Part shown: in pieces, positions 1-64,000 of the stretch
Position numbering within the stretch: the first letter of the stretch is position 1
Layout: every line of letters begins with the position of its first letter
Assembly (NCBI GenBank): GCA_025558095.1
Contig: JAIVFI010000016.1
Coordinates: 677,508-741,507, forward strand
From: Hyaloraphidium curvatum SAG 235-1
Taxonomy: Eukaryota; Fungi; Monoblepharomycota
Length of the DNA stretch: 64,000 bases
Reading direction: 5' to 3'
Translations under genes and position numbers: made by a program
The notes under the pieces: model-generated
The model's database searches: none
Seen by the model: the letters and a program-made list of their open reading frames with translations, nothing else
Told to the model about the DNA's origin: nothing

Positions 1-510
1 GGGGGAGAACGACGTGCGGGCGTGGAACGGGTGGCCGACGGTCTCGTCGAGGGAGGAGATGCGGGCCCATGCGGCGTCGGAGAGGCCAAAGAGGTGGTTC
101 ATCCAGCTCATGCATGCGTCGCGGGGGTCTCGGACGACGACGAGGTACTTGACGTCGTCGTAGAGCGGCACGCCTTCGGCGGGGGTGTGCGTCTTGACGA
201 ACCTCCGGTGCGCCTGCGATTCGACGGCCGCGATCGAGGCGCCCTCGGGCATCGTGTGCATGTCGAGCCACGGCGAGATCGCCATCACGTCGCGCGGGGA
301 CGGGTCCTGGAAGACCAGGAGGTCGACGATGCGCTGCGTCCAGGTGGTGCCGCTCTTGGGGTAGGTCGAGATGACGATATCGCCCTTGCGGGGCACGGAG
401 GCTTCCCAGCGCTTCGAGTCGGTGAGCCAGTCGAGGTAGTGCTTTGTGGCGGGGATGACGGGGAGGGGCGCGTTGCCGGCGGTCTGGGGGGCGGATTCCT
501 GCGAGGGCAT
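1..510 (-). CDS. PAPS-dependent sulfotransferase (Sulfotransfer_1), 3'-partial, runs off the window
   Basis: Manual translation from ATG at 510 (not in ORF track): ...DIVISTYPKSGTTWTQRIV (5'-PSB loop)...SPWLD...RFVKTH...YLVVVRDPRDACMS (3'-PB motif); no intron seen. Confidence 0.9.
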   Translation of the reverse strand, partial: MPSQESAPQTAGNAPLPVIPATKHYLDWLTDSKRWEASVPRKGDIVISTYPKSGTTWTQRIVDLLVFQDPSPRDVMAISPWLDMHTMPEGASIAAVESQAHRRFVKTHTPAEGVPLYDDVKYLVVVRDPRDACMSWMNHLFGLSDAAWARISSLDETVGHPFHARTSFSP

Positions 511-881
511 CTCGGGATGCCGGGCCTGTCAGCTGATAGATGATGCGGAGAGCAGATCTCGGTGTCGAAGAATGAAGGCGAGCACTGGAGGGCGAACTCG
601 CCTCATATACGCGCCAGGCATCGAGCTGTGCATGCGGGTCTGCATTCATCGCCGTGCGCCGGGCTGTTCCCGCAGAGCAGGCAATCTGCAAACGGGCGCA
701 TCCAGGCAGATGCTGAGCATGTGACGTAGCCGGGCCCCTGTTGTGTTCTCGCGAGTTTCGTCAGCTTAGGCCGCGAGAACTCTGAACCGCGGCAGCACGC
801 GACGCGACCGGCTCCACAAGCGGATCTCCCTGTCCCGCCCACTCCCGTCCCCTCACCGCGTCATCCCTCCGCGAAACCAAA

Positions 882-1443
882 ATGGGCGGCGACAACGTCA
901 AGGCGCTCGTGACCAAGGCCGACTTCGACGCCTTCATCCAGGCGAACCCCAAGGTGCGCTGCCCCGCCGCCCGCGCGGCCAACAGGCGGCCGCCGCCCCC
1001 GCCCCGCCGCCCGCCGCCCCCCGCCGGCCGGATCTCTGAGACGCGCGTGCCGCGGGCGCCGGCGGCCGCGGCCCCTGCGGGATGGGCATCGGACCCCGCT
1101 CACCGCCCGCCCCCGCAGGTCCTCGTCGACTTCTGGGCAACGTGGTGCGGCCCGTGCCGCGCCATCTCGCCGTACGTCGAGGAGCTCGCCGGCCCCAAGG
1201 GCGGCTACACAGGCACGATCGTCTTTGCCAAGGTCGACGTGGACGAGAACGAGGAGGCCGCGGGCGAGGCCGGCATCTCGGCCATGCCCACCTTCCAGAC
1301 CTACCACGTGGGCGATGTCGGGCTCCTGGCCTTGCGGGTTGCGCTGACGCGGTCCGGTGCAGAAAGGGAAGAAGGTCGGCGAGGTCATCGGCGCCAGCAA
1401 GGAAAAGGTCAAGGCGCTCGCCGACGCACTGGTCAAGCTCTAG
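882..1443 (+). CDS. trx: Thioredoxin, 3 exons
   Basis: VDFWATWCGPC active site and SAMPTF. Introns 954-1118 and 1308-1362 give C-terminus KGKKVGEVIGASKEKVKALADALVKL*. Confidence 0.95.
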
Positions 1444-1505
1444 GCGCCCGTGCCGTGTGCCGGAAGAGGCCAATTTATTCGTAGTTGCGCGTCGGTGCCG
1501 GCCCG

Positions 1506-2591
1506 TCACGAGATCACCTCCCACGACGACCCGTCGACGTCGTCTTCGCCCGCCCCGGGCCCTCCGGCCTTTCCGCCCGCCGGTGCCGCCCCGCCCTTGC
1601 CCATCTCCCTGTCCTTTTTCTCCCGGTCCTTGATCAGCCCCATCACCTGCACCATGTTGAGCCCACCGGGCCCAAACACCTTTTCCGGGTCCTTCCCCGC
1701 GGGCGCGTGCCTCACCACCGCCCCCCTCTCGCCCAGCTCCGCCAGGTGCACCCTCACGGCCCCGCGCACCGCGTCCCCCTCGATCCCGAGCTTCTTCGCC
1801 ACGGCATCCACGACCGTCCGCGTGGGAACGAGCTTCCCGGCGCCCTGCGCCTTGATCGCCGCGACCACCGCCCTCCCCAGCGCCTCGTGCGCCTCGAGCG
1901 CGCGTTCGAGGACCGTCGCGGGGCCCTCGTGCGGCAGCACGGGGGTGCCGTGCAGGGGGAGGAGGAAGTAAGGGAAGAGCTGCAGGAGGGAAGCGAGGGT
2001 CGCGGCGTGGCCGCGGGCGGTGGAGAGGGAAAGAGCGGACAGGGAGAGGGCGGGGAGGTCGGCGAAATCGGGGGGCAGGGGCCGGGAGAATGCGGCATCG
2101 CCGGAGAAGAGGGCGCCCTCGGATTCGAGGAAGAAGGCGAAGCCGTCGTCGTGCGCGCCCGGGGCGGCGAGGCACCGCACCCGCTCCCCTCCCACCTCCA
2201 CCTTCGTCCCATCCTCGAGCTTCTCCTCGCCCCTGCCCGCGGGCCGTCCCCTGCGCACCGTCGCACGGGGGAACTCCCGGAGCAGCGCCGCCAGGCCCCC
2301 CGCCGAGTCCGGGCCGCCCGTCAGCAGCACCCCCTGCAGCTCGCCCTCCCCCACGGCCTCCCTGACGGCGGCGGACAGCGGCGGCGGGCCGACGACGTAC
2401 GGCCCCGTGTCGATGAGCAGGTGCGGCCGCGGGCCGGGGGCGGGCGGGTGCACGAGGTACGCGTTGGAGGAGGGGAGGGCGAGGCGGGTGATGCGGGGGG
2501 TGAGGGGGCGGAGGAGCGTGGAGAGGCGGCGCAAATGAGGAGAGAGGGGTGGCGCCAAGCCGAGAAGCGGCGGAGTTTGGAGGAGGAGCAT
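1506..2591 (-). CDS. Metallo-beta-lactamase-fold (LACTB2/glyoxalase II-like) protein with degenerate metal-binding motif
   Basis: SNAYLV, LLIDTG, LLTGGPDSAGG, APGAHDD, LFSGD, LLPLHG; possible winged-helix-like C-terminus. Confidence 0.8.
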   Translation of the reverse strand: MLLLQTPPLLGLAPPLSPHLRRLSTLLRPLTPRITRLALPSSNAYLVHPPAPGPRPHLLIDTGPYVVGPPPLSAAVREAVGEGELQGVLLTGGPDSAGGLAALLREFPRATVRRGRPAGRGEEKLEDGTKVEVGGERVRCLAAPGAHDDGFAFFLESEGALFSGDAAFSRPLPPDFADLPALSLSALSLSTARGHAATLASLLQLFPYFLLPLHGTPVLPHEGPATVLERALEAHEALGRAVVAAIKAQGAGKLVPTRTVVDAVAKKLGIEGDAVRGAVRVHLAELGERGAVVRHAPAGKDPEKVFGPGGLNMVQVMGLIKDREKKDREMGKGGAAPAGGKAGGPGAGEDDVDGSSWEVIS

Positions 2592-3147
2592 CGGGAATGG
2601 GGGTTCGAGGGGAGGGAAGGCGGGGCGAGATCCGAGTGCGCCCCGGGGCGTTCGCTCTGCTCCGAAAGAGCAATCGCCCTTCCGCCGCCCGGAGTCTATC
2701 TTGAAGCACAATTGCCGGTTCAATTGGAGGTTGACGGTCCCATATCTCGCGCAGAAAGGGCGGGCTCGCCGTTTCAGGATCGCGCTTGCGATGGTCTCAG
2801 AGGCACACCCGTCCGTTTAGTTGTCCCTGGGCGCCCCTGGCGCCGCGGATGGCGAGCGCCCCGCGTTTCGAGCGCATTCACGTTGCCGGATAACTGCGCG
2901 GTCACGCCGCGCCGTCGGAGGCGGGACTCGACGGAGGGGGACGGCGGCCGCGGGTCCCCGCGTCCCTCCGGAGCCGCGCGGCAGTCTACGCATTCACGCC
3001 GGCGGCGCGCCGACTGCCCGCTCTGCTCCACTGGGACATTTGAATCTTTGGCCGGGCGGCTGCCTCGCTGCTCCGGGGCCGCTTTAGGAGGACATAAGCG
3101 CGTCGGCGCGGCCGCTGGCCTTGATTCCCTCGACCCAAACATCGAAC

Positions 3148-5112
3148 ATGCTGCCGACGGCCCCCATGCTGCCGACGGCGCCCGCAGGCGACGTGCCGCG
3201 CACCTCGTCGGCGCCGCCGACCGCCATGCCGCCGATCGCCGCCGCCGCCGCGACGCCCTCGCCGCTCTTCTCGGCGTGGCGCGACGGCCCGGCCTGGCGC
3301 GAGGGCTCGGCGCCCATGGCCGTCGACGGCTCCGCCGTCTCGTCGCCCGGCCTCTTCTACTTCGACGACCCGCGCGACGAGTCGGGCTCCGACTCGGAGA
3401 TGGAGGACGACGCGTCGGCATCGGACTCGTCGCGGCGCATGAGCGGCGTCGTGCGCGGGGACAGGCGCCCCTCGCGGCCCGCGGCATTCTTCTCCGTGCC
3501 GGGCGGCGCGCAGGGCGTGCAGCCGATCGCCGCCGGCGCGCCCGGCAACTCGGACGACAGGCTGGTCGGCTCGCCGTACCGCGGCAACGGCATCGTGCTC
3601 GGCTCGCCGGGGAGGTTCCAGGCGCCCAACCCGAACCACTGGGCCCGCATGCACGTGGTGCCACTCACCGAGGGGTTCAACCCGCGGAGATCGTTCTCGT
3701 TCTCGGGCGAGATGGCCGAGGGCGCGCGGCGCGAGAGGTCCGCCTCGGTCGGCGAGCCGGGCAACTCGCAGTCCAACAACTCGGCCGGCAGCGGCGGCAC
3801 CCCCACCCCCCCGCTGCAGCCTCCCGCCGGCAGCGGCGGCCCGCACACACCCTCGCACACGCGCAGCAAATCCATGTCGCACACCCAGCCCGGCTACCAG
3901 GCCCCCGACCTGCCCGTGCACCCCGCGCTCTCGGCCTCGGCAATCACCCCGCACCCGCGCAAGAACCGCATCTCGGCGCTGCTCCACGAGGACACGCAGG
4001 AGCACGAGATCGAGCACGAGAGGGGGGTCACCTGGCTGCTCAAGCGGCAGCTCGGGATGCTCGGCATGGGCGGGCCCGCCGAGGCGCCGCAGCTCTCGCC
4101 GCACCCGGCCGTCAAGACCCCCGCGCGGCGGGCATCTTCCGTGCGCGAGCCGCGGATGGAGTTCATCCCCCTCGCCCCGCCGACCTCGGACTCGGTCGAT
4201 GACGGCGCATCCGAGACGGCCCCCTCGACCGCCGGCCGCTCGGACCCCTCGCTCCCCTTCCCCCTCCCCCCGGCCCACGCCGAGCCCGAAGACCTCGACG
4301 ACGCCGACACGGCGTCGATGCGGTCCGCGTCGGCGTCGCAGGAACCGCTCACCCCGCGGTCGGACCGCGAGCTCGAACCGCTGGCGGCGGTGCGGGGAAC
4401 GAGGAGGAGGGAGAGCTTCCTGGTGGACGAGGAGGAGCTGCTCGAGGCGCACGCCTTTTCGCCCACGCACCAGGCGTTTTCGCTGCGCATGTCGCCGATC
4501 CCCAACTCGCAGCTCAAGATGCCGCTCAACTACGTGTCCAAGACGTCCAAGCTCAATCCCGAGAACAATGTGGGCGCCCCCCCGCCGCCCCGGACCTTTC
4601 GATCCCGCTGACGTCCGCCCCAGTTCCTGCAGCGCCAGACCTCGGTCTTTGCCATGCCCCTCTCCGAGCCCTCCTCCTCGGCCCTCTTCACCGGCCCCGA
4701 ACCCGTCTCCCCCGCCCTCCCCAACCCGTACTTTGCCCGCGTCATGGAATCCTCCACCGGCCCCGGCAAGCGCAAGCGCGCCGCCTCCCAATCCACCGAG
4801 AACGGCGAGCCCGAGCCCGGCGGGCGGCGGTACGAGCCCTACGCCAAGCGGCACCACCGCAGCCTCTCGGGGTCGTGGGACCGCATGGGGTCCCCCGGCG
4901 GCAGCCCCTCCCAGGCGAACGCGCAGCCGCTGCGGGAGATGCCGCCCCCGGAGCCCGGGCCGCCCTCGGCGGGGGTCAGCAGCCCACGGCTGATACCGCA
5001 GGTCACGACCTCGGGGGGCTTCACGGGGGCGATGCTCAACCTGACCGAGGCGCAGGAGCTGGCGAGCAGGTGGAGCATCGGGGGGAAGGAGAAAGGGATG
5101 ATGGAGGAATGA
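3148..5112 (+). CDS. Hypothetical Ser/Pro-rich disordered protein, 2 exons
   Basis: Long ORF with strong GC3 bias; intron 4570-4623 (GTGGGC...CTGAC...CAG) joins ...LNPENN to FLQRQTSVFAMP...; KRKR NLS-like motif. Confidence 0.7.
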
Positions 5113-5717
5113 TGCGTGCAGCGGTAACGGCGGTTGGGGGGCGGTTGTCGCCTTGCGGTCGGGCTTTCGTTGCTGCGGGGCGGGTCGGGTTGCCGTGGGT
5201 GATGTGCTGGGTGCTTGGTTTCGCGGCGTGTCGTTTTCATCATGATCCTGAGCGATCCGCACGGCTTCGGTGGAGGCGTTCCGTCCGGGAATTGTTTGGT
5301 CGGGATTCGGGTCAAACCCCGCCGGATGGGGCACGGGGAACTTGTGGTCAACCTGCAATCCGACGCACCATGATCGGGTGGCGTCAGAGCACTTGTCCGT
5401 GCGGACGGCAGCCGTCCGACAAGGTGCCAGCATTGCTTCGACGCTCCGATCGGTACATTCGTCACCGAGTGAGCCTCTTCGTCCCCGGACGCAGGTCAAA
5501 CGTGCCGCCAAGCCGGATGTCGGCAGCCCGCACGTTGATGCCCCTGGAATGACGCCCTTGCAGTCCCGACAGATATTCCGAAGATAGGTGATGGGTGCGG
5601 AGGGATTGTCGCGATGCTGTGTCCCCGATCGGTTGGCTGGGGTGCGGCAACCGGCCGGAGCCGGCCGCGCTAAAGCCGCCCAGGGTCTCTAACCTTCCAC
5701 GCCAGGGGACCACCGCC

Positions 5718-7251
5718 ATGGCCCGTGCCATGGCCGCCGTCGCCGCGTCCGTGCTGCTCCTCGCCGCCTCGGCCTCGGCGCTCAACACGCTCGACACGGT
5801 CGCAGCCATCGCCACCGGTAGGCCCATCCCCCGGCCGCGGATGGACCCGCTCATCGGCGCTTCACAGGGTCGCAGAGCAAGCCGTACTCGCTGGCCACGC
5901 TCAATGCCGCGCTGCAGATCCTGCCGGCCATCCGTTCAGTGCGTGTGCGTCCTTCATCGCCCCGCGACGGGGCCAACGTGCTTTTCCCCTCGATCCATCA
6001 GCTCCTGGCCGGCAACGTCACCTTCTTCGCGCCGACTGACGAAGCCTTCGCGGCCCTCGCGCAGTTCTACGCGGACCGGCCGCCCGCCGTGCCCGAAATC
6101 GACCTCGCCTCCCCCGACGTCGGGCGGGCCATCCTGCGCTTCCACATCTACGATCCGTTCGACAACTACACAGCCATCGTCCCGTCCAAGCTGGAAGCCG
6201 GCGAATCCCAAGGGCTCACGTCTCTGAACCCGCAGGTCGCGGGGCTCTGGTGGCGGAACAACAGCGGCATCGCCGACCTCACGTACAGTGGGTTCGGCAG
6301 AGCGCCGCGGCACAAGCGCCTCTTTAATCACGGGATCAGCTTCGCCAAATGTCTATTTCCCCCAGGTCTACCCTCTGGAGACCATTCGCACCGATTCGGG
6401 TCTCCTCATCCCCGTTGGAAGCGTCATGGTGCCGCCTTACTGCGCGGACACGTCGTTCCAGTACGACACTTCGATAACAGAGTCGTTCCGCATGGCGCTC
6501 GAGAGGACCGGGCTCATGGCCCAGGTAGAAGCCCTGGACGAGGTGACCATGTTCGTGACACCAAAGCGTGAACCCGTTGTGTGGTGCACTTATCGAACGC
6601 CCCCTCAGTTTCGTACCCAGTAACCAAGTGTTCTCGGATCTCGCCCAGGCGGGCAACGACTTTGAAGCCCTCCCGTTGGACCAGCAGACTGCCATTCTCC
6701 GCGACCACATCGTCCCCGGCGAGCGGAGGTACCTCTCGTCCGCCGCCAACGGCACCCTCACCGCGCTCTCGGGGGCCCAGATCCCCGTTGTGGTCTCCAC
6801 GAACGGTACCGTCACGGTCGGTGGCGCACTCGTGCAGCCCAGCGACCGGATGCCCGACTACCTGATATGCAACGGCGTGGTCAGTGATTCCAGAAGGCTT
6901 TTGTCGATCACCTGTACTCACCCAGTCTGGCAGTACCATGTGGTCGATGGCGTCGTCCGCGCCGGCGAAGGACCCTCGGGAACGACCGCGAGCGGAACGG
7001 TGCCGGCCACAAGCGCCACTTCTGCGATCAGCACGAGGCCCACCACCGCCGCAACGACGGCAGCAACGTCCGCGGCTTCCACCGTAACCAGCGCCTCCAC
7101 CTCGGCCACGACTAGCGCCTCAGCCTCGGTCGCCACGAGCACCTCTGCCCAGGTGACCACGAGCCGGCCCGCCTCGGCGATCGGCAGGACGGTCGGGCTG
7201 GAGGCCGCACTCGCGGTGGCGGCTGCCGGCGTCGCGGCCCTGCTGCTCTGA
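5718..7251 (+). CDS. Secreted, probably GPI-anchored fasciclin (2x FAS1) protein, multi-exon
   Basis: Signal peptide; FAS1 motifs TFFAPTDEAF, ILRFHI, ILRDHIV, NGV/YHVVDGVV; S/T stalk; hydrophobic C-terminus. Confidence 0.85.
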
Positions 7252-7985
7252 TTCCTAGGACTGTGCTAGCAGAGACCTATTCTTACTAGATCAGAGACCT
7301 ATCCTGTACAACCATTTATTCGAAGTGTTGCTTCGTTGGGCTTTCATCCTGGTTCTGGGGACCAAATGCCCATGGTGCGATCTCATTGTGTGGGGCGATG
7401 TGCAGGAACTTGACCGTTCGCGGCTGCTGAAGTGCTCTGTGACAGACCCAGACCCGGGAGTAGTCTGGGTTGTCCGCCGTGAGGCGAAAGGAAAAGAGGC
7501 CAACGAAGTGTAGTGGTGCCTTCATGAGGCGCAGCCGTGCCTGAGCATATACATCGGCGCCTACGGATCAGCTACCCAAGATCGTCCCCCGAAGCTCACC
7601 CCCAAGTCCCGATCCACGAGTCCATGCCCGCGTCCGGATCCTCAGGGAGATTCAATCCCCGTGATGACGTGTACGGGCAGATCGGGTCTGGGTCTGCCAC
7701 AGCTCGAAGAAGGAAAGTTGAAAATTGATTCTGTGAATAGAGCTCGCCTCCACTTCACGCGGATGGCGGGTTTGGGCGCGTCCTCGTTGAGTAGACGCGA
7801 GGAAGTCGACGCGATGCCTCTGGACTCGTTCTGATCCCAGAGAAATCTCAAGGACCACCAAGACATGGTACTTCCCGACGACCACAAAGACCTTCGATCG
7901 ATCTATTCTAGCCGATTATGCCTCGCACCTTTAGATAGTCTCACGCAAAAAGCGTTCCAATTTAGACTAACCTGAGGTATGATCT

Positions 7986-8823
7986 CTAGAGCGCCACGAC
8001 GGCGGCCACAAAAGCACCAGCGAGCGCCGCGGCGGGCACGGCGAGCTTGCCGGCCGAGGCGGGGCGGGAGGCCGGGGTAGCAGTGGCGATCGTCGCCGGA
8101 GCGGAGGCGCTCGTCGTTGGAGCAGAGGCGCTGGTCGTCGGGGCGGCGGCAGTCGTCGCGGCACTGGTTGCGGCGGCCGTTGTGGTGCGGAAAGCAGTGG
8201 TCGAGGTTGTGTCGTCGTCCACGACGGTGGGGGAAGCTTCGGCGGTCGCCGTGGTTTCGGATGGGGCCCTGCGCCATCACGGATCAGCGATCCAACGAGC
8301 GGCGTACCCCGTAATGGACTCACATGGTAGGAGAGGCAGAAGAGGCAGTGGCGACGTCGCCGCAGGAAGCGGTTCCGGTCAGGGTGACCTTGGGGAGCAG
8401 GTCTGGGCTCTGGGACGCGATCGTGCAGGCCTCTTGGAACGAGCCCCCGAGCTCGTCGACGTCGCTTGGGGAGAGATCGATCTCACCGGAAGCAGCGCAC
8501 TCTCTCAGGCAGGTGATGTAGCCGCCGGTGTTGGGGCACACGCAGTTGATCATGTTCTGCGCGGATCTGTCAGCGCCGACCGCACGAAGGAAGCTTCCCG
8601 CACTCACGCCGGCAGTATCGAACACGTTGTTATCTATGTACCGCTGCGAGCATGTAAAGATGCCGCCGCACGACGCGATGCCGACGCAGGTCGTTCCGCA
8701 CGGGTTCACGTTCTGACGCTTCGCGAGCACGGGGTGCTTGTCGAGCCCCACGGCGACGATGGGATTCCACGCCTCGGCGGTGGAGAGGAGGGCGGCGACG
8801 ACGGCAAGAATGGCGAGTTTCAT
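7986..8823 (-). CDS. Secreted Cys-rich (CFEM-like) GPI-anchored cell-surface protein, multi-exon
   Basis: MKLAILAVVAALLSTAEA signal peptide, KR site, Cys-rich domain, T/A/S stalk, hydrophobic tail AAALAGAFVAAVVAL*. Confidence 0.75.
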
Positions 8824-9389
8824 CGTGCGGTCTAGTCGGCCCGAGAAGGTCAGCGAAGTGCGCGGGGGAAAGTCCGCACCGGCGAATCCCGTCCGCTGGC
8901 CGTGGACGCAACTATCGCGAATCGGTCCCATCGCGGCCCAAGGACCCGGAGGCCAGCGGCGCGCACTCACTTGTGCCTTTACGGGTCGTCGAAGTGCCGC
9001 TCCGTTCGCTCAGGACGTGCCTTTTATTGGCCGGTTGCAAGAAGGCTGTGCCGGCGACCCGCTGTGCAAGCCGCAGCCTCACTCCCCCGCGGAACCAGCA
9101 AAAATGCAAAAAAGGGCAAGAGAAGCCTTACGGTGGCTACATCACAGCCAATCACAAGCAACACAAGCACGGAACTTCATTCTTCTCGCTTGGGTGTGGT
9201 CCAGCGGCTTGTCATTCAGCGCCGAACTCGCGGGACCATTGTACGCGGCCAAGGGGAGCGATTCGTCCATTGCCCTCAAGAGCTCGAGGAGGAGTGATCA
9301 TCTGGGGACGTACGATGAAAGAGGACGGACGCAGGGGATTGATGAGCTTCGATTTGATCTATTGGTCCGCCCATCGGTTGCCACAGCGC

Positions 9390-10223
9390 CTACTGAGCCG
9401 TCCACGCCCCGTCCATCGTCACCGAGCTCCCCGTCATGTTGTCCGCCGCCGGCGAGCACAGGAACACGACCATCGCCCCGACCTGCTCGGGGGTCGTGAA
9501 CGTCTGCGACGGGTGCTTCTCCGAGACCAGCTCGAGGGCCGCCTGCTCAACCGGAATGCCCTTGGCCGCCGCCCGCGCGTCGATCTGCTTCTGCACCAGC
9601 GGGGTGAGCACCCAGCCGGGGCACACGGCGTTGGAAGTGACGCCACTGCCGGCCGTTTCCAGCGCGATGACCTTGGTCAGGCCGATGAGTCCGTGCTTGG
9701 CCGCGACGTACGCCGATTTTTCGGCGGACGCGACCAGGCCGTGGGTAGACGCGATGTTGATGATGCGGCCCCACTTTCGGGCCTTCATTCCCGGCAGAGC
9801 GGCCCGGGAAGTGTGGAACGCCGACGACAGGTTTATCGCGAGCACGGCGTTCCATTTGTCCACGGGAAACGACTCGACAGGAGCCACGTGCTGGATTCCC
9901 GCACAGTTGACGAGGATGTCGCACTTTCCCAGCCGCGCCTCGGTGTCCTTGACCAGGTCCGCGCAGGACTCGCCGTCCGACATGTCAGCGGGATTGTACT
10001 CGACGCGCACTCCGCGCGACTCCAGCTCGGCACGGAACGCCTCGATCTCGTTGCGGTCGCCGAAGCCGTTGAGCATAACGTGGGCGCCTTCTGCCGCGAG
10101 CGCCCGTGCTATTCCGTGGCCGATGCCTCCTGTGCTCCCACTGACGCACGCGACGCGCCCTTTGAGGCTCATCGCGGCGGCCGTGCTGCTGAAGCGGCGC
10201 AGAAAGCGTGGGCCGGCTGGCAT
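9390..10223 (-). CDS. bdhA: D-3-hydroxybutyrate dehydrogenase (bacterial BdhA-type SDR) with putative mitochondrial presequence
   Basis: SGSTGGIG, LNGFG, AGIQHVAPVESFPVDKW, KSAYVAAKHG, CPGWVLTPLV, DGAWTAQ*; intronless; Arg-rich N-terminal extension. Confidence 0.9.
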   Translation of the reverse strand: MPAGPRFLRRFSSTAAAMSLKGRVACVSGSTGGIGHGIARALAAEGAHVMLNGFGDRNEIEAFRAELESRGVRVEYNPADMSDGESCADLVKDTEARLGKCDILVNCAGIQHVAPVESFPVDKWNAVLAINLSSAFHTSRAALPGMKARKWGRIINIASTHGLVASAEKSAYVAAKHGLIGLTKVIALETAGSGVTSNAVCPGWVLTPLVQKQIDARAAAKGIPVEQAALELVSEKHPSQTFTTPEQVGAMVVFLCSPAADNMTGSSVTMDGAWTAQ

Positions 10224-10767
10224 AAGCGGGCGCAGGGCCCGGACAAGCCAAGGGGGACAGCTGATGGGGGACGGCGAGGCGTAAGGCGTCGGTTTGTTTA
10301 CTCGGTCGCAAGGACACTTTGAACCTGACAGGAAACCCGCGACAGGCTAAAATGGACATCAACGTGGAGTCAAATGACAGTTCAAGCTAGGAAGAGAAGA
10401 GTAGCTCCCATCCAAGTGCTTCGAGATCTAGTCGAGGGGGCATGAGAGCCTACGATCCTGCGTAACGGCCGGACTGATCGGGTATGGCCGTGTTCGCTCG
10501 GGCATTGTCCGAGGTGGCAAGACTTAGCTGTCCCGAGGGTCATCTTGCGGATGGACGGGCAATCGGCCTTTTCGAATGAGGACTCAGCGACTGGGGCGGG
10601 GTCGTCGGGCGTTAGAAGGGACCGACTAGAGGCGCACCGCCCCGCCTATTGCCGACACCCGTCACCCGCTCCCCCCACCCGTCGCAATGGAGCTGCGGCG
10701 GAACGGACCGACTGCGCCCCGCCCCGCCTGTGGCCGACGCTCGTCAGCCCGCTCGCCCGCCGTCGCG

Positions 10768-12011
10768 ATGTCGCTGCGGCGGCTTCGGCCGGCCCTTTGT
10801 GCGCTGGCGCTGCTCGCACTGAGCGTATCCGCGGCGGCCGATGAACCCCCCGGGCGCCCGCGGGCGGTCCTTGGCCGGGCGGCGACCGGCGAGTTCCTGC
10901 CCCTCACGGCCGTGCCCGAGGGCGCGAGGACCGTCACGCTCGGCGTGCAGGTGATCAACATTTACGGCCTCGATATCGGGGCCTCGGACGTGGACATGAC
11001 CGCTTATGTCTGGGCCAATTGGGGCCGCAACATGTCGGACCCGACCCAGACGCTGGAGTGGGTCAACTCCATCTCCGGCGGCGCCTCGGTGCAGCGCCTA
11101 TCGGACGTGCCCGCCACCTACCCGGACGGCTCGTCCTGGCAGGAGCTGAAGGTTCAGGGCACCTTCTACCAGGCCTTCAACCTCCGCTCCTTTCCTCTGG
11201 ACAAGCAGAACCTCCAGATCGTCATTGAGGACCTTGCCCAGACGGCCGACTCCGTCGTGTATCTCCCCGACACCCGGGGCTCTGGCTATGATCGCTCCAT
11301 CTCCGTCCCCGGCTGGAGCGTGCGCTCGATGACGATTGAGCCGTACCTGCACGACTACGGGACCAGCTTCGGCAACCCTGAGGGCAACACCACGCAGCGG
11401 TACTCGGCCATCGTGGTTACCGTCGTCATCCAGCGGGCCAGCAACACCTTTGCGTGGAAGGTGGTGCCGCTGTGTTTTGTCCTCATCGTCGCCTGGAGCG
11501 CGCTGTTTGTCCACCCCAAGATGGTCGAGATGCGGCTCGGCCTGTGCGCCACCGCGCTCTTGACCTGCATCTTCTTGCAGCAGACCTCGATCGACGCGGC
11601 TTTGGTCTCGGGGCTTGTGCTCATGGACCAGCTCTACATCACCGCCTACGTTCTTATCATCTTCACCTTCCTTCAGGTTCGTTCCTTGAATTTGCTTCCT
11701 TTCTGCTCTCTCGGAAACTGACCCCATCCCTCCAGTGCCTCTGGGACACCGCCATATTCCACGCCATGGAGGACCGCGAGGACGATGCCCGCCGTCTTCT
11801 GCAAGGCGAGGAGGTCAAGCCCGACGACGCCTCGGACATCCCGCTGTGGTCCCTCACCCCCGCGCCGCGGCTGCCGACCTCGTCGCTGCTGGACCGGATG
11901 TCCTCGCGCATGGCGATCAGGAACCTGAGGAGGATGGACTACATCAGCGTGGGCTTGCAGGTGATTGCGGCGATCGTGACGTTTTCGGTGCTGTGCTCGA
12001 CGGCGCCGTGA
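10768..12011 (+). CDS. Cys-less (Pro-loop) pentameric ligand-gated ion channel subunit, 2 exons
   Basis: Signal peptide; FNLRSFPLDKQNL loop; PGW; pre-M1 Arg; M1 Pro; M2 RLGLCATALLT; M3; intron 11677-11735; M4 RMDYISVGLQVIAAIVTFSVLC. Confidence 0.88.
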
Positions 12012-12126
12012 GCCTGTCGGTTTGTCGGCGGACGGTGGCTGAGGCACGGTTGGAACGGGCTCTGTCGACTTCTTTATTGGAATTGCTGTATCGCTGCTAT
12101 CATTTAGACTTCTTTGCCAGGAATGA

Positions 12127-12528
12127 GGCACCTTCCTCGATTTCCTCGCTGCCCATCTACCGCCGACCCTCGAAGACCTGGAGTTCCTGCGGACGGACAT
12201 CCCCGACGGGATCCTCTCCAAGCTGCTCCGCGCCATCCCGAACCTTGTCAGCCTCTGTGCCGCCCTCTCTTCGGCGCCCCTCCAATTCTCCCGGGACCTG
12301 GCCGCGATCCGCCGCCTCAAGAAGCTGAGCTCTCTGGACGTCAGCCCGGGCGATCTACCGGGCCGGGAGGAGCTGCAAGAGCTTCCCGATGCGGCCGGGG
12401 TGATGCACCGGCTGCAGGAGGTGGTGCTGGGTTTCGCAGCAGGGGAGTTAGAAGAGTGCGGGTTGGACGTGGAGTGGGTGAGGGAGGCTTTCGGCGGGGT
12501 GAAGGTCTCGTTTGCGTGCGACGAGTAG
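12127..12528 (+). pseudogene. Headless C-terminal fragment of an LRR (F-box/RNI-like) gene
   Basis: 134-codon frame directly after an in-frame TGA (12124-12126): LPPTLEDLEFL...IPNLVSL...LKKLSSLDV...LQEVVLG...FACDE*; no start codon or N-terminus. Confidence 0.6.
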
Positions 12529-12812
12529 TGGGTGGATGGAACGGCAGTCACTGGTCGACCTACTACAAATGGAGCACAGCGAGTTGCACTCTCTGTCGGC
12601 GTTCGGGCGTTTTCGGATCGGCGACGTCGGCTTTGCGCGGTCGGCTCGCGAGCCGACGCGGCGTCGGTGGCTGAGCCTGCGAAAGGGGCGCTGGATCGGC
12701 AACCAGTCTCCCACGACCGAAAAGCTTCGGATCCCCCCTATTCGCGGTGCCTCGCGAGCATCGATAGCGCAGCATTCGGTCCCGGGCGCCGCAACCCCGC
12801 CTCTGCCGAACG

Positions 12813-14287
12813 ATGGCCCCCGCAGCCTCTCGCGTTCCCAGCGCGGTGTCACGCCTGCTCTCCAAGTTCTCCCCGGCGGCCCTCCCCCCCAAGACCGTCC
12901 AATACTTCTCGATACTACTGCTTCTCCGCGTCCTTTTGGCAAAAAGGAAAATCCCGCGTCGGCAGGAGGACATGGCGTACATCCTGTTCCTCGCGCCCGC
13001 CGTGATGACCATCATGCACACTTGGGGCCGCTCGAAGTGGCCCATGTCAATGAAATGTGGGTCGTAGCGATATCGTTTGGCCCGTCGGGACCCCTGACCG
13101 GCTTGCTGCAGACCGCCTGTTCCTCGACAAGACGATTTGGCCGACAAGCGTGTCCCCGCGCTACGAGGTCCTGCAAGGCTGCCACCAAACCCACCCGAAG
13201 GACGCGTCGTGCACGGCAAGCATGATCAAGGAGCTGCCGATGAGCTTCCGTGGCGTGCTGAAGTGAGTCTCGCGGGGTGCGGGCTCTTGGGTCATCCTCT
13301 CACCACTCGACGCCCATCCAGCCTCTACCTCCGGTTCTACCTCGTCCAGTTTGCCGTCACCTACCTCATTCAAGCCGCCGTCTTCTTCGCCTCCGAGTCG
13401 CAGAACCGCTGGCTGCACTTCCAGCGCGACCTGCGCAAGCGCCGCGAGCGCGAGGAGGAGCAGCGCCGCTTCCGCGAGGCCGCCGAGAAGGGCGACGTGG
13501 CCGAGGAGGATGCCGACGAGGCGGGGAAACCGCTGCGCAAGATCGACTCGGCCGTGGACGTTGGAGCGCTCGGCAGCTTCACGTCGATGACGGGGATGCG
13601 GTCCACCCACGTCGGGAGGGACCGGTTCGTCAGGCCCGACAGCCCCCTGCCCACAAAGGCGGGCAAGCCCGCCCTTCCGGCCAAGCAGGACGACGACTCC
13701 CTGCAGATGGCCATGCACAAGCGCATGCTCGCCCGCCGCCGCCGCTCCTCGATCGTCCCGCCCCCCGTGGTGCCCCTGACCTCGTCGAGCTTCCGCGAGT
13801 TCTTCCTCTGGTTCTTCTTCGACAGTCTCCCCGAGCAGCTGTTCCGCTACGCCGAGGCCGTCGCCCGCTCCACGGCCTTCTTCTTCTCGGCCTGCGCGAT
13901 CGGCCGCGCGCTCTTCTGCGTCATTGGGGCCTTGGACAAGAGGCTCACCGGGAAGGAGCTCGCGGACGTGTCCAAGCGGACGCTCCTGGTGTACCTCTGC
14001 AACGTGATTTCCAACTCGCCCATGGTGCTGGAGCGGCACTCGCGCGTCGCGATCGTCAACAGGTGGGCCTCTTCGGACTCTCCAACGCCATGTCCCTGAA
14101 CTGACCGCCCGTTCTGCACAGGATGATGGCCACGTACCTCCTCGGCGAGCTGCTCCCCGCCACCAAGGCGAGCGCGTGGCTCGGAGCCCTTGGCGCCGTG
14201 GCGGCCACGGCTTACACCGCCAAGGGGAGGCTGGGGAACCTGGCCATGGGCATCTTCTCAGCGGCCTGGAGCGCGGTGGAGATGTGA
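12813..14287 (+). CDS. TMEM135/PXMP4-like membrane protein, 4 exons
   Basis: CHQTHPKDASC, LKLYLRFYL, ARSTAFF, LERHSR motifs; intron donors at about 13057, 13263 and 14063; stop TGA 14285-14287. Confidence 0.7.
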
Positions 14288-14450
14288 GGACCGGGAGCGA
14301 TCGGCGTGCTCGGTGGCGAGGTTTGTTCGTTGGACCGGGAGGACTGGATGTTGGGGTGATCCGGTCGTGGCGAAATAAGGACGTCTTCGGGCTTGGAGCT
14401 GTGAAATTGATACGATCTTTGAAGTACACTTGTTTCCTTGTCTCGTGGTG

Positions 14451-15303
14451 CTAGAGCTGCCTGCAAAAGACCTTGTGCCGCCCCCAATCCGCCTTGTGGC
14501 ATTCGGCAGAGCAGTACCTGGTCATGGGCGTCAGTCACCACCGCTAGAAGGCGGCGCTGCACCCACCTCACGGCCTTGCACGCGCTGCAGATCCGGAAGT
14601 TGGCGTACTTGTTCTTTTCCGGTGCGAATGTCTCCATCTTGCGGCACCGCGCGCAACCATGCTGCACCCAGACGTGCCACGAGGCCGGCGGCCGCTCGCC
14701 CTCGCCCGTCGGCCCCATCGGGCCGAGGTTGCGCATCAGCGAGTGCTGGCGGAGGTACCTCGATCCGTGATCGAGGACCTTATCGAGGTCCTCGGGGGGG
14801 AAGCGCACGGGTCCGATCGCGGGGTCCTTGCTGCGCACGGCGTAGACATCGAGCTCGGACATGATGGCGGCGGCGATCTTGGCCCTCCCGGCACTCCGAC
14901 CGGCCCAGGACTCCTTTCCGGCGCCAAAAGCGCACCTGGCCGCCTCCAGCGCGTCGGCTGGGACCGGAGCTCCGGCGTGCATGCAGAGGAGGCACCAAAC
15001 AGCAAGTGGGTGCTTCTGGAGCGAGGCCGACGCGATCCCACCGAACTTGCAGAGCTCCTTCGCGCGGGGCTCGAGCGCTGCGAGATGTGCGGGTGTCAAA
15101 CGGTCCATCGCGTCCAGGACGGTGCGGAAATCCTGGTTCCTGAGGACCGAGATCCACGTCACGCCGTTGGTCTGCCCTTGGGACACGTAGACGCCGGCCT
15201 CTTCGACAGCACCCTCCTCGACGAGCTGCACAGCTTTCAGAGCGGGCAATGCGGCAAGGAGCGTCCTGTCGTCGGCCCAGAAGTCTAGCGAGTAGATCCC
15301 CAT
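14451..15303 (-). CDS. MYND zinc-finger protein, 2 exons
   Basis: CARC...CSACKAV | RYCSAECHKADWGRHKVFC after removing one GTGGGT intron. Confidence 0.85.
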
Positions 15304-15542
15304 CGCAGGCGAGATCGCGGGCCGATGAGGTGGCGCTCCGAAACAGCAGCAGGCACGAATCCGTCCTCCTTCTTCCCAGGCCGGACAGGAGACCAGAGAA
15401 TGAAGAATATGCTGCGGTGGGAGCGTCTACAGCGGCACGGCCCCGCGGTATCCGGGCGTGTCTGAAGGGTCGAGACGATGCGCGAACGCGTCAGTCAACG
15501 AGACAACATCTGTCCGAGGTCGTCGCTCCACATCTCGCCACG

Positions 15543-16766
15543 ATGGCCGCCGCCGCGCTCCCGCAATCGTACCGCGTCGCCTTCCTCGGCCTCGGCGTGA
15601 TGGTGCGCTTTCCGCGCTGCCCATCGCGATGCAGCTAAACCAGAACGCGTCTCCCTGGCGCGTCTCCCGTCTCCCTTATTCGACAGGGCTTCCCCATGGC
15701 CGGTCACCTCGCGGTGCGCCCGCCGCAGCACTCGGTGCGCGTGTGGAACCGCACGGCCGCCAAGGCGAAAGCGTGGGCGGAGAAGTACCCGGGCACTGTG
15801 GGCGAGTCCCCGGCAGACGCGGCGAAGGACGCGGACTTTGTCATGATCTGGTGGGGCCTGCCTTGCGTTTGCAAGGCAAAAGTGAAGGAGCTGACGGCCT
15901 GGATAGCGTGGGCAACGACGACGACCTCCGCTCCGTCGTGCTGGGAGAGCACGGAGCTCTGGCGGGCATGAAGCCCGGCGCCGTCATCGTGGACCACACC
16001 ACCGCATCGGCGTCGGTGGCGCGGGAGCTCCATGCGCTGGCCAAGGAGCGCGGGGTCGGCTTCCTGGACGCGCCCGTCTCCGGCGGGGAGGCCGGGGCGG
16101 TGAACGGCGCGCTAACGGTCATGTGCGGGGGGGACGAGGGGGACTACGCGAGGGCGGAGCCGGTGATCAGGGCCGCATACGCCAAGATGTGCAAGCGGTT
16201 GGGTGGCGTGGGGGCGGGGCAGCAGACAAAGATGGTGAACCAGGTTCGTCGGCTGGGTGGGTTCAAGCAACGGTTCCTCACCTTTGTTGCCAGGTCTGCA
16301 TTGCCGGCCTGCTCCAGGGTCTTTCCGAGGCGCTGGTCCTGGCCAAGAACGCCGGGCTCGACGTTGACGAGGTGGTCGACGTGATCTCGAAGGGCGCGGC
16401 CCAGTCCTGGCAGATGGAGAACAGGTACTGCGTTGCCGGCGGGCGTGCTCCCGCCGTGCTGACCCGGTCCGAAGGTACAAGACGATGGCCGCGGGCAAGT
16501 TCGACCTCGGCTTCCAGGTCAAGTGGATGCGCAAGGACCTCGCGATCGTGCTCGAAGGTAAGTTCCACGTCCCTCTGTTGTCGCCCCTCGCAGTCGCTCA
16601 GCTCCACCGTTCCGTGTTTGCAGAGGCCAAGAAGCGCGGCCTCACGATGCCCGTTACCGCGCTCGTGGACCAGTTCTACGCCGAGGTCGAGCAGATGGGC
16701 GGCGAGAAGTGGGACACGAGCTCGCTGATCGCGCGGCTGGAGGCCAAGAAGACGCTGTCGAAGTAG
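15543..16766 (+). CDS. 3-hydroxyisobutyrate dehydrogenase / 2-hydroxy-3-oxopropionate reductase family, multi-exon
   Basis: FLGLGVMG, WNRT, LDAPVSGG, GAGQQTKMVNQ, WMRKDL; five GT-AG introns. Confidence 0.9.
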
Positions 16767-16950
16767 GATCTGATTACAAGATAGATGAATCTCGTATTGG
16801 ACGAGCGAGCGCGCTGGAAGCAAAAGGCATTCGCCACAGCATGCAGCGCCACCACGTCGACTTGCCTGGGAGACAGGCACCACAACAACCGCTGCCCCGC
16901 CCCGCCGCCGCTGCCGGGCCCCACCGCCACACCGCCACCGCGCTACCGAA

Positions 16951-17949
16951 ATGGTCACCATCGAGCACCCGCTCCCCGGAGCCTGCTTCGGCGCCCGCAT
17001 CACCGGCGTCAAGCTCGCCTCGCTCTCCGACGACGAGTGGAAGCAGATCGAGCGCGCGTTCCACGACCACGGCGTGCTCGTGTTCCCGGGGCAGCACGTG
17101 ACGCCGGAGCAGCAGGCCGCCTTCGGGCGCCGGTTCGGGCGGATCGAGGAGCTGCACAAGGGCGCCATGGCGGTGCCCATTTCGAACAGGAAGGCGGACG
17201 GGAGCTTGGTCGGGCCGGAGGAGCATGCGAGGCTGACGCTCATTGGGAACGAGGGGTGGCACAGCGATAGCACCTGTGGGTATCTGCCCGCGGAAAGTGG
17301 CCTGGGGGAGGCGGGCTGGCCCTTCCCCCGCGCTGCTCGGAATGGAAGCGCAGTCGACTGACCCATTTCAACCTTACCAGACATGCCGGTCTCGGCCAAG
17401 GCGTCCTGCCTCTGCGCCCACGTTGTCCCTCCCAACGGCGGCACCACCGAGTTCGCCGACATGCGCGCGGCGCTCGACGCCCTCGACGCCGACACCCGCA
17501 AGCGCATCTCCAACATGGTCGCCTACCACTCGCTCTTCTACTCGCAGGCCAAGGTCGGGCAGAAGGTCGGGCCCGGGTTCGCGTACGGCTTCTACGAAGG
17601 CCCGCAGCCGCTCCGCCCCCTGGTCAAGAGGCACCCCGTCACCGGGCGCGAGTCTCTGTTCATCGGCCGCCACGCCTACGGCATCCCCGGCCTGCCCGAG
17701 AAGGAATCCGAATCCCTGCTCGAGGGCCTGGTGCAGTTTGCGTGCCAGGCGCCCCGCACGTACGAGCACCGCTGGGCCCCGGGCGACGTGGTGATCTGGG
17801 ACAACAGGTGCATGCTGCACCGCGCCAGGCCGTACGACTACGACGGGCACGAGAGGACCCTCTATCACGTGCGGATCGCGGGGGAGCCGGCGACCGAGGC
17901 GGCGGTCAACTTTGCGGAGATGCACAGGGGGGTGCAGTCGTCGCTATGA
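16951..17949 (+). CDS. TauD/TfdA Fe(II)/2-oxoglutarate dioxygenase, SdpA-like, 2 exons
   Basis: WHSDSTYMP after intron 17276-17380; GGTTEFADMRAA; LFIGRHA; GDVVIWDNRCMLHRA. Confidence 0.92.
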
Positions 17950-18143
17950 GGCCTGCTACGAAGGGTGACAGGAGGTCTTGGGCAGTGAAGTCAGTTGTAC
18001 GTGGTCTAGTTGTATCTTCCATTGTGTGGTTTGTCAACGACGGTGAGATGAATTGTTCCCAGAATTCGTAACCCCATAGCCTGCCAAATCTGCAGTTGCA
18101 TCCAACTCACTGTACATGGCCTCATCGGCGACCCAACCGCGCA

Positions 18144-19391
18144 TCAACCAGCGACTGCGCGTCCGACTTTGCGCACAACCCACCACGCCGCCACCCCTGC
18201 GCCCCAGCCCCCTCCCAGCCCACCAGCCTCGGCCGCCTTCTTGACCAGAAACCAGCTCCCCGCCCACACCACGCCCTTGGCTGCTTTTGCGACCACGCGC
18301 CCCGAAGCGTACCACCACGTCCTCCTCATCCCGGTTCCCCCGCACGACGAGCAGACCCACTGGTAGTCCGGCACCCAGCGGGCCACCGCGCGGGGGAGGA
18401 ACCGCGACGCGGAATGCCGGGTCGAGTGCCGCCCGCGGCGCTGGCACGACCGACAGGGGTAGTGTCCGAAGGGGACCTCGCCCTCGGCGGCGGGCGGGCG
18501 GTCCGCGAGCTCCCATTCGCCGTCATCCTCGGCGCCGGCGGGGGGGTGCACGAGAGAGGTGAAGAAGGTGGGGAGGTGCCGGACGGTGGTGAGGTACCGC
18601 GCGTTGAGCTCGGGGAGGGAGGAGAGGATGAAGGTGAGGGCAGATTCGAGGGCTGTCGGAATATGGAAGGCCGGGTCGCGGGAGGTTTCGAGGCGGCGGA
18701 GTTCCAAGGGTGCGGTGCCGTCGGCGGGGAGCTCGAAGATGCGGGCGGTGCCGGGGGACGGAGGAGGAGTGGAGGCGCGGCGCTGGGGGAGGGAAAGGCC
18801 GACGGCGAGGTCGACAGCGTCCGGGGCCGAGGGCTGGCCGCCCCGCGGGGGAGCAAAGATGTCGATGCGTTCGCGCCGCGCAATCTCCATGGCCAGCAGC
18901 GCGTCCTCGTGCTCGCGGTCCTCCTTGGAGCGGGCGGCAGCCTGCTGGCGCGGATATTCCGCTACAGGCGGCAGCGGAACGGTCGGGTAGAGCTCGTGGT
19001 ATGCCGGGGGCGGATCCAGCGGCACGTGCGGGTTGTAGGTCGGCGGCGTGTAGGCTGCGTGCGCTGAAGCGGGCTGCTGGGCGGGCTGGCGGGCCGGCGG
19101 AAGCTGGAGCACGAGGTGCATTGGCGGCGCCGACGGCGGAGCGCCTGAGCCGGAGCCGACACGGCCTCCGTGCAGCGTGGATAAATCGTCCGAAGAGAGG
19201 AACTCGTCTTCCGAGGCGTCGGCGGCGCCGGCATGGGCGGGGTGCGGCCCCGTTTCGGGCTCTTCTTCCGCGATGGAGATGTCCTCGTCGAGCTCAATCC
19301 AGCGACGCCGTCGCGACGGCCCTGCGCCGCCGAGCAGGCTGCGGTGCCCGCTTGTGCCCTCGCGGGCCATCGAAGACGTGACGACGGTCAT
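18144..19391 (-). CDS. Pro-rich protein with PPxY motifs, UIM-like helix and C-terminal CxxC...CxxCxGxG zinc finger (reminiscent of Hua1)
   Basis: PPTY, PPPAY, EDALLAMEIARRE, CRSC...CSSCGGTG; start codon uncertain. Confidence 0.55.
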   Translation of the reverse strand: MTVVTSSMAREGTSGHRSLLGGAGPSRRRRWIELDEDISIAEEEPETGPHPAHAGAADASEDEFLSSDDLSTLHGGRVGSGSGAPPSAPPMHLVLQLPPARQPAQQPASAHAAYTPPTYNPHVPLDPPPAYHELYPTVPLPPVAEYPRQQAAARSKEDREHEDALLAMEIARRERIDIFAPPRGGQPSAPDAVDLAVGLSLPQRRASTPPPSPGTARIFELPADGTAPLELRRLETSRDPAFHIPTALESALTFILSSLPELNARYLTTVRHLPTFFTSLVHPPAGAEDDGEWELADRPPAAEGEVPFGHYPCRSCQRRGRHSTRHSASRFLPRAVARWVPDYQWVCSSCGGTGMRRTWWYASGRVVAKAAKGVVWAGSWFLVKKAAEAGGLGGGWGAGVAAWWVVRKVGRAVAG

Positions 19392-19949
19392 TGGAGCGTG
19401 GGTGAGGTTGGACGTGGCAGTTTGCGAGTCCACGCAAGCAGCCGCCTGCCGGCCAAATGGGGCCCGGCGTCCCACTCGTCGCGGAACCGCGATCCCTGCC
19501 GCACGGACCCGTGCAGGGTCTTTGACATGGAGATTCGCAAGCTGCCGGAATGTCTGATTGGGCTTGCGCTCTGGGATTTCGTTACCATCACGAGCGCCAA
19601 AGAGCGGCATAGCAGAGGCACAACCCAACTTGCTGGCGGTTCTCCCGCCGCATCACATCCATTTAGCATCCTTCTAAGCAACTCGACCGGGCATTTCCAA
19701 CGGCCGCATCCTCAACTCGCGCAGACATTTCCACCGGCCGCATCCTGACCAGCGTGCCGGCTCGCTGCACTGGCTTGGCGAGGATGATTGGAAGCCTCGG
19801 CAATCCGTCGTCGATCTCCAAGCGGCAAATGAGACGGATGATCTATATATAGAAACACTGTCTAAACAGCTGGGGAATACCTGCACCTTGTTTTGGATAA
19901 ATCGCACCCCGAAACGCTCCGTCGAGTAACACGGATGATGGCCGAGCAA

Positions 19950-20705
19950 TCAGCTGGGCGGAGGGTTCATGCAGCATCCGGCATACAAGCCCGCAGTGAG
20001 AGGCCCCGGTGCGCTGGGATCGCTGTCTACCCCCACGCAGACGGCAGTTCCGGACCCCACGACCCCCGTTCCGACATCGCAGGAGAGGCCCTGGCCAGTC
20101 GTCACGAACAGCGCCGCGTTGTCGGCCCCGGTGGTTATGCAACTCTTTGCGCCCGCGAAAGCACAGTTGCCTCCCAAGACAGCGGCGGCGACGCAACATC
20201 CGTTAGTGCAGATGCCGGTCGCGGACGTCGAGCCGGTGGCAACGAACTGCCCCGTGTTGACATCGCAGCCTTCGAAGGCCCGCGCATCGTCGCACTGCTT
20301 GTACTCCGGGTTCCCATCGCAGGCTGGGGTAGCGTAGCGGCGGTACAGCGCGTGCCGTCCGCCGCTGATGGATTCGACGCAAGCGACGTGGCCTTCAGGG
20401 GTGCCGGGGTACCCAAACTCGCTGGCCTCGGGATGCGGGACGGGGGAGGGAAGGGAGGGAACAAGTGGTCAGCTTTGACCGGATTGGGAAGCGGCATTCC
20501 TCGCCCACCAGAACTGCTCGGCCCCGCAATCGCTGCACGAGCGGCGGAAAACAGTGGCAACCCCCTGGGATACCGGCCTGGAAGTCGTCAGCGGCGGCCG
20601 CTGAACGACAGGGACAATCGGGACTCACCCGGCGAAGGTTGGAGCTGCGAACACCACGAACGCCGCAGCGGCGAGCGCGAGAACGGTGGTTGGTGGAGCT
20701 TTCAT
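19950..20705 (-). CDS. Small secreted Cys-rich preproprotein, 3 exons
   Basis: Manually spliced: MKAPPTTVLALAAAAFVVFAAPTFAG | PVSQGVATVFRRSCSDCGAEQF | CEFG...LYRRYATPAC...GCCMNPPPS*; 16 Cys. Confidence 0.75.
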
Positions 20706-20836
20706 CGTCGAGACGACGGGCCGAGGTTCACAGCGGACGGATGTCTAGCCAGGCAGGATTATTGCACGGCTGTCGGAATGGGGATGCAGTGCGACAGGAG
20801 CGCGTTGTGGTGAGTCCTTTTTTTTTTTTTTGCAAG

Positions 20837-20888
20837 TTCGGCCCGAAGTCCAGTTCGGGCCGAAATGTGGGACTTCGGGCCGAAGTCC
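20837..20888. promoter_or_regulatory. Cluster of three TTCGGSCCGAA palindromes next to a poly-T tract
   Basis: Copies at 20837-20847, 20854-20864 and 20874-20884; the last extends to perfect GGACTTCGG-G-CCGAAGTCC; 130-180 bp upstream of the ATG at 20705. Confidence 0.45.
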
Positions 20889-21151
20889 GCAACAGGCCGT
20901 GGTCTAGATCGAGCGGGTCCTTGGCGCCAAGCCCTGAGGACGCATTCGACACTCGCAGGTCCGCTTCAGGAGCGCCTTAGTAAGATTCCAACGGAGCGCT
21001 TTGTCTTCTTTCGTCGAAAGTTCTCCGCCGGACGACTTCTTGACTTCGACACGGACGGATCGGGAGGTTCAGCGATGCGCCTGTTTCGCAACCACCGTGT
21101 GCAACCGAAACAACAACTACGGAAGCAGTCCATCCGACCATATTCATGTCC

Positions 21152-24100
21152 TCAGCTCCTTTCTGCCTTCGGCTCCAGCATCGGCTCCAGTATGGCCCCG
21201 ACACCCTTGAGATCCCCCAACCTGCTCGCCGCCTGCGCCTGAACCCACTCGTCAGCGACCTCGGAACCGAGAAGTCGGCGCCGCTACCCACCCAGCTCTG
21301 CTCCCCGTCGTCGGCCAGCCTGACAAACACGCCGTACGCCGCCTTGGCGTTCTCCCAGTGCCCGACGTTGTGCGCGAGCGTCTGCAGGCACGCTTGGATG
21401 TCTACGACGAGCTCGCGGATCATGGGGACAGACGCCTCGGCGTGCTTGCGATACTGCAGGAGATATTGCACGTGGACCATGCCCTGGATGTAGAGCGAAT
21501 CAGAAGTGCCCGTAGGGAGCGCGCCAAAGAGCTCACCGCCGAGAGTATGGGAAGCAGCGTGCTGGCGGGGAACCGCTCCCCGGCCAGCCACGGGTCCCCG
21601 GCGTACATCGGCAGCACGCTCTTGATGAGTCTCGAAACGCAGATGGCGTGCGCATTGGCGTGGGTGAAGCCGGGCGTGTGGATCCAGTCGGGGTCGGGAT
21701 GGCGCAACATGTGCAGCCAGTTCCGCGGGGTATGGAGGAGGATCTCGGCCGAGTGGTACCAGAGGAAGCAGTGGAGGCTGCTCGTCAAGGGGTGTTAGTC
21801 AAGCAAGCTGGCATCCAACGCCGTGAAAAGGAACCCACAGCCTGTGCCCCGCCACCTTTCCCCACTTCTCCTCTCCGATCTCCACCAGCCCCTTCCCGTC
21901 CCCCTCCCCGTCCAGCCCCTTGAGCACAATCGGCACCTTTTCCTGAAACTCCCTCAGCATCTCCTGCGTCGCCGCCCTCATCCCCTCGGCCTCCTGCACC
22001 AGCGCCTGCGGCACCGGCCCCTGCGGCGGGTCCAGGCTCGCGTCCCACTCCCCGGGCCTGTGCACCGCGAGCTTCCTCTCGCCGAACCACCTCCTGACCA
22101 TGCGCACGCGGTCATTGACCAGCACCAGCAGCGTCGCCGCGGCCGTCTGCCCGTTGTCGAGCAGCCCGCCGACCGCGATCCCCAGCGCGCGCTCGCGCTC
22201 GGGGCCGGGCGCTTTCTCCATCCACAGCACCGACTCGGAGCAGGAGAGGGGGTACCGCCTGTCGGCAGGCCAGAGGCCCTCCATCTGCATGCGGTCGAGC
22301 CACTGCCCGATCGGACGGCGGCCGTCGGCCTGCTCGATGCCGAACGCGGGGAGCGCTGAGACGGCGGCGGTCCACGAGTGCTCGACGGCGGCGGGGAGCA
22401 TGGCGAAGCCGGTGTCGGTCGAGGGGAGGGCAACGCCGGGGTACTGCGAGAGCAGGATGGTGGGGCGGTGGTCGCGAAGGGCGCTGATGGCCGAGTCCAC
22501 GTTGGCGCCGACGACGCAGGCGCGGCAGTGCTCCTCGGCGTCGAGGTAGTCGACCAGCGGCATCGCGTCGCACCTGGCGCGGTAGGCGGCGGTGGAAGGG
22601 CAGTCAGGGTCGCCGAAGCGCATCGAGGCGTGCACCGCGACGGCCACGGCGTGGATATCGTGAGCCTCTTCGGTGTTGCCGGCGCGCGAGTGGGTCACGC
22701 AGGCGAGGATGGCCGACTGCAGCAGGGCCAGGCGTGCGGGCCGGGTGGTGGCGTTGACGACCGGCCGGCCTGCGCGGTCGAACGCGTCAAAGGCTGCCAT
22801 GATGGAGGACCTGCACCGCTCCTGGAGGCCCTGCAAGCCGATGCCGCCCATCGCAGCGTCAATCTCGCGCGCGAGCGTGTCGCCCTTGCGGACGGAGGTG
22901 ATCGCAGCGGCCCAGACGACCGTGTCCACCAGCACCTGGCTCACCCGGCCGACGATGGCGCGGGCGACGAAGGTCGGGTAGTGGAGCACCGGGGCCGTCT
23001 GGTCGAGGGATTCCGCCACGATCTTGGCGATCTTGGGCAGCAAGTGCGGGTGCGAAAATGGAACCGTCGTCGGGGGTTGCGACGGCGTCGTGGGCGGCTG
23101 GGATGTCTGCTGTGGCCAGCCGGGGCTCGTGCCTGCGCCCGGGAAACCCCCTTGTTGCTGCGCGTAGCCCGCGCTCCAGTAACCTCCGGCGTCCGCGGCT
23201 GCCTGGGGCGCGATGCCGCCGGCGCCGAAAGGCGGGTAGTACGTGAAGTTCTGGCCGTTCATGGTGCCCTGCACCATCCCCGTGCCTGCCGCGGCCAGCT
23301 GAGCATCGTACGCGCCAAAGTACCCCTGTGCGGCCTGGCCGTAGCCCGCGTAGCCGCCGTAGGACCAGTCGGGCCGGTACGCGGCCTGCATGGCGGCCTG
23401 CTGGCTGGCAGCGGCGGCCGCGGCAGCCGCTGCGGCCTGGGCCTGCGCGGCCTGCTGGGCGTAGAAGTTGACCATGGGGTCCTGCGACACGCCGGGCCCG
23501 GCGAAGGCGGGCTGGGGAGGGAACCCTTGGCGCAGGGCGTAGTCCCCGTAGGCGAGCTGGCCGGCGGCGGCAGTCGCGGCGGCGTCGTACTCGCCGGAGC
23601 CCCGGGGCGGCTGCTGTTGATCGGGAGCTTCGTCCGAGGCGGGTTCCGGCTGCGAGGCCGGCTGCTGGCCTCCCCCGCGCTTGCGGGCCGCACCGCCGCG
23701 GGGGGAAGGCGTCGGCAACGAGCCGTCCTTGCCGAGCTGCGGGCAAACGGGCGCCGTCGACTTTAGCATCCCTTGGTGGCGCGACAGAGCATCATGCCGA
23801 CTGCAGTTATCGAAGATCGGATGGTTTTTCGGCGGCGGCCGGGTGGTTGGGATGGGGGATGGGTGCCGGGTGGGGAGAGCCGATGGGCCGGCAAGACGGC
23901 GGGCGGAACGGCGTCAGAGGAAATTCCCAAGACAAATGCGACGAGCATTCCCACGTGAAGCCCTTCCCGCAGTACTGGCAGGTGAAGGCCTTCGACTCGG
24001 TGGTGTGGCCCCGCTCGTGCCGCCGCTGGTCGTAGGCGCGCACGAACGCCATGTCGCAGTAGCGGCACTTGTACGGCTTCTCCTGCGAGTGGCTCAGCAT

Positions 24101-24262
24101 GTGCGACTTGAGGTTGTTGGCGCGCGCGAACTGCTTTGCGCAGATGTGGCACACGAACGGGCCGACGGCGCTCGGCGGGGCGCCAGCCGGCGAGTGCGGC
24201 CGCACCGCGAACATGCCCGGCGCGCCCGGGCCGCCGCTCCAGTCGCCCGGCGGGCCCTGCAT
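21152..24262 (-). CDS. C2H2 zinc-finger transcription factor with fungal TF middle-homology-like region, multi-exon
   Basis: Three fingers (CHIC, CRYC, and CQYC...FT|RHDALSRH across an intron), EKPY linker, Q/A-rich region, helical C-terminal domain. Confidence 0.85.
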
Positions 24263-24509
24263 CTCGAGCCAGGCGGGGAGTCAGCCGGGTGTGCGCCAGG
24301 TGAGGTGAGCCGGTTGGCTCGGTCGGGGGTAACTAGGCAAATCCGCTAGGCGCGGGCGCCCGCGGAAAAAAGAGAACCCTTGCGCCTTTGCCGTCGCGCG
24401 GTGCGCTCTGCTGGTTCAGAATCTGAAGCGAAGCATTGTAAATAAGCATGGGGGACGAAGTACAACAGTCTGGAATCACGCCGACCGCCCGCGGTCTTCG
24501 CTGTCGGAT

Positions 24510-26727
24510 CTACGGCTTTGCCTCCGACACCGCCGTGATCGCCTCGATGCCATCAGCTGCCAGAACAGCCGGCTTTCCCCTGTCCACCACACCCTCGACC
24601 GGGGGACCCTTGTCCAAGCTGCCCAGCTCGGCCCCACCCGCTTCCTCTTCCTCCTCCTCCTCGGCCGCGACGTTCATCACCCTCCTCCAGGTCACGGCTC
24701 CGGGCAGCGTCTCGATCGGCAGGAACAGCGCAATTATTGCGGCCACCGTGAGCACTACGAACGACACAAAAGGCGGGATCGCGTTCCTCCATGCCACGTT
24801 GATGGTCAGGAGCGACCCGGAGATGAGCGGGGCGATGACGGAGGAGATGCGGCCGAGGGACATGGCGGCGCCGAAGATTTGAACCCGCACGGCGGTGCGG
24901 AAGAGCTCGGGGGTGTACAGCCAGAGGGCAGTCATGCAGATCTGTTGGGCTAATGGTGGACCCGAAACGTCAGCGAGATGGGTCAGATGGCTTCCCCAAA
25001 GCAGCTCCTTGGAGACCTACTGGCGTTGAATGCCACCGTCGTCACGATGCTCCCGGCCCGCAGCGCCCCCGTCCGCGACCCGTCGGCGTTGTAGGTCGCC
25101 GATACCGCGACAATCCCGAACCCCAGCAGCGACAGCCCTGTGAGCTCTGTTCCCAACGCCAGCGCCCCGACACGGCCCGTGTGTTTCCAGTCCAGGAGGT
25201 ACCGAGCAACCACGGCCGAGGGGATCGCGGCGACGGTGTAGATGATGAGGTCTCGGTACGTGTCGGACTCATCGGTCAGCCCGAGGCCGCTCAACATGAC
25301 CGCGACCATGGAGTTGAACCCGACCCAGCTGCGGATTGCCAAAACATCAGAAGCTTCCTCGACGTCGGCAGTGGGGCCCACCCGTAGTAAACGATGGTCC
25401 AGAACACCATCAGCAGCGTCGTGTTCCTCCGCACCACCTCGTCCGGCGCGATGTGCTCCCTCCACATCTTCTTGAGCTCCGCCCACGACCCACCCAGGTC
25501 CTCCCACGCATACGCGAAGAAGTTCTTGTCCCGCGGCACCGCCTTGGCGTCCCTGGACGCAGCCAGGGCGTCCTCCTCCCGCTGCGCACGGACGAACTTT
25601 TCCTCCCCGACGATCGGTTCCGCGTGCTTGTTGTACTCGGCGACGTTGCGGAGGGCATCCAGGGCGTCGGTGTAGCGGCCCTTGGATACGAGCCAGTAGG
25701 GGGTTTCGTGCAGGCGGAGGAGGAGGCGCCGCATGGCGAGCATGATGAGGTTGAGGATTGCGAGGGTGAGGACGTAGTACCGCCAGCTGCGCAAAGAAGG
25801 GACGAAGTCGTCAATCGCAGCCGAAAAGCATGTCTGGAAAACCCACCCCGCGTTGTCGTAGGGCGCAGGTCCCCAAGCCGTCTCGAGGGGGAGCAGAGCC
25901 CACGCCAAGACCGACGGGACCACAGATCCGCACGTAAACAGCATGTTCATGTACGACAGCTTGCTCCCGTGGACCCGCGGGACCCATTCCAGAAACAGGC
26001 ACGTGTCCACGGCGACGTTGCCGCCGTAGCTCATCCCCAGCAGCACCACGGCGATGCACACCAGGGCGAAGTTGGGCATAACGGCCATTAGGATGCCCGA
26101 GGCGCCGCACAGGCCGAGTGTGAGGCCGAAGGTGATCCGGCGGCCCTTGAGGGCGGCGAAGAAGGACCAGATGATCTCTCCGACGGCGGCGCCGAGGTTG
26201 AAAAGGGTGATCATGAGGCCGGAGGCGGCGGAGGAGACGCCGAACTGCTCCTGGAGGATCGGCTGGATGTAGGCAACGCAGGTGAACCACTTGAAGATGA
26301 ATTGAAGGGAATTTAAGGGACAGAGAGAAGGAAGCCGTACGGTTGTGTCACTTGCCGGCCTGGGACAACGGATCGCGGCACCCACGAATGCGTCGTTAAA
26401 CCACCCCATCGAGCACGTCCAGAAGAGCCTCCAGTGGTACCTCCCGAACCCCAAGCCGGCCAGCGCGGCCTCGACCATCGCGTCGTCGTCCCGGCTCCGC
26501 TTGGCGTGCTCCAGCGCCAGCGTGCCCCACGTCGAGCTCCGCGTCAGCCCGGGGATCGCGTCGTCGACGGGCTGCAGTCGCAATTGCTCCAGGGTGCCGA
26601 CGCGGGACATGGTTTTGGGGGTATGCGTGTGGGAGGTCGCGGAAGTCACTACCGACGGGTCGGGGGCGAAGGAGACTGCCACGTTCGAATCGCCGGGCTC
26701 CGACGCCGGAGGGCTGAGTGCGGCCAT
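24510..26727 (-). CDS. MFS transporter (SV2/sugar-porter-like), multi-exon
   Basis: GFGRYHWRLF, KGRR, FLEWVP, WRY, LHETPYWLVSKGR, YTPELF, PIET; multiple TM segments. Confidence 0.9.
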
Positions 26728-27043
26728 CGCTTCGAAGGACCAGCGGCCGCGAGGAGGGCACCCGGGCGCGATTCGCACAAGAGGTTGTTGGACGGGGGAT
26801 CGCGCAATCCGATCCGCTACGTCCCTTCCGGAGAGGACCCTGGACGGACGGACTCATCGGATGCTTACAAGGAGCATCAAACAAGGTAGGCTAAATTTCT
26901 CGCTGTGATCTACATCGTCGATGGCACAGCCGGCGGTCGGACCTCGGCAAGAGAGATCAGACTTCTCGGAAACTCCACTCCTGCGGAACAACATCTTCAT
27001 TCCATCCCCAAAGAAGGATCAAAAAGCACAAGTCAAGCATGTT

Positions 27044-28930
27044 CTAGCCGTTCCAAAGCAGATTTTCCGGTCCGCAGGCGGCGTGCTCCTCAACCATCGT
27101 CGCGAAGCTCTGCTGCCCCCCCCCGCACCGACCGCACGTGTACCGCGCAGTTGGGCCCCCGTCGACGATGGCGAGCTGCACAAGAGCCGATCGCGCATCC
27201 ACCATGTCCGGATGCGCTTCCAGCACGGCGCGCAGGGTCCTCTTATCGGCAGGCAGGCCGAGGGTGGCGACCTCTCGGCGGAGGCGGCTGCGCACTTCCG
27301 GCTTCCACATCCTGGTCGCATCCACAAGGGCGCCCCTTGCATCACTCCAGCTGGCGGAAGCAATGGCGAGGAACTCGTGGGCATCTTCAGGCAGCATCGT
27401 GTATCGATCCAGCTGGGCGTACGAGGCCTGCGACACGATCCACCGCACTGCGGCGCGCCGCACGACGGCCCGAGGACCTCGCAGGAGATGTTCATCGAGC
27501 CCGACGCTCCACTTGCGTACGTCCAACGCCAGCTCCGGATCCAGGTGAGCGAGCAGGGCTCCCGTCATGGGGGCAACGACGTGGTGTCGAGCAGCGAGCT
27601 CGCCGAGCTGGCGCCGGACGCGCCTTTCCCACGCCAGCTGCCATTCAACCTGCGGCTCCTTGAGCACCCCGCGAAAGCCGCGCGCGGATCCGTAGATGCC
27701 CTTGCCGAACTTGGGCCACTCGCACGCCGTCCACGGTAGCGCATCGACTGCGGCCTGCATGGCCGATCGTGCCGCTTCTTGACGCCGGAGGACGGCCTTT
27801 TGCAAGATCTCGCGGCAGGACCGCGGTCCCGAGGGCTCAATTTGGTCGACCTTGTGACGCTCCAGGTAAGGAAGAACGTGGTCGTGCAACCCCCGGACCA
27901 GGTCTCCGATCCAATCGTTGTCCGAAGCCGGGCCAACGAAAGCCCCGAGGCCAGGCGCGTGCAGCGAGACAAGCCACGCGCGCAGGCCCGCCCTGGTCGA
28001 ACCTGATTCACCGAGAATGAGGTCGACGAGCGCCTTTGGAACCCTCCCAGCTCGAATCTCCTCCCTTCCAAGCCCGATGGCGAAGCGCCGCAGAACGTTG
28101 GTCCGGACGAGGTTGGTCTCGGTGCCGATCCATTTGGCAGGCAACGCTGCGCCAAGCGCGGACCCGAGAGCACGGTCGGGCATCCGCGCGAGCAGCTTCG
28201 TGGGCTCCGGATAGCCAACGATCCACGTCTCCAGGGGGAACGGCCTCCTCGCACCGCCGACGGCGCATTCGACAAGATCCCGGATCGCCTCGGTGGCAGC
28301 AGATTCCGCCGCGCTCCCATCATGCTCGAGATTTCCCGGCGCTCCGCAGCACCCAGGAAAGACAATTCGCCGCTCCGCAGAGCAAAGAAATCGCGGTCGG
28401 GCGCGGCGGTGCGCAGTCACACGAAAAGAGCGTGGGCTGTCGCCCGGCGGTCCTGCACTCCGACCTCGGGCAGCTTGGGCATCTCGAGACCGAGGTGCGC
28501 TTCGAGCTTCGCGAGCGTGACAATGGATGCGGCCTCCTCCGCCGTCACCTCAGCTCCCGCGCGGAGTTTGCGGACGATCAGGGCCCGCATGTCAAAAGGC
28601 ACGTCGCCGTGTCGCACACCGAGTGCCCGGAGGACCTTGGCCGCCGCCGAATCACGCTTTCGATGTTCTTCACGTCGCTGCCGCCGAAGATACATCCAGG
28701 ACGAGATGGTCCCTGCGTCTCTCACTGACCACGGCCCGCCCGGCTCGAACGGGGCCTCGGGAAACTGTAGATCCGTGAGGGCAAGATCCGGTGCTACTGC
28801 AGCGGCGATGAGGCTGCTGACGATGTCGGAAGCCACTTTCTCAGGTCGGGAGTCCTTCTCCATTGCTTCGATCAGCTCGTGGTGGCGAGTCCACTCCAGC
28901 ACCTTTCCGGTCACGCGGCGTGCCACCCGG
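27044..28930 (-). pseudogene. Disrupted gene of unknown function with C-terminal C2H2/C2HC-like finger
   Basis: Helical-looking ORF pieces joined across an in-frame TGA at 28417-28419 and a frameshift near 28300; ends YTCGRC...EEHAAC; 5' end missing. Confidence 0.55.
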
Positions 28931-28939
28931 TTCCGCCCC

Positions 28940-29341
28940 TCATCGATCCTGACGATTGGCGAGGCGTGCTCCCCGCGCGACGCCCATCCCGATTCGGACC
29001 TGTGGAGGGCGCTGTGCGGGCTGGATTACCTCCGTGACCTGCGGCTGGACGACGTGCGCTCCTCGGACCTCACGGACGACGGGCTGCCTCCGAACCTCGA
29101 ATCGCTCGCCGTCGGCAGTGTGGTGGACCTCGCCGACCGGGAGCAGCTCGACGCCCTGCGGCAGTTGTTCGAAGGCGGCAAGGTGCGGGTGGTGGTCGAG
29201 CGCGGGTTGGTCAGGGAGAAGGTGGCGGACGACGATTGGGACGAGGAGAGGGAGGCGCTGCGCGACGAGGAGGAGGGCTTCTGGCGGGGGTTGCGCGGGC
29301 TGGGCGTGGGCAGCGTGTTCCACGTCCCGAAGGAGGCTTGA
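28940..29341 (+). pseudogene. Headless C-terminal LRR (F-box/RNI-like) fragment
   Basis: LDYLRDLRLDDV...LPPNLESLAVG...EEGFWRGL; its upstream frame is simply the antisense of the neighbouring pseudogene. Confidence 0.55.
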
Positions 29342-29382
29342 GTTCGCGGCCATGTCGACGCACGTCCATCAATTGACGCAGA

Positions 29383-30940
29383 TCACATGCACTGCATCGA
29401 CAATGGCGAAAACGCCAGCCGCGCGGCCCGCTTGTCTGCGCACCCGAACAGCGCCAGCTTCGCCTTGGCCTTTCCGACAACGACCGATCAGCACCCATCC
29501 TCACGGCGGCGGAATGATGGCACCCACGTCGACGCCCACACACCGCCCGCCTTTGGCACGGAGCAGATAGCCGCCCCCTTGCGCGGCGAGCACGGTGAAC
29601 CGCTGGTACGCGATGTTCCACTCCATAGGGAAGATGGAGCAGGGGTACATGTAGACCGGGGCTGCGGAAGGGCGCGCACGTTGGGATCAGCTCCGAACGG
29701 GCAGATTGGCGCGGGGAACCCACGGTTCCCCGGCAGAGTGGTGTTGGCCGTCGCGCACAACATCGGTGCCTCGGACTCCCGCCGCTCGCACCTCGAGATG
29801 GTGACCGCGTTCCCCGGGTACACCTCGTTCCCCAGGAGCGAATCCCAGTTGGACAGCTGGAAGGTGGTGCCGGCGCCCTGCCGGACGAGGCCGCAGGTGC
29901 GGTTGGCGGGACACTGCACCGTGCGCGGGGGGATGTTGGTGCGGGGGGTGCCGGAGAGGGAGAGCCGGAAGGTCCTGCCGCGGAGGACAGGTCTGCGGGG
30001 GGGGGCATATGGGGTCAGATGGGAAGAAGGGGGCGGGCGAGAAGGCTCACCTGGCCGCAGAGGTCGTCCGGATCGGGCGGCGGGTGGTGGTCCGGCGCCG
30101 GGTCGTCGCCGGCAGCGGCGGGTTGGCCATGACCTGCCTGATCCATGCTTCCTGGTAGCTGACCCTCGCGGTGCCGAAGTAGTGGAAGGGCATGGAGCAG
30201 TTGTACACGACGAAGCTGTTCGCGCCCACCAGGACCGGCTGGCCGTCCCGCGTGGCGACCAGGGGGCCGCCCGAGTCGCCGTCGCAGATGCCCGTGCTCC
30301 GCGCGCCGGCACAGATCAGGTCGTCGTCGAAGGGGATTTCGGGGTTGGCGGCCTCGCACTGGGCATTGGCGATGACCGCCGTGGTGGTGCGCTGCAGGAT
30401 TTTGGGGTAGGGCCCGCGGCCATAGAACAACGTGCTCCCGAATCCCATGGACTCGACGGGTGTGCCCGGGGGCGGGAAGGCGGGGTCGGCGTTGAGCGCG
30501 ATGGGCACCGGGGCGGGCCCGTAGGATGCCGGCGTGCCGAGCACCAGCACCGCGACGTCGTTGTCTGGGAAATTGTACGCCGGGTGCACCCGCATCGACG
30601 CCACGGGCCACTCGGTGCCGCCCTCGGCCGCCGTGGTGCGGGAGATGTTCCAGCGGCCCGCCGCCACGCGGAGGTCGTGCGGGTGCTTGCCGTCGACGCA
30701 GTGCGCCGCCGTCAGTGCGAAGCCCGGGGCGATGAGCGCCGCGCCGCAGCCGATCCAGCCGTCGGCGGTGGTGATCAGCGCGAGGAAGAAGGGGTACGCC
30801 GTGCCGTTGGGCGCGCGCGTGCCGTTCACGATGTTGGGCACGGTGGCGCGGGGGAGGGCGGCGCCGGCGGGTAGCGCGTGTGCCAAGAAGGCGAACACCG
30901 TGGCCATCGCCGCCGCGGTGGCGCGATTGGCGGCGCGCAT
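29383..30940 (-). CDS. Secreted S1A serine protease with C-terminal ricin-B-like lectin domain, 4 exons
   Basis: IVNG, LTAAHC, NDVAVL, GDSGGP; T/R linker; three introns yield LCATAN...PVYMYPC...YQRF...GGRCVGVD...LFGC...QCM*. Confidence 0.85.
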
Positions 30941-31552
30941 CGCGGGCACCGGGGGTGGGGAGTGGAGGTTTCGCGGGTCGGGGCGCAGGCAACTTCAGCC
31001 GCCCGGACAGGTGACGATATGATCCCCCCGCAGATACCGGAAGCGTTAATGGACGTGATGCGGCCCCGCTCCGATCGATCCTCGGTTGCCCATCCGATCG
31101 ATCCCCGGGAGCTGGAACCTGTTGTGTTCGGCTGGCTACCGGGCCCCCGACTCCCGGGTCGCGGTTGACTGGCATCGGAACCGACCGCCTTCCCCGCCCG
31201 GCCGATCCGTCCCCCTTGGATACAACAGCGCCACTGAGTTTTCGGGCGGCGAGATGGAGCGGCCGAGTGGATGGGGAAGAGGGGAGCGGACGGGCGTGCT
31301 TCACACGGAAGCGAGGAGAAGGATCGGAAAGAAGCCCGCCGCGCCAGCCGGACTGCCAAATCGACGTCACCGGACGCCTTGCGCCTCCCTTGCTGAGTCT
31401 GCACCCTCGATCGGGCCGGGTTTCCAGAAGACGGGCAGGGCGGGCTTCGCCACACCGGCCACGGCGCAGAACCCGCCCGGTGCGGCCGGCGCCGAACCCG
31501 CCCGCAAACAAGTTCTCCGCGGAGCACACGGGTACCGGATCCCGGCTGCACG

Positions 31553-34500
31553 ATGTCCGGGCGGTTCGGGACGGTCCGGAGGGCGGCACTGCTGCTCGTG
31601 ATGGGCCTGGCGGCGCTTTGTGCTGCCGCGGGAGCCGCCGGTGCCGCGGGGGATCCTGCCGGGTGGACGGCCGGGCCGAAGTGGTGGGTGCTCTCCGGCC
31701 TGCCGCGGGTGCGAGCCGGAGCTGGGCGGGGCAGCAAGATGACGCCGTGGCGCCCTCGCCCTCTTCCGGCGACGCGACATCTCCGCCGTCAGCGCTGACG
31801 GTCCCTTCCCGCCGCAGCTGCCCCGGCTGCGCGTACGCCAACGCCCAGCGATGCTGCTGGTGAGCTGCTCTTTCTCCACCGCCGTCCGCGCTGACGTGTC
31901 CGTGCAGCCCATCGCGGCCCCCGCGCACGGTGCTCGCGACGCGCACCTTGTTCGCCACGCGCGTCGTCAGCCGCGGGGTGCGGAGGACGGTGACGGCCAC
32001 GCGGACCGTCACGGGGGCGCTCTTGGTAAGAAGAGAGTTGGACGAGGGCGCGGAGGGGCTGCGGGAGCGGGATTGGCCGCCCGTGCGGGAGGCGGAGGAG
32101 GGCGATCCGGCGGGGGGCGGCGACCGGGAGCCGGACGCCGCGCGCCCCTCCCTGCCCGGTCTGCCGGCCCCCGCGCTGTTCGCGCGGCACGAGTGCGGCG
32201 TCTGCCCGCCGGGCGCGCGGCTCTCCCCCTCGGGCGGGCGGGTCTGCTGCCCCCCGCGCAGGACGGTCAGGAAAACCGTCACCGTGCGCAGGACAAAGAC
32301 CCGCACGTCGACGCGGACCTCCATTGTGACGAGGACCGTGACGATCACCAGGCTTCCGCTGCCGGCAAACGCGACGATCGACGGGATCCTGTGGGTCCTC
32401 CCTTGCGGGCACCACGGGAGACAAGAAGCTGACGCGTTCCTGAATGCCAACCAAGGTTCACCGACAACGACGGCAGCGGCACCTACTCACCCGGCACGGA
32501 CTCCCTCTTCCCCTTCGAACGCGTCGGCGCGTTCAGCCTCCCCTCCGCCTCCCGTCTCGCCCGCCGCCAGACCTTGCTCGCCGAATCCGCGACCGACGCG
32601 CGCGGATTCTTCCGCCTCTCGTTCCCCCGGGTGCCGTTTCTGGCGGTGGGGATCGCGAGGATGGCGCAGCCGGGGACGCTGCTGTGGAACGCGACGGCGG
32701 GGGCGGATGGGGGTTTTCCGGCAGGGGTGGTGCAGGTCCCCGTGCCGCCGGGTGCGTCAACGACGGCTTCGGGGACAACAAAATCGAGGACGGAGGCGAG
32801 CGCTTCGGAGAGCACGACCTCGAGTTCTGCGAGCGCGACGGCCGGCGAGAGCCGGAGCTTGACGGCGACGACCAGCGAGTCGCGGAGCTTGACGGCGACA
32901 ACCAGCGAGAGCCAGAGTCTGACGGACACGACCAGCGAGAGCCAGAGCCGGACCGCAACGACGTCGGAATCGCAGAGCTTGACGGCCACGACCAGCCAGT
33001 CCCGCAGCTTGACGGCGACGACCAGCGAGTCCGCTTCCGCAACGGCCACGACCTCGGAATCGCAGAGCCTGACGGCGACGACCAGCCAGTCCCGCAGCTT
33101 GACGGCAACGACCAGCGAGAGCCAGAGCTTAACGGCGACGACTTCGGAATCGCAGAGCTTCACAGCAACGACCAGCGAGAGCCAGAGTCGGACAGCGACG
33201 ACGAGCGAGAGCCAGAGTCGGACGGCGACGACGAGCGAGAGCCAGAGCGTAGCGGCGACAACTAGCGAGAGCCAGAGCCGGACAGCAACGACCAGCGAGT
33301 CGCAGAGCCTGACGGCCACGACCAGCGAGTCGCAGAGCTTGACGGCGACCACCAGCGAGAGCCAGAGCCGGACAGCGACGACGTCGGAATCGCAGAGCTT
33401 GACGGCCACGACCAGCCAGTCCCGCAGCTTGACGGCGACGACTAGCGAGTCTGCTTCCGCAACGGCCACGACTTCGGAATCGCAGAGCCTGACGACCACG
33501 ACCAGCGAGAGCCGGAGCTTGACCGCAACTAGCAGCGACAGCCAGAGCCGGACAGCGACGACCAGCGAGAGCCATAGTCTGACGGCCACGACGAGCGAGA
33601 GCCAGAGTCTGACGGCCACGACGAGCGAGCGCCAGAGCTTAACGGCGACGACCAGCGAGAGCCAGAGCCGGACCGCAACGACGTCGGAATCGCAGACCGT
33701 CACTTCGAGCACGACTTCCGAGTCCCCCACACCCTCGACGGTACGTCCTTGGCCCGGCTGCAAATTCGCGGCGCTGCTGATGCCTTTGCGTCCCCAGACC
33801 TCCGAGTCGGAAACGCCGAGCTCCACTTCGGAGACTCTCTCAACCGCCTCGGAGACGCTCTCCAGCACCTCGTTCACGGCGTCCAGCTCGACGCTCTCTA
33901 CCTCCTCCGAAACCCTGACCAGCACGTCGGAAACTTGGACGAGTACCTCGCTCACGGCATCCAGTTCTACGCTCTCCAGCACCTCCGAAGCCCGGACTAG
34001 CACGTCGAAAACTCTGACCAGCACTTCGTTCACGCCGTCTAGCTCGAAGTTGACGAGCACGTCGGAGACTGCGACCAGTTCTACGCTCTCCAGCACCTCC
34101 GAGACGCTGACGAGCACGTCGGAAACCCCGACGAGTACCACGCCTTCGAGCACCTCCGAGACTGCTACCAGTTCCACGATCTCCAGCACCACGGCGACGG
34201 CGACTCCAAGCTCGACATCGGAGACCCGCACGCTCAGCACATCGTCGGAGACTGCCACACCGAGCTCGACCTCGGAGACTCGGACGCCCAGCACCAGTTC
34301 GCTGACCATCACGTCGTCGGAGACCCCGAGCACCAGCTCGTTGACCCCAACGACCAGCTCCAGCACGTCCGAGACGGCCACGACGAGCTCGTCCGAGACG
34401 GCAACCAGCACGTCCTTGTCGCAGACGACCACGGAATCGAGAACGACCTCCTTCACCCCCACATCTGTGCGTGCCCGCCTCAGAAGGCGGCCCGGCGGCT

Positions 34501-36067
34501 AACGCTCCCGTGCCAGACCACGTCGCGGACCAGCACGACCGTGGGGCCGTCAATCACCACGATCCTGGCCACGGACGACTACTACTTCGAAATGACGCCC
34601 GACATCGCCTACGTCGACCGCTCGACCAACGACCCCGTCTCGGCCGAGATGGACGCCCTCCTCGAGGGGGCCATCCTGTTTGCCGGCGCCAACGGGACCT
34701 CTGAATGCGTCCTCTCGCTGGCCATGGACTCGGGCTGCTACGCGGTCACGATGATCTGGGCCGAGTACGACGCCTCGTACGGCAGCGTGGTCAACCGGCG
34801 CGCGATCGGGTACGCCATCCCCGAGCTCGGCGAAGCGGCGAGCAGCATCAACCTGCGGATCCTGTACGGGCTGTACCGCTTCCAGCCCGGCGCCAACGCT
34901 GCCGTCGGCGCCGTGTCGGGCGGATCCCTGGAGATCGTCTTTTCGAAGGTGGCGGGGGTGCCGATGGTGCAGGCCGTCACGGCGGTGCCGACCACCGCAC
35001 CGCGCTGCGGGGGGGTGGCCGCGGGGCCGGCCGCGTCGACGTTCGATTTCGGGCCGACGTTGCCGGCGTCGGCGGCGGTGAGCTGCACTGCGGTACCTCG
35101 GACGAGCACGACGGCCGCGGCGACGAGCTCGTTGACCCCGACGACCAGCTCGGAAACTGTGACATCGAGCACGACGAGCGCGACGGTGGGTTTGGGCAGC
35201 ATCCGCGGTATTTGCCAGGTGCTGACGCTCTGGATCAGCCCACCTCGACCTCGCGGACGGAAACCTTCACTTCCTCGACGCTGAGCATGACGGTGGGTCC
35301 CCTGGCCGTAAAGTACGCCCGTGTCCGGACTCAACGGCTCCACCCCACCCGCAGACGACAAGGAGCAGGACGGCGACCACGAGCTCGCTGTCGGTGGGTT
35401 CCCCGCGGCCGGATCCCATTGGTGGTGCTTACTCTCGCTCCCAGCGGACGGTTACGGGGACGACGAGCTTCTCGCACACGGTGGGTGAAGGAGTGGAGCT
35501 CATTTCGCGTACACGGTCGGACTCATCGACGATGCATCTGCAGACGTCGCAGACACAGACGACCTCGAAATCCCTGACAACCAGCCGGACCCAAACCTTC
35601 AAGGTACCTTCCCTCCACCCATTGGCCATCCGCACCCTCACGCACACTCCCTCCCAGACGACGACCTTCAACGGCGGCACCCCCACCAGCTGCGCCACCC
35701 CCTCCGCGTTCGACGTCTGCGGCGCCTATTTCGCCTGCCAGAACAACAACCAGGGCAACCTCGCCTCGCCGCCCTTCCCCTCGGGCCTGAGCATCTCCGA
35801 GTGCGAGTGCCAGTGCAACGACAACCCGGCGTGCTACGGGTTCGTTTCCCCCTCCCCGGCGCATGCATCGGAACGCGCAGACTGACCGTTCTCGCACGCA
35901 GGATAAGCTACCAGCCCTCGACGGGGACCTGCATCCTCCGCGGCAACACGGTGTACAACCTCGGCGAAGTGTACCCGGCGGCCGACTGGACGTGGAAGAC
36001 GTACCCGGGGATCGGCACACCGGCGTGCCCGCCGACCGTCGCCAACGTTGGGTCATGTCCAGCGTGA
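31553..36067 (+). CDS. Large secreted mucin/adhesin: CCP-T/R modules, SdrD-B-like domain, S/T repeats, C-terminal PAN/apple-like domain
   Basis: Signal peptide; IDGIL|FTDNDGSGTY...ATDARGFF; (TTSESQSLTA)n; CECQCNDNPACYG|ISY...CIL; about 11 introns. Confidence 0.8.
32868..33707 (+). repeat. Coding minisatellite, about 28 x 30 bp (TTSESQSLTA)
   Basis: Counted from the translation; units 3-7 recur as units 17-21 (higher-order duplication). Confidence 0.95.
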
Positions 36068-36304
36068 GGAAAAGCGAGGAGTTCGGGCGGATCAGGCGCT
36101 AAATGAACGGCGTGGTGTGGGGCGGGGGTACGTAGGATATGTCAATAGCGGCCACCCGGTGACGCGTGCGCCGTTTTGTTGCAAAGCGAACCCAGTGAGC
36201 GTGGTCGAGGAAAGAGCAGACTCGCGCAAGAGAGCTACGGCACGCCTGAGCAGAATTGCCATCCGAAGATAGTACAAATGGATCCAAACGCACGATGGAT
36301 GTAG

Positions 36305-37678
36305 TCAGACGCAGCTCGAAGAATCGTGGCCCCAGACTCCGCAAGAGGCGCACTTGTCCGACGATCCCACTTTCCCGGCCCCTCCGTCCTCCAGATCGCT
36401 CTCATCTGAGTAGTAGTCCTCCCCGCTATCGTCTTCGGAATCTCCCAGCGAAGCGTAGTACTGGCTCTCGAGCTTCCTCTCCACCGAATCGAACTCCTCC
36501 TCGATCTTGACCAGCACCGCCCTCCTGTGCACCTCGGTCAGCTTGGACCGGCGCCAGAGCTCCTCCATCAGGTCGTCGCGGATGCGGATGCCGCGGATGC
36601 GCACGCTACCGACCAGGTCGTACCAGAGGTCGAGGCGCACGCGGGGATCGAGGTCAAGCAGGCCCTGCCGCGCGAGCGAAGCCGTCAGATGCATTTCCAC
36701 GGACGCACGGGGGGGACCGGGCAGACCTCGATGACGCTCCCCGGTCCGCCCTTCCAAGCCTTGCCGGGAAGACGCAGCGGGAACACGCCGTCGGGCTCGA
36801 TGTGCATGCCGGAGGCGGCGGTCTTGGATTCCTCCGTGTGCCCGAACCCGCGCCCCTCGAACCCTCCGCAGTCGGCGTAGATCCAGACGGCCAAGGGCAC
36901 CTTGGTTAGCCCCCGCATCCCCTGGCGGCAGTAGAGGGTCGGGATCTCCATCTCCTCCCCGAAGGCCAGGTCCGTCTCGCGCGAGTCTTGCACGGCCCAG
37001 AAATCGCGCAGCGACTTGGGGTCGTCTGTCTCGGGCACGAACGCCAGCCACGGCCCGCCGGGGGGCGGGCGCCAGCGCGGCGGTAGCGGCCCTGCATGTG
37101 CTCGAAGCCGAAGCCGCAGCAGGTGCCGGTGACGATGACGTTGTTGAGGATCGCGGCGGCTTGGGTAGAAGACCTGTGGATGGGACGAGGTTGATCTGTT
37201 TTGAAGCATGCCGACATGGCGGTGGCTTCTGGACCCAGTCCACCCACCCATTGGCCGGCAGGTGCAGTACCAGCGACACCGCAAGGGCCACCTTCCCCTG
37301 CGCCAGATCCTCCTCGAACATTGCCCTGGTGAACTCGCTGCCCGCCGACGGCTCCGCCCCCTCGACGGCTAGCACGCCGGACCGCTGACGCACCGGCGCC
37401 TCCCCGACCGAAACCGCTCCGGCGTCCGATTCTCCGGCCGAAATCAGGTCCCCCTGCTTCGACATTGCCTGCGCCGGCTCCAACGCCGCCGCTCCGGCGA
37501 CGGCCTGGCCAGCATCGTGCGCGAACCGGCACCGTTCGCCGAACCTGCACGCACCCGAGGCGAAGAACCGGCACGGCTCCGGTGCCCCGAGGGCGGAGTG
37601 CGAGAATCGGCACGAGTCGCCGGCGCGGCACCGGCCGCGGGCGAAGAAACGGCAGGGCTTGGCGGACGGGCGGTCCAT
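36305..37678 (-). CDS. Protein with two CCCH zinc fingers and a C-terminal CCHC zinc knuckle, multi-exon
   Basis: PCRFFARGRCRAGDSCRFSH, PCRFFASGACRFGERCRFAH, CASCGVWGHDSSSC; frame changes consistent with introns near 37170-37230 and 36660-36730. Confidence 0.8.
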   Translation of the reverse strand: MDRPSAKPCRFFARGRCRAGDSCRFSHSALGAPEPCRFFASGACRFGERCRFAHDAGQAVAGAAALEPAQAMSKQGDLISAGESDAGAVSVGEAPVRQRSGVLAVEGAEPSAGSEFTRAMFEEDLAQGKVALAVSLVLHLPANGWVDWVQKPPPCRHASKQINLVPSTGLLPKPPRSSTTSSSPAPAAASASSTCRAATAALAPAPRRAVAGVRARDRRPQVAARFLGRARLARDGPGLRGGDGDPDPLLPPGDAGANQGALGRLDLRRLRRVRGARVRAHGGIQDRRLRHAHRARRRVPAASSRQGLEGRTGERHRGLPGPPRASVEMHLTASLARQGLLDLDPRVRLDLWYDLVGSVRIRGIRIRDDLMEELWRRSKLTEVHRRAVLVKIEEEFDSVERKLESQYYASLGDSEDDSGEDYYSDESDLEDGGAGKVGSSDKCASCGVWGHDSSSCV

Positions 37679-38287
37679 GGTTGCGCGAAAGTCTCGTGCG
37701 TCATCGCGCGCACGGCAAGCTGCGAGCGGACAGTCTCCTGGAACGCAGACCATACCTGAAAACTAGCGCGAACCCCCTCCGCGGAGCGCAGCGATCCTCC
37801 GGATCCCGAACGACCAGGCCGCGCACCCAGACGCGGAGGCGCCCCCGCGACGAAAGCGCTCGGCGCCTCCCGCGCTACCGCGCACCCCGCAGACCGAGCT
37901 GGAGCTGCTCCAGGCAGGAAGGGAGCCCGTGCCCGGCGGCGATCCGCGCCGAATCGGAGCTCCCGATGTCGGGTGAGAGCAAGGACGGAAGCCTGGCGGT
38001 TCTCGGGGCCCCGCCTACGGCGAACCTTCGGACGGCCAGGCTTCAGGATCGGGGTCGCTGCAGGGGGCGTCCACGGCGGCTGGGAGGGCGGCCGGTGAGG
38101 TAAGTCGTCGGGTGGAGGGCACGGCTCAGTGGCTCTACGAGATGGAAGGGTAAATTTCGGGGGGCAGGGCTTCGCTTTTCGTGTATATTGTCTTTTGAAC
38201 GAACCGACCCCCTCCCTCGCGGGAAACTCTCCCTTTGTTCGGCACTCCGCCGCGTCCAAACACCAAACCCCGCACACACATACACCC

Positions 38288-39564
38288 TCAGTACCTCCTC
38301 CCCGGCCTCGTCATCGCGCCCACCATCAGCGCCGCCCCCGGGTTGCGCACCGCCATCCCCAGCACCGCGCCGCCGACCAGGATCTGGCCCACGCTCGGGC
38401 CCGTCTTCTGCGGGGGAGGAGGCTGCGTGTAGTACTGCTGCTGCGGCGGGGGGACGTAGGTCTGCTGCACGGGGGGAGGGGGGGTCGCGGGGGCGGCGTA
38501 CTGAACGTAGACGACCTGCTGGAGGGGAAAGGGGTGTGAGTGTGATGTAGGGGAGGGGGGGAGGACGGGGGCGGCTCACGGGCTGCGGGGCGGGGGCGGG
38601 GGCGGCGTAGGTCGGCGCGGCGAAGGTGGTGGCCTGCGGCGCGGCGTAGGTGGTTACCGGCGGGGCGGCGTAGGCCGGGGCGGCGGCGGCGACGGGGGGC
38701 GGGGCGTACGCGGGGGCGGCGGCGGCGACCGGGGGCGGGGCAAACTGCTGCGGGGCCGGGGCCGGCTTGGGGGGCGGGGCGAAGGTGGTGGTCGGGGGCG
38801 CGGCGACCGGGGGAGGGGCGGCGGCGGGCTTGGGAGGCGGTGGGGCGTAGACCTTCTTGGGCTTCTCCTCGGGCGCTTCCTCGATCTCGGGGGTGCCTAC
38901 GACCCGGAGGCGCGGCATCAGCATCCCGACGGAAGGCAGCCGGGTGCGGAGGCAACCCACGGGGATCGTCCCACGTCACCACCGCCGGGTCCTTGTTCTC
39001 GTCGACAAAGAAGAACCTTCCCGAGGGCGGATCGAGCACCGCCAGCCATCCCTTGGGGAGGCCGTTCTCCTGCAGCTCGGGCTCGTCCTTCGGGGGAGGC
39101 ACGACCTCTTCCTTGGGCGGCGGGACCACCTCGGCGGCCTTTGGCGGCTCCGCGGCGGCGGCAGCTTTGGCCGCCTCGGCGGCCTTGACTTCCGAGGGCT
39201 TTGTGCCCTCGCCGACGGGCAGCACCGGCACGGGCGCGCCCGAGGTCTGCATGCTGACGAAGGGGTTGCCGGCGGGCTTCGCGGGGGCGGCGGGGGCGGG
39301 CGCCTCGGCGTCCTTGGGCGGCTCGGCGGCGGGTGCGTCCCCCGCGACATCCTTCAGCCGCGGGTCATCCCACGTGACTGCCGCGGCAGGGATCAGCCGC
39401 CACCCCTCCCCGGCACTCGGCGACGCGCGCTCACTCTCCGGCGGCGTCTTGGTCTCGTCGACGTAGTAGAACTCGCCGCTGGCCTCGTCGAGCACCGAGA
39501 TCCACCCCGCGGGCAGCGGGCGCAGCTGGTGCGCGGGGACGTCGGCGGGCGCGGCGTCGGACAT
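38288..39564 (-). CDS. Two-WW-domain Pro/Ala-rich protein, multi-exon
   Basis: LPAGW...FYYVD...TWDDPR and LPKGW...FFFVD...TWDDPR. Confidence 0.85.
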
Positions 39565-39750
39565 GGCGGGCGTGCGGCGGGGGGGCGGCGGATGGGCGGG
39601 GGGAGGGGAGGCAGTGGGTGCCCTGGCGGCCAGGGTCGTCGCGTGGCGGGCGGGATGAGGCGATCGACTCCACAACGCGAGGCCGAAACCCGGACACGGA
39701 TCGCACCTGCGCCGTCACTCGGAACCTTAGAATCACGGTGCAGCACCGCA

Positions 39751-40831
39751 TCACTTCGCATACAGCCCCCGCCCGCGGATCACCTCCCACACGTGCTCCC
39801 CCACGACCTCCGCCACCCCCTCCTCCTTTTCCCCCTTCTCGCCCTCGGGAGCCCCGTGCCAATCCCCCACGCGCTTCCGCGCCTCCGTCGACGACATGTG
39901 TTCGAACCCCGTGCCTTCCCACCCGGGGATCTCCAACACGTCGCCCGGGAAACGGGCGATCTCGTCGTCGACCGGAAGCGCGCAGGGGGCCGACAGGGGC
40001 CGGGAGGCAAAGACGACGCGGGCGGGGGCGCCGAAGAAGGGCGCGAGGGAGGCGGAGAGGGGGACGGCGGGGGGGTAGTACTTTGGATCGAACAGGCCTG
40101 CGGGCACACCGGGGAGCGATCAGCGGATCCGGATCCGGGGGTGACATCGGCCAGGCAAGGAACCCACGGACCACCGTGTCCCACCCCAGGATGAACCACC
40201 ACCGCGCCTTGACCCCCCCGCCCCCGCGCGGATCCGCGGCCCACGCGGCCAGGCACGCGGCCTTCTCCGTGAACCTGGGCGCGGTGATCATCCCCACCGC
40301 CACGTTGTCCGCCCCGCCTGCCCCGGCGGCGGGGAGCGCGACGAGGTGCCGCATCGTCGCCAGCATCATCCCCGCCCTGTCCACCGGGCCCGCGCGCCCG
40401 GGCGGGGCGGCGGCGACCGAGCCCTTGTCCATGTTTGTCGTGGCGAGGAGCAGCAGCTGCGCGTCGAACGCGATCGGGGGTGGATGGGAGGAGGAGGCGG
40501 TGCGGGGGTAGGGCACGGCGGTGTGCGCGCGGAGGAGCAGGGCCTCGTGGGCGCGGGTGGGCGGGTCGAAGGACGAGTCCAGGACGAGGACCTCCAGCGG
40601 CCTGCCCGGGTCTGCGCCCTGTCCCGCTTTTGCGTCGGGATCGACCGGCCTAGGCCATCCCGGGTTCGCCTTAGGGCCGCCCTTGGCCCGCGCCAGGGAG
40701 GCGACGAGGCGGAAGGCGTGGCGCGCGGGCTGCCCGGCCATCGCCGGCCCGGGCGGCAGCGCGGCGTACGCGTCCTGCAGGGCCGCGAGCGCGTGCGATG
40801 CGAGCGATGCGTCGTCGGCGGGGGCGGCCAT
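39751..40831 (-). CDS. POF1: Pof1-like nucleotidyltransferase (NMN adenylyl-/cytidylyltransferase), 2 exons
   Basis: LDSSFDPPTRAH, TTNMDK, PRFTEK, ILGWDT | LFDPKYY, MSSTEAR. Confidence 0.82.
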
Positions 40832-40901
40832 CGGCGCGCTGATCGGGAGGAGGAGACAAGGGATTGGGCCGCGGTCAACAGTTCCGTGCCCTGCCGACGC
40901 G

Positions 40902-41929
40902 ATGGCCCTCCTCCGCGTCTGCCGCGCCGCACCGGCACGGAACCGCCATGCATTCGGCCCGCGTTTCGTGTCGGCCGCGGCGGCCGCCGCCCTCCTCGCG
41001 CACCGCCCGCCGCCCCACGAGTTTTCCTACTCCCTGCGCGACCTGCTGCTGTACAACGCGTCCGTCGGCGCCGGATCGGACGGGGGGGAGCTCCACCTGA
41101 CGTGGGAGGGGGCAGACGGGTTCTGCGCCGTGCCGACCTTCTACACCGTGCCGGCCTACCGGGCCAGGGCCGGGCTGCCCGAGCTGTTCCCCGAGGTGTT
41201 CGCCGACGTACGTGGGTTCCGCCCGAATGCACCACCGATCCGCTCACCCCGTTCCCGGGAAAGGCACCGAACGTGCTCCTCTCCCAGTCCCTCGACGTCC
41301 ACCGCCCCGTCCCCCTTCCCCCCTCCCCATCCACCCCGCTCGTCCTCCTCACCCGCCTCGCCGTCCCCTCGGTGCACACGACATCCAACGGCAAGCACGG
41401 CATCCTCCTCACCCGTGCCGAGACCTTCCACGCGGGCGAAAAGCTGGCGACCAACACGGCGGCCGTGATGCTCTCTGGCCGGCCGTTCCCCGGCGCCCCC
41501 CCGTTGCCCGCCCCCGCACCCCCACCTCCCCCCCTGCGCGACCCCGAACCCGCATCCGAGGACCGCATCCCCACGAACGCATCCTACGTGTTCCGACTGG
41601 CCCTGGGCGACGCCAACCCCATCCACACCGACCCCGCCTTTGCCCGCGCCGCCGGGTTCCGCGCGCCCCTCCTGCACGGCGTGTGCACGATGGCGTGGGG
41701 GCTGCGCGCCGCCCTGGGGAAGCTCGGGGTGCGGATGGGCGACGTGCGGGGCGTGGAGGCGGGGTTCAGGGCGCCGGTGCTGAACGGGGACACCGTACAC
41801 GTGAAGTGCTGGAGGACGGAGGAGGGCGCGGGGTACGCCGTCGAGTGCGCGGGGAAGGAGGCGGTGCGGGGGCAGGTGCGGCTGCGCAGGGGTGGCGGGG
41901 GGCTGGCGGGCATGGTGCGGTGGGAGTGA
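40902..41929 (+). CDS. MaoC-like (R)-specific enoyl-CoA hydratase 2, putative mitochondrial presequence, 2 exons
   Basis: DLLLYNASVG, VPTF, GDANPIHTDP...PLLHG, FRAPV. Confidence 0.88.
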
Positions 41930-41951
41930 ATTCGGATCGAAGGGGTCCGTT

Positions 41952-44900
41952 TCACCACTGGCTCGAGGGGTCGTGGTCGCTGTCGCCCGAGTCCGAGCCG
42001 TCCGATCCGGAGCCGTCCCACATCCCGGAGAGGATGCGGGCCGGTCCGGCCGGGGTAGGGGACGGCTTCGCGGCGATCTCGAACGAGTGCGTGCGGCGCG
42101 GGGCGAGGCGGACCGACGCCGTCGGCGGCCCCTCGGATCCCGGCGGCTCGATCGAAGGGAGCGCAGGCGGGGCCGACCCGGGGCGGACGAACAGCTCCGG
42201 ATCGAAGGACGCGGGGACCGCCGGCCCGTCGGCGACGGGGTCGCGCTCCCGGTGCGGCGGCGGCGGCACCCTCCGCGCCTCCCCCACGGCGAACCGCCCG
42301 TCCCTCAGGAGCCCGACGTCCTGCCGGGCGAGCTTGAGCCGTGATCGGTTGCGCTTGGCGGCGACGGCGGCGTCGAAGAAGGCGGTGTCGGGGTGGCTTC
42401 CGCGGGCGCGGCGGAGCAGCTCGGAAAACTGCTGCGATCCGAGGAACTCGGCGAGGAAGGGCTACAAATGCACCGTTCAGAACCTCGGATCGGAATGTGG
42501 GCGGTGCACGGATGGCCCACCCGCGCCTCGGGCCTCGAAGCCGCGAGGAACTCCCCCGCCCTGAATCCCACCCCGTCCCCGCGATCGGACTCCATGAAGC
42601 GCCGGTAATCCTTGAACAGCGACGTGAACACCCTCAGGAAGGCTTCCTGCACGCGGCGGGGATCAAACGCGCGCGGGCACGGCCGGCAGGCCAGGTGGGC
42701 GGTGCAGGCGGGATGCACGAGGAGGGGGCAGTCTGCGGGCGGCGGTAAGCGGGGGTACCGGAAAGATGCGGGGCGGGAGGGGGACGCACGTGCGCATTTC
42801 AGCCCGACGTCGGGGAGGGGAAGGCCGCAGGCGGAGCAGGTGCCCGAGGTCGTGTCGGGCGAGGCGTCGAGCAGCTCGTGGCCGCCCGCATGGCGGGCAT
42901 CCCCGACGTGCTCTTGAGCAGCCGACGCGGTGGACGGCGCAGCCTCGATCTGCTGCTCCGCCGATGCCTCCCCGAGCGACGTCCGCGACCCCCCGCCCGA
43001 ACCCGACCCCAGCGCCTCCAACGACCCGGACTCGGCCGTCCCCTCCCGAACCGGCGACACGCTGATCTCCGACAGACCCCTGACCAGCGCCATGCTCCCC
43101 CCCGGCCCCAGCACCCGGCATCCGAGCGCCCGCTCGTTCGGGCTGGGGAGCAGGTCCGCGTTCAAGGGCGACAGGCCGTCCGAGGTGCGCCTGTCCCCCG
43201 TATTGCGGGAAAAAAGCGAGGAGAGGAATCCCCGGGCGGGAGGGGCGATGGTGAGCGAGGTGGAGGAGCGGGAGAGGCTCCGGCGAAGGCGGGGCCGCGC
43301 AGGGTGCGAGGAGGTGGGTGGGGGCAGGACGTGCCGGCCGTGGCCGTCGAAGCCGCCGAGGTCGTGGTGGGTACAGGAGGAGTGGGGGGATGGAGAGGGG
43401 GCCGGAGGAGAGGCGTCGGGTTCCTCGTCGACGGATGCGAGGTTGGGTCTTGTGGGTCCCGCGGGTTGATCGCCGGCCGATTCTTTGAATCCAGGCTGGT
43501 CCGACCGTTGAGGTTCCGGGCTCGAGGCGGGCGCGGCACCGCTCTTGCTGCGGGTGTCCGACCAAAGCGCCAGACTTTCCCCATAAGCATGTGCCAGGGA
43601 CGTCGGCGGCAGACCCAAACCGTCGAGCTTCACCAGCTCGTCCAACCGAGCCATCAGCTTGTCCCTCTCGTGCGGCGGCAGCTCCACGTGCGCCCCGTCA
43701 CGCGGGAACCTCACCGCCCCAGAATCCAGGTCCACCACCACCGCATCCGCCGGAACGTGCCCCTCGATCCCCTCCAGCCCGGCAAACAGCCCCGACCCCG
43801 CTCCCTCCCTCACTGCACCAACGATCCACGGCACCGGGGCCTCGAGGTAATCCCACATCCGCCTCGGGAGCACGGGCACGCACGGCCACGGCCACTCGAA
43901 AGGGAACATGAGCGCGCGGAGGGCGGCGATCGAAGGGGCGAGGGCGGCGGCATGCGAGGAGAGGAGGAGCAGCGTACGTGAGAGTAGGAGGGAAGGGAGG
44001 AGGGAGGCGATGAGTGAGTGGGGCAGGCGGATGGAGAGGTCGTGCAGGGGGAACTGCGAGGAAAGGATGAGCGGGTGTCGGGCACGGAGTCGTCGCTACG
44101 CACGTTGCGGAGGACGGGGATCCGGTTCCACGGCGGCCTCGTTAGAAACACCGTCTGCCCCGCCGGGAGCTCGAGCTGGACTTCGCAGACCCCGCGAGGT
44201 GGCAGCGGCACGCCGTCCAGCAGCTGCGCCGCCCAGACCTCCGCCGGCGGCCCGCCCGCCGGCCTCGTCGCGAGCGAAAGCAGCCAATCCCGGTGCAGGC
44301 CGTACCAGGCCGCTTCGTTCGCTTGTCCGCGTTTGAGCAGACCTATGCAGCGCGGGATCCACGCGCAGTCGGCGTCGAACAGACCCCATCCGATTCCCGA
44401 AGCCACTTCTTTGGCAAGGGAGATCCGCTCCTCGAGCTCCGAGCCTTCCTCCAGCATCGCACGCCGCTTGGATGCCTGCGCAGCCGCAACAAAAGGGTTC
44501 GAGTTGGGTTCCGCGAGGAGGTTGGGGCGGCGGGTGAGCGAGTCGGGGACGGCGGCGGGGAGGGCGGCGATTTCGGCGCGGAGGGAGGCGAGTTGGCGGC
44601 GCAGGGAGCGGATGCTGGAGAGCAGGCTGTCGGCGTGTTCCCGCTCGGCCGGTGTCTGCGCAGAACCCGGCGTGAGATAGGATGTTGTGTCGAGAGCACT
44701 CGCCCGTCTTACCATGTTTGCTTCGCGCCACGACTCGATCCTTCTCGCAATCTGGTCGCGAAGAGAAGCTTCAGGCTTCTCCCAGAGCGTTAGGCAGGTG
44801 CCGTGGACCTCTTCTCCCGTGCAGTCCGTGAGGACGAACGAGTGCGTGGCGAGCGGCGGAGGCTCGGGCTCCGACTCGAAGCGGACCGAGACGTCGTTAG

Positions 44901-45506
44901 GGAAGCAAAACTGATCAATTGTCAGGAAGAGATAAGAGGCGGTGAAGGTAAACCACTCACCAGCGCCGTCCACTGAGGGAACCCGAACCGCTGCGACTTG
45001 CTGCCGTGGACAAAGAGCGTCTCTGGGTGCAGCTTGAGCTCACCCGGATGGCGAAGGCCAATGGAGTCGACGGATCCCGAGATTTCGAGGGAGGTGGCCC
45101 ACCCCGGTGCCGAAGACTTGGCGCTCCGCGCCTCAGTGGCGACCACCTTTTCCGGGAGGGCGGGCAGAGGCACCGGTCGCCTGAGCCGCCGCCCCGAACC
45201 CGACAACGATGCTGTCCTAGAATGCCGCCGTGCAGCAGAGGCACCAATCGTGACCGGCAGGCCCAGACGAGCCTGGTCCCCCGGCGACACCGAGAGCCGG
45301 CGCGCCGCGGGGAGGTCCGCATCTCGGCCCGCGCCAGCGCCGGCTGGTCCCCATGACCCCGGCAAGGCGATCTGCTCCTCAATAATGCACGAGGTCGGTA
45401 TGCCGGCGGCGAAGAAATGGTCGGCAACGGTCGGCAGGGGGACATGGGCTTCCGGGGCCGGGGTCGGCGTACCCCCCGCCGCGGGATCCCGCAGGTCCGG
45501 TGCCAT
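41952..45506 (-). CDS. DENN-domain Rab GEF with inserted C1-like Cys/His domain, multi-exon
   Basis: uDENN (DHFFAAG, FCFP, HSFVLT, HGTCL), DENN (FPFEW...PVLP...LEAPVPWIVG), dDENN (EAFLRVFTSLFKDYRRF). Confidence 0.88.
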
Positions 45507-45669
45507 CGCCGTACAGAGGCAAGAAGCTAGCCGCCGCAGCAGCACATATCCATTGCGCGATTCGCTGCTCCGACGATCTCCAGAGACCAAGAACACCGAG
45601 GTCCGACCAAGGGATTCGCATTCGCACCGCATTCCACCGCCGAACATCGCACTTTCCTTCCGGCTCTCA

Positions 45670-46589
45670 ATGGCGGCTGCTCCGAAAGAGGACGATATCG
45701 GTCGCGCTTCTTCCGGGCTCTCGGAGGCCGAGTGGCTCTGCCTCTTCCCCGCGCATGGCAAAGTCCCCGACGCGCTATCCGGCCAGCCCCCGCCGCCGGA
45801 CCGCGCCGCGGCGCCCCGGAAGCTGCGCCCACTGAGCGAGAGCTCGATGTCCTCTGTTCTCCGGGCCGCAAACGCGCCGCTTGCGCTCCTGTTCCGCTTG
45901 CAGAGGAAGTTCGCTCACGGCGCGCGCTACCTGTTCGAGGTCATGTCTTTGTTATTTCTGGTCGGAATCGGGATCTGGGCGTCATTCTGGATTCTGTACG
46001 TGCCGGGCGGTTTTGGGCGGACGCAGGCCATCGTGGGAACGGTCACCGGAATCGTGCTCTTGTTTCGCGTAACGATGTGGAATTCGTTGCTCGCCGCCTA
46101 CCTCGCAACGATAAGCCCGGAAGGCCGCAAGAAGAAACAGGGTCCGAAGGACCAAGCTGCTGGGGCGGACAAGGCGAAGGAGGCACCCCGACGCGGCCAC
46201 CACCCACTAGCCCGCTGGACTCACACGCGCTCGCTGGCCTCGTTCGCTGGCTGGAGCTCTGCTGGGAGAAACAGGGCGACGGGGTGGCAGTGCAATCGGA
46301 CGACGTTGAAAATGGCCACGCGGACAGCCGCGGCCCGCCGGGAGTGCTCCTTGCCCATGACGACTCGGACCCTCTCTGCCCGTGTCCTTTGCCGAGCTGC
46401 GCCGGGTACGTCGCCCGGCGCGCCGCCGTGCTGCGCATCCTCGAGGTCGTAGCGAAGTCTGTCGGCCAGGAGGTTCTCGTCGTGTCGGGTTTCACGACAC
46501 TATTCGCCGGCGCCGAGACTTGGCGGACCTGGTGGTCGATCCTGAGGGCTCAGGGGACGTACGTGACGCTGGAGATGTCTTGCAGATGA
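45670..46589 (+). pseudogene. Frameshifted membrane-protein gene of unknown family
   Basis: Two TM helices, then a frame change near 46200 into ...HDDSDPLCPCPLPSC...; the only GT-AG candidate there (69 nt) does not repair the frame. Confidence 0.45.
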
Positions 46590-47247
46590 GGCACAGCCGA
46601 TTCCTTGCTAGACTAGACGCGGTGATGCCATCGAGTACTACAGCATACAGATTTGCCGCTGATCGTGCGATGGATGCGGGACGGGGTGGCTGGAACGGGT
46701 GGCGCTTCGACGGGAAGATTCTTCTCCGACCTCGCGCCCTGTTGTGCTTGACCCCCATCTTCCTTGTGTCTTCGCCCGCGCAATATGGCACCCACATCTT
46801 CCGAGCCCGACGAGCGAGTCGTGCTCCCGCACCTGCGTGCGCTGTTCGACGCGAGTATGCCGCAGAGGCCGGCCTCCATCGCGCGGCAGATCTTCGAGGC
46901 CATGGCGGGATGGCCGGAAAGACCGGGCTGCCCGTGGATCCCGGTCCCCGATCCGCGCGTCCGCCCCTCCGACCCCCGCGCCCGGCACCCCACCCCGTCA
47001 GACTGTCTTGCAATCGACTATGCGCTCGGATACCCCGTGTGCCTGCCGCCATTTGGCACGACGACGGCTACAGAAGCGACGGGTCCTCGGGGGAATGCGC
47101 ACGCACCAGCCCGCGCAACACCCCCTGCCTGGGCCGTGCGTCGCCCCCTCCCCTGCCCCGTTCCATTCCGGCTCCATGGGCCCCCGGCGACCGCGGTGAA
47201 CGATGCCGGCGCACCTCCCGGCGCCGTCGCGGCTCTCGGCGTGGGCG

Positions 47248-48600
47248 ATGCTGCGCCCCATCCTGGCGCTGCTCTCCTGCGCGGCGCTGGTGTCCCTGCC
47301 CCCGCCGCGGCCGGTCCGTGCGGGGGCGCTCCCCGTCCCCGGCAGCGGGGCGCGATGGACCGCGGAACCCGAGGGCCCCGAGCTGCTCAGCCTGAGGCGC
47401 AACGCCTCGTCGTGGCTCCGCGCGTCGGTCGGCGCCTACGCGCGGCACTACAACCCGCTCCCCCTTCTCCGGGCCGCCGACGACCCCCGATGCCCGGCGC
47501 CTCTGGCAAGCGCGCTGCGGGAACGGGCGAAGGGGGTGGAGCGGGCGGTCAACGCGACGGGGGCGGCGCTTCTCCGGCTCGCGGACAGGATCGCCGCGCC
47601 GGGGTGGCAGCCGCCCCCCGGCACCGCCTTCGCGCCCGCCGCGCACGTGCTGCCGGTCGACGCGGAAAAGGCCTGCAGGACGGGCACCCGCGATTCGGCG
47701 GAGAGGTTGCTGGCGCACCTGGCGCGGGACTGGTCGGACGGGTGGGAGCACACGGGGGACGTGGTCGCCCGCGAGGTGCTGCCGCTCATCGGGCGGCACG
47801 TGCCCAAGGGGGGGAGGGTGCTTGTTCCCGGTGCGGGGATGGGCAGGCTGGCGTGGGAGATTGCGCGGATGGGGTACGCGGTGGAGATGAACGAGTGCGT
47901 CCGCCTCCAGCTTCCCGATATTGGCACGGGCTGACGGGCCTTGTTCGACGACAGATGCTCCCCCCTCGTTGCCCTCGCCGCCCACGCCGTCATGTCCCGC
48001 ACCTCGACCCCCGAGCTCCTGCACCCCTGGGCGCACCTGCACCGGAACCTCCGCCACGGCGACGCGCGGGACCTCCTCGAAACCGCCGCCGTGCCCAACC
48101 CGCTCCCCGCCCTTGCCTCGCAGCAAGCAGCCGCGCCGGTCGCGGTCCGCGTGGGCGACTTCCACCGCCTCTACCCGGCCGACTCCGCAAACCCGGAGGG
48201 CAGGTTCGACGCGGTGGTCGCGTCGTACTTCCTCGACAAGGCCGGGGACGACGCGCTGGATACCATGCTGCGGATGGACGGGGTGCTGCGGGAGGGCGGG
48301 GTGCTGGTGAACGCGGGGCCGGTGGATTGGAAGCGTGGGTGGCTTTGCCGACCGGCCGGACGGGGTGCTGACCCTCCCGGTTCCCCGCTTTTCGCGCGAC
48401 GATCGATCGGATGGATTGCAGACGGCGCGGAACCGCTGCTCTCGTCCGACGACCTCGCGCTGTTCTGGTCCTCGCGGGGCTTCTCAAAACTGCACCGCGG
48501 GGAGGTCGGGGCCGACTACTCCCGCCGGCCGGGGGCGACGCTGGCGCAGGAGGGGCACGGGGTGGCGGTGCTCGCCATGCGCAAGCGGGGTGGCGGGTGA
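47248..48600 (+). CDS. N2227/CARNMT1-like SAM-dependent histidine methyltransferase with N-terminal hydrophobic segment, 3 exons
   Basis: RDWS, VLVPGAGMGRLAWEIA, NE, GDF, DAVVASYFLD, GGVLVNAGP. Confidence 0.85.
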
Positions 48601-49656
48601 TGGCCGTGGTCGAGGGAGAACGGAAGGGGGGCATGGTGCTGGATGGGTGGGGGGTGCTGAGCCGGGCGGGCGCGGGCGCCTGCTCCCGGACCAACGGCCG
48701 CGATTGCTGGATGGGGACGAATGGGGAGTTGCACGGTGTACGAAGGATGGATGGGCGGCAGGCCGCCGTGTTGTGGGGTGTGACGGGTGGGGTGCGTCCC
48801 TACACGCGGGGGCGGTGCCGCCGACGGGCAGGGCAGGGGAGCCGGGCCTCCCCACCATCGATCGATCGACGCGCATCCCCCCTGCCTGCATCCAAAAGCG
48901 TTGCCATCCGCGCGCCAGGGAGGCCCCGACCCGCGATTTCGGGTTGGGGAGCCAGCTCGCAGGGTCCGCGGTCCAGCGGGATGGCGAAACCGCCCTAGCG
49001 GGTGGCTGGGCGCCGTCGACAGGCACCGCCCGGGCGCCTCACGCGCGCCGCACGGAGCAGGTGCGTGTCTCGCGAGGGCGAGAGGGGGAAGGGAGTTGCG
49101 GCGGAGGCGGAGGGGAGGGGCGGGGGCGGGCAGCCGAGCGGGGAGCAGGGGGCAGGCTGCCGGCGGGCGTGCCCCGAGTGCGGGCGGGCGCCACCGGCTG
49201 CGGGCGTGGACGGGCGGGCAAGGGACTGCGGACGGCGGGGCGGCGGGCGCAGAGGAGGCCACGTGGCGGTGGGCGGCGGCGGCACCCGAGCAGACCGCTG
49301 ACGGTGTTCCGATGGCCCCTCACAGCGACCGTGCGGACGGCGGCGTGCCCCCTCGGCCGCCGTCTGAGACGCGGGCGGGCCCGCGGGAGGCGCGGCTGCG
49401 GGCGGCAGAGGGCGCGGGAGGCGGCGGGGCAGCCCGGGCCGGCAGCGGGGCATCCTTAGGGCGGTCGCCCCGCTCGCCTGCCACGCCCCGGGACGCCCCT
49501 CGCCCGCCGGCTGCGCTCTCAGCTCCCATCGCCACGCCATCGACGCCGGGCATCGACGTGTGGACGCCCGATACGCCGGCAGCGACCCCGGCACGCACCG
49601 CACCCGGAGGCGCCCCCCACGCACCCACCGCCCTCCCCTCAGCCCCCTTTCCCGCA

Positions 49657-52600
49657 ATGGACTTTAGGTTTCCGCCGACGATGCCGCTGTCGGCGGCGCC
49701 CGGGATGCCCCACGACCCCGGCCCGCGCACCATCGACGACTGGAACGCGCGGCTGCGCTCGCGCTCCGAGCAGATCATGATGGGGCAGGCCAACTTCGCG
49801 CAGCCGCAGTTCGCCGCCGCCGGATTCGCCCAGCACGGCGTGCCGCCGCAGATGCCGCTCTCGTGGGGCGCGCCGGCGCAGGCGCAGCTCTCCCACGTGC
49901 ACCCGCTCTCCAACCCCGGGAACCCCCCGCCCGCCCAGCAGCACACCTCGGCGCCGCAGTTCGGCTACCCCGCGCAGCTGGGCGCGCAGCTGGACGCGTG
50001 GGACCGCGCGCGCTCGCGCTCCGACACGTACGCGCTCGGCAGCGGCGGGCCGGCCCCGCTCCGCACGCTGCCGCCGCAGCCGCACCCGCCGCCGGCGCTC
50101 AACGGCTACGCCTCGCTGCCGGACTCGTGGCGCGGGCTGCTGAGGCACAACCAGCCGCCGCCCCAGCCGGACCAGCAGGCCGCGCACTCGCGGCAGCCGA
50201 CGGCGGAGGACCCCGCCGCGGGCTACTTCTTCCAGGCGCACCACGCCCGCGACGACGACGACTTTGACCTCGAACCACCCACCCTGACCGTGCACCTGGC
50301 GCCCGACGACGACCTCCCGTCGGCCCTCTCGGCGCACTCCTCCTCCCGCTCCAACCAACCCCTCGGGCCGGCCGCCCCCTCGGTCGACTTTGCCATGTCC
50401 TCGCCCCCGCTCGACCTGCGCTACCCCGACCTGGACTACACCCTCCTCAAGCGCATCGGGGAGGGCGCCTTTGCCGCCGTCTTTTCCGCCCTCGGCCCGC
50501 ACGGCCCGTGCGCGGTCAAGGTGGTCCGCAAGGCCCTCCTGACGCCCAAGCAGCGCGCCGACGTCCTGAAGGAGGTCTCGCTGCTGAGGCGGATCGACCA
50601 TCCGAACATCATCCGGTTGCTGGATTTCGGGGAGAGCAGGGAGAGCTTGCCGGAGGATCGGGCCGAGGGGGGCGAGGAGGGGTACTACTACCTCGTGCTG
50701 GAGCTGATGCCGGGCGGCGAGCTGTTCACCCGCGTCCAGGAGGTGCGTCGACTGGGCCGTGCCTGTCTTGCTCCCCCGCTGACGTGATCCTCGCCACGGT
50801 ACAGCTAACTTTTTTGTCTGAGGAGGCCTCGCGCCGCGTCATCGTCCAGGTGGCCCTGGCCGTGCACCACCTCCACCGCATCGGCATCGTGCACCGCGAC
50901 ATCAAGCTCGAGAACCTCCTCTTTGCCCCCTCCCCCAGCTACGACCCCTCGCTCCCCACCGACGACCCGCGGATGCAGGAAGACGGCGGCATCGGCACCG
51001 TCAAGCTCGCCGACTTTGGCCTCTCCAAGGAGATCCACCACGACCTGACCGCGACGCCCTGCGGCACCATCGGGTACACGGCCCCCGAGATCGTGCTCTC
51101 GAACCCGTACAGCAAGAACGTCGACATCTGGGCGCTGGGCTGCGTGCTGTACACGCTGCTGTGCGGGTACCCGCCGTTCGGGGGGGAGGCGGAGGAGGTC
51201 ACGCGCAGGGTGGCGGGCGGGGGGTGGGAGTTCGGGAGGCCGTGGTGGGATCACGTGGGATGGGAAGGTCCGTCGCGCCGCGCGTGCTGCCGCGGCGAAT
51301 GGGGGCTGATTTGCCGTTCGGGGGACAGCCAAGGACCTCATCACCAACTCGCTCATCCTGGACCCGCAGCGCCGCTTCACCATCGAGCAGTTCCTCTCGC
51401 ACCCCTGGATCCGGCCCGAGCTCGAAAGGCTGGGCATGCGCCCGCCCGCGCCGCAGCTGGCGCCCGCCGCCGCGGCCCTGGCCGGCCGCCAGGGGCCCGC
51501 GGTGCCGGTTTGGGAGAAGCCGCCGGCCCCGGGGTGGGAAAAGCCGCCCGCGCAGGCGCAGGCGCAGGTGCAGCAAGGGTGGGACCGGCCCGCGCAGCAG
51601 CAGGGTTGGGGGGTGCCGGCGGGGGGAAGAGGGGGGTGGGAGACGCCGCCGGCGTGGAAGGTGCCGGGGGTGCTGTCGACGCCGGCGGACGAGAGGAGGG
51701 AGTTTACGTTCGGGGCGGCGCCGGCGGGGATGGACGGTGGGTTCGCGCGGAGCTGGAGACTGGACATCGCTGATCTCGAAGTTGGTGTTTTCGGGCGACC
51801 TACAGAGGATCCGCGCCCGCAGGACACCCCCTCGCCGCAGCTCGATGGCGCCGGCGCCTACGACTGGAACGCTCTCGCCTCCCTCGCGCACGACCGCGGC
51901 CTGCGCGCGCAGCAGGAGATGCTCTCCTCGGACGGGTACGCGGGCGAGCAGCACCCCGCGTGGCAGCCCCCGCCCGCGACGCACCGCATCCCGCTGCTCA
52001 GCCCCGCGGTGCCGGCGCTCCCGCCGCGCACGCCGTTGACGAGGGAGGCGATCGACGCGAGCTACTTTGCCGTGCGCGGGCTGGAGGAGGAGGCGGAGGC
52101 GAGCCACACCAGCGTGCGGTCGCTGGGGCCGTCGGGGAGGAACGGCAACGGCGGCCTCTTGCCTGCCACGGCGTCCATTGCTTTCGGTGGGGCCGCGATG
52201 CCGTCGGGGAGCATCACCCCCGGCGGTTCGGTGCGCAACGCCAACTTCGGGATCGTGAGGGCGGCTCCCGGCGGGCTGCTGGGGAGCGGGTTCTACGCGC
52301 GGTCCCGGGCCGCGCGCACGCCCGGGGGGAGGGAAGTGAACGTGGGCCCGAGCCCGTTGGCGTTCGCCGCCTCGGGGCCGCCGAGCGTGCCGCTGTCGGA
52401 GGGGTCGACGCCGTCCTCGGAGGGATCGGGGGCCGGGTTCGACGCGTCGGCGGGTAGCACCGGCGCCACGGCTGGCCTGGCGCCTCCTCCCGCGCAATCG
52501 GGGGGCGGCGGCGGGTTCGAGCTCAAGATCGGGGACTCGAGCCTGCTCGCGCGGCGCAAGGGCGGCAAGGCCCTACTCAAGGCCGCAACGGACACCCCGC

Positions 52601-52776
52601 CGATGCCCTCCCCCGCCGCCCTTGCGGTGGGCAAGGGCATGCAGCCGCGGACCTCGACGGCGCCGGGGCTGGCGATGCCGAGCGTCGGGGCGGACGTGGT
52701 GGACCGCGCGCAGGAGGCCGAGGAGGACGGGGCGAGGCTGGGGATGCAGCAGCTGAGGATTTCGGGGAGGCGGTAG
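49657..52776 (+). CDS. CAMK-group MAPK-activated kinase, Srk1/Rck2-like, 3 exons
   Basis: IGEGAF, AVKVV, HRDIKLEN, GGIGTVKLADFGLSK, TPCGTIGYTAPE, C-terminal FELKIGDSSLLARRK; an upstream in-frame ATG at 49312 is also possible. Confidence 0.92.
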
Positions 52777-52948
52777 CGGGACGGGCGGCAAATTGTGTAG
52801 ACGCTCTTTTGGACGAGGGAATGGTACGGAATGCTCTTCAGAAGTCGCTCAGCCACGTTATGAAGGCCCTGTTGGTGCCGTTAGCGAGCAGCTTCTGCAT
52901 GTCGTCGTACGACAGGCCGTTTGGCTGTGGATGTATAAGATAGGCAGA

Positions 52949-53550
52949 TCAGGTGACATGCTGGATCCGGTGCCATCGGGGACTTACGTGTTCCTTTCGT
53001 AGCTGGTCCAGCAGACGGCGAAACTCCTTGGTCACGCTCCACTGGCTGATCGCTTTCTCCGTGGTCGGATCGATACGAACGGTGTTATCGTCGAATCGGG
53101 CAACTAGATCCACGGCAGCGATGAAGGTCCTCATGACCTCGTTCTCTGCCCGGTGGAGCTCGGCGACCTTGTGGGGAGCATCGGCGTGCACATCCCCCCG
53201 GAGAAAGACGCCCGTGGCCTTCTTCATGCCTTCCTTCCACTTCGGGGAGCGGACAGAGGCGGCGATGACCCGGTCGACTTGCTCGAGGGTCTCCGCGGGC
53301 AACCTCTCCCGGATCCAAAGAAACGCCGCGATCGCTTTTTTTAAACCTCCGTACTGCGACGTTTGACCTCCGCCATGGCCTTGCACTGCTTCCTCTGATG
53401 CTTCCAGCCCTCCTTTGGGCGTTCGGGTCCGGAGTAGAACACGACCTTGCACCCCGAGCAGGCAAGCAGGGGCTTGTGCTCCGTTCCGCGGGCCCTGCAC
53501 GTGCGGCAGGCAGGCTGCGCTTCTTGACCGACCGCAGCAGAATCAGACAT
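52949..53550 (-). pseudogene. Degenerate MYND zinc-finger gene
   Basis: CRTC...CSGCKVVFYSGPER..W.H...C (two Cys lost) plus a frameshift near 53350-53370. Confidence 0.65.
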
Positions 53551-53559
53551 TGCTTCTTT

Positions 53560-54192
53560 CGCTCTGAGATTCGCGTGGCACCGCTGTCGCTTCTCTCCAT
53601 CCCGCTCCTCCGCGTGCAACCCATGCCGCCAAACCTCCTTGCGCATGGCTACGAGACTGTCACCCCGCCCACGCCTGCGGATGCTGGCCGCCTTGGAGAC
53701 GTTCTCATCACGCACCGCGAAACCCGGAAACGGTGGTTGCTCGAGATCAAGACCCTCACCTCTATGGCCCATTTGCACACGGGCCTGGTCTTCTCGGTCC
53801 CGGGCCACGCAGTCGAACGGCGGGTCGAGGCCGCCAGGAAGGACTACTCCCGTTTCGTCTTCAACGCCAACTTCTACCCTCTGATCGTGATTGCTTTTGA
53901 TTCGTACAGCGCTGTCTCTGACACTTTCTCGCGCTTCTCCTCGGAGATGGGGCGCATCCAGTATCCCGGGATCGTCGGCCGCGATGGGCAGCCCGTGGAC
54001 CTCGATGGCCTTTACTCTCGTTTTGTGCGGCGCTTCCGCGAACGGATCGCGGTGGCCTGGGCTCTTGGCGTCGCGGCCCAACTCCAACACTGGCTTCAGC
54101 TGTGCACCGAAGCCGCCGCTGTCAACGCTCCGGCCCCCGCGCCGGTCGCTTTTGGTTTGAATGTAGATGAGGAGCTGATTCTTGGGGCGTAG
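53560..54192 (+). mobile_element. 5'-truncated relic of an RLE-type (CRE-like) non-LTR retrotransposon: restriction-like endonuclease C-terminus
   Basis: RLGDVLI...LLEIK (PD-(D/E)xK), PGHA...KDY, FYPL, RIAVA..LGVA; lower GC than flanking genes; no RT domain present. Confidence 0.6.
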
Positions 54193-54315
54193 GGGGATTT
54201 CTAGGTCTACGGTGGGATTGCTAGCTCCTCATTACACTTCACCGCTGTCGAAGGACCGCTGACTGGGCCGGCAAGGGCTTGCCGCGCCGGCAGAACGCGA
54301 ACCCGCATCGGCCCG

Positions 54316-55705
54316 ATGCCCGGCAGCGGCAGCGAAGTGGCCATTGAGGCGCACGGGGACGCGAATGGCGACTCGGGGGCTGCGGCCGAGGCGCCCGGCT
54401 CGCTCGAGGAGCTCATCTTCCTCGGCACCGGCACGTCGGGGTCCGTGCCCGCCACGCACTGCCTGATCCGCCGGCCGGTGCTCTGCCGCGTGTGCTTCGA
54501 GGCGTCGTGCTACACGGTGGTCGACGAGGTGTCGGGCGACGTGGTGGCCACGGGCTCGCTGGTGCCCGGCATGGGCGGCCAGGAGATTTCCGCGATGCTG
54601 GTCGGGCCGGCCTACTTCCGGGCCGTGATGGCGGGCCACGCGGCCGAGCCCGACCCGGACGCCGCGGGGACGAACCCTATCAACGGGCTGCTGCGGCCGG
54701 CAAACGACGTGTTCCCGGACAGGCTGCCCGCGGCCGGCGAGGAGGAGCCCGCGCCCGCCCCGCTCGGCGACTACCCCGACACGGCGGACCGCCCCGTCAC
54801 GTCGCTGCCGCACCGCCGCCACATCCTGACCTGGAACAAGAACCGCCGGCGCAACACCTCGGCCGCCCTGCGCGTGCGCCTGCCCTCGGGGGAGGAGCGC
54901 ACCGTGGTGATCGATTGCGGCAAGAGCTTCTACGAGGCCTCGCTGGAGCACTTTCCCAAGCACGGCCTGCGGCGGATCGACGCGCTGGTGCTCACACACG
55001 GACATGCGGACGCGTGCTTCGGGCTCGACGACCTGAGGCAGTGGACCATCGGGCCCAAGGAGTACCGGACGCAGGACGCCATTGACGTGTACCTGAACGA
55101 GGAGACGCTGGACGTGGTGGCGGGTGCGTTTCCGTACCTGGTGGACAAGAAGAGGGCCACGGGGGGCGGCGACGTGACCAGCCTGAGGTGGGGTCGCTCC
55201 CGTGCCGCCAGGTGTCGCGCCCTGACGACAGAGGTTGGCTGTGGCCTACAGATTCCACACCATCACCAGCTCCCCCCCCACCCCCTTCCTCGCCGCCGGC
55301 CTCCCTCTGCTCCCCTTCCCCGTCGAGCACGGCGTCCTCCACTCCACCCCCTCGGGCGCCGGCACCCCCTACGTCTCCCTGGGCTTCCGCGCCGGGCCTC
55401 TGGCCTACATCTCCGACATTTCGCGGATGACCGAGGAAGCGTGGGGAGCGTGCCGCGGCGCCAAGGTGATGGTCCTCGACTCGCTGCGGGACGACCCGCA
55501 CCCGAGCCACTTCGGCATCGGGCAGGCGGTCGAGGTCGCGCTGGAGATCAGGCCGCGGCTGTGCCTGCTGGTGGGGTGGAGCCACTTCATGGAGCACGAG
55601 GAGATCTGCGCCAAGCTGGCGGCCCACGAGGGGCTTAGGGAGGCGGGGGTCGTGATGCGCGCGGCGTACGACGGGGAGAGCGTGCGGATGGCGGATTGGG
55701 CGTGA
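54316..55705 (+). CDS. PhnP-like metallo-beta-lactamase-fold hydrolase, 2 exons
   Basis: FLGTGTS, NRRRNTS, IDCGK, LTHGHADA, VEHG, YISD, SHF, SH; intron donor at 55188. Confidence 0.9.
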
Positions 55706-55812
55706 GGTAACTTTAGCGCTCCGTCTGGCTTTTGCTCTTTGCAATAGCTGCTTTGCATATACACCGTTGGCCAGCAACGTTTCGCTCTGGGTATCTTTCC
55801 GTCCCGCAATGA

Positions 55813-57176
55813 TCAAGCCAGCCCCACCGCGAACACCACCGCCAGCATCAGGGCTCCGAGCGACCCGGATTCCCTCCCCGAGCCCGAGAGCGAGGCAGAG
55901 GGGGTGGTCGACGGTGCCGCCGCGGTCGCGGTCGCAGCGTTCCGCACCGAGGTCCTCGTCGACGCCCCGCTCGCGGTCGACGTCGCCGCACCGCTCGCCG
56001 TCGACACCTGATCCGATGCCCCCGCATCCAGCCCCGCCCCCGTCTCCGCGACGACCACCTCCTCCCCGCCCGACGTCGCGGTGATGTTGGTCAGCCCCTC
56101 GAGCACGGGGCAGTCCGAAGCCGCCTCGTAGCCCTGGTTGTACTCTTCGCCGCCCTGCGAGTAGCACGGGCAGTCGGTGTCGTACTCGATCTTGCCGTTC
56201 ATGGTGCACATGGTCGTGTAGCCGGTGCCGCAGGTGGGGTAGAGGGACTTGCACTGCGCGAGGGAGGCGACGGGGCCGAAGCAGCCGAGGGTGTAGGGGG
56301 GGTGCGGGCTCAGGTGGTAGTCTGCAGGCGGCGCGATCAGCCGAGGCCAGGCAGCGGCACGTGAGGGAGCAACCCACGGTAGACTTTGGAGGCGGCCGGG
56401 TAGGTGACGTTGCCGACCGTGATGGCCGGCACGGGCCCGTAGTGACCCCCGCACGCATCCAGGTCCGTCGGCAGCTTCCCCGAGCTTTCCCACCGCCCGT
56501 AGATGCCCCTCCCGTCCAGCGAGTACCCGACCAGCGGGCTGTGCGAGCCCGCGGCGGAGATGTCGTAGTCGCACGGGAGATCCGCGTGGGCGTGGTAAGG
56601 CGTGGCGTGGAACCCGCACCCGTCGGCCAGGAGGTAGTCCTTCAGGGCCGAGGTGCCCCCACAGTCGCGGGCCATCTTGGATCGGCACGCGGGGACGTCG
56701 ACGCCGCCTTCGCAGGTGCCCTTGTCGCACACAAAGCCGGCCTGGAAGCCGGCCTCGAAAGGGCCGTAGATGCTGACGCCGTAGAGGGTGTAGCCGACGG
56801 CGCCGCGAAGGGGCGCGGCGGAAGTGGCGGAGTAGGCGGGGAGTGCCTGGCGCACGCAGGTGGGCGTGTTGGACGCCACCATCGCGTTGTCCGACGGCCA
56901 GCGGTTGCACTTGTTGGTGGTGAGCGAGCCGGAGAACAGGCCGGTCGAGGCGTCGAAGGTGAGGTTGCGCGAGACGTAGTTGGCCGAGCCGTCCTGCGCG
57001 CACGTCGCGTGCGTCGCGCACTCGGTGCTGCTCGTCTGCCCCGTCGTAGCCACGAGACCGCCGAGTGCGCCGCCGCCGGGGGGCCCTCCTCCGCCGGGCT
57101 GAGCCGCAGCGGAGCCGGCGAGGAGGGCGACGTGGGCGACGAGGGCGACGCGGGCGAGGAGGGTGCGGGGGGCCAT
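55813..57176 (-). CDS. Secreted, probably GPI-anchored YHYH-domain protein, 2 exons
   Basis: Signal peptide; GVSIYGP, DGCGFH..YHAH, HSPLVGYSLDGRGIYG, DLDACGGH; intron 56322-56377 restores VYHYH; S/T stalk and hydrophobic tail. Confidence 0.85.
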
Positions 57177-57755
57177 CGCGGTGTCGTGGTGCGCTAGAGG
57201 AGTTTGCGGAAACTGCAGCAGGCACTATCGCTGCTCCGAGGCTGCCCTGGCAGTTGCTCCTTATACCAGGGCCTTGCTGGGACGCGCTGGGGAAACCCGG
57301 GTCAGCATTGCATAGCCGCTGGGTTCCTCGTCACGCCCTCAGCATTTAGAGTTCTCGCGGGATCCCCCGGTTCTCGCGATGCCCGGCGGCGCGCGCCAAC
57401 TGGAAATGTTGAACTCAGGGATTCTATCTCATTTTGCTTGGCTGATGCCCGCGAGGCGAGGGAGGAAGGGGACGTCGACCTGGGCGGCCCCGGTTGTAAG
57501 GCGGGTCCGGAGGCCCGACCAACGGGGCGAAGAGTGAAACGGGAAAGCGAAACGGTGTATTTATTGTCGTTCGGCAATGCTGCGGCGGCACATCGCAGTG
57601 GATTTCGGGGTGCGCTGTCCGCCCTCCGCGAGCGAACGGTCGCGCACACGCTGAGGGAGTGCGCCGAGGCGCGGAAGTGGTTCAGCCTGGGGGCGGGGGC
57701 CGAAGTCGCCATGCGGGAGTGATCGGCTCGCGGGATCGTGTTGGAATATGCATGA

Positions 57756-59351
57756 TCAGTCATCGTCCGGATCCGAGGGAGGGTCGCTTCCGACGTCCAG
57801 GTCCGAATCCCCCTCGATCCCGCCCTCGGCCCCGCCGGTCCAGCCCACCTCGGCCTTCCACGCCCGCACGCTCGCCGTGTCCCAGTCCAGATCATCAGAG
57901 AGGCACTCCTCGTAATGATGGTGCGGATACGTGGCGAACCGAATGCCGGCGCGGCGGAGCCGCCTACGCGTCCGCGCCTCCCGGCGGACGAAGGCGCACC
58001 GGGCCTTGCGCAGGGTTTCGAGGGAAGGCATCCGGGAGGCCGCGAGCGCGAGCTGCGGGTGGCGGAGCGTGGAGGTGCTCACATCCAGATGCCGCAGGCG
58101 GCGGAGCGAGGATACGGCGGCGAGGCAGGCGGTGCCGATGTTCTCGTGTGCTATGGTCACGGATTCCAGCCCCGGGAGGCGGGCGAGGATCGCGCGGATG
58201 AACGCGGTGCCGCCGAAGACAGTGAGCACCAGTCGACGCACGGTCCGCGGAACCGAACGGGACAGCGCGTCGAGCGTGCCGTCGTCCGCGCTCAACTCGG
58301 CGAGGATCAGGGAGTCGAGCTCGGGAAGCTCCCGTACGGCATCGCCGAGCGCGCCGTCTGCGACGTCCCAATACGTTAGCTCCAGTTCGCGGAGACTGGT
58401 CCCCGACGAGATCATCGATGCCAGACGAGCGTCGAACTCCGCGGGCTCGCCGGACCTCCACGAACCCTTCACCGGGAGCCGCTCCAGGGACGGCACCAGC
58501 GGAGCCAGGAACGGGATGCATTCCGCGCCCTCGGCGAGATTATCGTCGAGGGCGATGTCCAACGATCGCAGCTTGTGCAAGCGCGAAATGGCGGCCAGCG
58601 CTTCCCTATCGACCCCGACCACCACCGCAAGGTCAAGGAGCTGTGCAGGAGCGGCGCGTAGTAGCGATGCAGAAGAGGATCCAAAACCTTCTGCCTGCCA
58701 CACCTCGGGTTCCATCAGGCAGAATTGCTCAAGGTGATCGAGGCCACGCATGGCCCGCTCGACGCCGTGCGTGGAAGTGCCCGCCCAGAAGGCGCCAAAG
58801 CGCAAGGCCAGTCGACGGACGGGCAGAGTTCGCGCTGCTTCCATGATGCGGATGCAAGTCGCGAACTCGTTCCCTTCCTCGAGGGGCAGAAGGAGCGTGT
58901 CCAGGCGCCCGAACCTGGGCACCACCGACGCGACGGCAGCACCCGTAGCTCGCGGGCTCGGTTCCTCCCTTAAGATATCCTTCAGGTCGAAGAGGACCAC
59001 ACACGTCACCATGCTGCAATACAGGTCCCCGTGCGGTGAGGCGAGAGAGGCAAACACGGCAGCGCAGCGCGCGCCGTCGTCAAGCTCGCGCGGTCCGAGA
59101 TGCCGGTAGACCCGCGACGCCGCGGCCGCCAGGAAATCCGAGCTGACACCGGCGAGAGGAGCCACCACTTTGCGAGTTTTGGCACATGAGCATTCGCGCC
59201 GGAGGGGCTCCAGACCGTATCCCTTGCCCGCGAAGAGGCACGGCGGGGCGACGAAATGCACGATGCGGTCGACGACTTCCGGGGGCAGCCTGCGCCGCTC
59301 GGCAATCTCGGAACGCGGAACAGCATTGTGCACCGGCTGAAGGTCGGCCAT
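57756..59351 (-). CDS. F-box-like / RNI-type LRR protein
   Basis: RLPPEVVDRIVHFV; repeated LxxLxL; acidic tail; intronless 531-aa ORF. Confidence 0.8.
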   Translation of the reverse strand: MADLQPVHNAVPRSEIAERRRLPPEVVDRIVHFVAPPCLFAGKGYGLEPLRRECSCAKTRKVVAPLAGVSSDFLAAAASRVYRHLGPRELDDGARCAAVFASLASPHGDLYCSMVTCVVLFDLKDILREEPSPRATGAAVASVVPRFGRLDTLLLPLEEGNEFATCIRIMEAARTLPVRRLALRFGAFWAGTSTHGVERAMRGLDHLEQFCLMEPEVWQAEGFGSSSASLLRAAPAQLLDLAVVVGVDREALAAISRLHKLRSLDIALDDNLAEGAECIPFLAPLVPSLERLPVKGSWRSGEPAEFDARLASMISSGTSLRELELTYWDVADGALGDAVRELPELDSLILAELSADDGTLDALSRSVPRTVRRLVLTVFGGTAFIRAILARLPGLESVTIAHENIGTACLAAVSSLRRLRHLDVSTSTLRHPQLALAASRMPSLETLRKARCAFVRREARTRRRLRRAGIRFATYPHHHYEECLSDDLDWDTASVRAWKAEVGWTGGAEGGIEGDSDLDVGSDPPSDPDDD

Positions 59352-59430
59352 GGCTCTGTCTCCGTGAACCGCGACTCGTCTCCTTCAATCGCGCGTCGCT
59401 TTGTTTACTCCGATCGCCGCGCGTTCCCCG

Positions 59431-60735
59431 ATGCCCGACACGTCGCATCCCGCGCCGCTGACGCGCCTCGCGTTCGGCTCGTGTTCCAACGCCCGCAAGG
59501 GGCGGCAGTCGGACGTGTGGGATGCCGTCGCCGCGCGGCAGCCCGAGCTGTGGGTGTGGACGGGCGACGCGGTCTACGCGAAGGGCGGCACGGGGAGCTC
59601 GGAGAAGGCCCTCGATCGCGTGAAGGATGCCTACGGACAGATGCTGGGCGCGACGCTGGGACGTTGGGCGGCCAACACCACGGGCGACTCGGCCTACGCG
59701 TCGTTCGCCCGCTCGCTGCCCCTTCCCGTCGTCGGCACGTGGGACGACCACGACCTCGGGAGGAACGACGGGGGCAGGCACGTCCCGCGTCTGCCCGAGC
59801 GGCAGGCCGCCTTCCTCGACTTTCTCGGCGTGCCCGCCGGATCGACCCTGCGCGCGCGCCACGGCGTGTTCGCGCACCACGTCTACGGCCCGCCTGACCG
59901 CCGCGTCAGCCTCATCCTGGTTGACACCCGCACCTCCCGCGACGACCACGTCGTCCCCTCGGTCGCCTGGTACATGGACACCACCCCGCTCTCGACCTTC
60001 TGGGCCCTGCTGGCCGCCTGCATCCGCTTCGCGTCGGCATACTCGGGTCTCACCGCCCTCGGCGACCGGCGCGGACGGCAGATGCTCGGGGAGGAGCAGT
60101 GGACCTGGCTCGCCCGCGCGCTCGCGGAGCCGGCCAACGCCACCCTCCTCGTCTCGTCGGTGCAGGTCGTCGCGACCACCCCAACCACCGAATCGTGGGG
60201 CCACTTCCCCCGCGAGCGCACGCGGCTCCTCCGCCTCCTCCGCGAGGCCGACCCCGCGGGACTGGTCATCGTCTCGGGGGACGTCCACGTCGCCGAGGTG
60301 CTCGGGCTGCCGGGTCTCCCGGACCTCGAGGTCACCTCCTCGGGGCTGACGCACAGCTGCGCCGACTCGCTCAAGGTGCAGGCGCTGTGCGACTTGGTGT
60401 GGTCGTTCGGGGGGGAGCACAGGCGGGGGGTGTTTGTGGGGAGGAACTGGGCCGACGTGTCGGTGGACTGGGAGGGGGAGAAGGTAACGGTGGAGGTGCG
60501 GTCGCTGGAGGAGGGGAGCAGGGGGGAGGTGGTGCTCAGCGTCGAGAGGGGAATGGGGGTGCGGGCGACGGAGCTGATCCCGGCGGATGTGGACGGGGTT
60601 CAGGGGGTGGTTCCGGGGCCGGCGTGGATCGCGGCGTTCTACCTCGCGGTGCTCGCGGTGCTGATTGCCCTCGTCGCGGTGACGCGGTGGCACTTCGGTT
60701 CGAGGCGGCGGTCCGCAAAGCGGAAGGCAGAATAG
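59431..60735 (+). CDS. phoD: PhoD-like alkaline phosphatase/phosphodiesterase with C-terminal TM anchor
   Basis: LAFGSC, WTGDAVY, WDDHD, DTR, MLGEEQW, ESW, SGDVH, TSSG; intronless. Confidence 0.92.
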   Translation: MPDTSHPAPLTRLAFGSCSNARKGRQSDVWDAVAARQPELWVWTGDAVYAKGGTGSSEKALDRVKDAYGQMLGATLGRWAANTTGDSAYASFARSLPLPVVGTWDDHDLGRNDGGRHVPRLPERQAAFLDFLGVPAGSTLRARHGVFAHHVYGPPDRRVSLILVDTRTSRDDHVVPSVAWYMDTTPLSTFWALLAACIRFASAYSGLTALGDRRGRQMLGEEQWTWLARALAEPANATLLVSSVQVVATTPTTESWGHFPRERTRLLRLLREADPAGLVIVSGDVHVAEVLGLPGLPDLEVTSSGLTHSCADSLKVQALCDLVWSFGGEHRRGVFVGRNWADVSVDWEGEKVTVEVRSLEEGSRGEVVLSVERGMGVRATELIPADVDGVQGVVPGPAWIAAFYLAVLAVLIALVAVTRWHFGSRRRSAKRKAE

Positions 60736-60854
60736 AGGATTCCCGCAGCAGGGCTGACAACGATCGATCGATGTGTCCGCCGGGAGGCGTGAGGAAGGGT
60801 CTTCCGCGTTCGACAGATTCCCGATTCTTGGCTGCCAAGCAAGGCCAAGGTATA

Positions 60855-60869
60855 CCTAACCTAACCTAA
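60855..60869 (-). repeat. Interstitial telomeric tract (CCTAA)3, inverted relative to the terminal telomere
   Basis: CCTAACCTAACCTAA read directly, 120 bp after the last gene. Confidence 0.8.
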
Positions 60870-61309
60870 GTGCGACATCTACCCCGCTTCAATAGAGTTA
60901 GGGCACTGTCTGCCGGGGTCCGCTGGGGCCGGGGTTTAAGCTCCGCCGGGGCCGAATAGTCAATGCACGGGCTCGCTGACTGGCCTACCGCTTTGGAGAG
61001 TCATTTCGGGCCCGGGCGGCGATATGATCGAACACGCAGGCGACCCGGATGGCTCGAGGGCGCCTTGCGTGACGAGACGCTCCGCCCACCCAAGCGCCGC
61101 ATCACCGCCCCAACTCCCTGCTGCCGCGCGAAATGAGCCACCCCGCCACATCCACCTTCGACTCCCAAGCCGCCCTTGCTGCCGCCGACCTTGCCGGCTC
61201 CGCGCTGCATCTGCCCGAGTCGTGTGATGGTGCGCCCGCGGCCGAGAATGGCCCGTTGCCGCGGGATTCGGCAACGTGTGCGGGGAGTTCGGACCGCCTC
61301 GTCGTGGAC

Positions 61310-63865
61310 CTAGTACCTTGTTGGGTGTAGAAACGGCGTTTCTACGTGTACCCACAAGTCGCCACACGGGTGGCGACTCCCAGGAACGGCGTTTCTTGGC
61401 GTCACCTCCGTCCCGCCCAACTCCGGAACGCAGCCTTGCACACAATTCCGCGTAGAAACGGAGCTGCCGGGAAATGACGACACCGCCAGCTCCAGCGCTA
61501 TCCACCAGTAGGCTGATAGCCCGGGAGGAGGTGTAGCGCGTGGACGCCGGCGAGGAAGGCGGCCGCGGCTCGGGTCCCAACTAGTAGAGGTCCGCCCCTT
61601 CCCCTCAGCGCGGTCCGCGGTCCCCACGGCGCCTTCCATACTATAGCGCGCTGCCGCTGCTGGCGCAACGAAGGCACCCGAGGTGTCTCCGGGTGTGGGG
61701 TGAGGTCGAGTTGCGCGGGGGGCGGACGGACGCGGGACGACCTTGCGGCGCCGTCGCCCACACCCCGAGTTCCACTCTGCCGGCTCCGCGGCCCCCATGG
61801 GCTCGACGCAGTGTGGTGCCCTACCGGCTGGCGGCGGCGCGGGGTCCGCGGACGGTTGGGGAACCGGCGCCGGCGCCGCGACCAAGTTGGACACGGACAC
61901 GGCTGCCACCCCCTTCCCCACCGGTGCCCCGCCCTGCGACGCGACCCGTTGCCTTGCGCGACCGAAGCGCGTGTCCTCTGCCGTTTGCCGGAACGGGGAC
62001 GCGGTTTTGCGCGCGGGCCAAGTCCGTGGACCCGGACCTTCGCCGCGTCCGCGCTCGGAGGGTACCGCTCTAGGGCTCCCGCGCACGTGCCTGTGCATTC
62101 GCCGGTATCATGCCTACACGCTCTGGCGATGGGGGACGCTGACTACGAGGTTGGTGTTGGGGGAGGGGCCCCCGCTGTGGTCGTCCTTGGCCTAGTACCC
62201 TGTTGGGCGCAGAATCGGCGATTCTGGCAGTCGCCACCAGTCACCAAACGGACGGTGACGGCCAGGATCGCCGATTCTGGGCGTCACCTCCGCCAAACCG
62301 AACTCCGGATCGCAGCCCTGCCCGCTATTCCCCTCGGATTCGCCAGCTCCGAGCACCGCTGACACCGCCTATACCCTGGACCGGGTTGCGAACGGCGTTC
62401 GGAAGCCTTGCCATCACTTGCCAAACGGAGGGCAAGTTTTCCGAACGCCGTTCGGAAGACTTGCGATCCCGGACCCGCCACTCCGGACGACCACTGTGCC
62501 CCCCCGGCGATTGCGGACGCCGGTTCCCGGGTACCATTGGCTTGAGCAGGTCCGGCGCCGTCTTCTGCCGGGTGGAGAGCCGGGAGGAAGGCGAAGAGCC
62601 CCGACGCCGGCGAGGAAGGCAGCAGGAGGAGGACGTCCAGTTGGCGGAGCTTCGTCGGTTCCCCCTCCGCCGGCCGCTCGATCCCAGGGTAGAATAGAGC
62701 CTATCCCGCCGTTTTGCATGCGGGGGAAGGACGCCTGACGAGGTCCTGGGGTGGGGTGAGCCGGCCTCGGGGGAACGGCGCCCTCGTCTTGGGACCCTCT
62801 CGTGGCGTCGCCGCCCCCTCCCCTCCCCGGCCTCTCCCCGCCTCGGCACCCCCACCAGCTCGCCGCAGTATGCCCTTCTCCAAACGTGCGGCGTCGCGCG
62901 GTCCCTCGGCCACCTGGGCACCGGTGCCGACCCCGATAAGCAAGCGGACACGGCCACGTCCGTGGCACCCTCCCTCGCCGTCCTGCCCCCTCCCGACGCG
63001 CCCCCCGCGCTTTTTCGATTATGGCGCATGGGTTCCGGCGTTGGCCCGCGCCCTGGCGGGGTTTTGCGCGTCGGAGTTCTCCTCGGGCCGGCACCTTCGT
63101 CGCCACGGGGCTCGGCCACTTATGTCCCCAGCCAAGCGGCTGGACTACCAACGGCTCTGTTGTACCTATGCAATCGAGCAATGGACGTGGGAGGAGCCCC
63201 GGCGGGGTTGGTGCATGACCGGCAGACTCGCTGCCCACCAGGTCGGGGGAAGACAACGTGTCGCCTGAACCTCGCCGGCCACCCGCAACCGCACGGCAGA
63301 TGATTGCAACAGATACGCAATGGTGATCGCGCTCGTTCCTGGGCAGTTTGACGCCGTCCAGGTTCACCAGGGTCCGCGCGCCCCCACGGCTTCCTTGGGC
63401 CAGTGACTGACGATGGGCCAAGATCGACAGGCCCGAGTCCCGCCCGCCGCAGCTCATTCGTTTGCCGTTGTTGATCAAGGAAAGGGCGATGTCCGGGAGC
63501 GTGGGGCCTGGAAGGTCCAACCACCTCGCGCTCCCCGGCCGGATGACCTCCCACGCCCAAGGCCGGCGCCGTCGTCCGAAGTTGACAGCGACGGATCCCA
63601 CCGCTCTTCCTTCATTCGATTGCCAATGTTCGTCCGGGATCCGGCCGAGCTTGGCCCATAGTCGGTCGCCGAGCTCCCTCTCGCCCCGCTTGCGCGGACG
63701 ATCGGCAAGCAAGGCGTGGGGAACCCGCGAAAGTCCTTCCTGTCCCGCCCCTCGAAGTCATGGGGTTGAAGAGGCACATGAGGCATCCCGGCCCGCGCGA
63801 TAGAACTCCCCCCCGCGACTCTGCGGGGCATCGGGCGCTAGGGCCCGCGTCCCGGGGATGGAACT
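61310..63865. repeat. Three diverged head-to-tail subtelomeric units (A 61310-62191, B 62192-62368, C 62369-63865)
   Basis: Shared start CTA(G)TACCYTG plus palindrome module; A and C are colinear at about 1056-1060 bp offset (identical 18-mer at 61543 and 62603; GTGGGGTGAG at 61695 and 62751). Confidence 0.8.
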
Positions 63866-64000
63866 TTAGGTTAGGTTAGGTTAGGTTAGGTTAGGTTAGG
63901 TTAGGTTAGGTTAGGTTAGGTTAGGTTAGGTTAGGTTAGGTTAGGTTAGGTTAGGTTAGTTAGGTTAGGTTAGTAGGTTAGGTAGGTTAGGTTAGGTTAG
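63866..64000 (+). repeat. Telomere (TTAGG)n
   Basis: About 27 tandem TTAGG, G-rich strand running 5'->3' toward the window end, a few variants distally. Confidence 0.97.

Follow-up and report, generated by a model that had tools for sequence, protein, structure and literature searches.

A Cys-less pentameric ligand-gated ion channel subunit in the early-diverging fungus Hyaloraphidium curvatum, best explained as a domesticated bacterial channel

No pLGICs (pentameric ligand-gated ion channels) were detected in Fungi in the inventory of Jaiteh et al. 2016 (PMC4795631), which a 2024 survey repeats for other groups, and our search of the openly searchable, non-subscription literature turned up no paper after 2016 that reports such channels in fungi at large, or in chytrids, Hyaloraphidium or Gonapodya in particular. 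A gene in Hyaloraphidium curvatum raises the question of whether a fungus carries such a channel after all and, if so, from where it was acquired. The stretch analysed here (hereafter, the window) is the final 64 kb of a 741-kb contig. It terminates in a (TTAGG)n telomere with 28 repeat copies, which lies 52 kb from the gene in question (hereafter, the window gene). The original prediction had read the gene as an intact Cys-less pLGIC of a probable fungus, and the host is indeed fungal: four NCBI proteins of H. curvatum (Fungi, Monoblepharomycota) match loci in the assembly at 100% identity. We propose, with a probability of roughly three in four for the reading as a whole, that the window gene encodes a Pro-loop receptor subunit whose family derives from a single bacterial transfer followed by duplication and eukaryotic adaptation. 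The features on which the argument draws are as follows, with positions counted in the window.

10615–10782, forward strand: tandem duplication (~82 nt) that copied the 5′ leader together with the start codon and left two ATGs in frame, at 10687 and 10768
10643–12120, forward strand: span transcribed in a public run; the 5′ limit is the end of the RNA-derived contig, and adapter letters follow the 3′ end
10768–11676, forward strand: coding part of exon 1, with 303 codons for the putative signal peptide, the extracellular domain, M1, M2 and most of M3
10768–10839, forward strand: signal-peptide-like N-terminus, as read from the sequence (basic n-region, hydrophobic core, AAA ahead of an acidic mature end)
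10885–11439, forward strand: predicted extracellular beta-sandwich, residues ~40–224, with no cysteine (model, Foldseek, composition)
11191–11202, forward strand: Pro-loop motif FPLD, residues 142–145, where the family scarcely varies at P143 and D145
11440–11508, forward strand: M1 helix in the model, residues 225–247, with the invariant pre-M1 Arg223 ahead of it
11524–11589, forward strand: M2 pore helix from alignment and model, residues 253–274
11590–11595, forward strand: start of the M2–M3 loop, from the alignment
11596–11676, forward strand: exon 1 part of the M3 helix in the model, residues 277–303
11599–11601, forward strand: codon of Ala278, in place of the family proline and just within the modelled M3 helix
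11677–11735, forward strand: spliceosomal intron, 59 nt, phase 0, GT..AG, with a CTGAC branch site
11736–12011, forward strand: exon 2, with 91 codons and the stop, which holds the last part of M3 (LWD motif), the M3–M4 loop and M4
11763–11927, forward strand: cytoplasmic M3–M4 loop of ~55 aa, first acidic and then rich in Pro and Ser, inserted with respect to the bacterial relatives
11934–11999, forward strand: M4 helix from the alignment, with the pre-M4 motif RR.D..S...Q ahead of it; helix 364–397 in the model of paralogue P0002
12009–12011, forward strand: stop codon

Frame +1 is open from the ATG at 10768 to 11676 and resumes at 11736 after the intron, whose GC content is 51% compared with 65–66% in the exons. 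An RNA-derived contig of 1441 nt in the public run X1 is 100% identical to the window gene at a depth of 204, while its neighbours among the X1 contigs aligned to 10400–12400 reach depths of only 3 and 6.5. This contig aligns in two pieces, 10643–11673 and 11733–12120, and skips exactly the 59 nt with GT..AG ends that had been predicted as the gene's one spliceosomal intron. The window gene is therefore transcribed and spliced as predicted, and it is intact. The tandem duplication at its 5′ end, whose copies pair 10632–10667 with 10714–10749 (83%), 10679–10701 with 10760–10782 (87%) and 10615–10627 with 10701–10713, produced the earlier in-frame ATG at 10687, which lies within the transcript, so that the product has either 394 aa (from ATG 10768) or 421 aa (from ATG 10687); the start of paralogue P0002 matches the position of ATG 10768. 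Across 238 codons aligned with its closest paralogue, on contig C13, dN/dS is 0.30, and the window gene has been under purifying selection since the two split.

Six loci of the window gene's type occur in the genome, on contigs C16 (the window gene), C13, C27, C15, C12 and C31; the window gene is one of six paralogues and not a unique gene. All six appear intact and all fall below the Pfam cut-off. Four of the paralogues are found as NCBI records under the name "hypothetical protein", and the best named match of the window gene is likewise an H. curvatum "hypothetical protein". The intron sits at the end of M3 in C16, after residue 69 in C13 and at the start of M3 in C12, while the C31 paralogue has three introns at other positions and those on C27 and C15 have none. 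The M3–M4 insert of the fungal copies, taken to be cytoplasmic, is 45–130 aa long.

Because the closest relatives of the window gene are bacterial, as described below, bacterial contamination or misassembly had to be considered. The gene nevertheless has a spliceosomal intron that is removed in RNA, lies 52 kb from the telomere of a 741-kb contig, and has a GC3 of 0.88–0.91 (window GC, 0.68) like the host's GC-rich coding style; its five paralogues are on other large contigs, some of them with introns, and its eukaryote-style M3–M4 insert is missing in every bacterial relative. On the strength of the intron, the RNA, the telomere and the paralogues we reject contamination, to which we give a very small probability, and the window gene is genuinely integrated in the fungal genome.

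Searches, alignments and models treated each exon on its own, and the four-helix architecture as a whole was assessed on the paralogue P0002, a protein from the databases that is 69% identical to exon 1 and whose residues 305–397 are 51% identical to exon 2 (E = 1.2e-19). In the Pfam scan, the Neur_chan_LBD family (PF02931) on which the pLGIC reading could be checked did match exon 1, but at 16.8 bits stayed below the cut-off of 26; Neur_chan_memb (PF02932) had no match in exon 1, and no Pfam family matched exon 2. The lowest E-value that any of seven fungal-type members gave with PF02931 was 0.0029. The Pfam failure arises because the whole bacterial-type clade is divergent, and it contradicts neither the fold nor the profile homology. 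When exon 1 was compared with the PDB by phmmer, it matched pLGICs only, among them a GLIC–GlyR chimera (5e-5) and ELIC (1e-4), and a family profile built from 59 relatives, matching over the full length, reached 9e-32 with GLIC chimeras, 1e-27 with ELIC and 1e-23 to 1e-25 with GLIC.

Structural models point to the same superfamily. The AlphaFold2 model of exon 1 (pLDDT 89, pTM 0.80) has ten strands followed by three long helices (residues 225–247, 253–274 and 277–302), and a Foldseek search with it returned only pLGIC chains, with GLIC at the top (5e-18, probability 1.0, TM 0.62–0.65). The full-length model of P0002 (pLDDT 88.7) has helices at 229–251, 257–278, 289–334 and 364–397 and reaches Z ~23 across ~280 residues when aligned with chains of GABA-A, GluCl, GlyR, the alpha7 nicotinic receptor and GLIC; the structural alignment covers residues 52–398, M4 included. 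Taking these models and profiles together, the predicted pLGIC fold stands, and the window gene is a gene for a Cys-less pLGIC (Pro-loop receptor) subunit with a predicted beta-sandwich and four-helix fold, of which M1–M3 appear in the exon 1 model and M4 is conserved in exon 2, as the claim of four transmembrane helices had it.

The hallmark residues agree closely with what had been read from the DNA. Residues 1–24 have the composition of a signal peptide, as proposed, and in the model form a helix at 6–19 followed by a linker with pLDDT ~50. The only cysteines in exon 1 are residues 11, 236, 260 and 267, so that the extracellular domain, with the predicted FPLD at 142–145, holds none, and the Cys-loop disulfide pair (13 residues apart, flanking FPxD) was not found there; the protein is therefore classed as a Cys-less Pro-loop receptor and not as an animal-type Cys-loop receptor. 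In M2, the predicted Glu at -2′, Arg at 0′, Thr at 6′ and Leu at 9′ correspond to E254, R256, T262 and L265. In the alignment of 59 relatives, R223 and R256 are invariant and L264, L265 and T266 nearly so, and an acidic -2′ residue is common to all six fungal copies and the bacterial relatives. The motif HDYGT.FG is strongly conserved at the start of loop C and Glu154 in loop B is nearly invariant, which suggests a putative ligand-binding site common to the whole family. The M3–M4 loop, earlier estimated at ~50 aa, comes to ~55 aa in the alignment.

The M2–M3 loop proline is important for gating in the channels that have been studied. Kept in at least 90% of the relatives, it is replaced by Ala278 in the window gene, in line with its reported absence, and this substitution gives some reason to ask whether the gene, though expressed, yields no gated channel, the copy being either in decay or confined to serving as a modulatory or structural subunit. 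The duplication of 82 nt that adds an upstream in-frame ATG could be read in the same way, as could a two-copy complex prediction of exon 1 that scored 0.01 against a mark of 0.32, a low score that is uninformative either way. Both exons are nevertheless open, the splicing is precise, the dN/dS of 0.30 is that of a constrained gene, all other hallmark residues are kept, and the RNA contig is deep relative to its flanks. Moreover, while the C13 and C31 paralogues have the proline, those on C27, C12 and C15 lack it too, and its absence is therefore a trait of the lineage and not a lesion of the window copy. We consider a non-channel product quite unlikely and retain the reading of a maintained receptor subunit.

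We searched for the relatives of this subunit exhaustively with HMMER in 1.84 billion representative proteins, which gave 2318 matches, 63 of them below 1e-30. Besides the fungal paralogues, the best of these are 35–43% identical to the window gene's product, are 320–375 aa long and have a very short M3–M4 link; overall, the nearest relatives are bacterial short-loop proteins with 35–50% identity, and all organism-named matches in a profile word search were bacterial. A scan of species-representative prokaryotic genomes (GTDB) returned nothing when exon 1 alone was used, but an alignment-based scan confirmed 169 loci in at least 10 bacterial phyla, which include Actinomycetota, Chloroflexota, Chlorobiota, Cyanobacteriota, Pseudomonadota, Ignavibacteriota, Verrucomicrobiota, Planctomycetota and Myxococcota. 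These loci are largely of lake and river origin, and the contigs of the relatives examined are bacterial, with genes for PIN toxins, radical SAM and MFS proteins, or for PntAB, PQQ dehydrogenase and SoxYZ.

Neither the HMMER search nor the profile searches found an orthologue in any other named fungus, and no published description of one was found; nothing in these searches pointed to a family already widespread or described in fungi. Eukaryote-like proteins with a long loop were absent, outside the Hyaloraphidium group, from the best 150 of the 2318 matches. The other long-loop members are the environmental proteins P0162, P0169, P0293 and P0294, which belong to the subtype of the C12 and C15 paralogues. 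For two environmental proteins of this subtype the source contigs were located, and both have split genes; on one lies a squalene epoxidase whose pieces are 54–76% identical to H. curvatum genes, and on the second a fungal-type mannosyltransferase (63% identical to the H. curvatum gene) and a glutamate-receptor-like gene. We read these contigs as probably coming from uncultured relatives of Hyaloraphidium, which makes the window gene's family older than the species.

The same genome holds a second, eukaryote-type pLGIC family. A PF02931 search of the assembly found nine further stretches over the cut-off, at 57–88 bits, on contigs C6, C1, C39 and C37; several lie in adjacent pairs and two of the three on C37 may be one gene, giving at least 7–9 loci. 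The locus examined, on C39, is Cys-less, has a WTPD loop-A motif and PER...LT in M2, and matches GABA-A delta and glycine receptors at 1e-23, and the Atlas clusters nearest to it are eukaryotic wherever a taxon is recorded. The profile of the window gene's family matches two eukaryote-type loci at 1e-9, and the two families lie far apart in trees. Together with the six loci of the window gene's type, the Pfam-positive family brings H. curvatum to at least 13–15 pLGIC loci of two origins.

Phylogenetic trees were built with IQ-TREE (LG+C20+F+G4) from 84 rows and 351 columns. The eight eukaryotic rows form one clade (support 78/73; 98/84 for the seven without C31), which lies inside a clade of 35 rows (98/96) whose eight named rows are all freshwater Actinomycetota, and this in turn lies within a clade of 58 rows (96/80) with Chloroflexota and Chlorobiaceae. 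The fungal placement was unchanged (SH-aLRT 97) when three eukaryote-type pLGICs of H. curvatum were added as an outgroup, which attached elsewhere, beside a long Myxococcota branch. The fungal copies are thus nested among bacterial sequences in the best trees, but AU tests left the alternatives unrejected: forcing the fungal clade outside the 58-row clade cost 18.4 log-likelihood units (p = 0.105), and forcing it together with the eukaryote-type outgroup cost 5.6 units (p = 0.15). The nesting and the rooting consequently rest on branch support and taxonomic distribution. A separate origin of the C31 paralogue, which a FastTree split had suggested, was rejected because the mixture-model IQ-TREE trees join all fungal copies, and two transfers are not claimed.

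The unrejected placements leave some room for vertical retention, in which a pLGIC of the opisthokont or fungal ancestor was lost in nearly all other fungi and the bacterial likeness reflects slow evolution or a transfer from eukaryotes to bacteria. pLGICs are patchy in protists, where loss is frequent (PMC4795631), and the presence of the C12/C15 subtype in uncultured Hyaloraphidium relatives places the family before the species. Yet an identity of 35–50% to proteins of Actinomycetota contrasts with a structure-based ~17–18% to solved animal and bacterial channels, and the family profile reaches the eukaryote-type pLGICs of the very same genome at 1e-9 only. The nesting of the fungal clade in bacterial sequences (98/96), the spread of the family over at least 10 bacterial phyla and the lack of long-loop proteins beyond the Hyaloraphidium group, within the best matches given above, also speak against retention, as do the two intronless paralogues and the unrelated intron positions of the others. 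We regard vertical retention as unlikely.

Transfer from a bacterium to a fungus is, by comparison of the sequences, probably the origin of the window gene's family, a case that depends jointly on five points: the branch support that the best trees give, the extent of sequence identity with proteins of bacteria, occurrence in many bacterial phyla as opposed to one fungal lineage, a minimal architecture of bacterial style with a lineage-specific insert, and unrelated intron positions. An actinobacterial donor appears most likely from the same comparison, although it is less certain than bacterial transfer itself. Of the two origins originally offered, domestication or ancient retention, the first is favoured for the window gene's family by its bacterial nearest relatives and its nesting in Actinomycetota, and the second finds a better candidate in the eukaryote-type family.

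We conclude that this early-diverging fungus has an expressed and selectively maintained Cys-less pLGIC subunit that is best explained as a domesticated bacterial channel, for which channel activity, ion selectivity, candidate ligands and stoichiometry are proposed. The source would have been a freshwater bacterium, most likely an actinobacterium, whose short-loop pLGIC without introns entered the Hyaloraphidium lineage in one transfer. Duplication to six loci and adaptation to the eukaryotic cell would have followed, with the copies acquiring a signal peptide and the high-GC3 codon usage of the host, gaining introns independently and taking on a cytoplasmic M3–M4 insert of 45–130 aa. The putative N-terminal signal peptide would put the protein into the membrane, where it may form homopentamers, or heteropentamers with the five paralogues. 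An acidic ring at -2′ sets cation selectivity in GLIC, and by analogy a cation-selective pore is predicted for the window gene. The pore might open when a small extracellular ligand or ion, perhaps protons, an amine or a divalent cation, binds at the subunit interface.

If the bacterial origin is true, the six copies form a natural series in which a minimal prokaryotic channel gained the cytoplasmic loop, the introns and the subunit diversity that mark eukaryotic receptors. More tentatively, the Hyaloraphidium lineage may have re-run in miniature the step from prokaryotic to eukaryotic receptors, adding a signal peptide, introns, a cytoplasmic domain and six subunits, and may now use the products as ionotropic sensors of dissolved compounds beside a GABA-A/glycine-receptor-like family; we hold this to be possible but doubtful. 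These genes also invite the question of what fast ionotropic receptors allow a planktonic, non-motile fungus to detect. The at least 13–15 pLGIC loci of one fungus, in two unrelated families, stand against an inventory of none in fungi, and since the window gene's family is invisible at Pfam cut-offs, domain-based surveys would miss it. Small, probably homomeric-capable and microbe-derived, such channels are also attractive for structural and ligand-discovery work.

The closest known proteins by sequence are those of the bacterial pLGIC clade of freshwater Actinomycetota, Chloroflexota, Chlorobiaceae and Cyanobacteria MAGs (for example loci L024, L042 and L044 and proteins P0040 and P0072), at 35–50% identity. 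The motifs that they have in common with the fungal gene are the YPLD/FPLD Pro-loop and PGW, HDYGT.FG ahead of loop C, an acidic residue at -2′, TALLT..FLQQ within M2, LVLMD where M3 begins and RR.D..S...Q preceding M4, and like the fungal genes they mostly escape Pfam; both groups are known from sequence alone. The bacterial proteins are 310–375 aa long, have an M3–M4 link of ~10 aa and keep the M2–M3 proline, whereas the window gene has the 59-nt intron, the insert of ~55 aa, alanine for the proline and two N-glycosylation sequons.

Among channels of known structure, the best match is GLIC, the proton-gated channel of Gloeobacter violaceus (PDB 3EAM, 4HFI and many others; Foldseek 1e-17, TM ~0.62; VIA Z 23 for the paralogue model), likewise a Cys-less Pro-loop receptor with an acidic -2′ residue and no classical aromatic residue in loop B. 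The identity is only ~17–18%, however, and GLIC has no cytoplasmic loop and keeps the M2–M3 proline (P250). ELIC of Dickeya (Erwinia), which is amine-gated (PDB 2VL0, 2YN6), matches exon 1 at 1e-4 and the family profile at 1e-27. In loop B, the Glu through which ELIC touches its agonist amine corresponds in the alignment to the window gene's nearly invariant E154, while the aromatic residue next to that Glu corresponds to Leu, and ELIC shares the 9′ Leu yet differs at -2′ and in the selectivity region. The pocket residues of ELIC and GLIC thus offer weak leads on the ligand, and an amine for the fungal channel is no more than one such lead. The protist Cys-less Pro-loop receptors (Jaiteh et al. 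2016, PMC4795631) and the eukaryote-type pLGICs of H. curvatum belong to the same superfamily and are likewise eukaryotic genes that have a signal peptide, introns and a longer M3–M4 loop and lack the Cys-loop disulfide. The eukaryote-type pLGICs of H. curvatum differ from the window gene's family in that they pass the PF02931 threshold (58–88 bits) and lie far from it in trees, where the window gene's family sits among bacterial sequences.

Outside the window, at loci L094-L098, the H. curvatum assembly encodes another pLGIC family, which exceeds the Pfam Neur_chan_LBD cut-off at 57-88 bits and whose stretches frequently lie in adjacent pairs.

Second-family pLGIC stretches in the H. curvatum assembly, by contig; Neur_chan_LBD above cut-off in every row
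C6:45168-45806 and 47131-47763
C6:861959-862591 and 863219-863872
C1:280170-280802 and 281617-282228
C39:459761-460393
C37:166327-166948 and 167882-168319

The C39 copy, which is Cys-less and carries a WTPD motif, has the GABA-A delta and glycine receptors of animals as its nearest matches (1e-23). The second family looks to be eukaryote-type and separate from the family of the window gene.

In an environmental contig from Logan SRR26194948 (L093, 10001-13450), which we read as derived from an uncultured relative of Hyaloraphidium, a pLGIC gene of the C12/C15 subtype of the window gene's family adjoins a gene whose product includes the channel domain of ionotropic glutamate receptors (PF00060). 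A 190-nt contig from X2, a public run labelled with a different organism, is 99% identical to exon 2 of the window gene (window 11759-11948), with two differences (e.g., T>C at 11798), a sequence match suggesting that another sample contains a close strain or relative.

The 5′ leader and start codon of the window gene are tandemly duplicated (~82 nt; window 10615-10782) and, because the duplication took in the start codon, the gene has two in-frame ATGs, at 10687 and 10768, both spanned by the transcript contig. Directly upstream lies an intronless ORF:

window 9390-10223, minus strand, short-chain dehydrogenase/reductase (adh_short, 4e-54)

The window and the contig terminate in ~28 TTAGG copies (window 63866-64000), a telomere-like five-base repeat that differs from the usual fungal telomere repeat, TTAGGG; the window gene therefore lies ~52 kb from a chromosome end.

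Follow-up and report, generated by a model that had tools for sequence, protein, structure and literature searches.

Hairpin modules at a chromosome end are best explained as fixed heads of a non-coding, telomere-directed repeat that is specific to its lineage

The window analyzed here is the last 64 kb of contig C16, one of 55 contigs in a eukaryotic assembly of 31.9 Mb with ~68% G+C, and the end of the window is the end of the contig. The plus strand terminates in a (TTAGG)n telomere (63866 to 64000), and three hairpin-forming modules are located 1.4-2.6 kb from it. No contig of the assembly starts with (CCTAA)n. An interstitial (CCTAA)3 tract, read on the plus strand and inverted relative to the telomere, lies at 60855 to 60869, 440 bp upstream of the first unit described below; these 440 bp are single-copy in the genome, and the tract is given as context, not as a demonstrated part of the element.

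The modules (61310, 62192 and 62370), first noted in a preliminary description, each constitute the initial ~95 nt, or head, of a subtelomeric unit that is non-coding and at least 1.5 kb long. Unit A (61310 to 62191, plus strand) consists of an A-type head and a body that is cut at unit nt 882. Four other chromosome ends are homologous to it from 61307-61310 onward; the unit is 95% identical to C22:1932-1049, and its body goes on in C11 past the point at which the C16 copy ends. The A-type leader (61310 to 61327, plus strand) measures 18 nt from a fixed first base to the palindrome, and the identical first base stands beside unrelated flanks in C22, C3, C10 (twice), C36 and C8. The long A-type hairpin (61329 to 61396, plus strand; DNA fold -31.9 kcal/mol, z -4.1) is supported by the RNAalifold consensus and by pair counts given below, and the parts of this region are P1 (61328-61344), a small hairpin (61358-61377), P2 (61381-61398) and the sequence ACTCCGGA (61420-61427).

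Unit B (62192 to 62369, plus strand) is a B-type head that is cut at unit nt 178. A search for public sequencing runs yielded two, kept as contigs and DNA-like, neither of them recorded as RNA. We used these independent runs for checks of junctions, and in one of them the B head was found with two further upstream flanks, both absent from the present assembly, that end exactly at 62191/62192. The B-type long hairpin (62211 to 62278, plus strand) is an inverted repeat with 29-nt arms that are 86% complementary (fold -36.9 kcal/mol, z -5.3); P1 is at 62210-62226, the small hairpin at 62240-62259 and P2 at 62263-62280. Unit C (62369 to 63865, plus strand) has a C-type head and the longest body seen, ~1.5 kb, and is capped by the telomere. 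The true start of the unit is one base before 62370 (CCTATACC). Copies 97-99% identical to unit C were found on C14, C11, C35, C12, C6 and C22. The C-type long hairpin (62386 to 62457, plus strand) is an inverted repeat with 30-nt arms that are 87% complementary (fold -36.3 kcal/mol, z -5.4), and includes P1 (62387-62403), a small hairpin (62417-62436) and a perfect 19-bp palindrome (62439-62457), which is part of an extended palindrome that runs to 62464. The leaders bear a resemblance to C-strand telomere repeats in degenerate form (CCTA...CCCT).

Homology among the A, B and C bodies extends over at least 1.5 kb, with conserved blocks, many indels and mosaic recombinants such as the copy on C11; no distal terminus common to these units was seen. 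An intact associated ORF, which the preliminary description had proposed as a check, was not found: mismatch phase in 11 unit pairs showed no 3-periodicity, eight open frames from both strands of the units gave no Pfam match at E up to 1, and none of the unit copies, the longest of which is 1.5 kb, contains a Gag or RT ORF. These coding tests likewise lend no support to a decayed DDE transposase at 63020-63712.

All of the module sequences quoted in that description were found at the places given for them. The spacings of 13, 8 and 3 nt, which it had called identical, are truly invariant among the A, B and C types, because an alignment of nine such heads from five contigs is free of gaps over columns 10-97. 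The three head types are only ~60% identical to each other, and indels, which are absent from the head spacing, are frequent in the bodies. Each head opens with a leader of 18-19 nt, after which come P1, X, X, X', P2 and X, in which P is a self-complementary core of 15-19 bp and X is a 6-nt motif present in three direct copies and one inverted copy. Perfect 7-1-7 palindromes are ~17-fold over-represented in the region (3 observed vs 0.17 expected). A 17-bp palindrome had been described for every copy; P1 of the C type carries a G/G mismatch at its second position. The compensatory changes reported for the three local hairpins are clearly present, with 95.3% pairing, double changes in 12 of 19 pairs and no one-sided changes. 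These values were reached by none of 500 shuffles, and in a control in which the partner was slid by 1-3 columns pairing fell to 25-50%.

The three local palindromes can pair as had been suggested, but the minimum-energy structure and that predicted by RNAalifold are one long hairpin, in which columns 20-44 pair with 63-87, extended by 15-19 with 90-94. For the 20-44/63-87 helix we observed 88.4% pairing and double changes in 15 of 25 pairs, and RNAalifold, which predicted the same long helix, counted 15 pairs that were preserved by changes on both sides. When each copy was folded as a single strand, whichever strand was taken, the result was one long hairpin of ~70-80 nt located 18-19 nt from the unit start, with z scores of -4.1 to -6.5 for the plus strand and -2.5 to -5.5 for the minus strand. 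Judged by these folding predictions, one long hairpin is the best reading of the three small palindromes, whose local pairings are alternatives open to the same repeated motifs. The local hairpins, the long hairpin and a 33-bp palindrome around P2 are all possible, and each of these pairings co-varies, since within one head the copies of P and X all change in concert. The direct copies of X co-vary with the inverted copy. With regard to the structured RNA or ssDNA switch that the preliminary description offered as an alternative, the mismatches point to no transcribed strand: those of the G.T type and the A.C type are about equally frequent, and for this reason neither strand stands out as a folded RNA.

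The pair counts (95.3% for the local hairpins, 88.4% for the long hairpin) agree with the earlier claim that symmetry is retained across diverged members of the family. Template switching at quasi-palindromes can yield multi-base, compensatory-looking changes in DNA hairpins without selection, and in the present data selection for symmetry cannot be separated from homogenization by such switching (PMC8794818).

A strong conserved hairpin might also be expected of a host cis-element or structured ncRNA gene (a subtelomeric promoter, terminator, boundary or hairpin RNA precursor) that is not a mobile terminus, and the weak likenesses we detected were to microRNA-precursor models only. We regard this explanation as very improbable. 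A search of positions 58000-64000 on both strands (E up to 1) found no Rfam family at its gathering threshold, and the best matches, to mir-718 (28.7 bits, threshold 55) and mir-4776 (23.3 bits, threshold 97), scored far below it. Such a function also leaves unexplained the fixed junction with unrelated DNA and the stacking of units that are described below, and many copies are cut through the hairpin. Moreover, heads of any type are absent from the inspected telomeric ends C1, C2, C4 and C5, and C43 and C28 carry only heads of a fourth type, D.

Genome-wide searches for heads, by BLAST and with a covariance model built from the head alignment, showed that the three copies noted originally are real but belong to a total of 18 A/B/C heads, which represent ~5-6 independent sequence lineages. 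These are distributed over 12 contig ends (C16, C22, C3, C10, C36, C8, C14, C11, C35, C12, C6 and C33), at distances of 57 nt to ~2.6 kb from the telomere, and all run from head to telomere. The covariance-model scan that had been recommended thus recovered further copies, with every A/B/C copy at a chromosome end, and this distribution sustains the original proposal that the module is the end of an uncharacterized, telomere-associated repeated element. Neither method detected a convincing internal A/B/C head in the whole assembly; the only other sub-threshold match of note was a 48-nt fragment on C30, and matches of the model on the reverse strand were to the palindromes themselves only. A second pair of matches on C10, which sits in a fold-back palindrome centered on the telomere, is probably an assembly artifact.

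Six D-type heads were found on C8, C10, C11, C43 and C28, in addition to one copy that lies 115 kb inside C26. All 6 begin at one nucleotide beside unrelated flanks and have a leader of 19 nt, the length seen in type C, followed by an A+T-rich, 16-bp palindrome that is unrelated in sequence to those of types A, B and C; the D bodies are homologous to the A and C bodies. Therefore, the conserved feature of the superfamily is a palindrome located 18-19 nt from a fixed start, and not a given sequence. All 24 heads (18 A/B/C and 6 D) have one orientation (P ~6e-5 for 15 ends). Capture of inverted ends by breakage-fusion-bridge cycles was rejected, as it predicts both orientations and a single one was observed. 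On C8, and in no other case, a D head comes after a (CCTAA)3 tract, in phase with it. We also rejected the idea that this (CCTAA)3 is the tail of a LINE, for other copies of the LINE in question run past the point at which the C8 fragment stops.

These results bear directly on the suggestion that the modules are the terminus of a cut-and-paste DNA transposon, of the CMC/EnSpm or hAT kind, in which the palindromes and X motifs would be arrayed half-sites for a transposase. The half-sites and X motifs do co-vary within a copy, in direct and inverted orientation, as subterminal transposase sites do, and AAACGG-like motifs recur. However, a second, inverted end is absent, with 24 of 24 heads in one orientation; there are no dispersed copies; and no transposase was found by the coding tests or in Pfam. 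The recognition sequences, furthermore, differ wholly among A, B, C, a variant on C33 and D, which is better accommodated by recognition of structure. The more specific comparison with CMC/EnSpm-like termini, made in the preliminary description, fails in addition for want of a CACTA-type terminus, and we consider a cut-and-paste origin highly unlikely.

The proximal ends of the units are exact. Of the 18 A/B/C heads, 15 begin at unit nt 1 and the others at nt 3, 24 and 52, and the DNA upstream of the homology start is unrelated in every case. We observed no poly(A) or oligo(A) at the proximal junctions, where the flanks directly abut the heads. TTAGG repeats precede none of the 24 heads and were never seen between stacked units at the stacked junctions inspected. 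Read-through by telomerase of its own RNA was set aside, as TTAGG never stands ahead of a head. The continuation of the recipient is known for four junctions (A882|B; B178|C; a first, cut C head joined to a second C head on C11; and the C11 body joined to a D head), and in all four there is microhomology of 1-3 nt. Contigs of the independent runs read across A|B, across the chimera that joins a C head to an A body and across the junction on C12, and the arrangement is therefore not an artifact of the way in which this genome was assembled.

An exact end with a subterminal hairpin and a short CTAG tail is also what the minus strand of a Helitron-like (HUH, ssDNA, rolling-circle) 3' terminus would present, and by this account the fixed orientation would come from targeting of the lagging-strand template of the terminal replicon. 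Indeed, the A and B heads end in CTAG on the minus strand, with the palindrome 17-18 nt upstream, and the genome has three Helitron_like_N loci. Against this, C and D heads end in ATAGG and not in CTRR; a T comes after the terminus in no more than 1 of 8 A/B copies, which breaks the A|T target rule; the head model found no match near the Rep loci or at internal positions; and such an origin does not account for confinement to the last ~3 kb. We consider a Helitron-like origin unlikely.

The distal ends, in contrast to the fixed starts, fall at 17 different unit positions. They are followed by telomere repeats (the first of which are TTAGGG or TTTAGGG variants), by the first base of the next head, or by other captured DNA. 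The hairpin is a hot spot of breakage: 5 of 17 independent distal ends are inside the 18-nt hairpin apex (P ~1e-6 if breaks are uniform), and 7 of 17 are inside the 68-nt hairpin as a whole. The loop at 62423-62430 corresponds to the break site of the copies on C22, C6, C33, C11 and C12. What comes after an apex break differs from end to end. On C36, telomerase healed the break directly; on C22, the next sequence is a 5'-truncated reverse-transcriptase fragment; on C33, it is a retrotransposon-related repeat; and on C6, it is an 810-bp copy from the other arm of the same contig, the right end having been patched from its own left arm in the telomere-relative orientation. The copy on C12 starts at the apex and retains only the half of the head distal to it. 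B heads are repeatedly cut at nt 76-78, and the complementary piece, B 78-125, immediately follows a LINE 3' end on C30. The reverse-transcriptase fragment that follows the C head on C22 is known as three fragments only and points to the telomere; we found no link between it and the unit.

Breakage of this kind is at the center of an explanation that involves DNA only. According to it, the fragile quasi-palindrome breaks and is repaired by break-induced or microhomology-mediated replication and end joining, with other chromosome ends as donors; the choice of donor keeps the telomere-relative orientation, the fixed start reflects a nick, or the end of a nascent strand, at the hairpin's foot on the donor, and symmetry is held by template switching between the arms and not by selection. 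The clustering of distal ends and the C12 copy that begins at the apex are what one would predict, as are the self-patch on C6, the A|B junction block that is common to C16 and C22, the C11 chimera of a C head and an A body, and a head-to-head telomere relic on C2, which is a relic of fusion. The lack of strand bias among wobble-type mismatches, and the ability of template switching to mimic compensatory changes (PMC8794818), are likewise in its favor. Yet such patching should give scattered starts, whereas a single starting nucleotide, beside unrelated flanks, is common to 15 of 18 A/B/C heads and, among D heads, to 6 of 6, and it does not predict a head spacing without indels across types that are ~60% identical. 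We know of no enzyme or process that fixes the donor end in DNA-only patching. We consider this account, the main rival of the one that we favor, possible but doubtful.

In the aggregate, the modules are best explained as fixed heads of a non-coding repeat that is specific to its lineage and directed to the telomere, and the outward stacking of this repeat on at least 12 ends looks like an undescribed way to patch broken chromosome ends. The single orientation, the exact proximal end, the unrelated flanks, the distal truncation and the stacking are the signature left when an exposed 3' end of a chromosome is extended along a template whose own 3' end is fixed. That the sequence of the head is replaceable while its shape and distance from the start are not argues for recognition of a structure in single-stranded nucleic acid, and against a sequence-specific protein that binds the duplex. 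LINE families of this genome show the same copying signature: their 3' ends are sharp and lack poly(A), they are truncated at the 5' end, and a hairpin lies 8-21 nt ahead of the 3' end. In LINE family 1, a 17-nt tail follows the palindrome, which is also the case on the minus strand of the A head. From the junction signature, the likeness to LINEs and the structural type of recognition we therefore favor a retro-like terminal addition. Our working proposal, held tentatively and at somewhat less than an even chance, is that broken ends grow by the copying of a template whose 3' end is fixed, probably RNA and by a logic like that of HeT-A or LINEs, with the hairpin as the recognition structure.

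In this proposal, each unit would be a patch on a chromosome end from which the telomere and some sequence had gone. The broken chromosome's exposed 3' end would pair over 1-3 nt with a single-stranded template, at the 3' terminus of the latter, and would be extended on it, the final bases of the template being the complement of the first bases of the head. The polymerase would recognize the long hairpin 17-19 nt from the 3' terminus of the template, and because of such recognition the shape and spacing of the hairpin would be kept while its sequence is free to change. We infer a single-stranded template, its RNA nature and the enzyme; the template is probably a minus-strand RNA of another unit, which a reverse transcriptase would copy in trans. 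The patch would start at a constant nucleotide, grow toward the new end and later be eroded or broken; the eroded patch would then be capped again by telomerase or by a further patch. In duplex or replicating DNA the hairpin would be fragile and would generate new broken ends.

Several observations weigh against an RNA template. A search of the genome found no autonomous partner and no LINE with the same head or body. The G.T and A.C mismatches are equal in frequency, and the co-variation of direct X copies goes beyond the conservation of a simple stem. Transfer at the level of DNA is certain in the case of the A|B block of C16 and C22 and the 810-bp patch on C6, and breaks at the apex point to a DNA hairpin and not to an RNA hairpin. 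With more reserve still, we suggest a class of hairpin-guided, non-coding terminal elements in which a transcript or single strand, whose fixed 3' end lies 17-19 nt beyond a long hairpin, is copied directly onto broken ends that lack telomeres. Such a class could constitute a second end-healing system beside telomerase, one that makes its own substrate by fragility; we think this conceivable but doubtful.

Judged from sequence comparisons, the family looks like an undescribed telomere-associated terminal repeat, with no relative in Rfam or, by exact leader patterns, among metagenome and viral contigs. The exact A/B leader pattern occurred at 11 loci in metagenome contigs, none of which has the module (the best model score was 18 bits, for the leader alone), and three exact leader/palindrome patterns matched nothing in viral contigs; both scans used exact patterns only, which diverged relatives could escape. 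Telomere-directed elements are known mainly from organisms without telomerase, such as Drosophila, and those of telomerase-positive organisms are, to our knowledge, protein-coding and pair with telomere repeats. Here, a genome with TTAGG telomerase repeats also appears to heal its ends by means of a non-coding unit that has an exact start, a hairpin kept in structure and free in sequence, and junctions without telomere repeats. A mechanism templated by RNA or ssDNA, if true, would represent a new route for rebuilding chromosome ends and a natural system in which to study the fragility of hairpins and the de novo addition of telomeres at defined sites, and would add a case to the debate on the relationship between telomerase and terminal retroelements. 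Should the mechanism involve DNA only, the family would still be a clean natural example of quasi-palindrome maintenance and of breakage centered on a hairpin.

Among known systems, quasi-palindrome template switching (PMC8794818) fits the compensatory-looking changes but not the fixed start, the 18-19-nt leader across types or the terminal stacking. The Athena and Coprina elements, which are endonuclease-deficient and Penelope-like, occupy chromosome termini of a telomerase-positive organism, encode RT and join G-overhangs by reverse-complement telomeric repeats beside a hammerhead ribozyme, and a structured RNA motif near their 3' end has been proposed to ready priming (PMC8557442). An element of this kind was rejected for the present family, since TTAGG is ahead of 0 of 24 heads, no hammerhead was found (Rfam, E up to 1) and there is no RT (PMC8557442). 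The present family does share with Athena and Coprina the restriction to termini beside telomerase.

The 3' terminus of Helitrons and the ends of IS200/IS605 elements have a subterminal hairpin at a fixed short distance from a defined end. Our units are similar in having a hairpin near an exact end, with structure kept and sequence free, and in the CTAG of the A and B heads, but they have neither an A|T target nor a Rep-bearing partner, their C and D heads lack CTRR, and they are strictly terminal. The Y' and X elements of yeast and the Sultan elements of Chlamydomonas are subtelomeric repeats that spread via homology or interstitial telomere tracts. These resemble our units as mostly non-coding repeats on many ends, with fixed orientation and mosaic recombinants; the proximal junctions of our units differ in being with unrelated DNA at an exact nucleotide. 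Finally, the HeT-A, TART and TAHRE elements of Drosophila form telomeric retrotransposon arrays, and LINE-1 can insert independently of its endonuclease at uncapped ends. The present family differs from the Drosophila elements in that its units have no Gag/RT ORF or poly(A), the ends continue to be capped by telomerase repeats, the RNA intermediate of the units is a putative one, and the long head hairpin has no described counterpart there. Yet, as in HeT-A, TART and TAHRE, the units occur only at chromosome ends, in one orientation and in head-to-tail stacks, with an intact centromere-proximal end, variable distal truncation and no target-site features.

The sequence (TTAGG)6 matches the Hyaloraphidium curvatum assembly (G000) 703 times, each time on the forward strand and never on the reverse, and a contig start made of (CCTAA)n was found on no contig of the assembly. 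Contigs C22 and C9 begin in subtelomeric repeats. The forward-only distribution may reflect a bias of assembly, base-calling or orientation, and half of the chromosome ends may therefore be missing. At the new telomeres on contigs C14, C12, C35, C8 and C36, TTAGGG, TTTAGG or TTTAGGG variants come first, followed by TTAGG.

Contig C10 carries a fold-back palindrome centred on a telomere (G000:C10:807544-814653; excerpts L010 and L012), in which the subtelomere is followed by TTAGG repeats, then by degenerate CCTAA repeats, and finally by the reverse complement of the C10 subtelomere; this arrangement is either a chimeric-read artefact or the product of a sister fusion. On contig C2, ~2.2 kb from the telomere, 2 mini telomere tracts meet head to head, TTAGGTTAG and then TTAACCTAA (L033:3821-3847), with unrelated coding-like sequences on both sides, and this junction looks like a relic of the fusion of two critically short telomeres. 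In the window, a gene for a PhoD-like phosphatase (59401-60735) is followed, 120 nt past its stop, by (CCTAA)3 in inverted orientation (60855-60869); the next 440 bp are single-copy in the genome.

LINE families 1 and 2 of this genome (excerpts L047-L052) lack poly(A), and their copies are 5'-truncated and ~99% identical; family 1 terminates 17-21 nt beyond a 13-bp palindrome, and family 2 terminates 8-10 nt beyond a 10-bp stem with a ~48-nt loop. On contig C30, at ~36.1 kb (L028:1020-1150), the 48 nt after the 3' terminus of a family 2 LINE match nt 78-125 of the hairpin-bearing B head (window 62269-62316) at every position, and unrelated DNA comes next. The B-head piece reflects either a template jump or 3' transduction by a LINE whose insertion site was B nt 78. 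At the start of contig C22, a non-LTR reverse transcriptase-like open frame of 303 codons (L008:1-911, minus strand) is joined to the apex, or 18-nt top, of the long C-head hairpin. A Pfam search of this frame at E 0.001 gave no match, and its family comprises only 2 other fragments (C7:745420 and C12:195284). Helitron_like_N was detected above the Pfam cut-off at 3 internal loci (G000:C2:541600, C35:92638 and C8:491059).

The right end of contig C6 carries an 810-bp duplicate (L019:4346-5155), 98% identical to sequence 10-11 kb inside the left end of the same contig (G000:C6:10361-11170) and in the same telomere-relative orientation, with its junction at a C-type hairpin apex. The final 83 nt before the window's telomere (63783-63865) have an inverted match of 99% identity 11 kb inside contig C11 (G000:C11:805177-805259). 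Finally, a ~1-kb unit with the fourth, D-type head lies on the minus strand of contig C26 (L029; G000:C26:114500-117000), 115 kb from the contig end, and is followed by another repeat that is common to C5, C3, C33 and C2. This unit may be a onetime chromosome end that was later extended.
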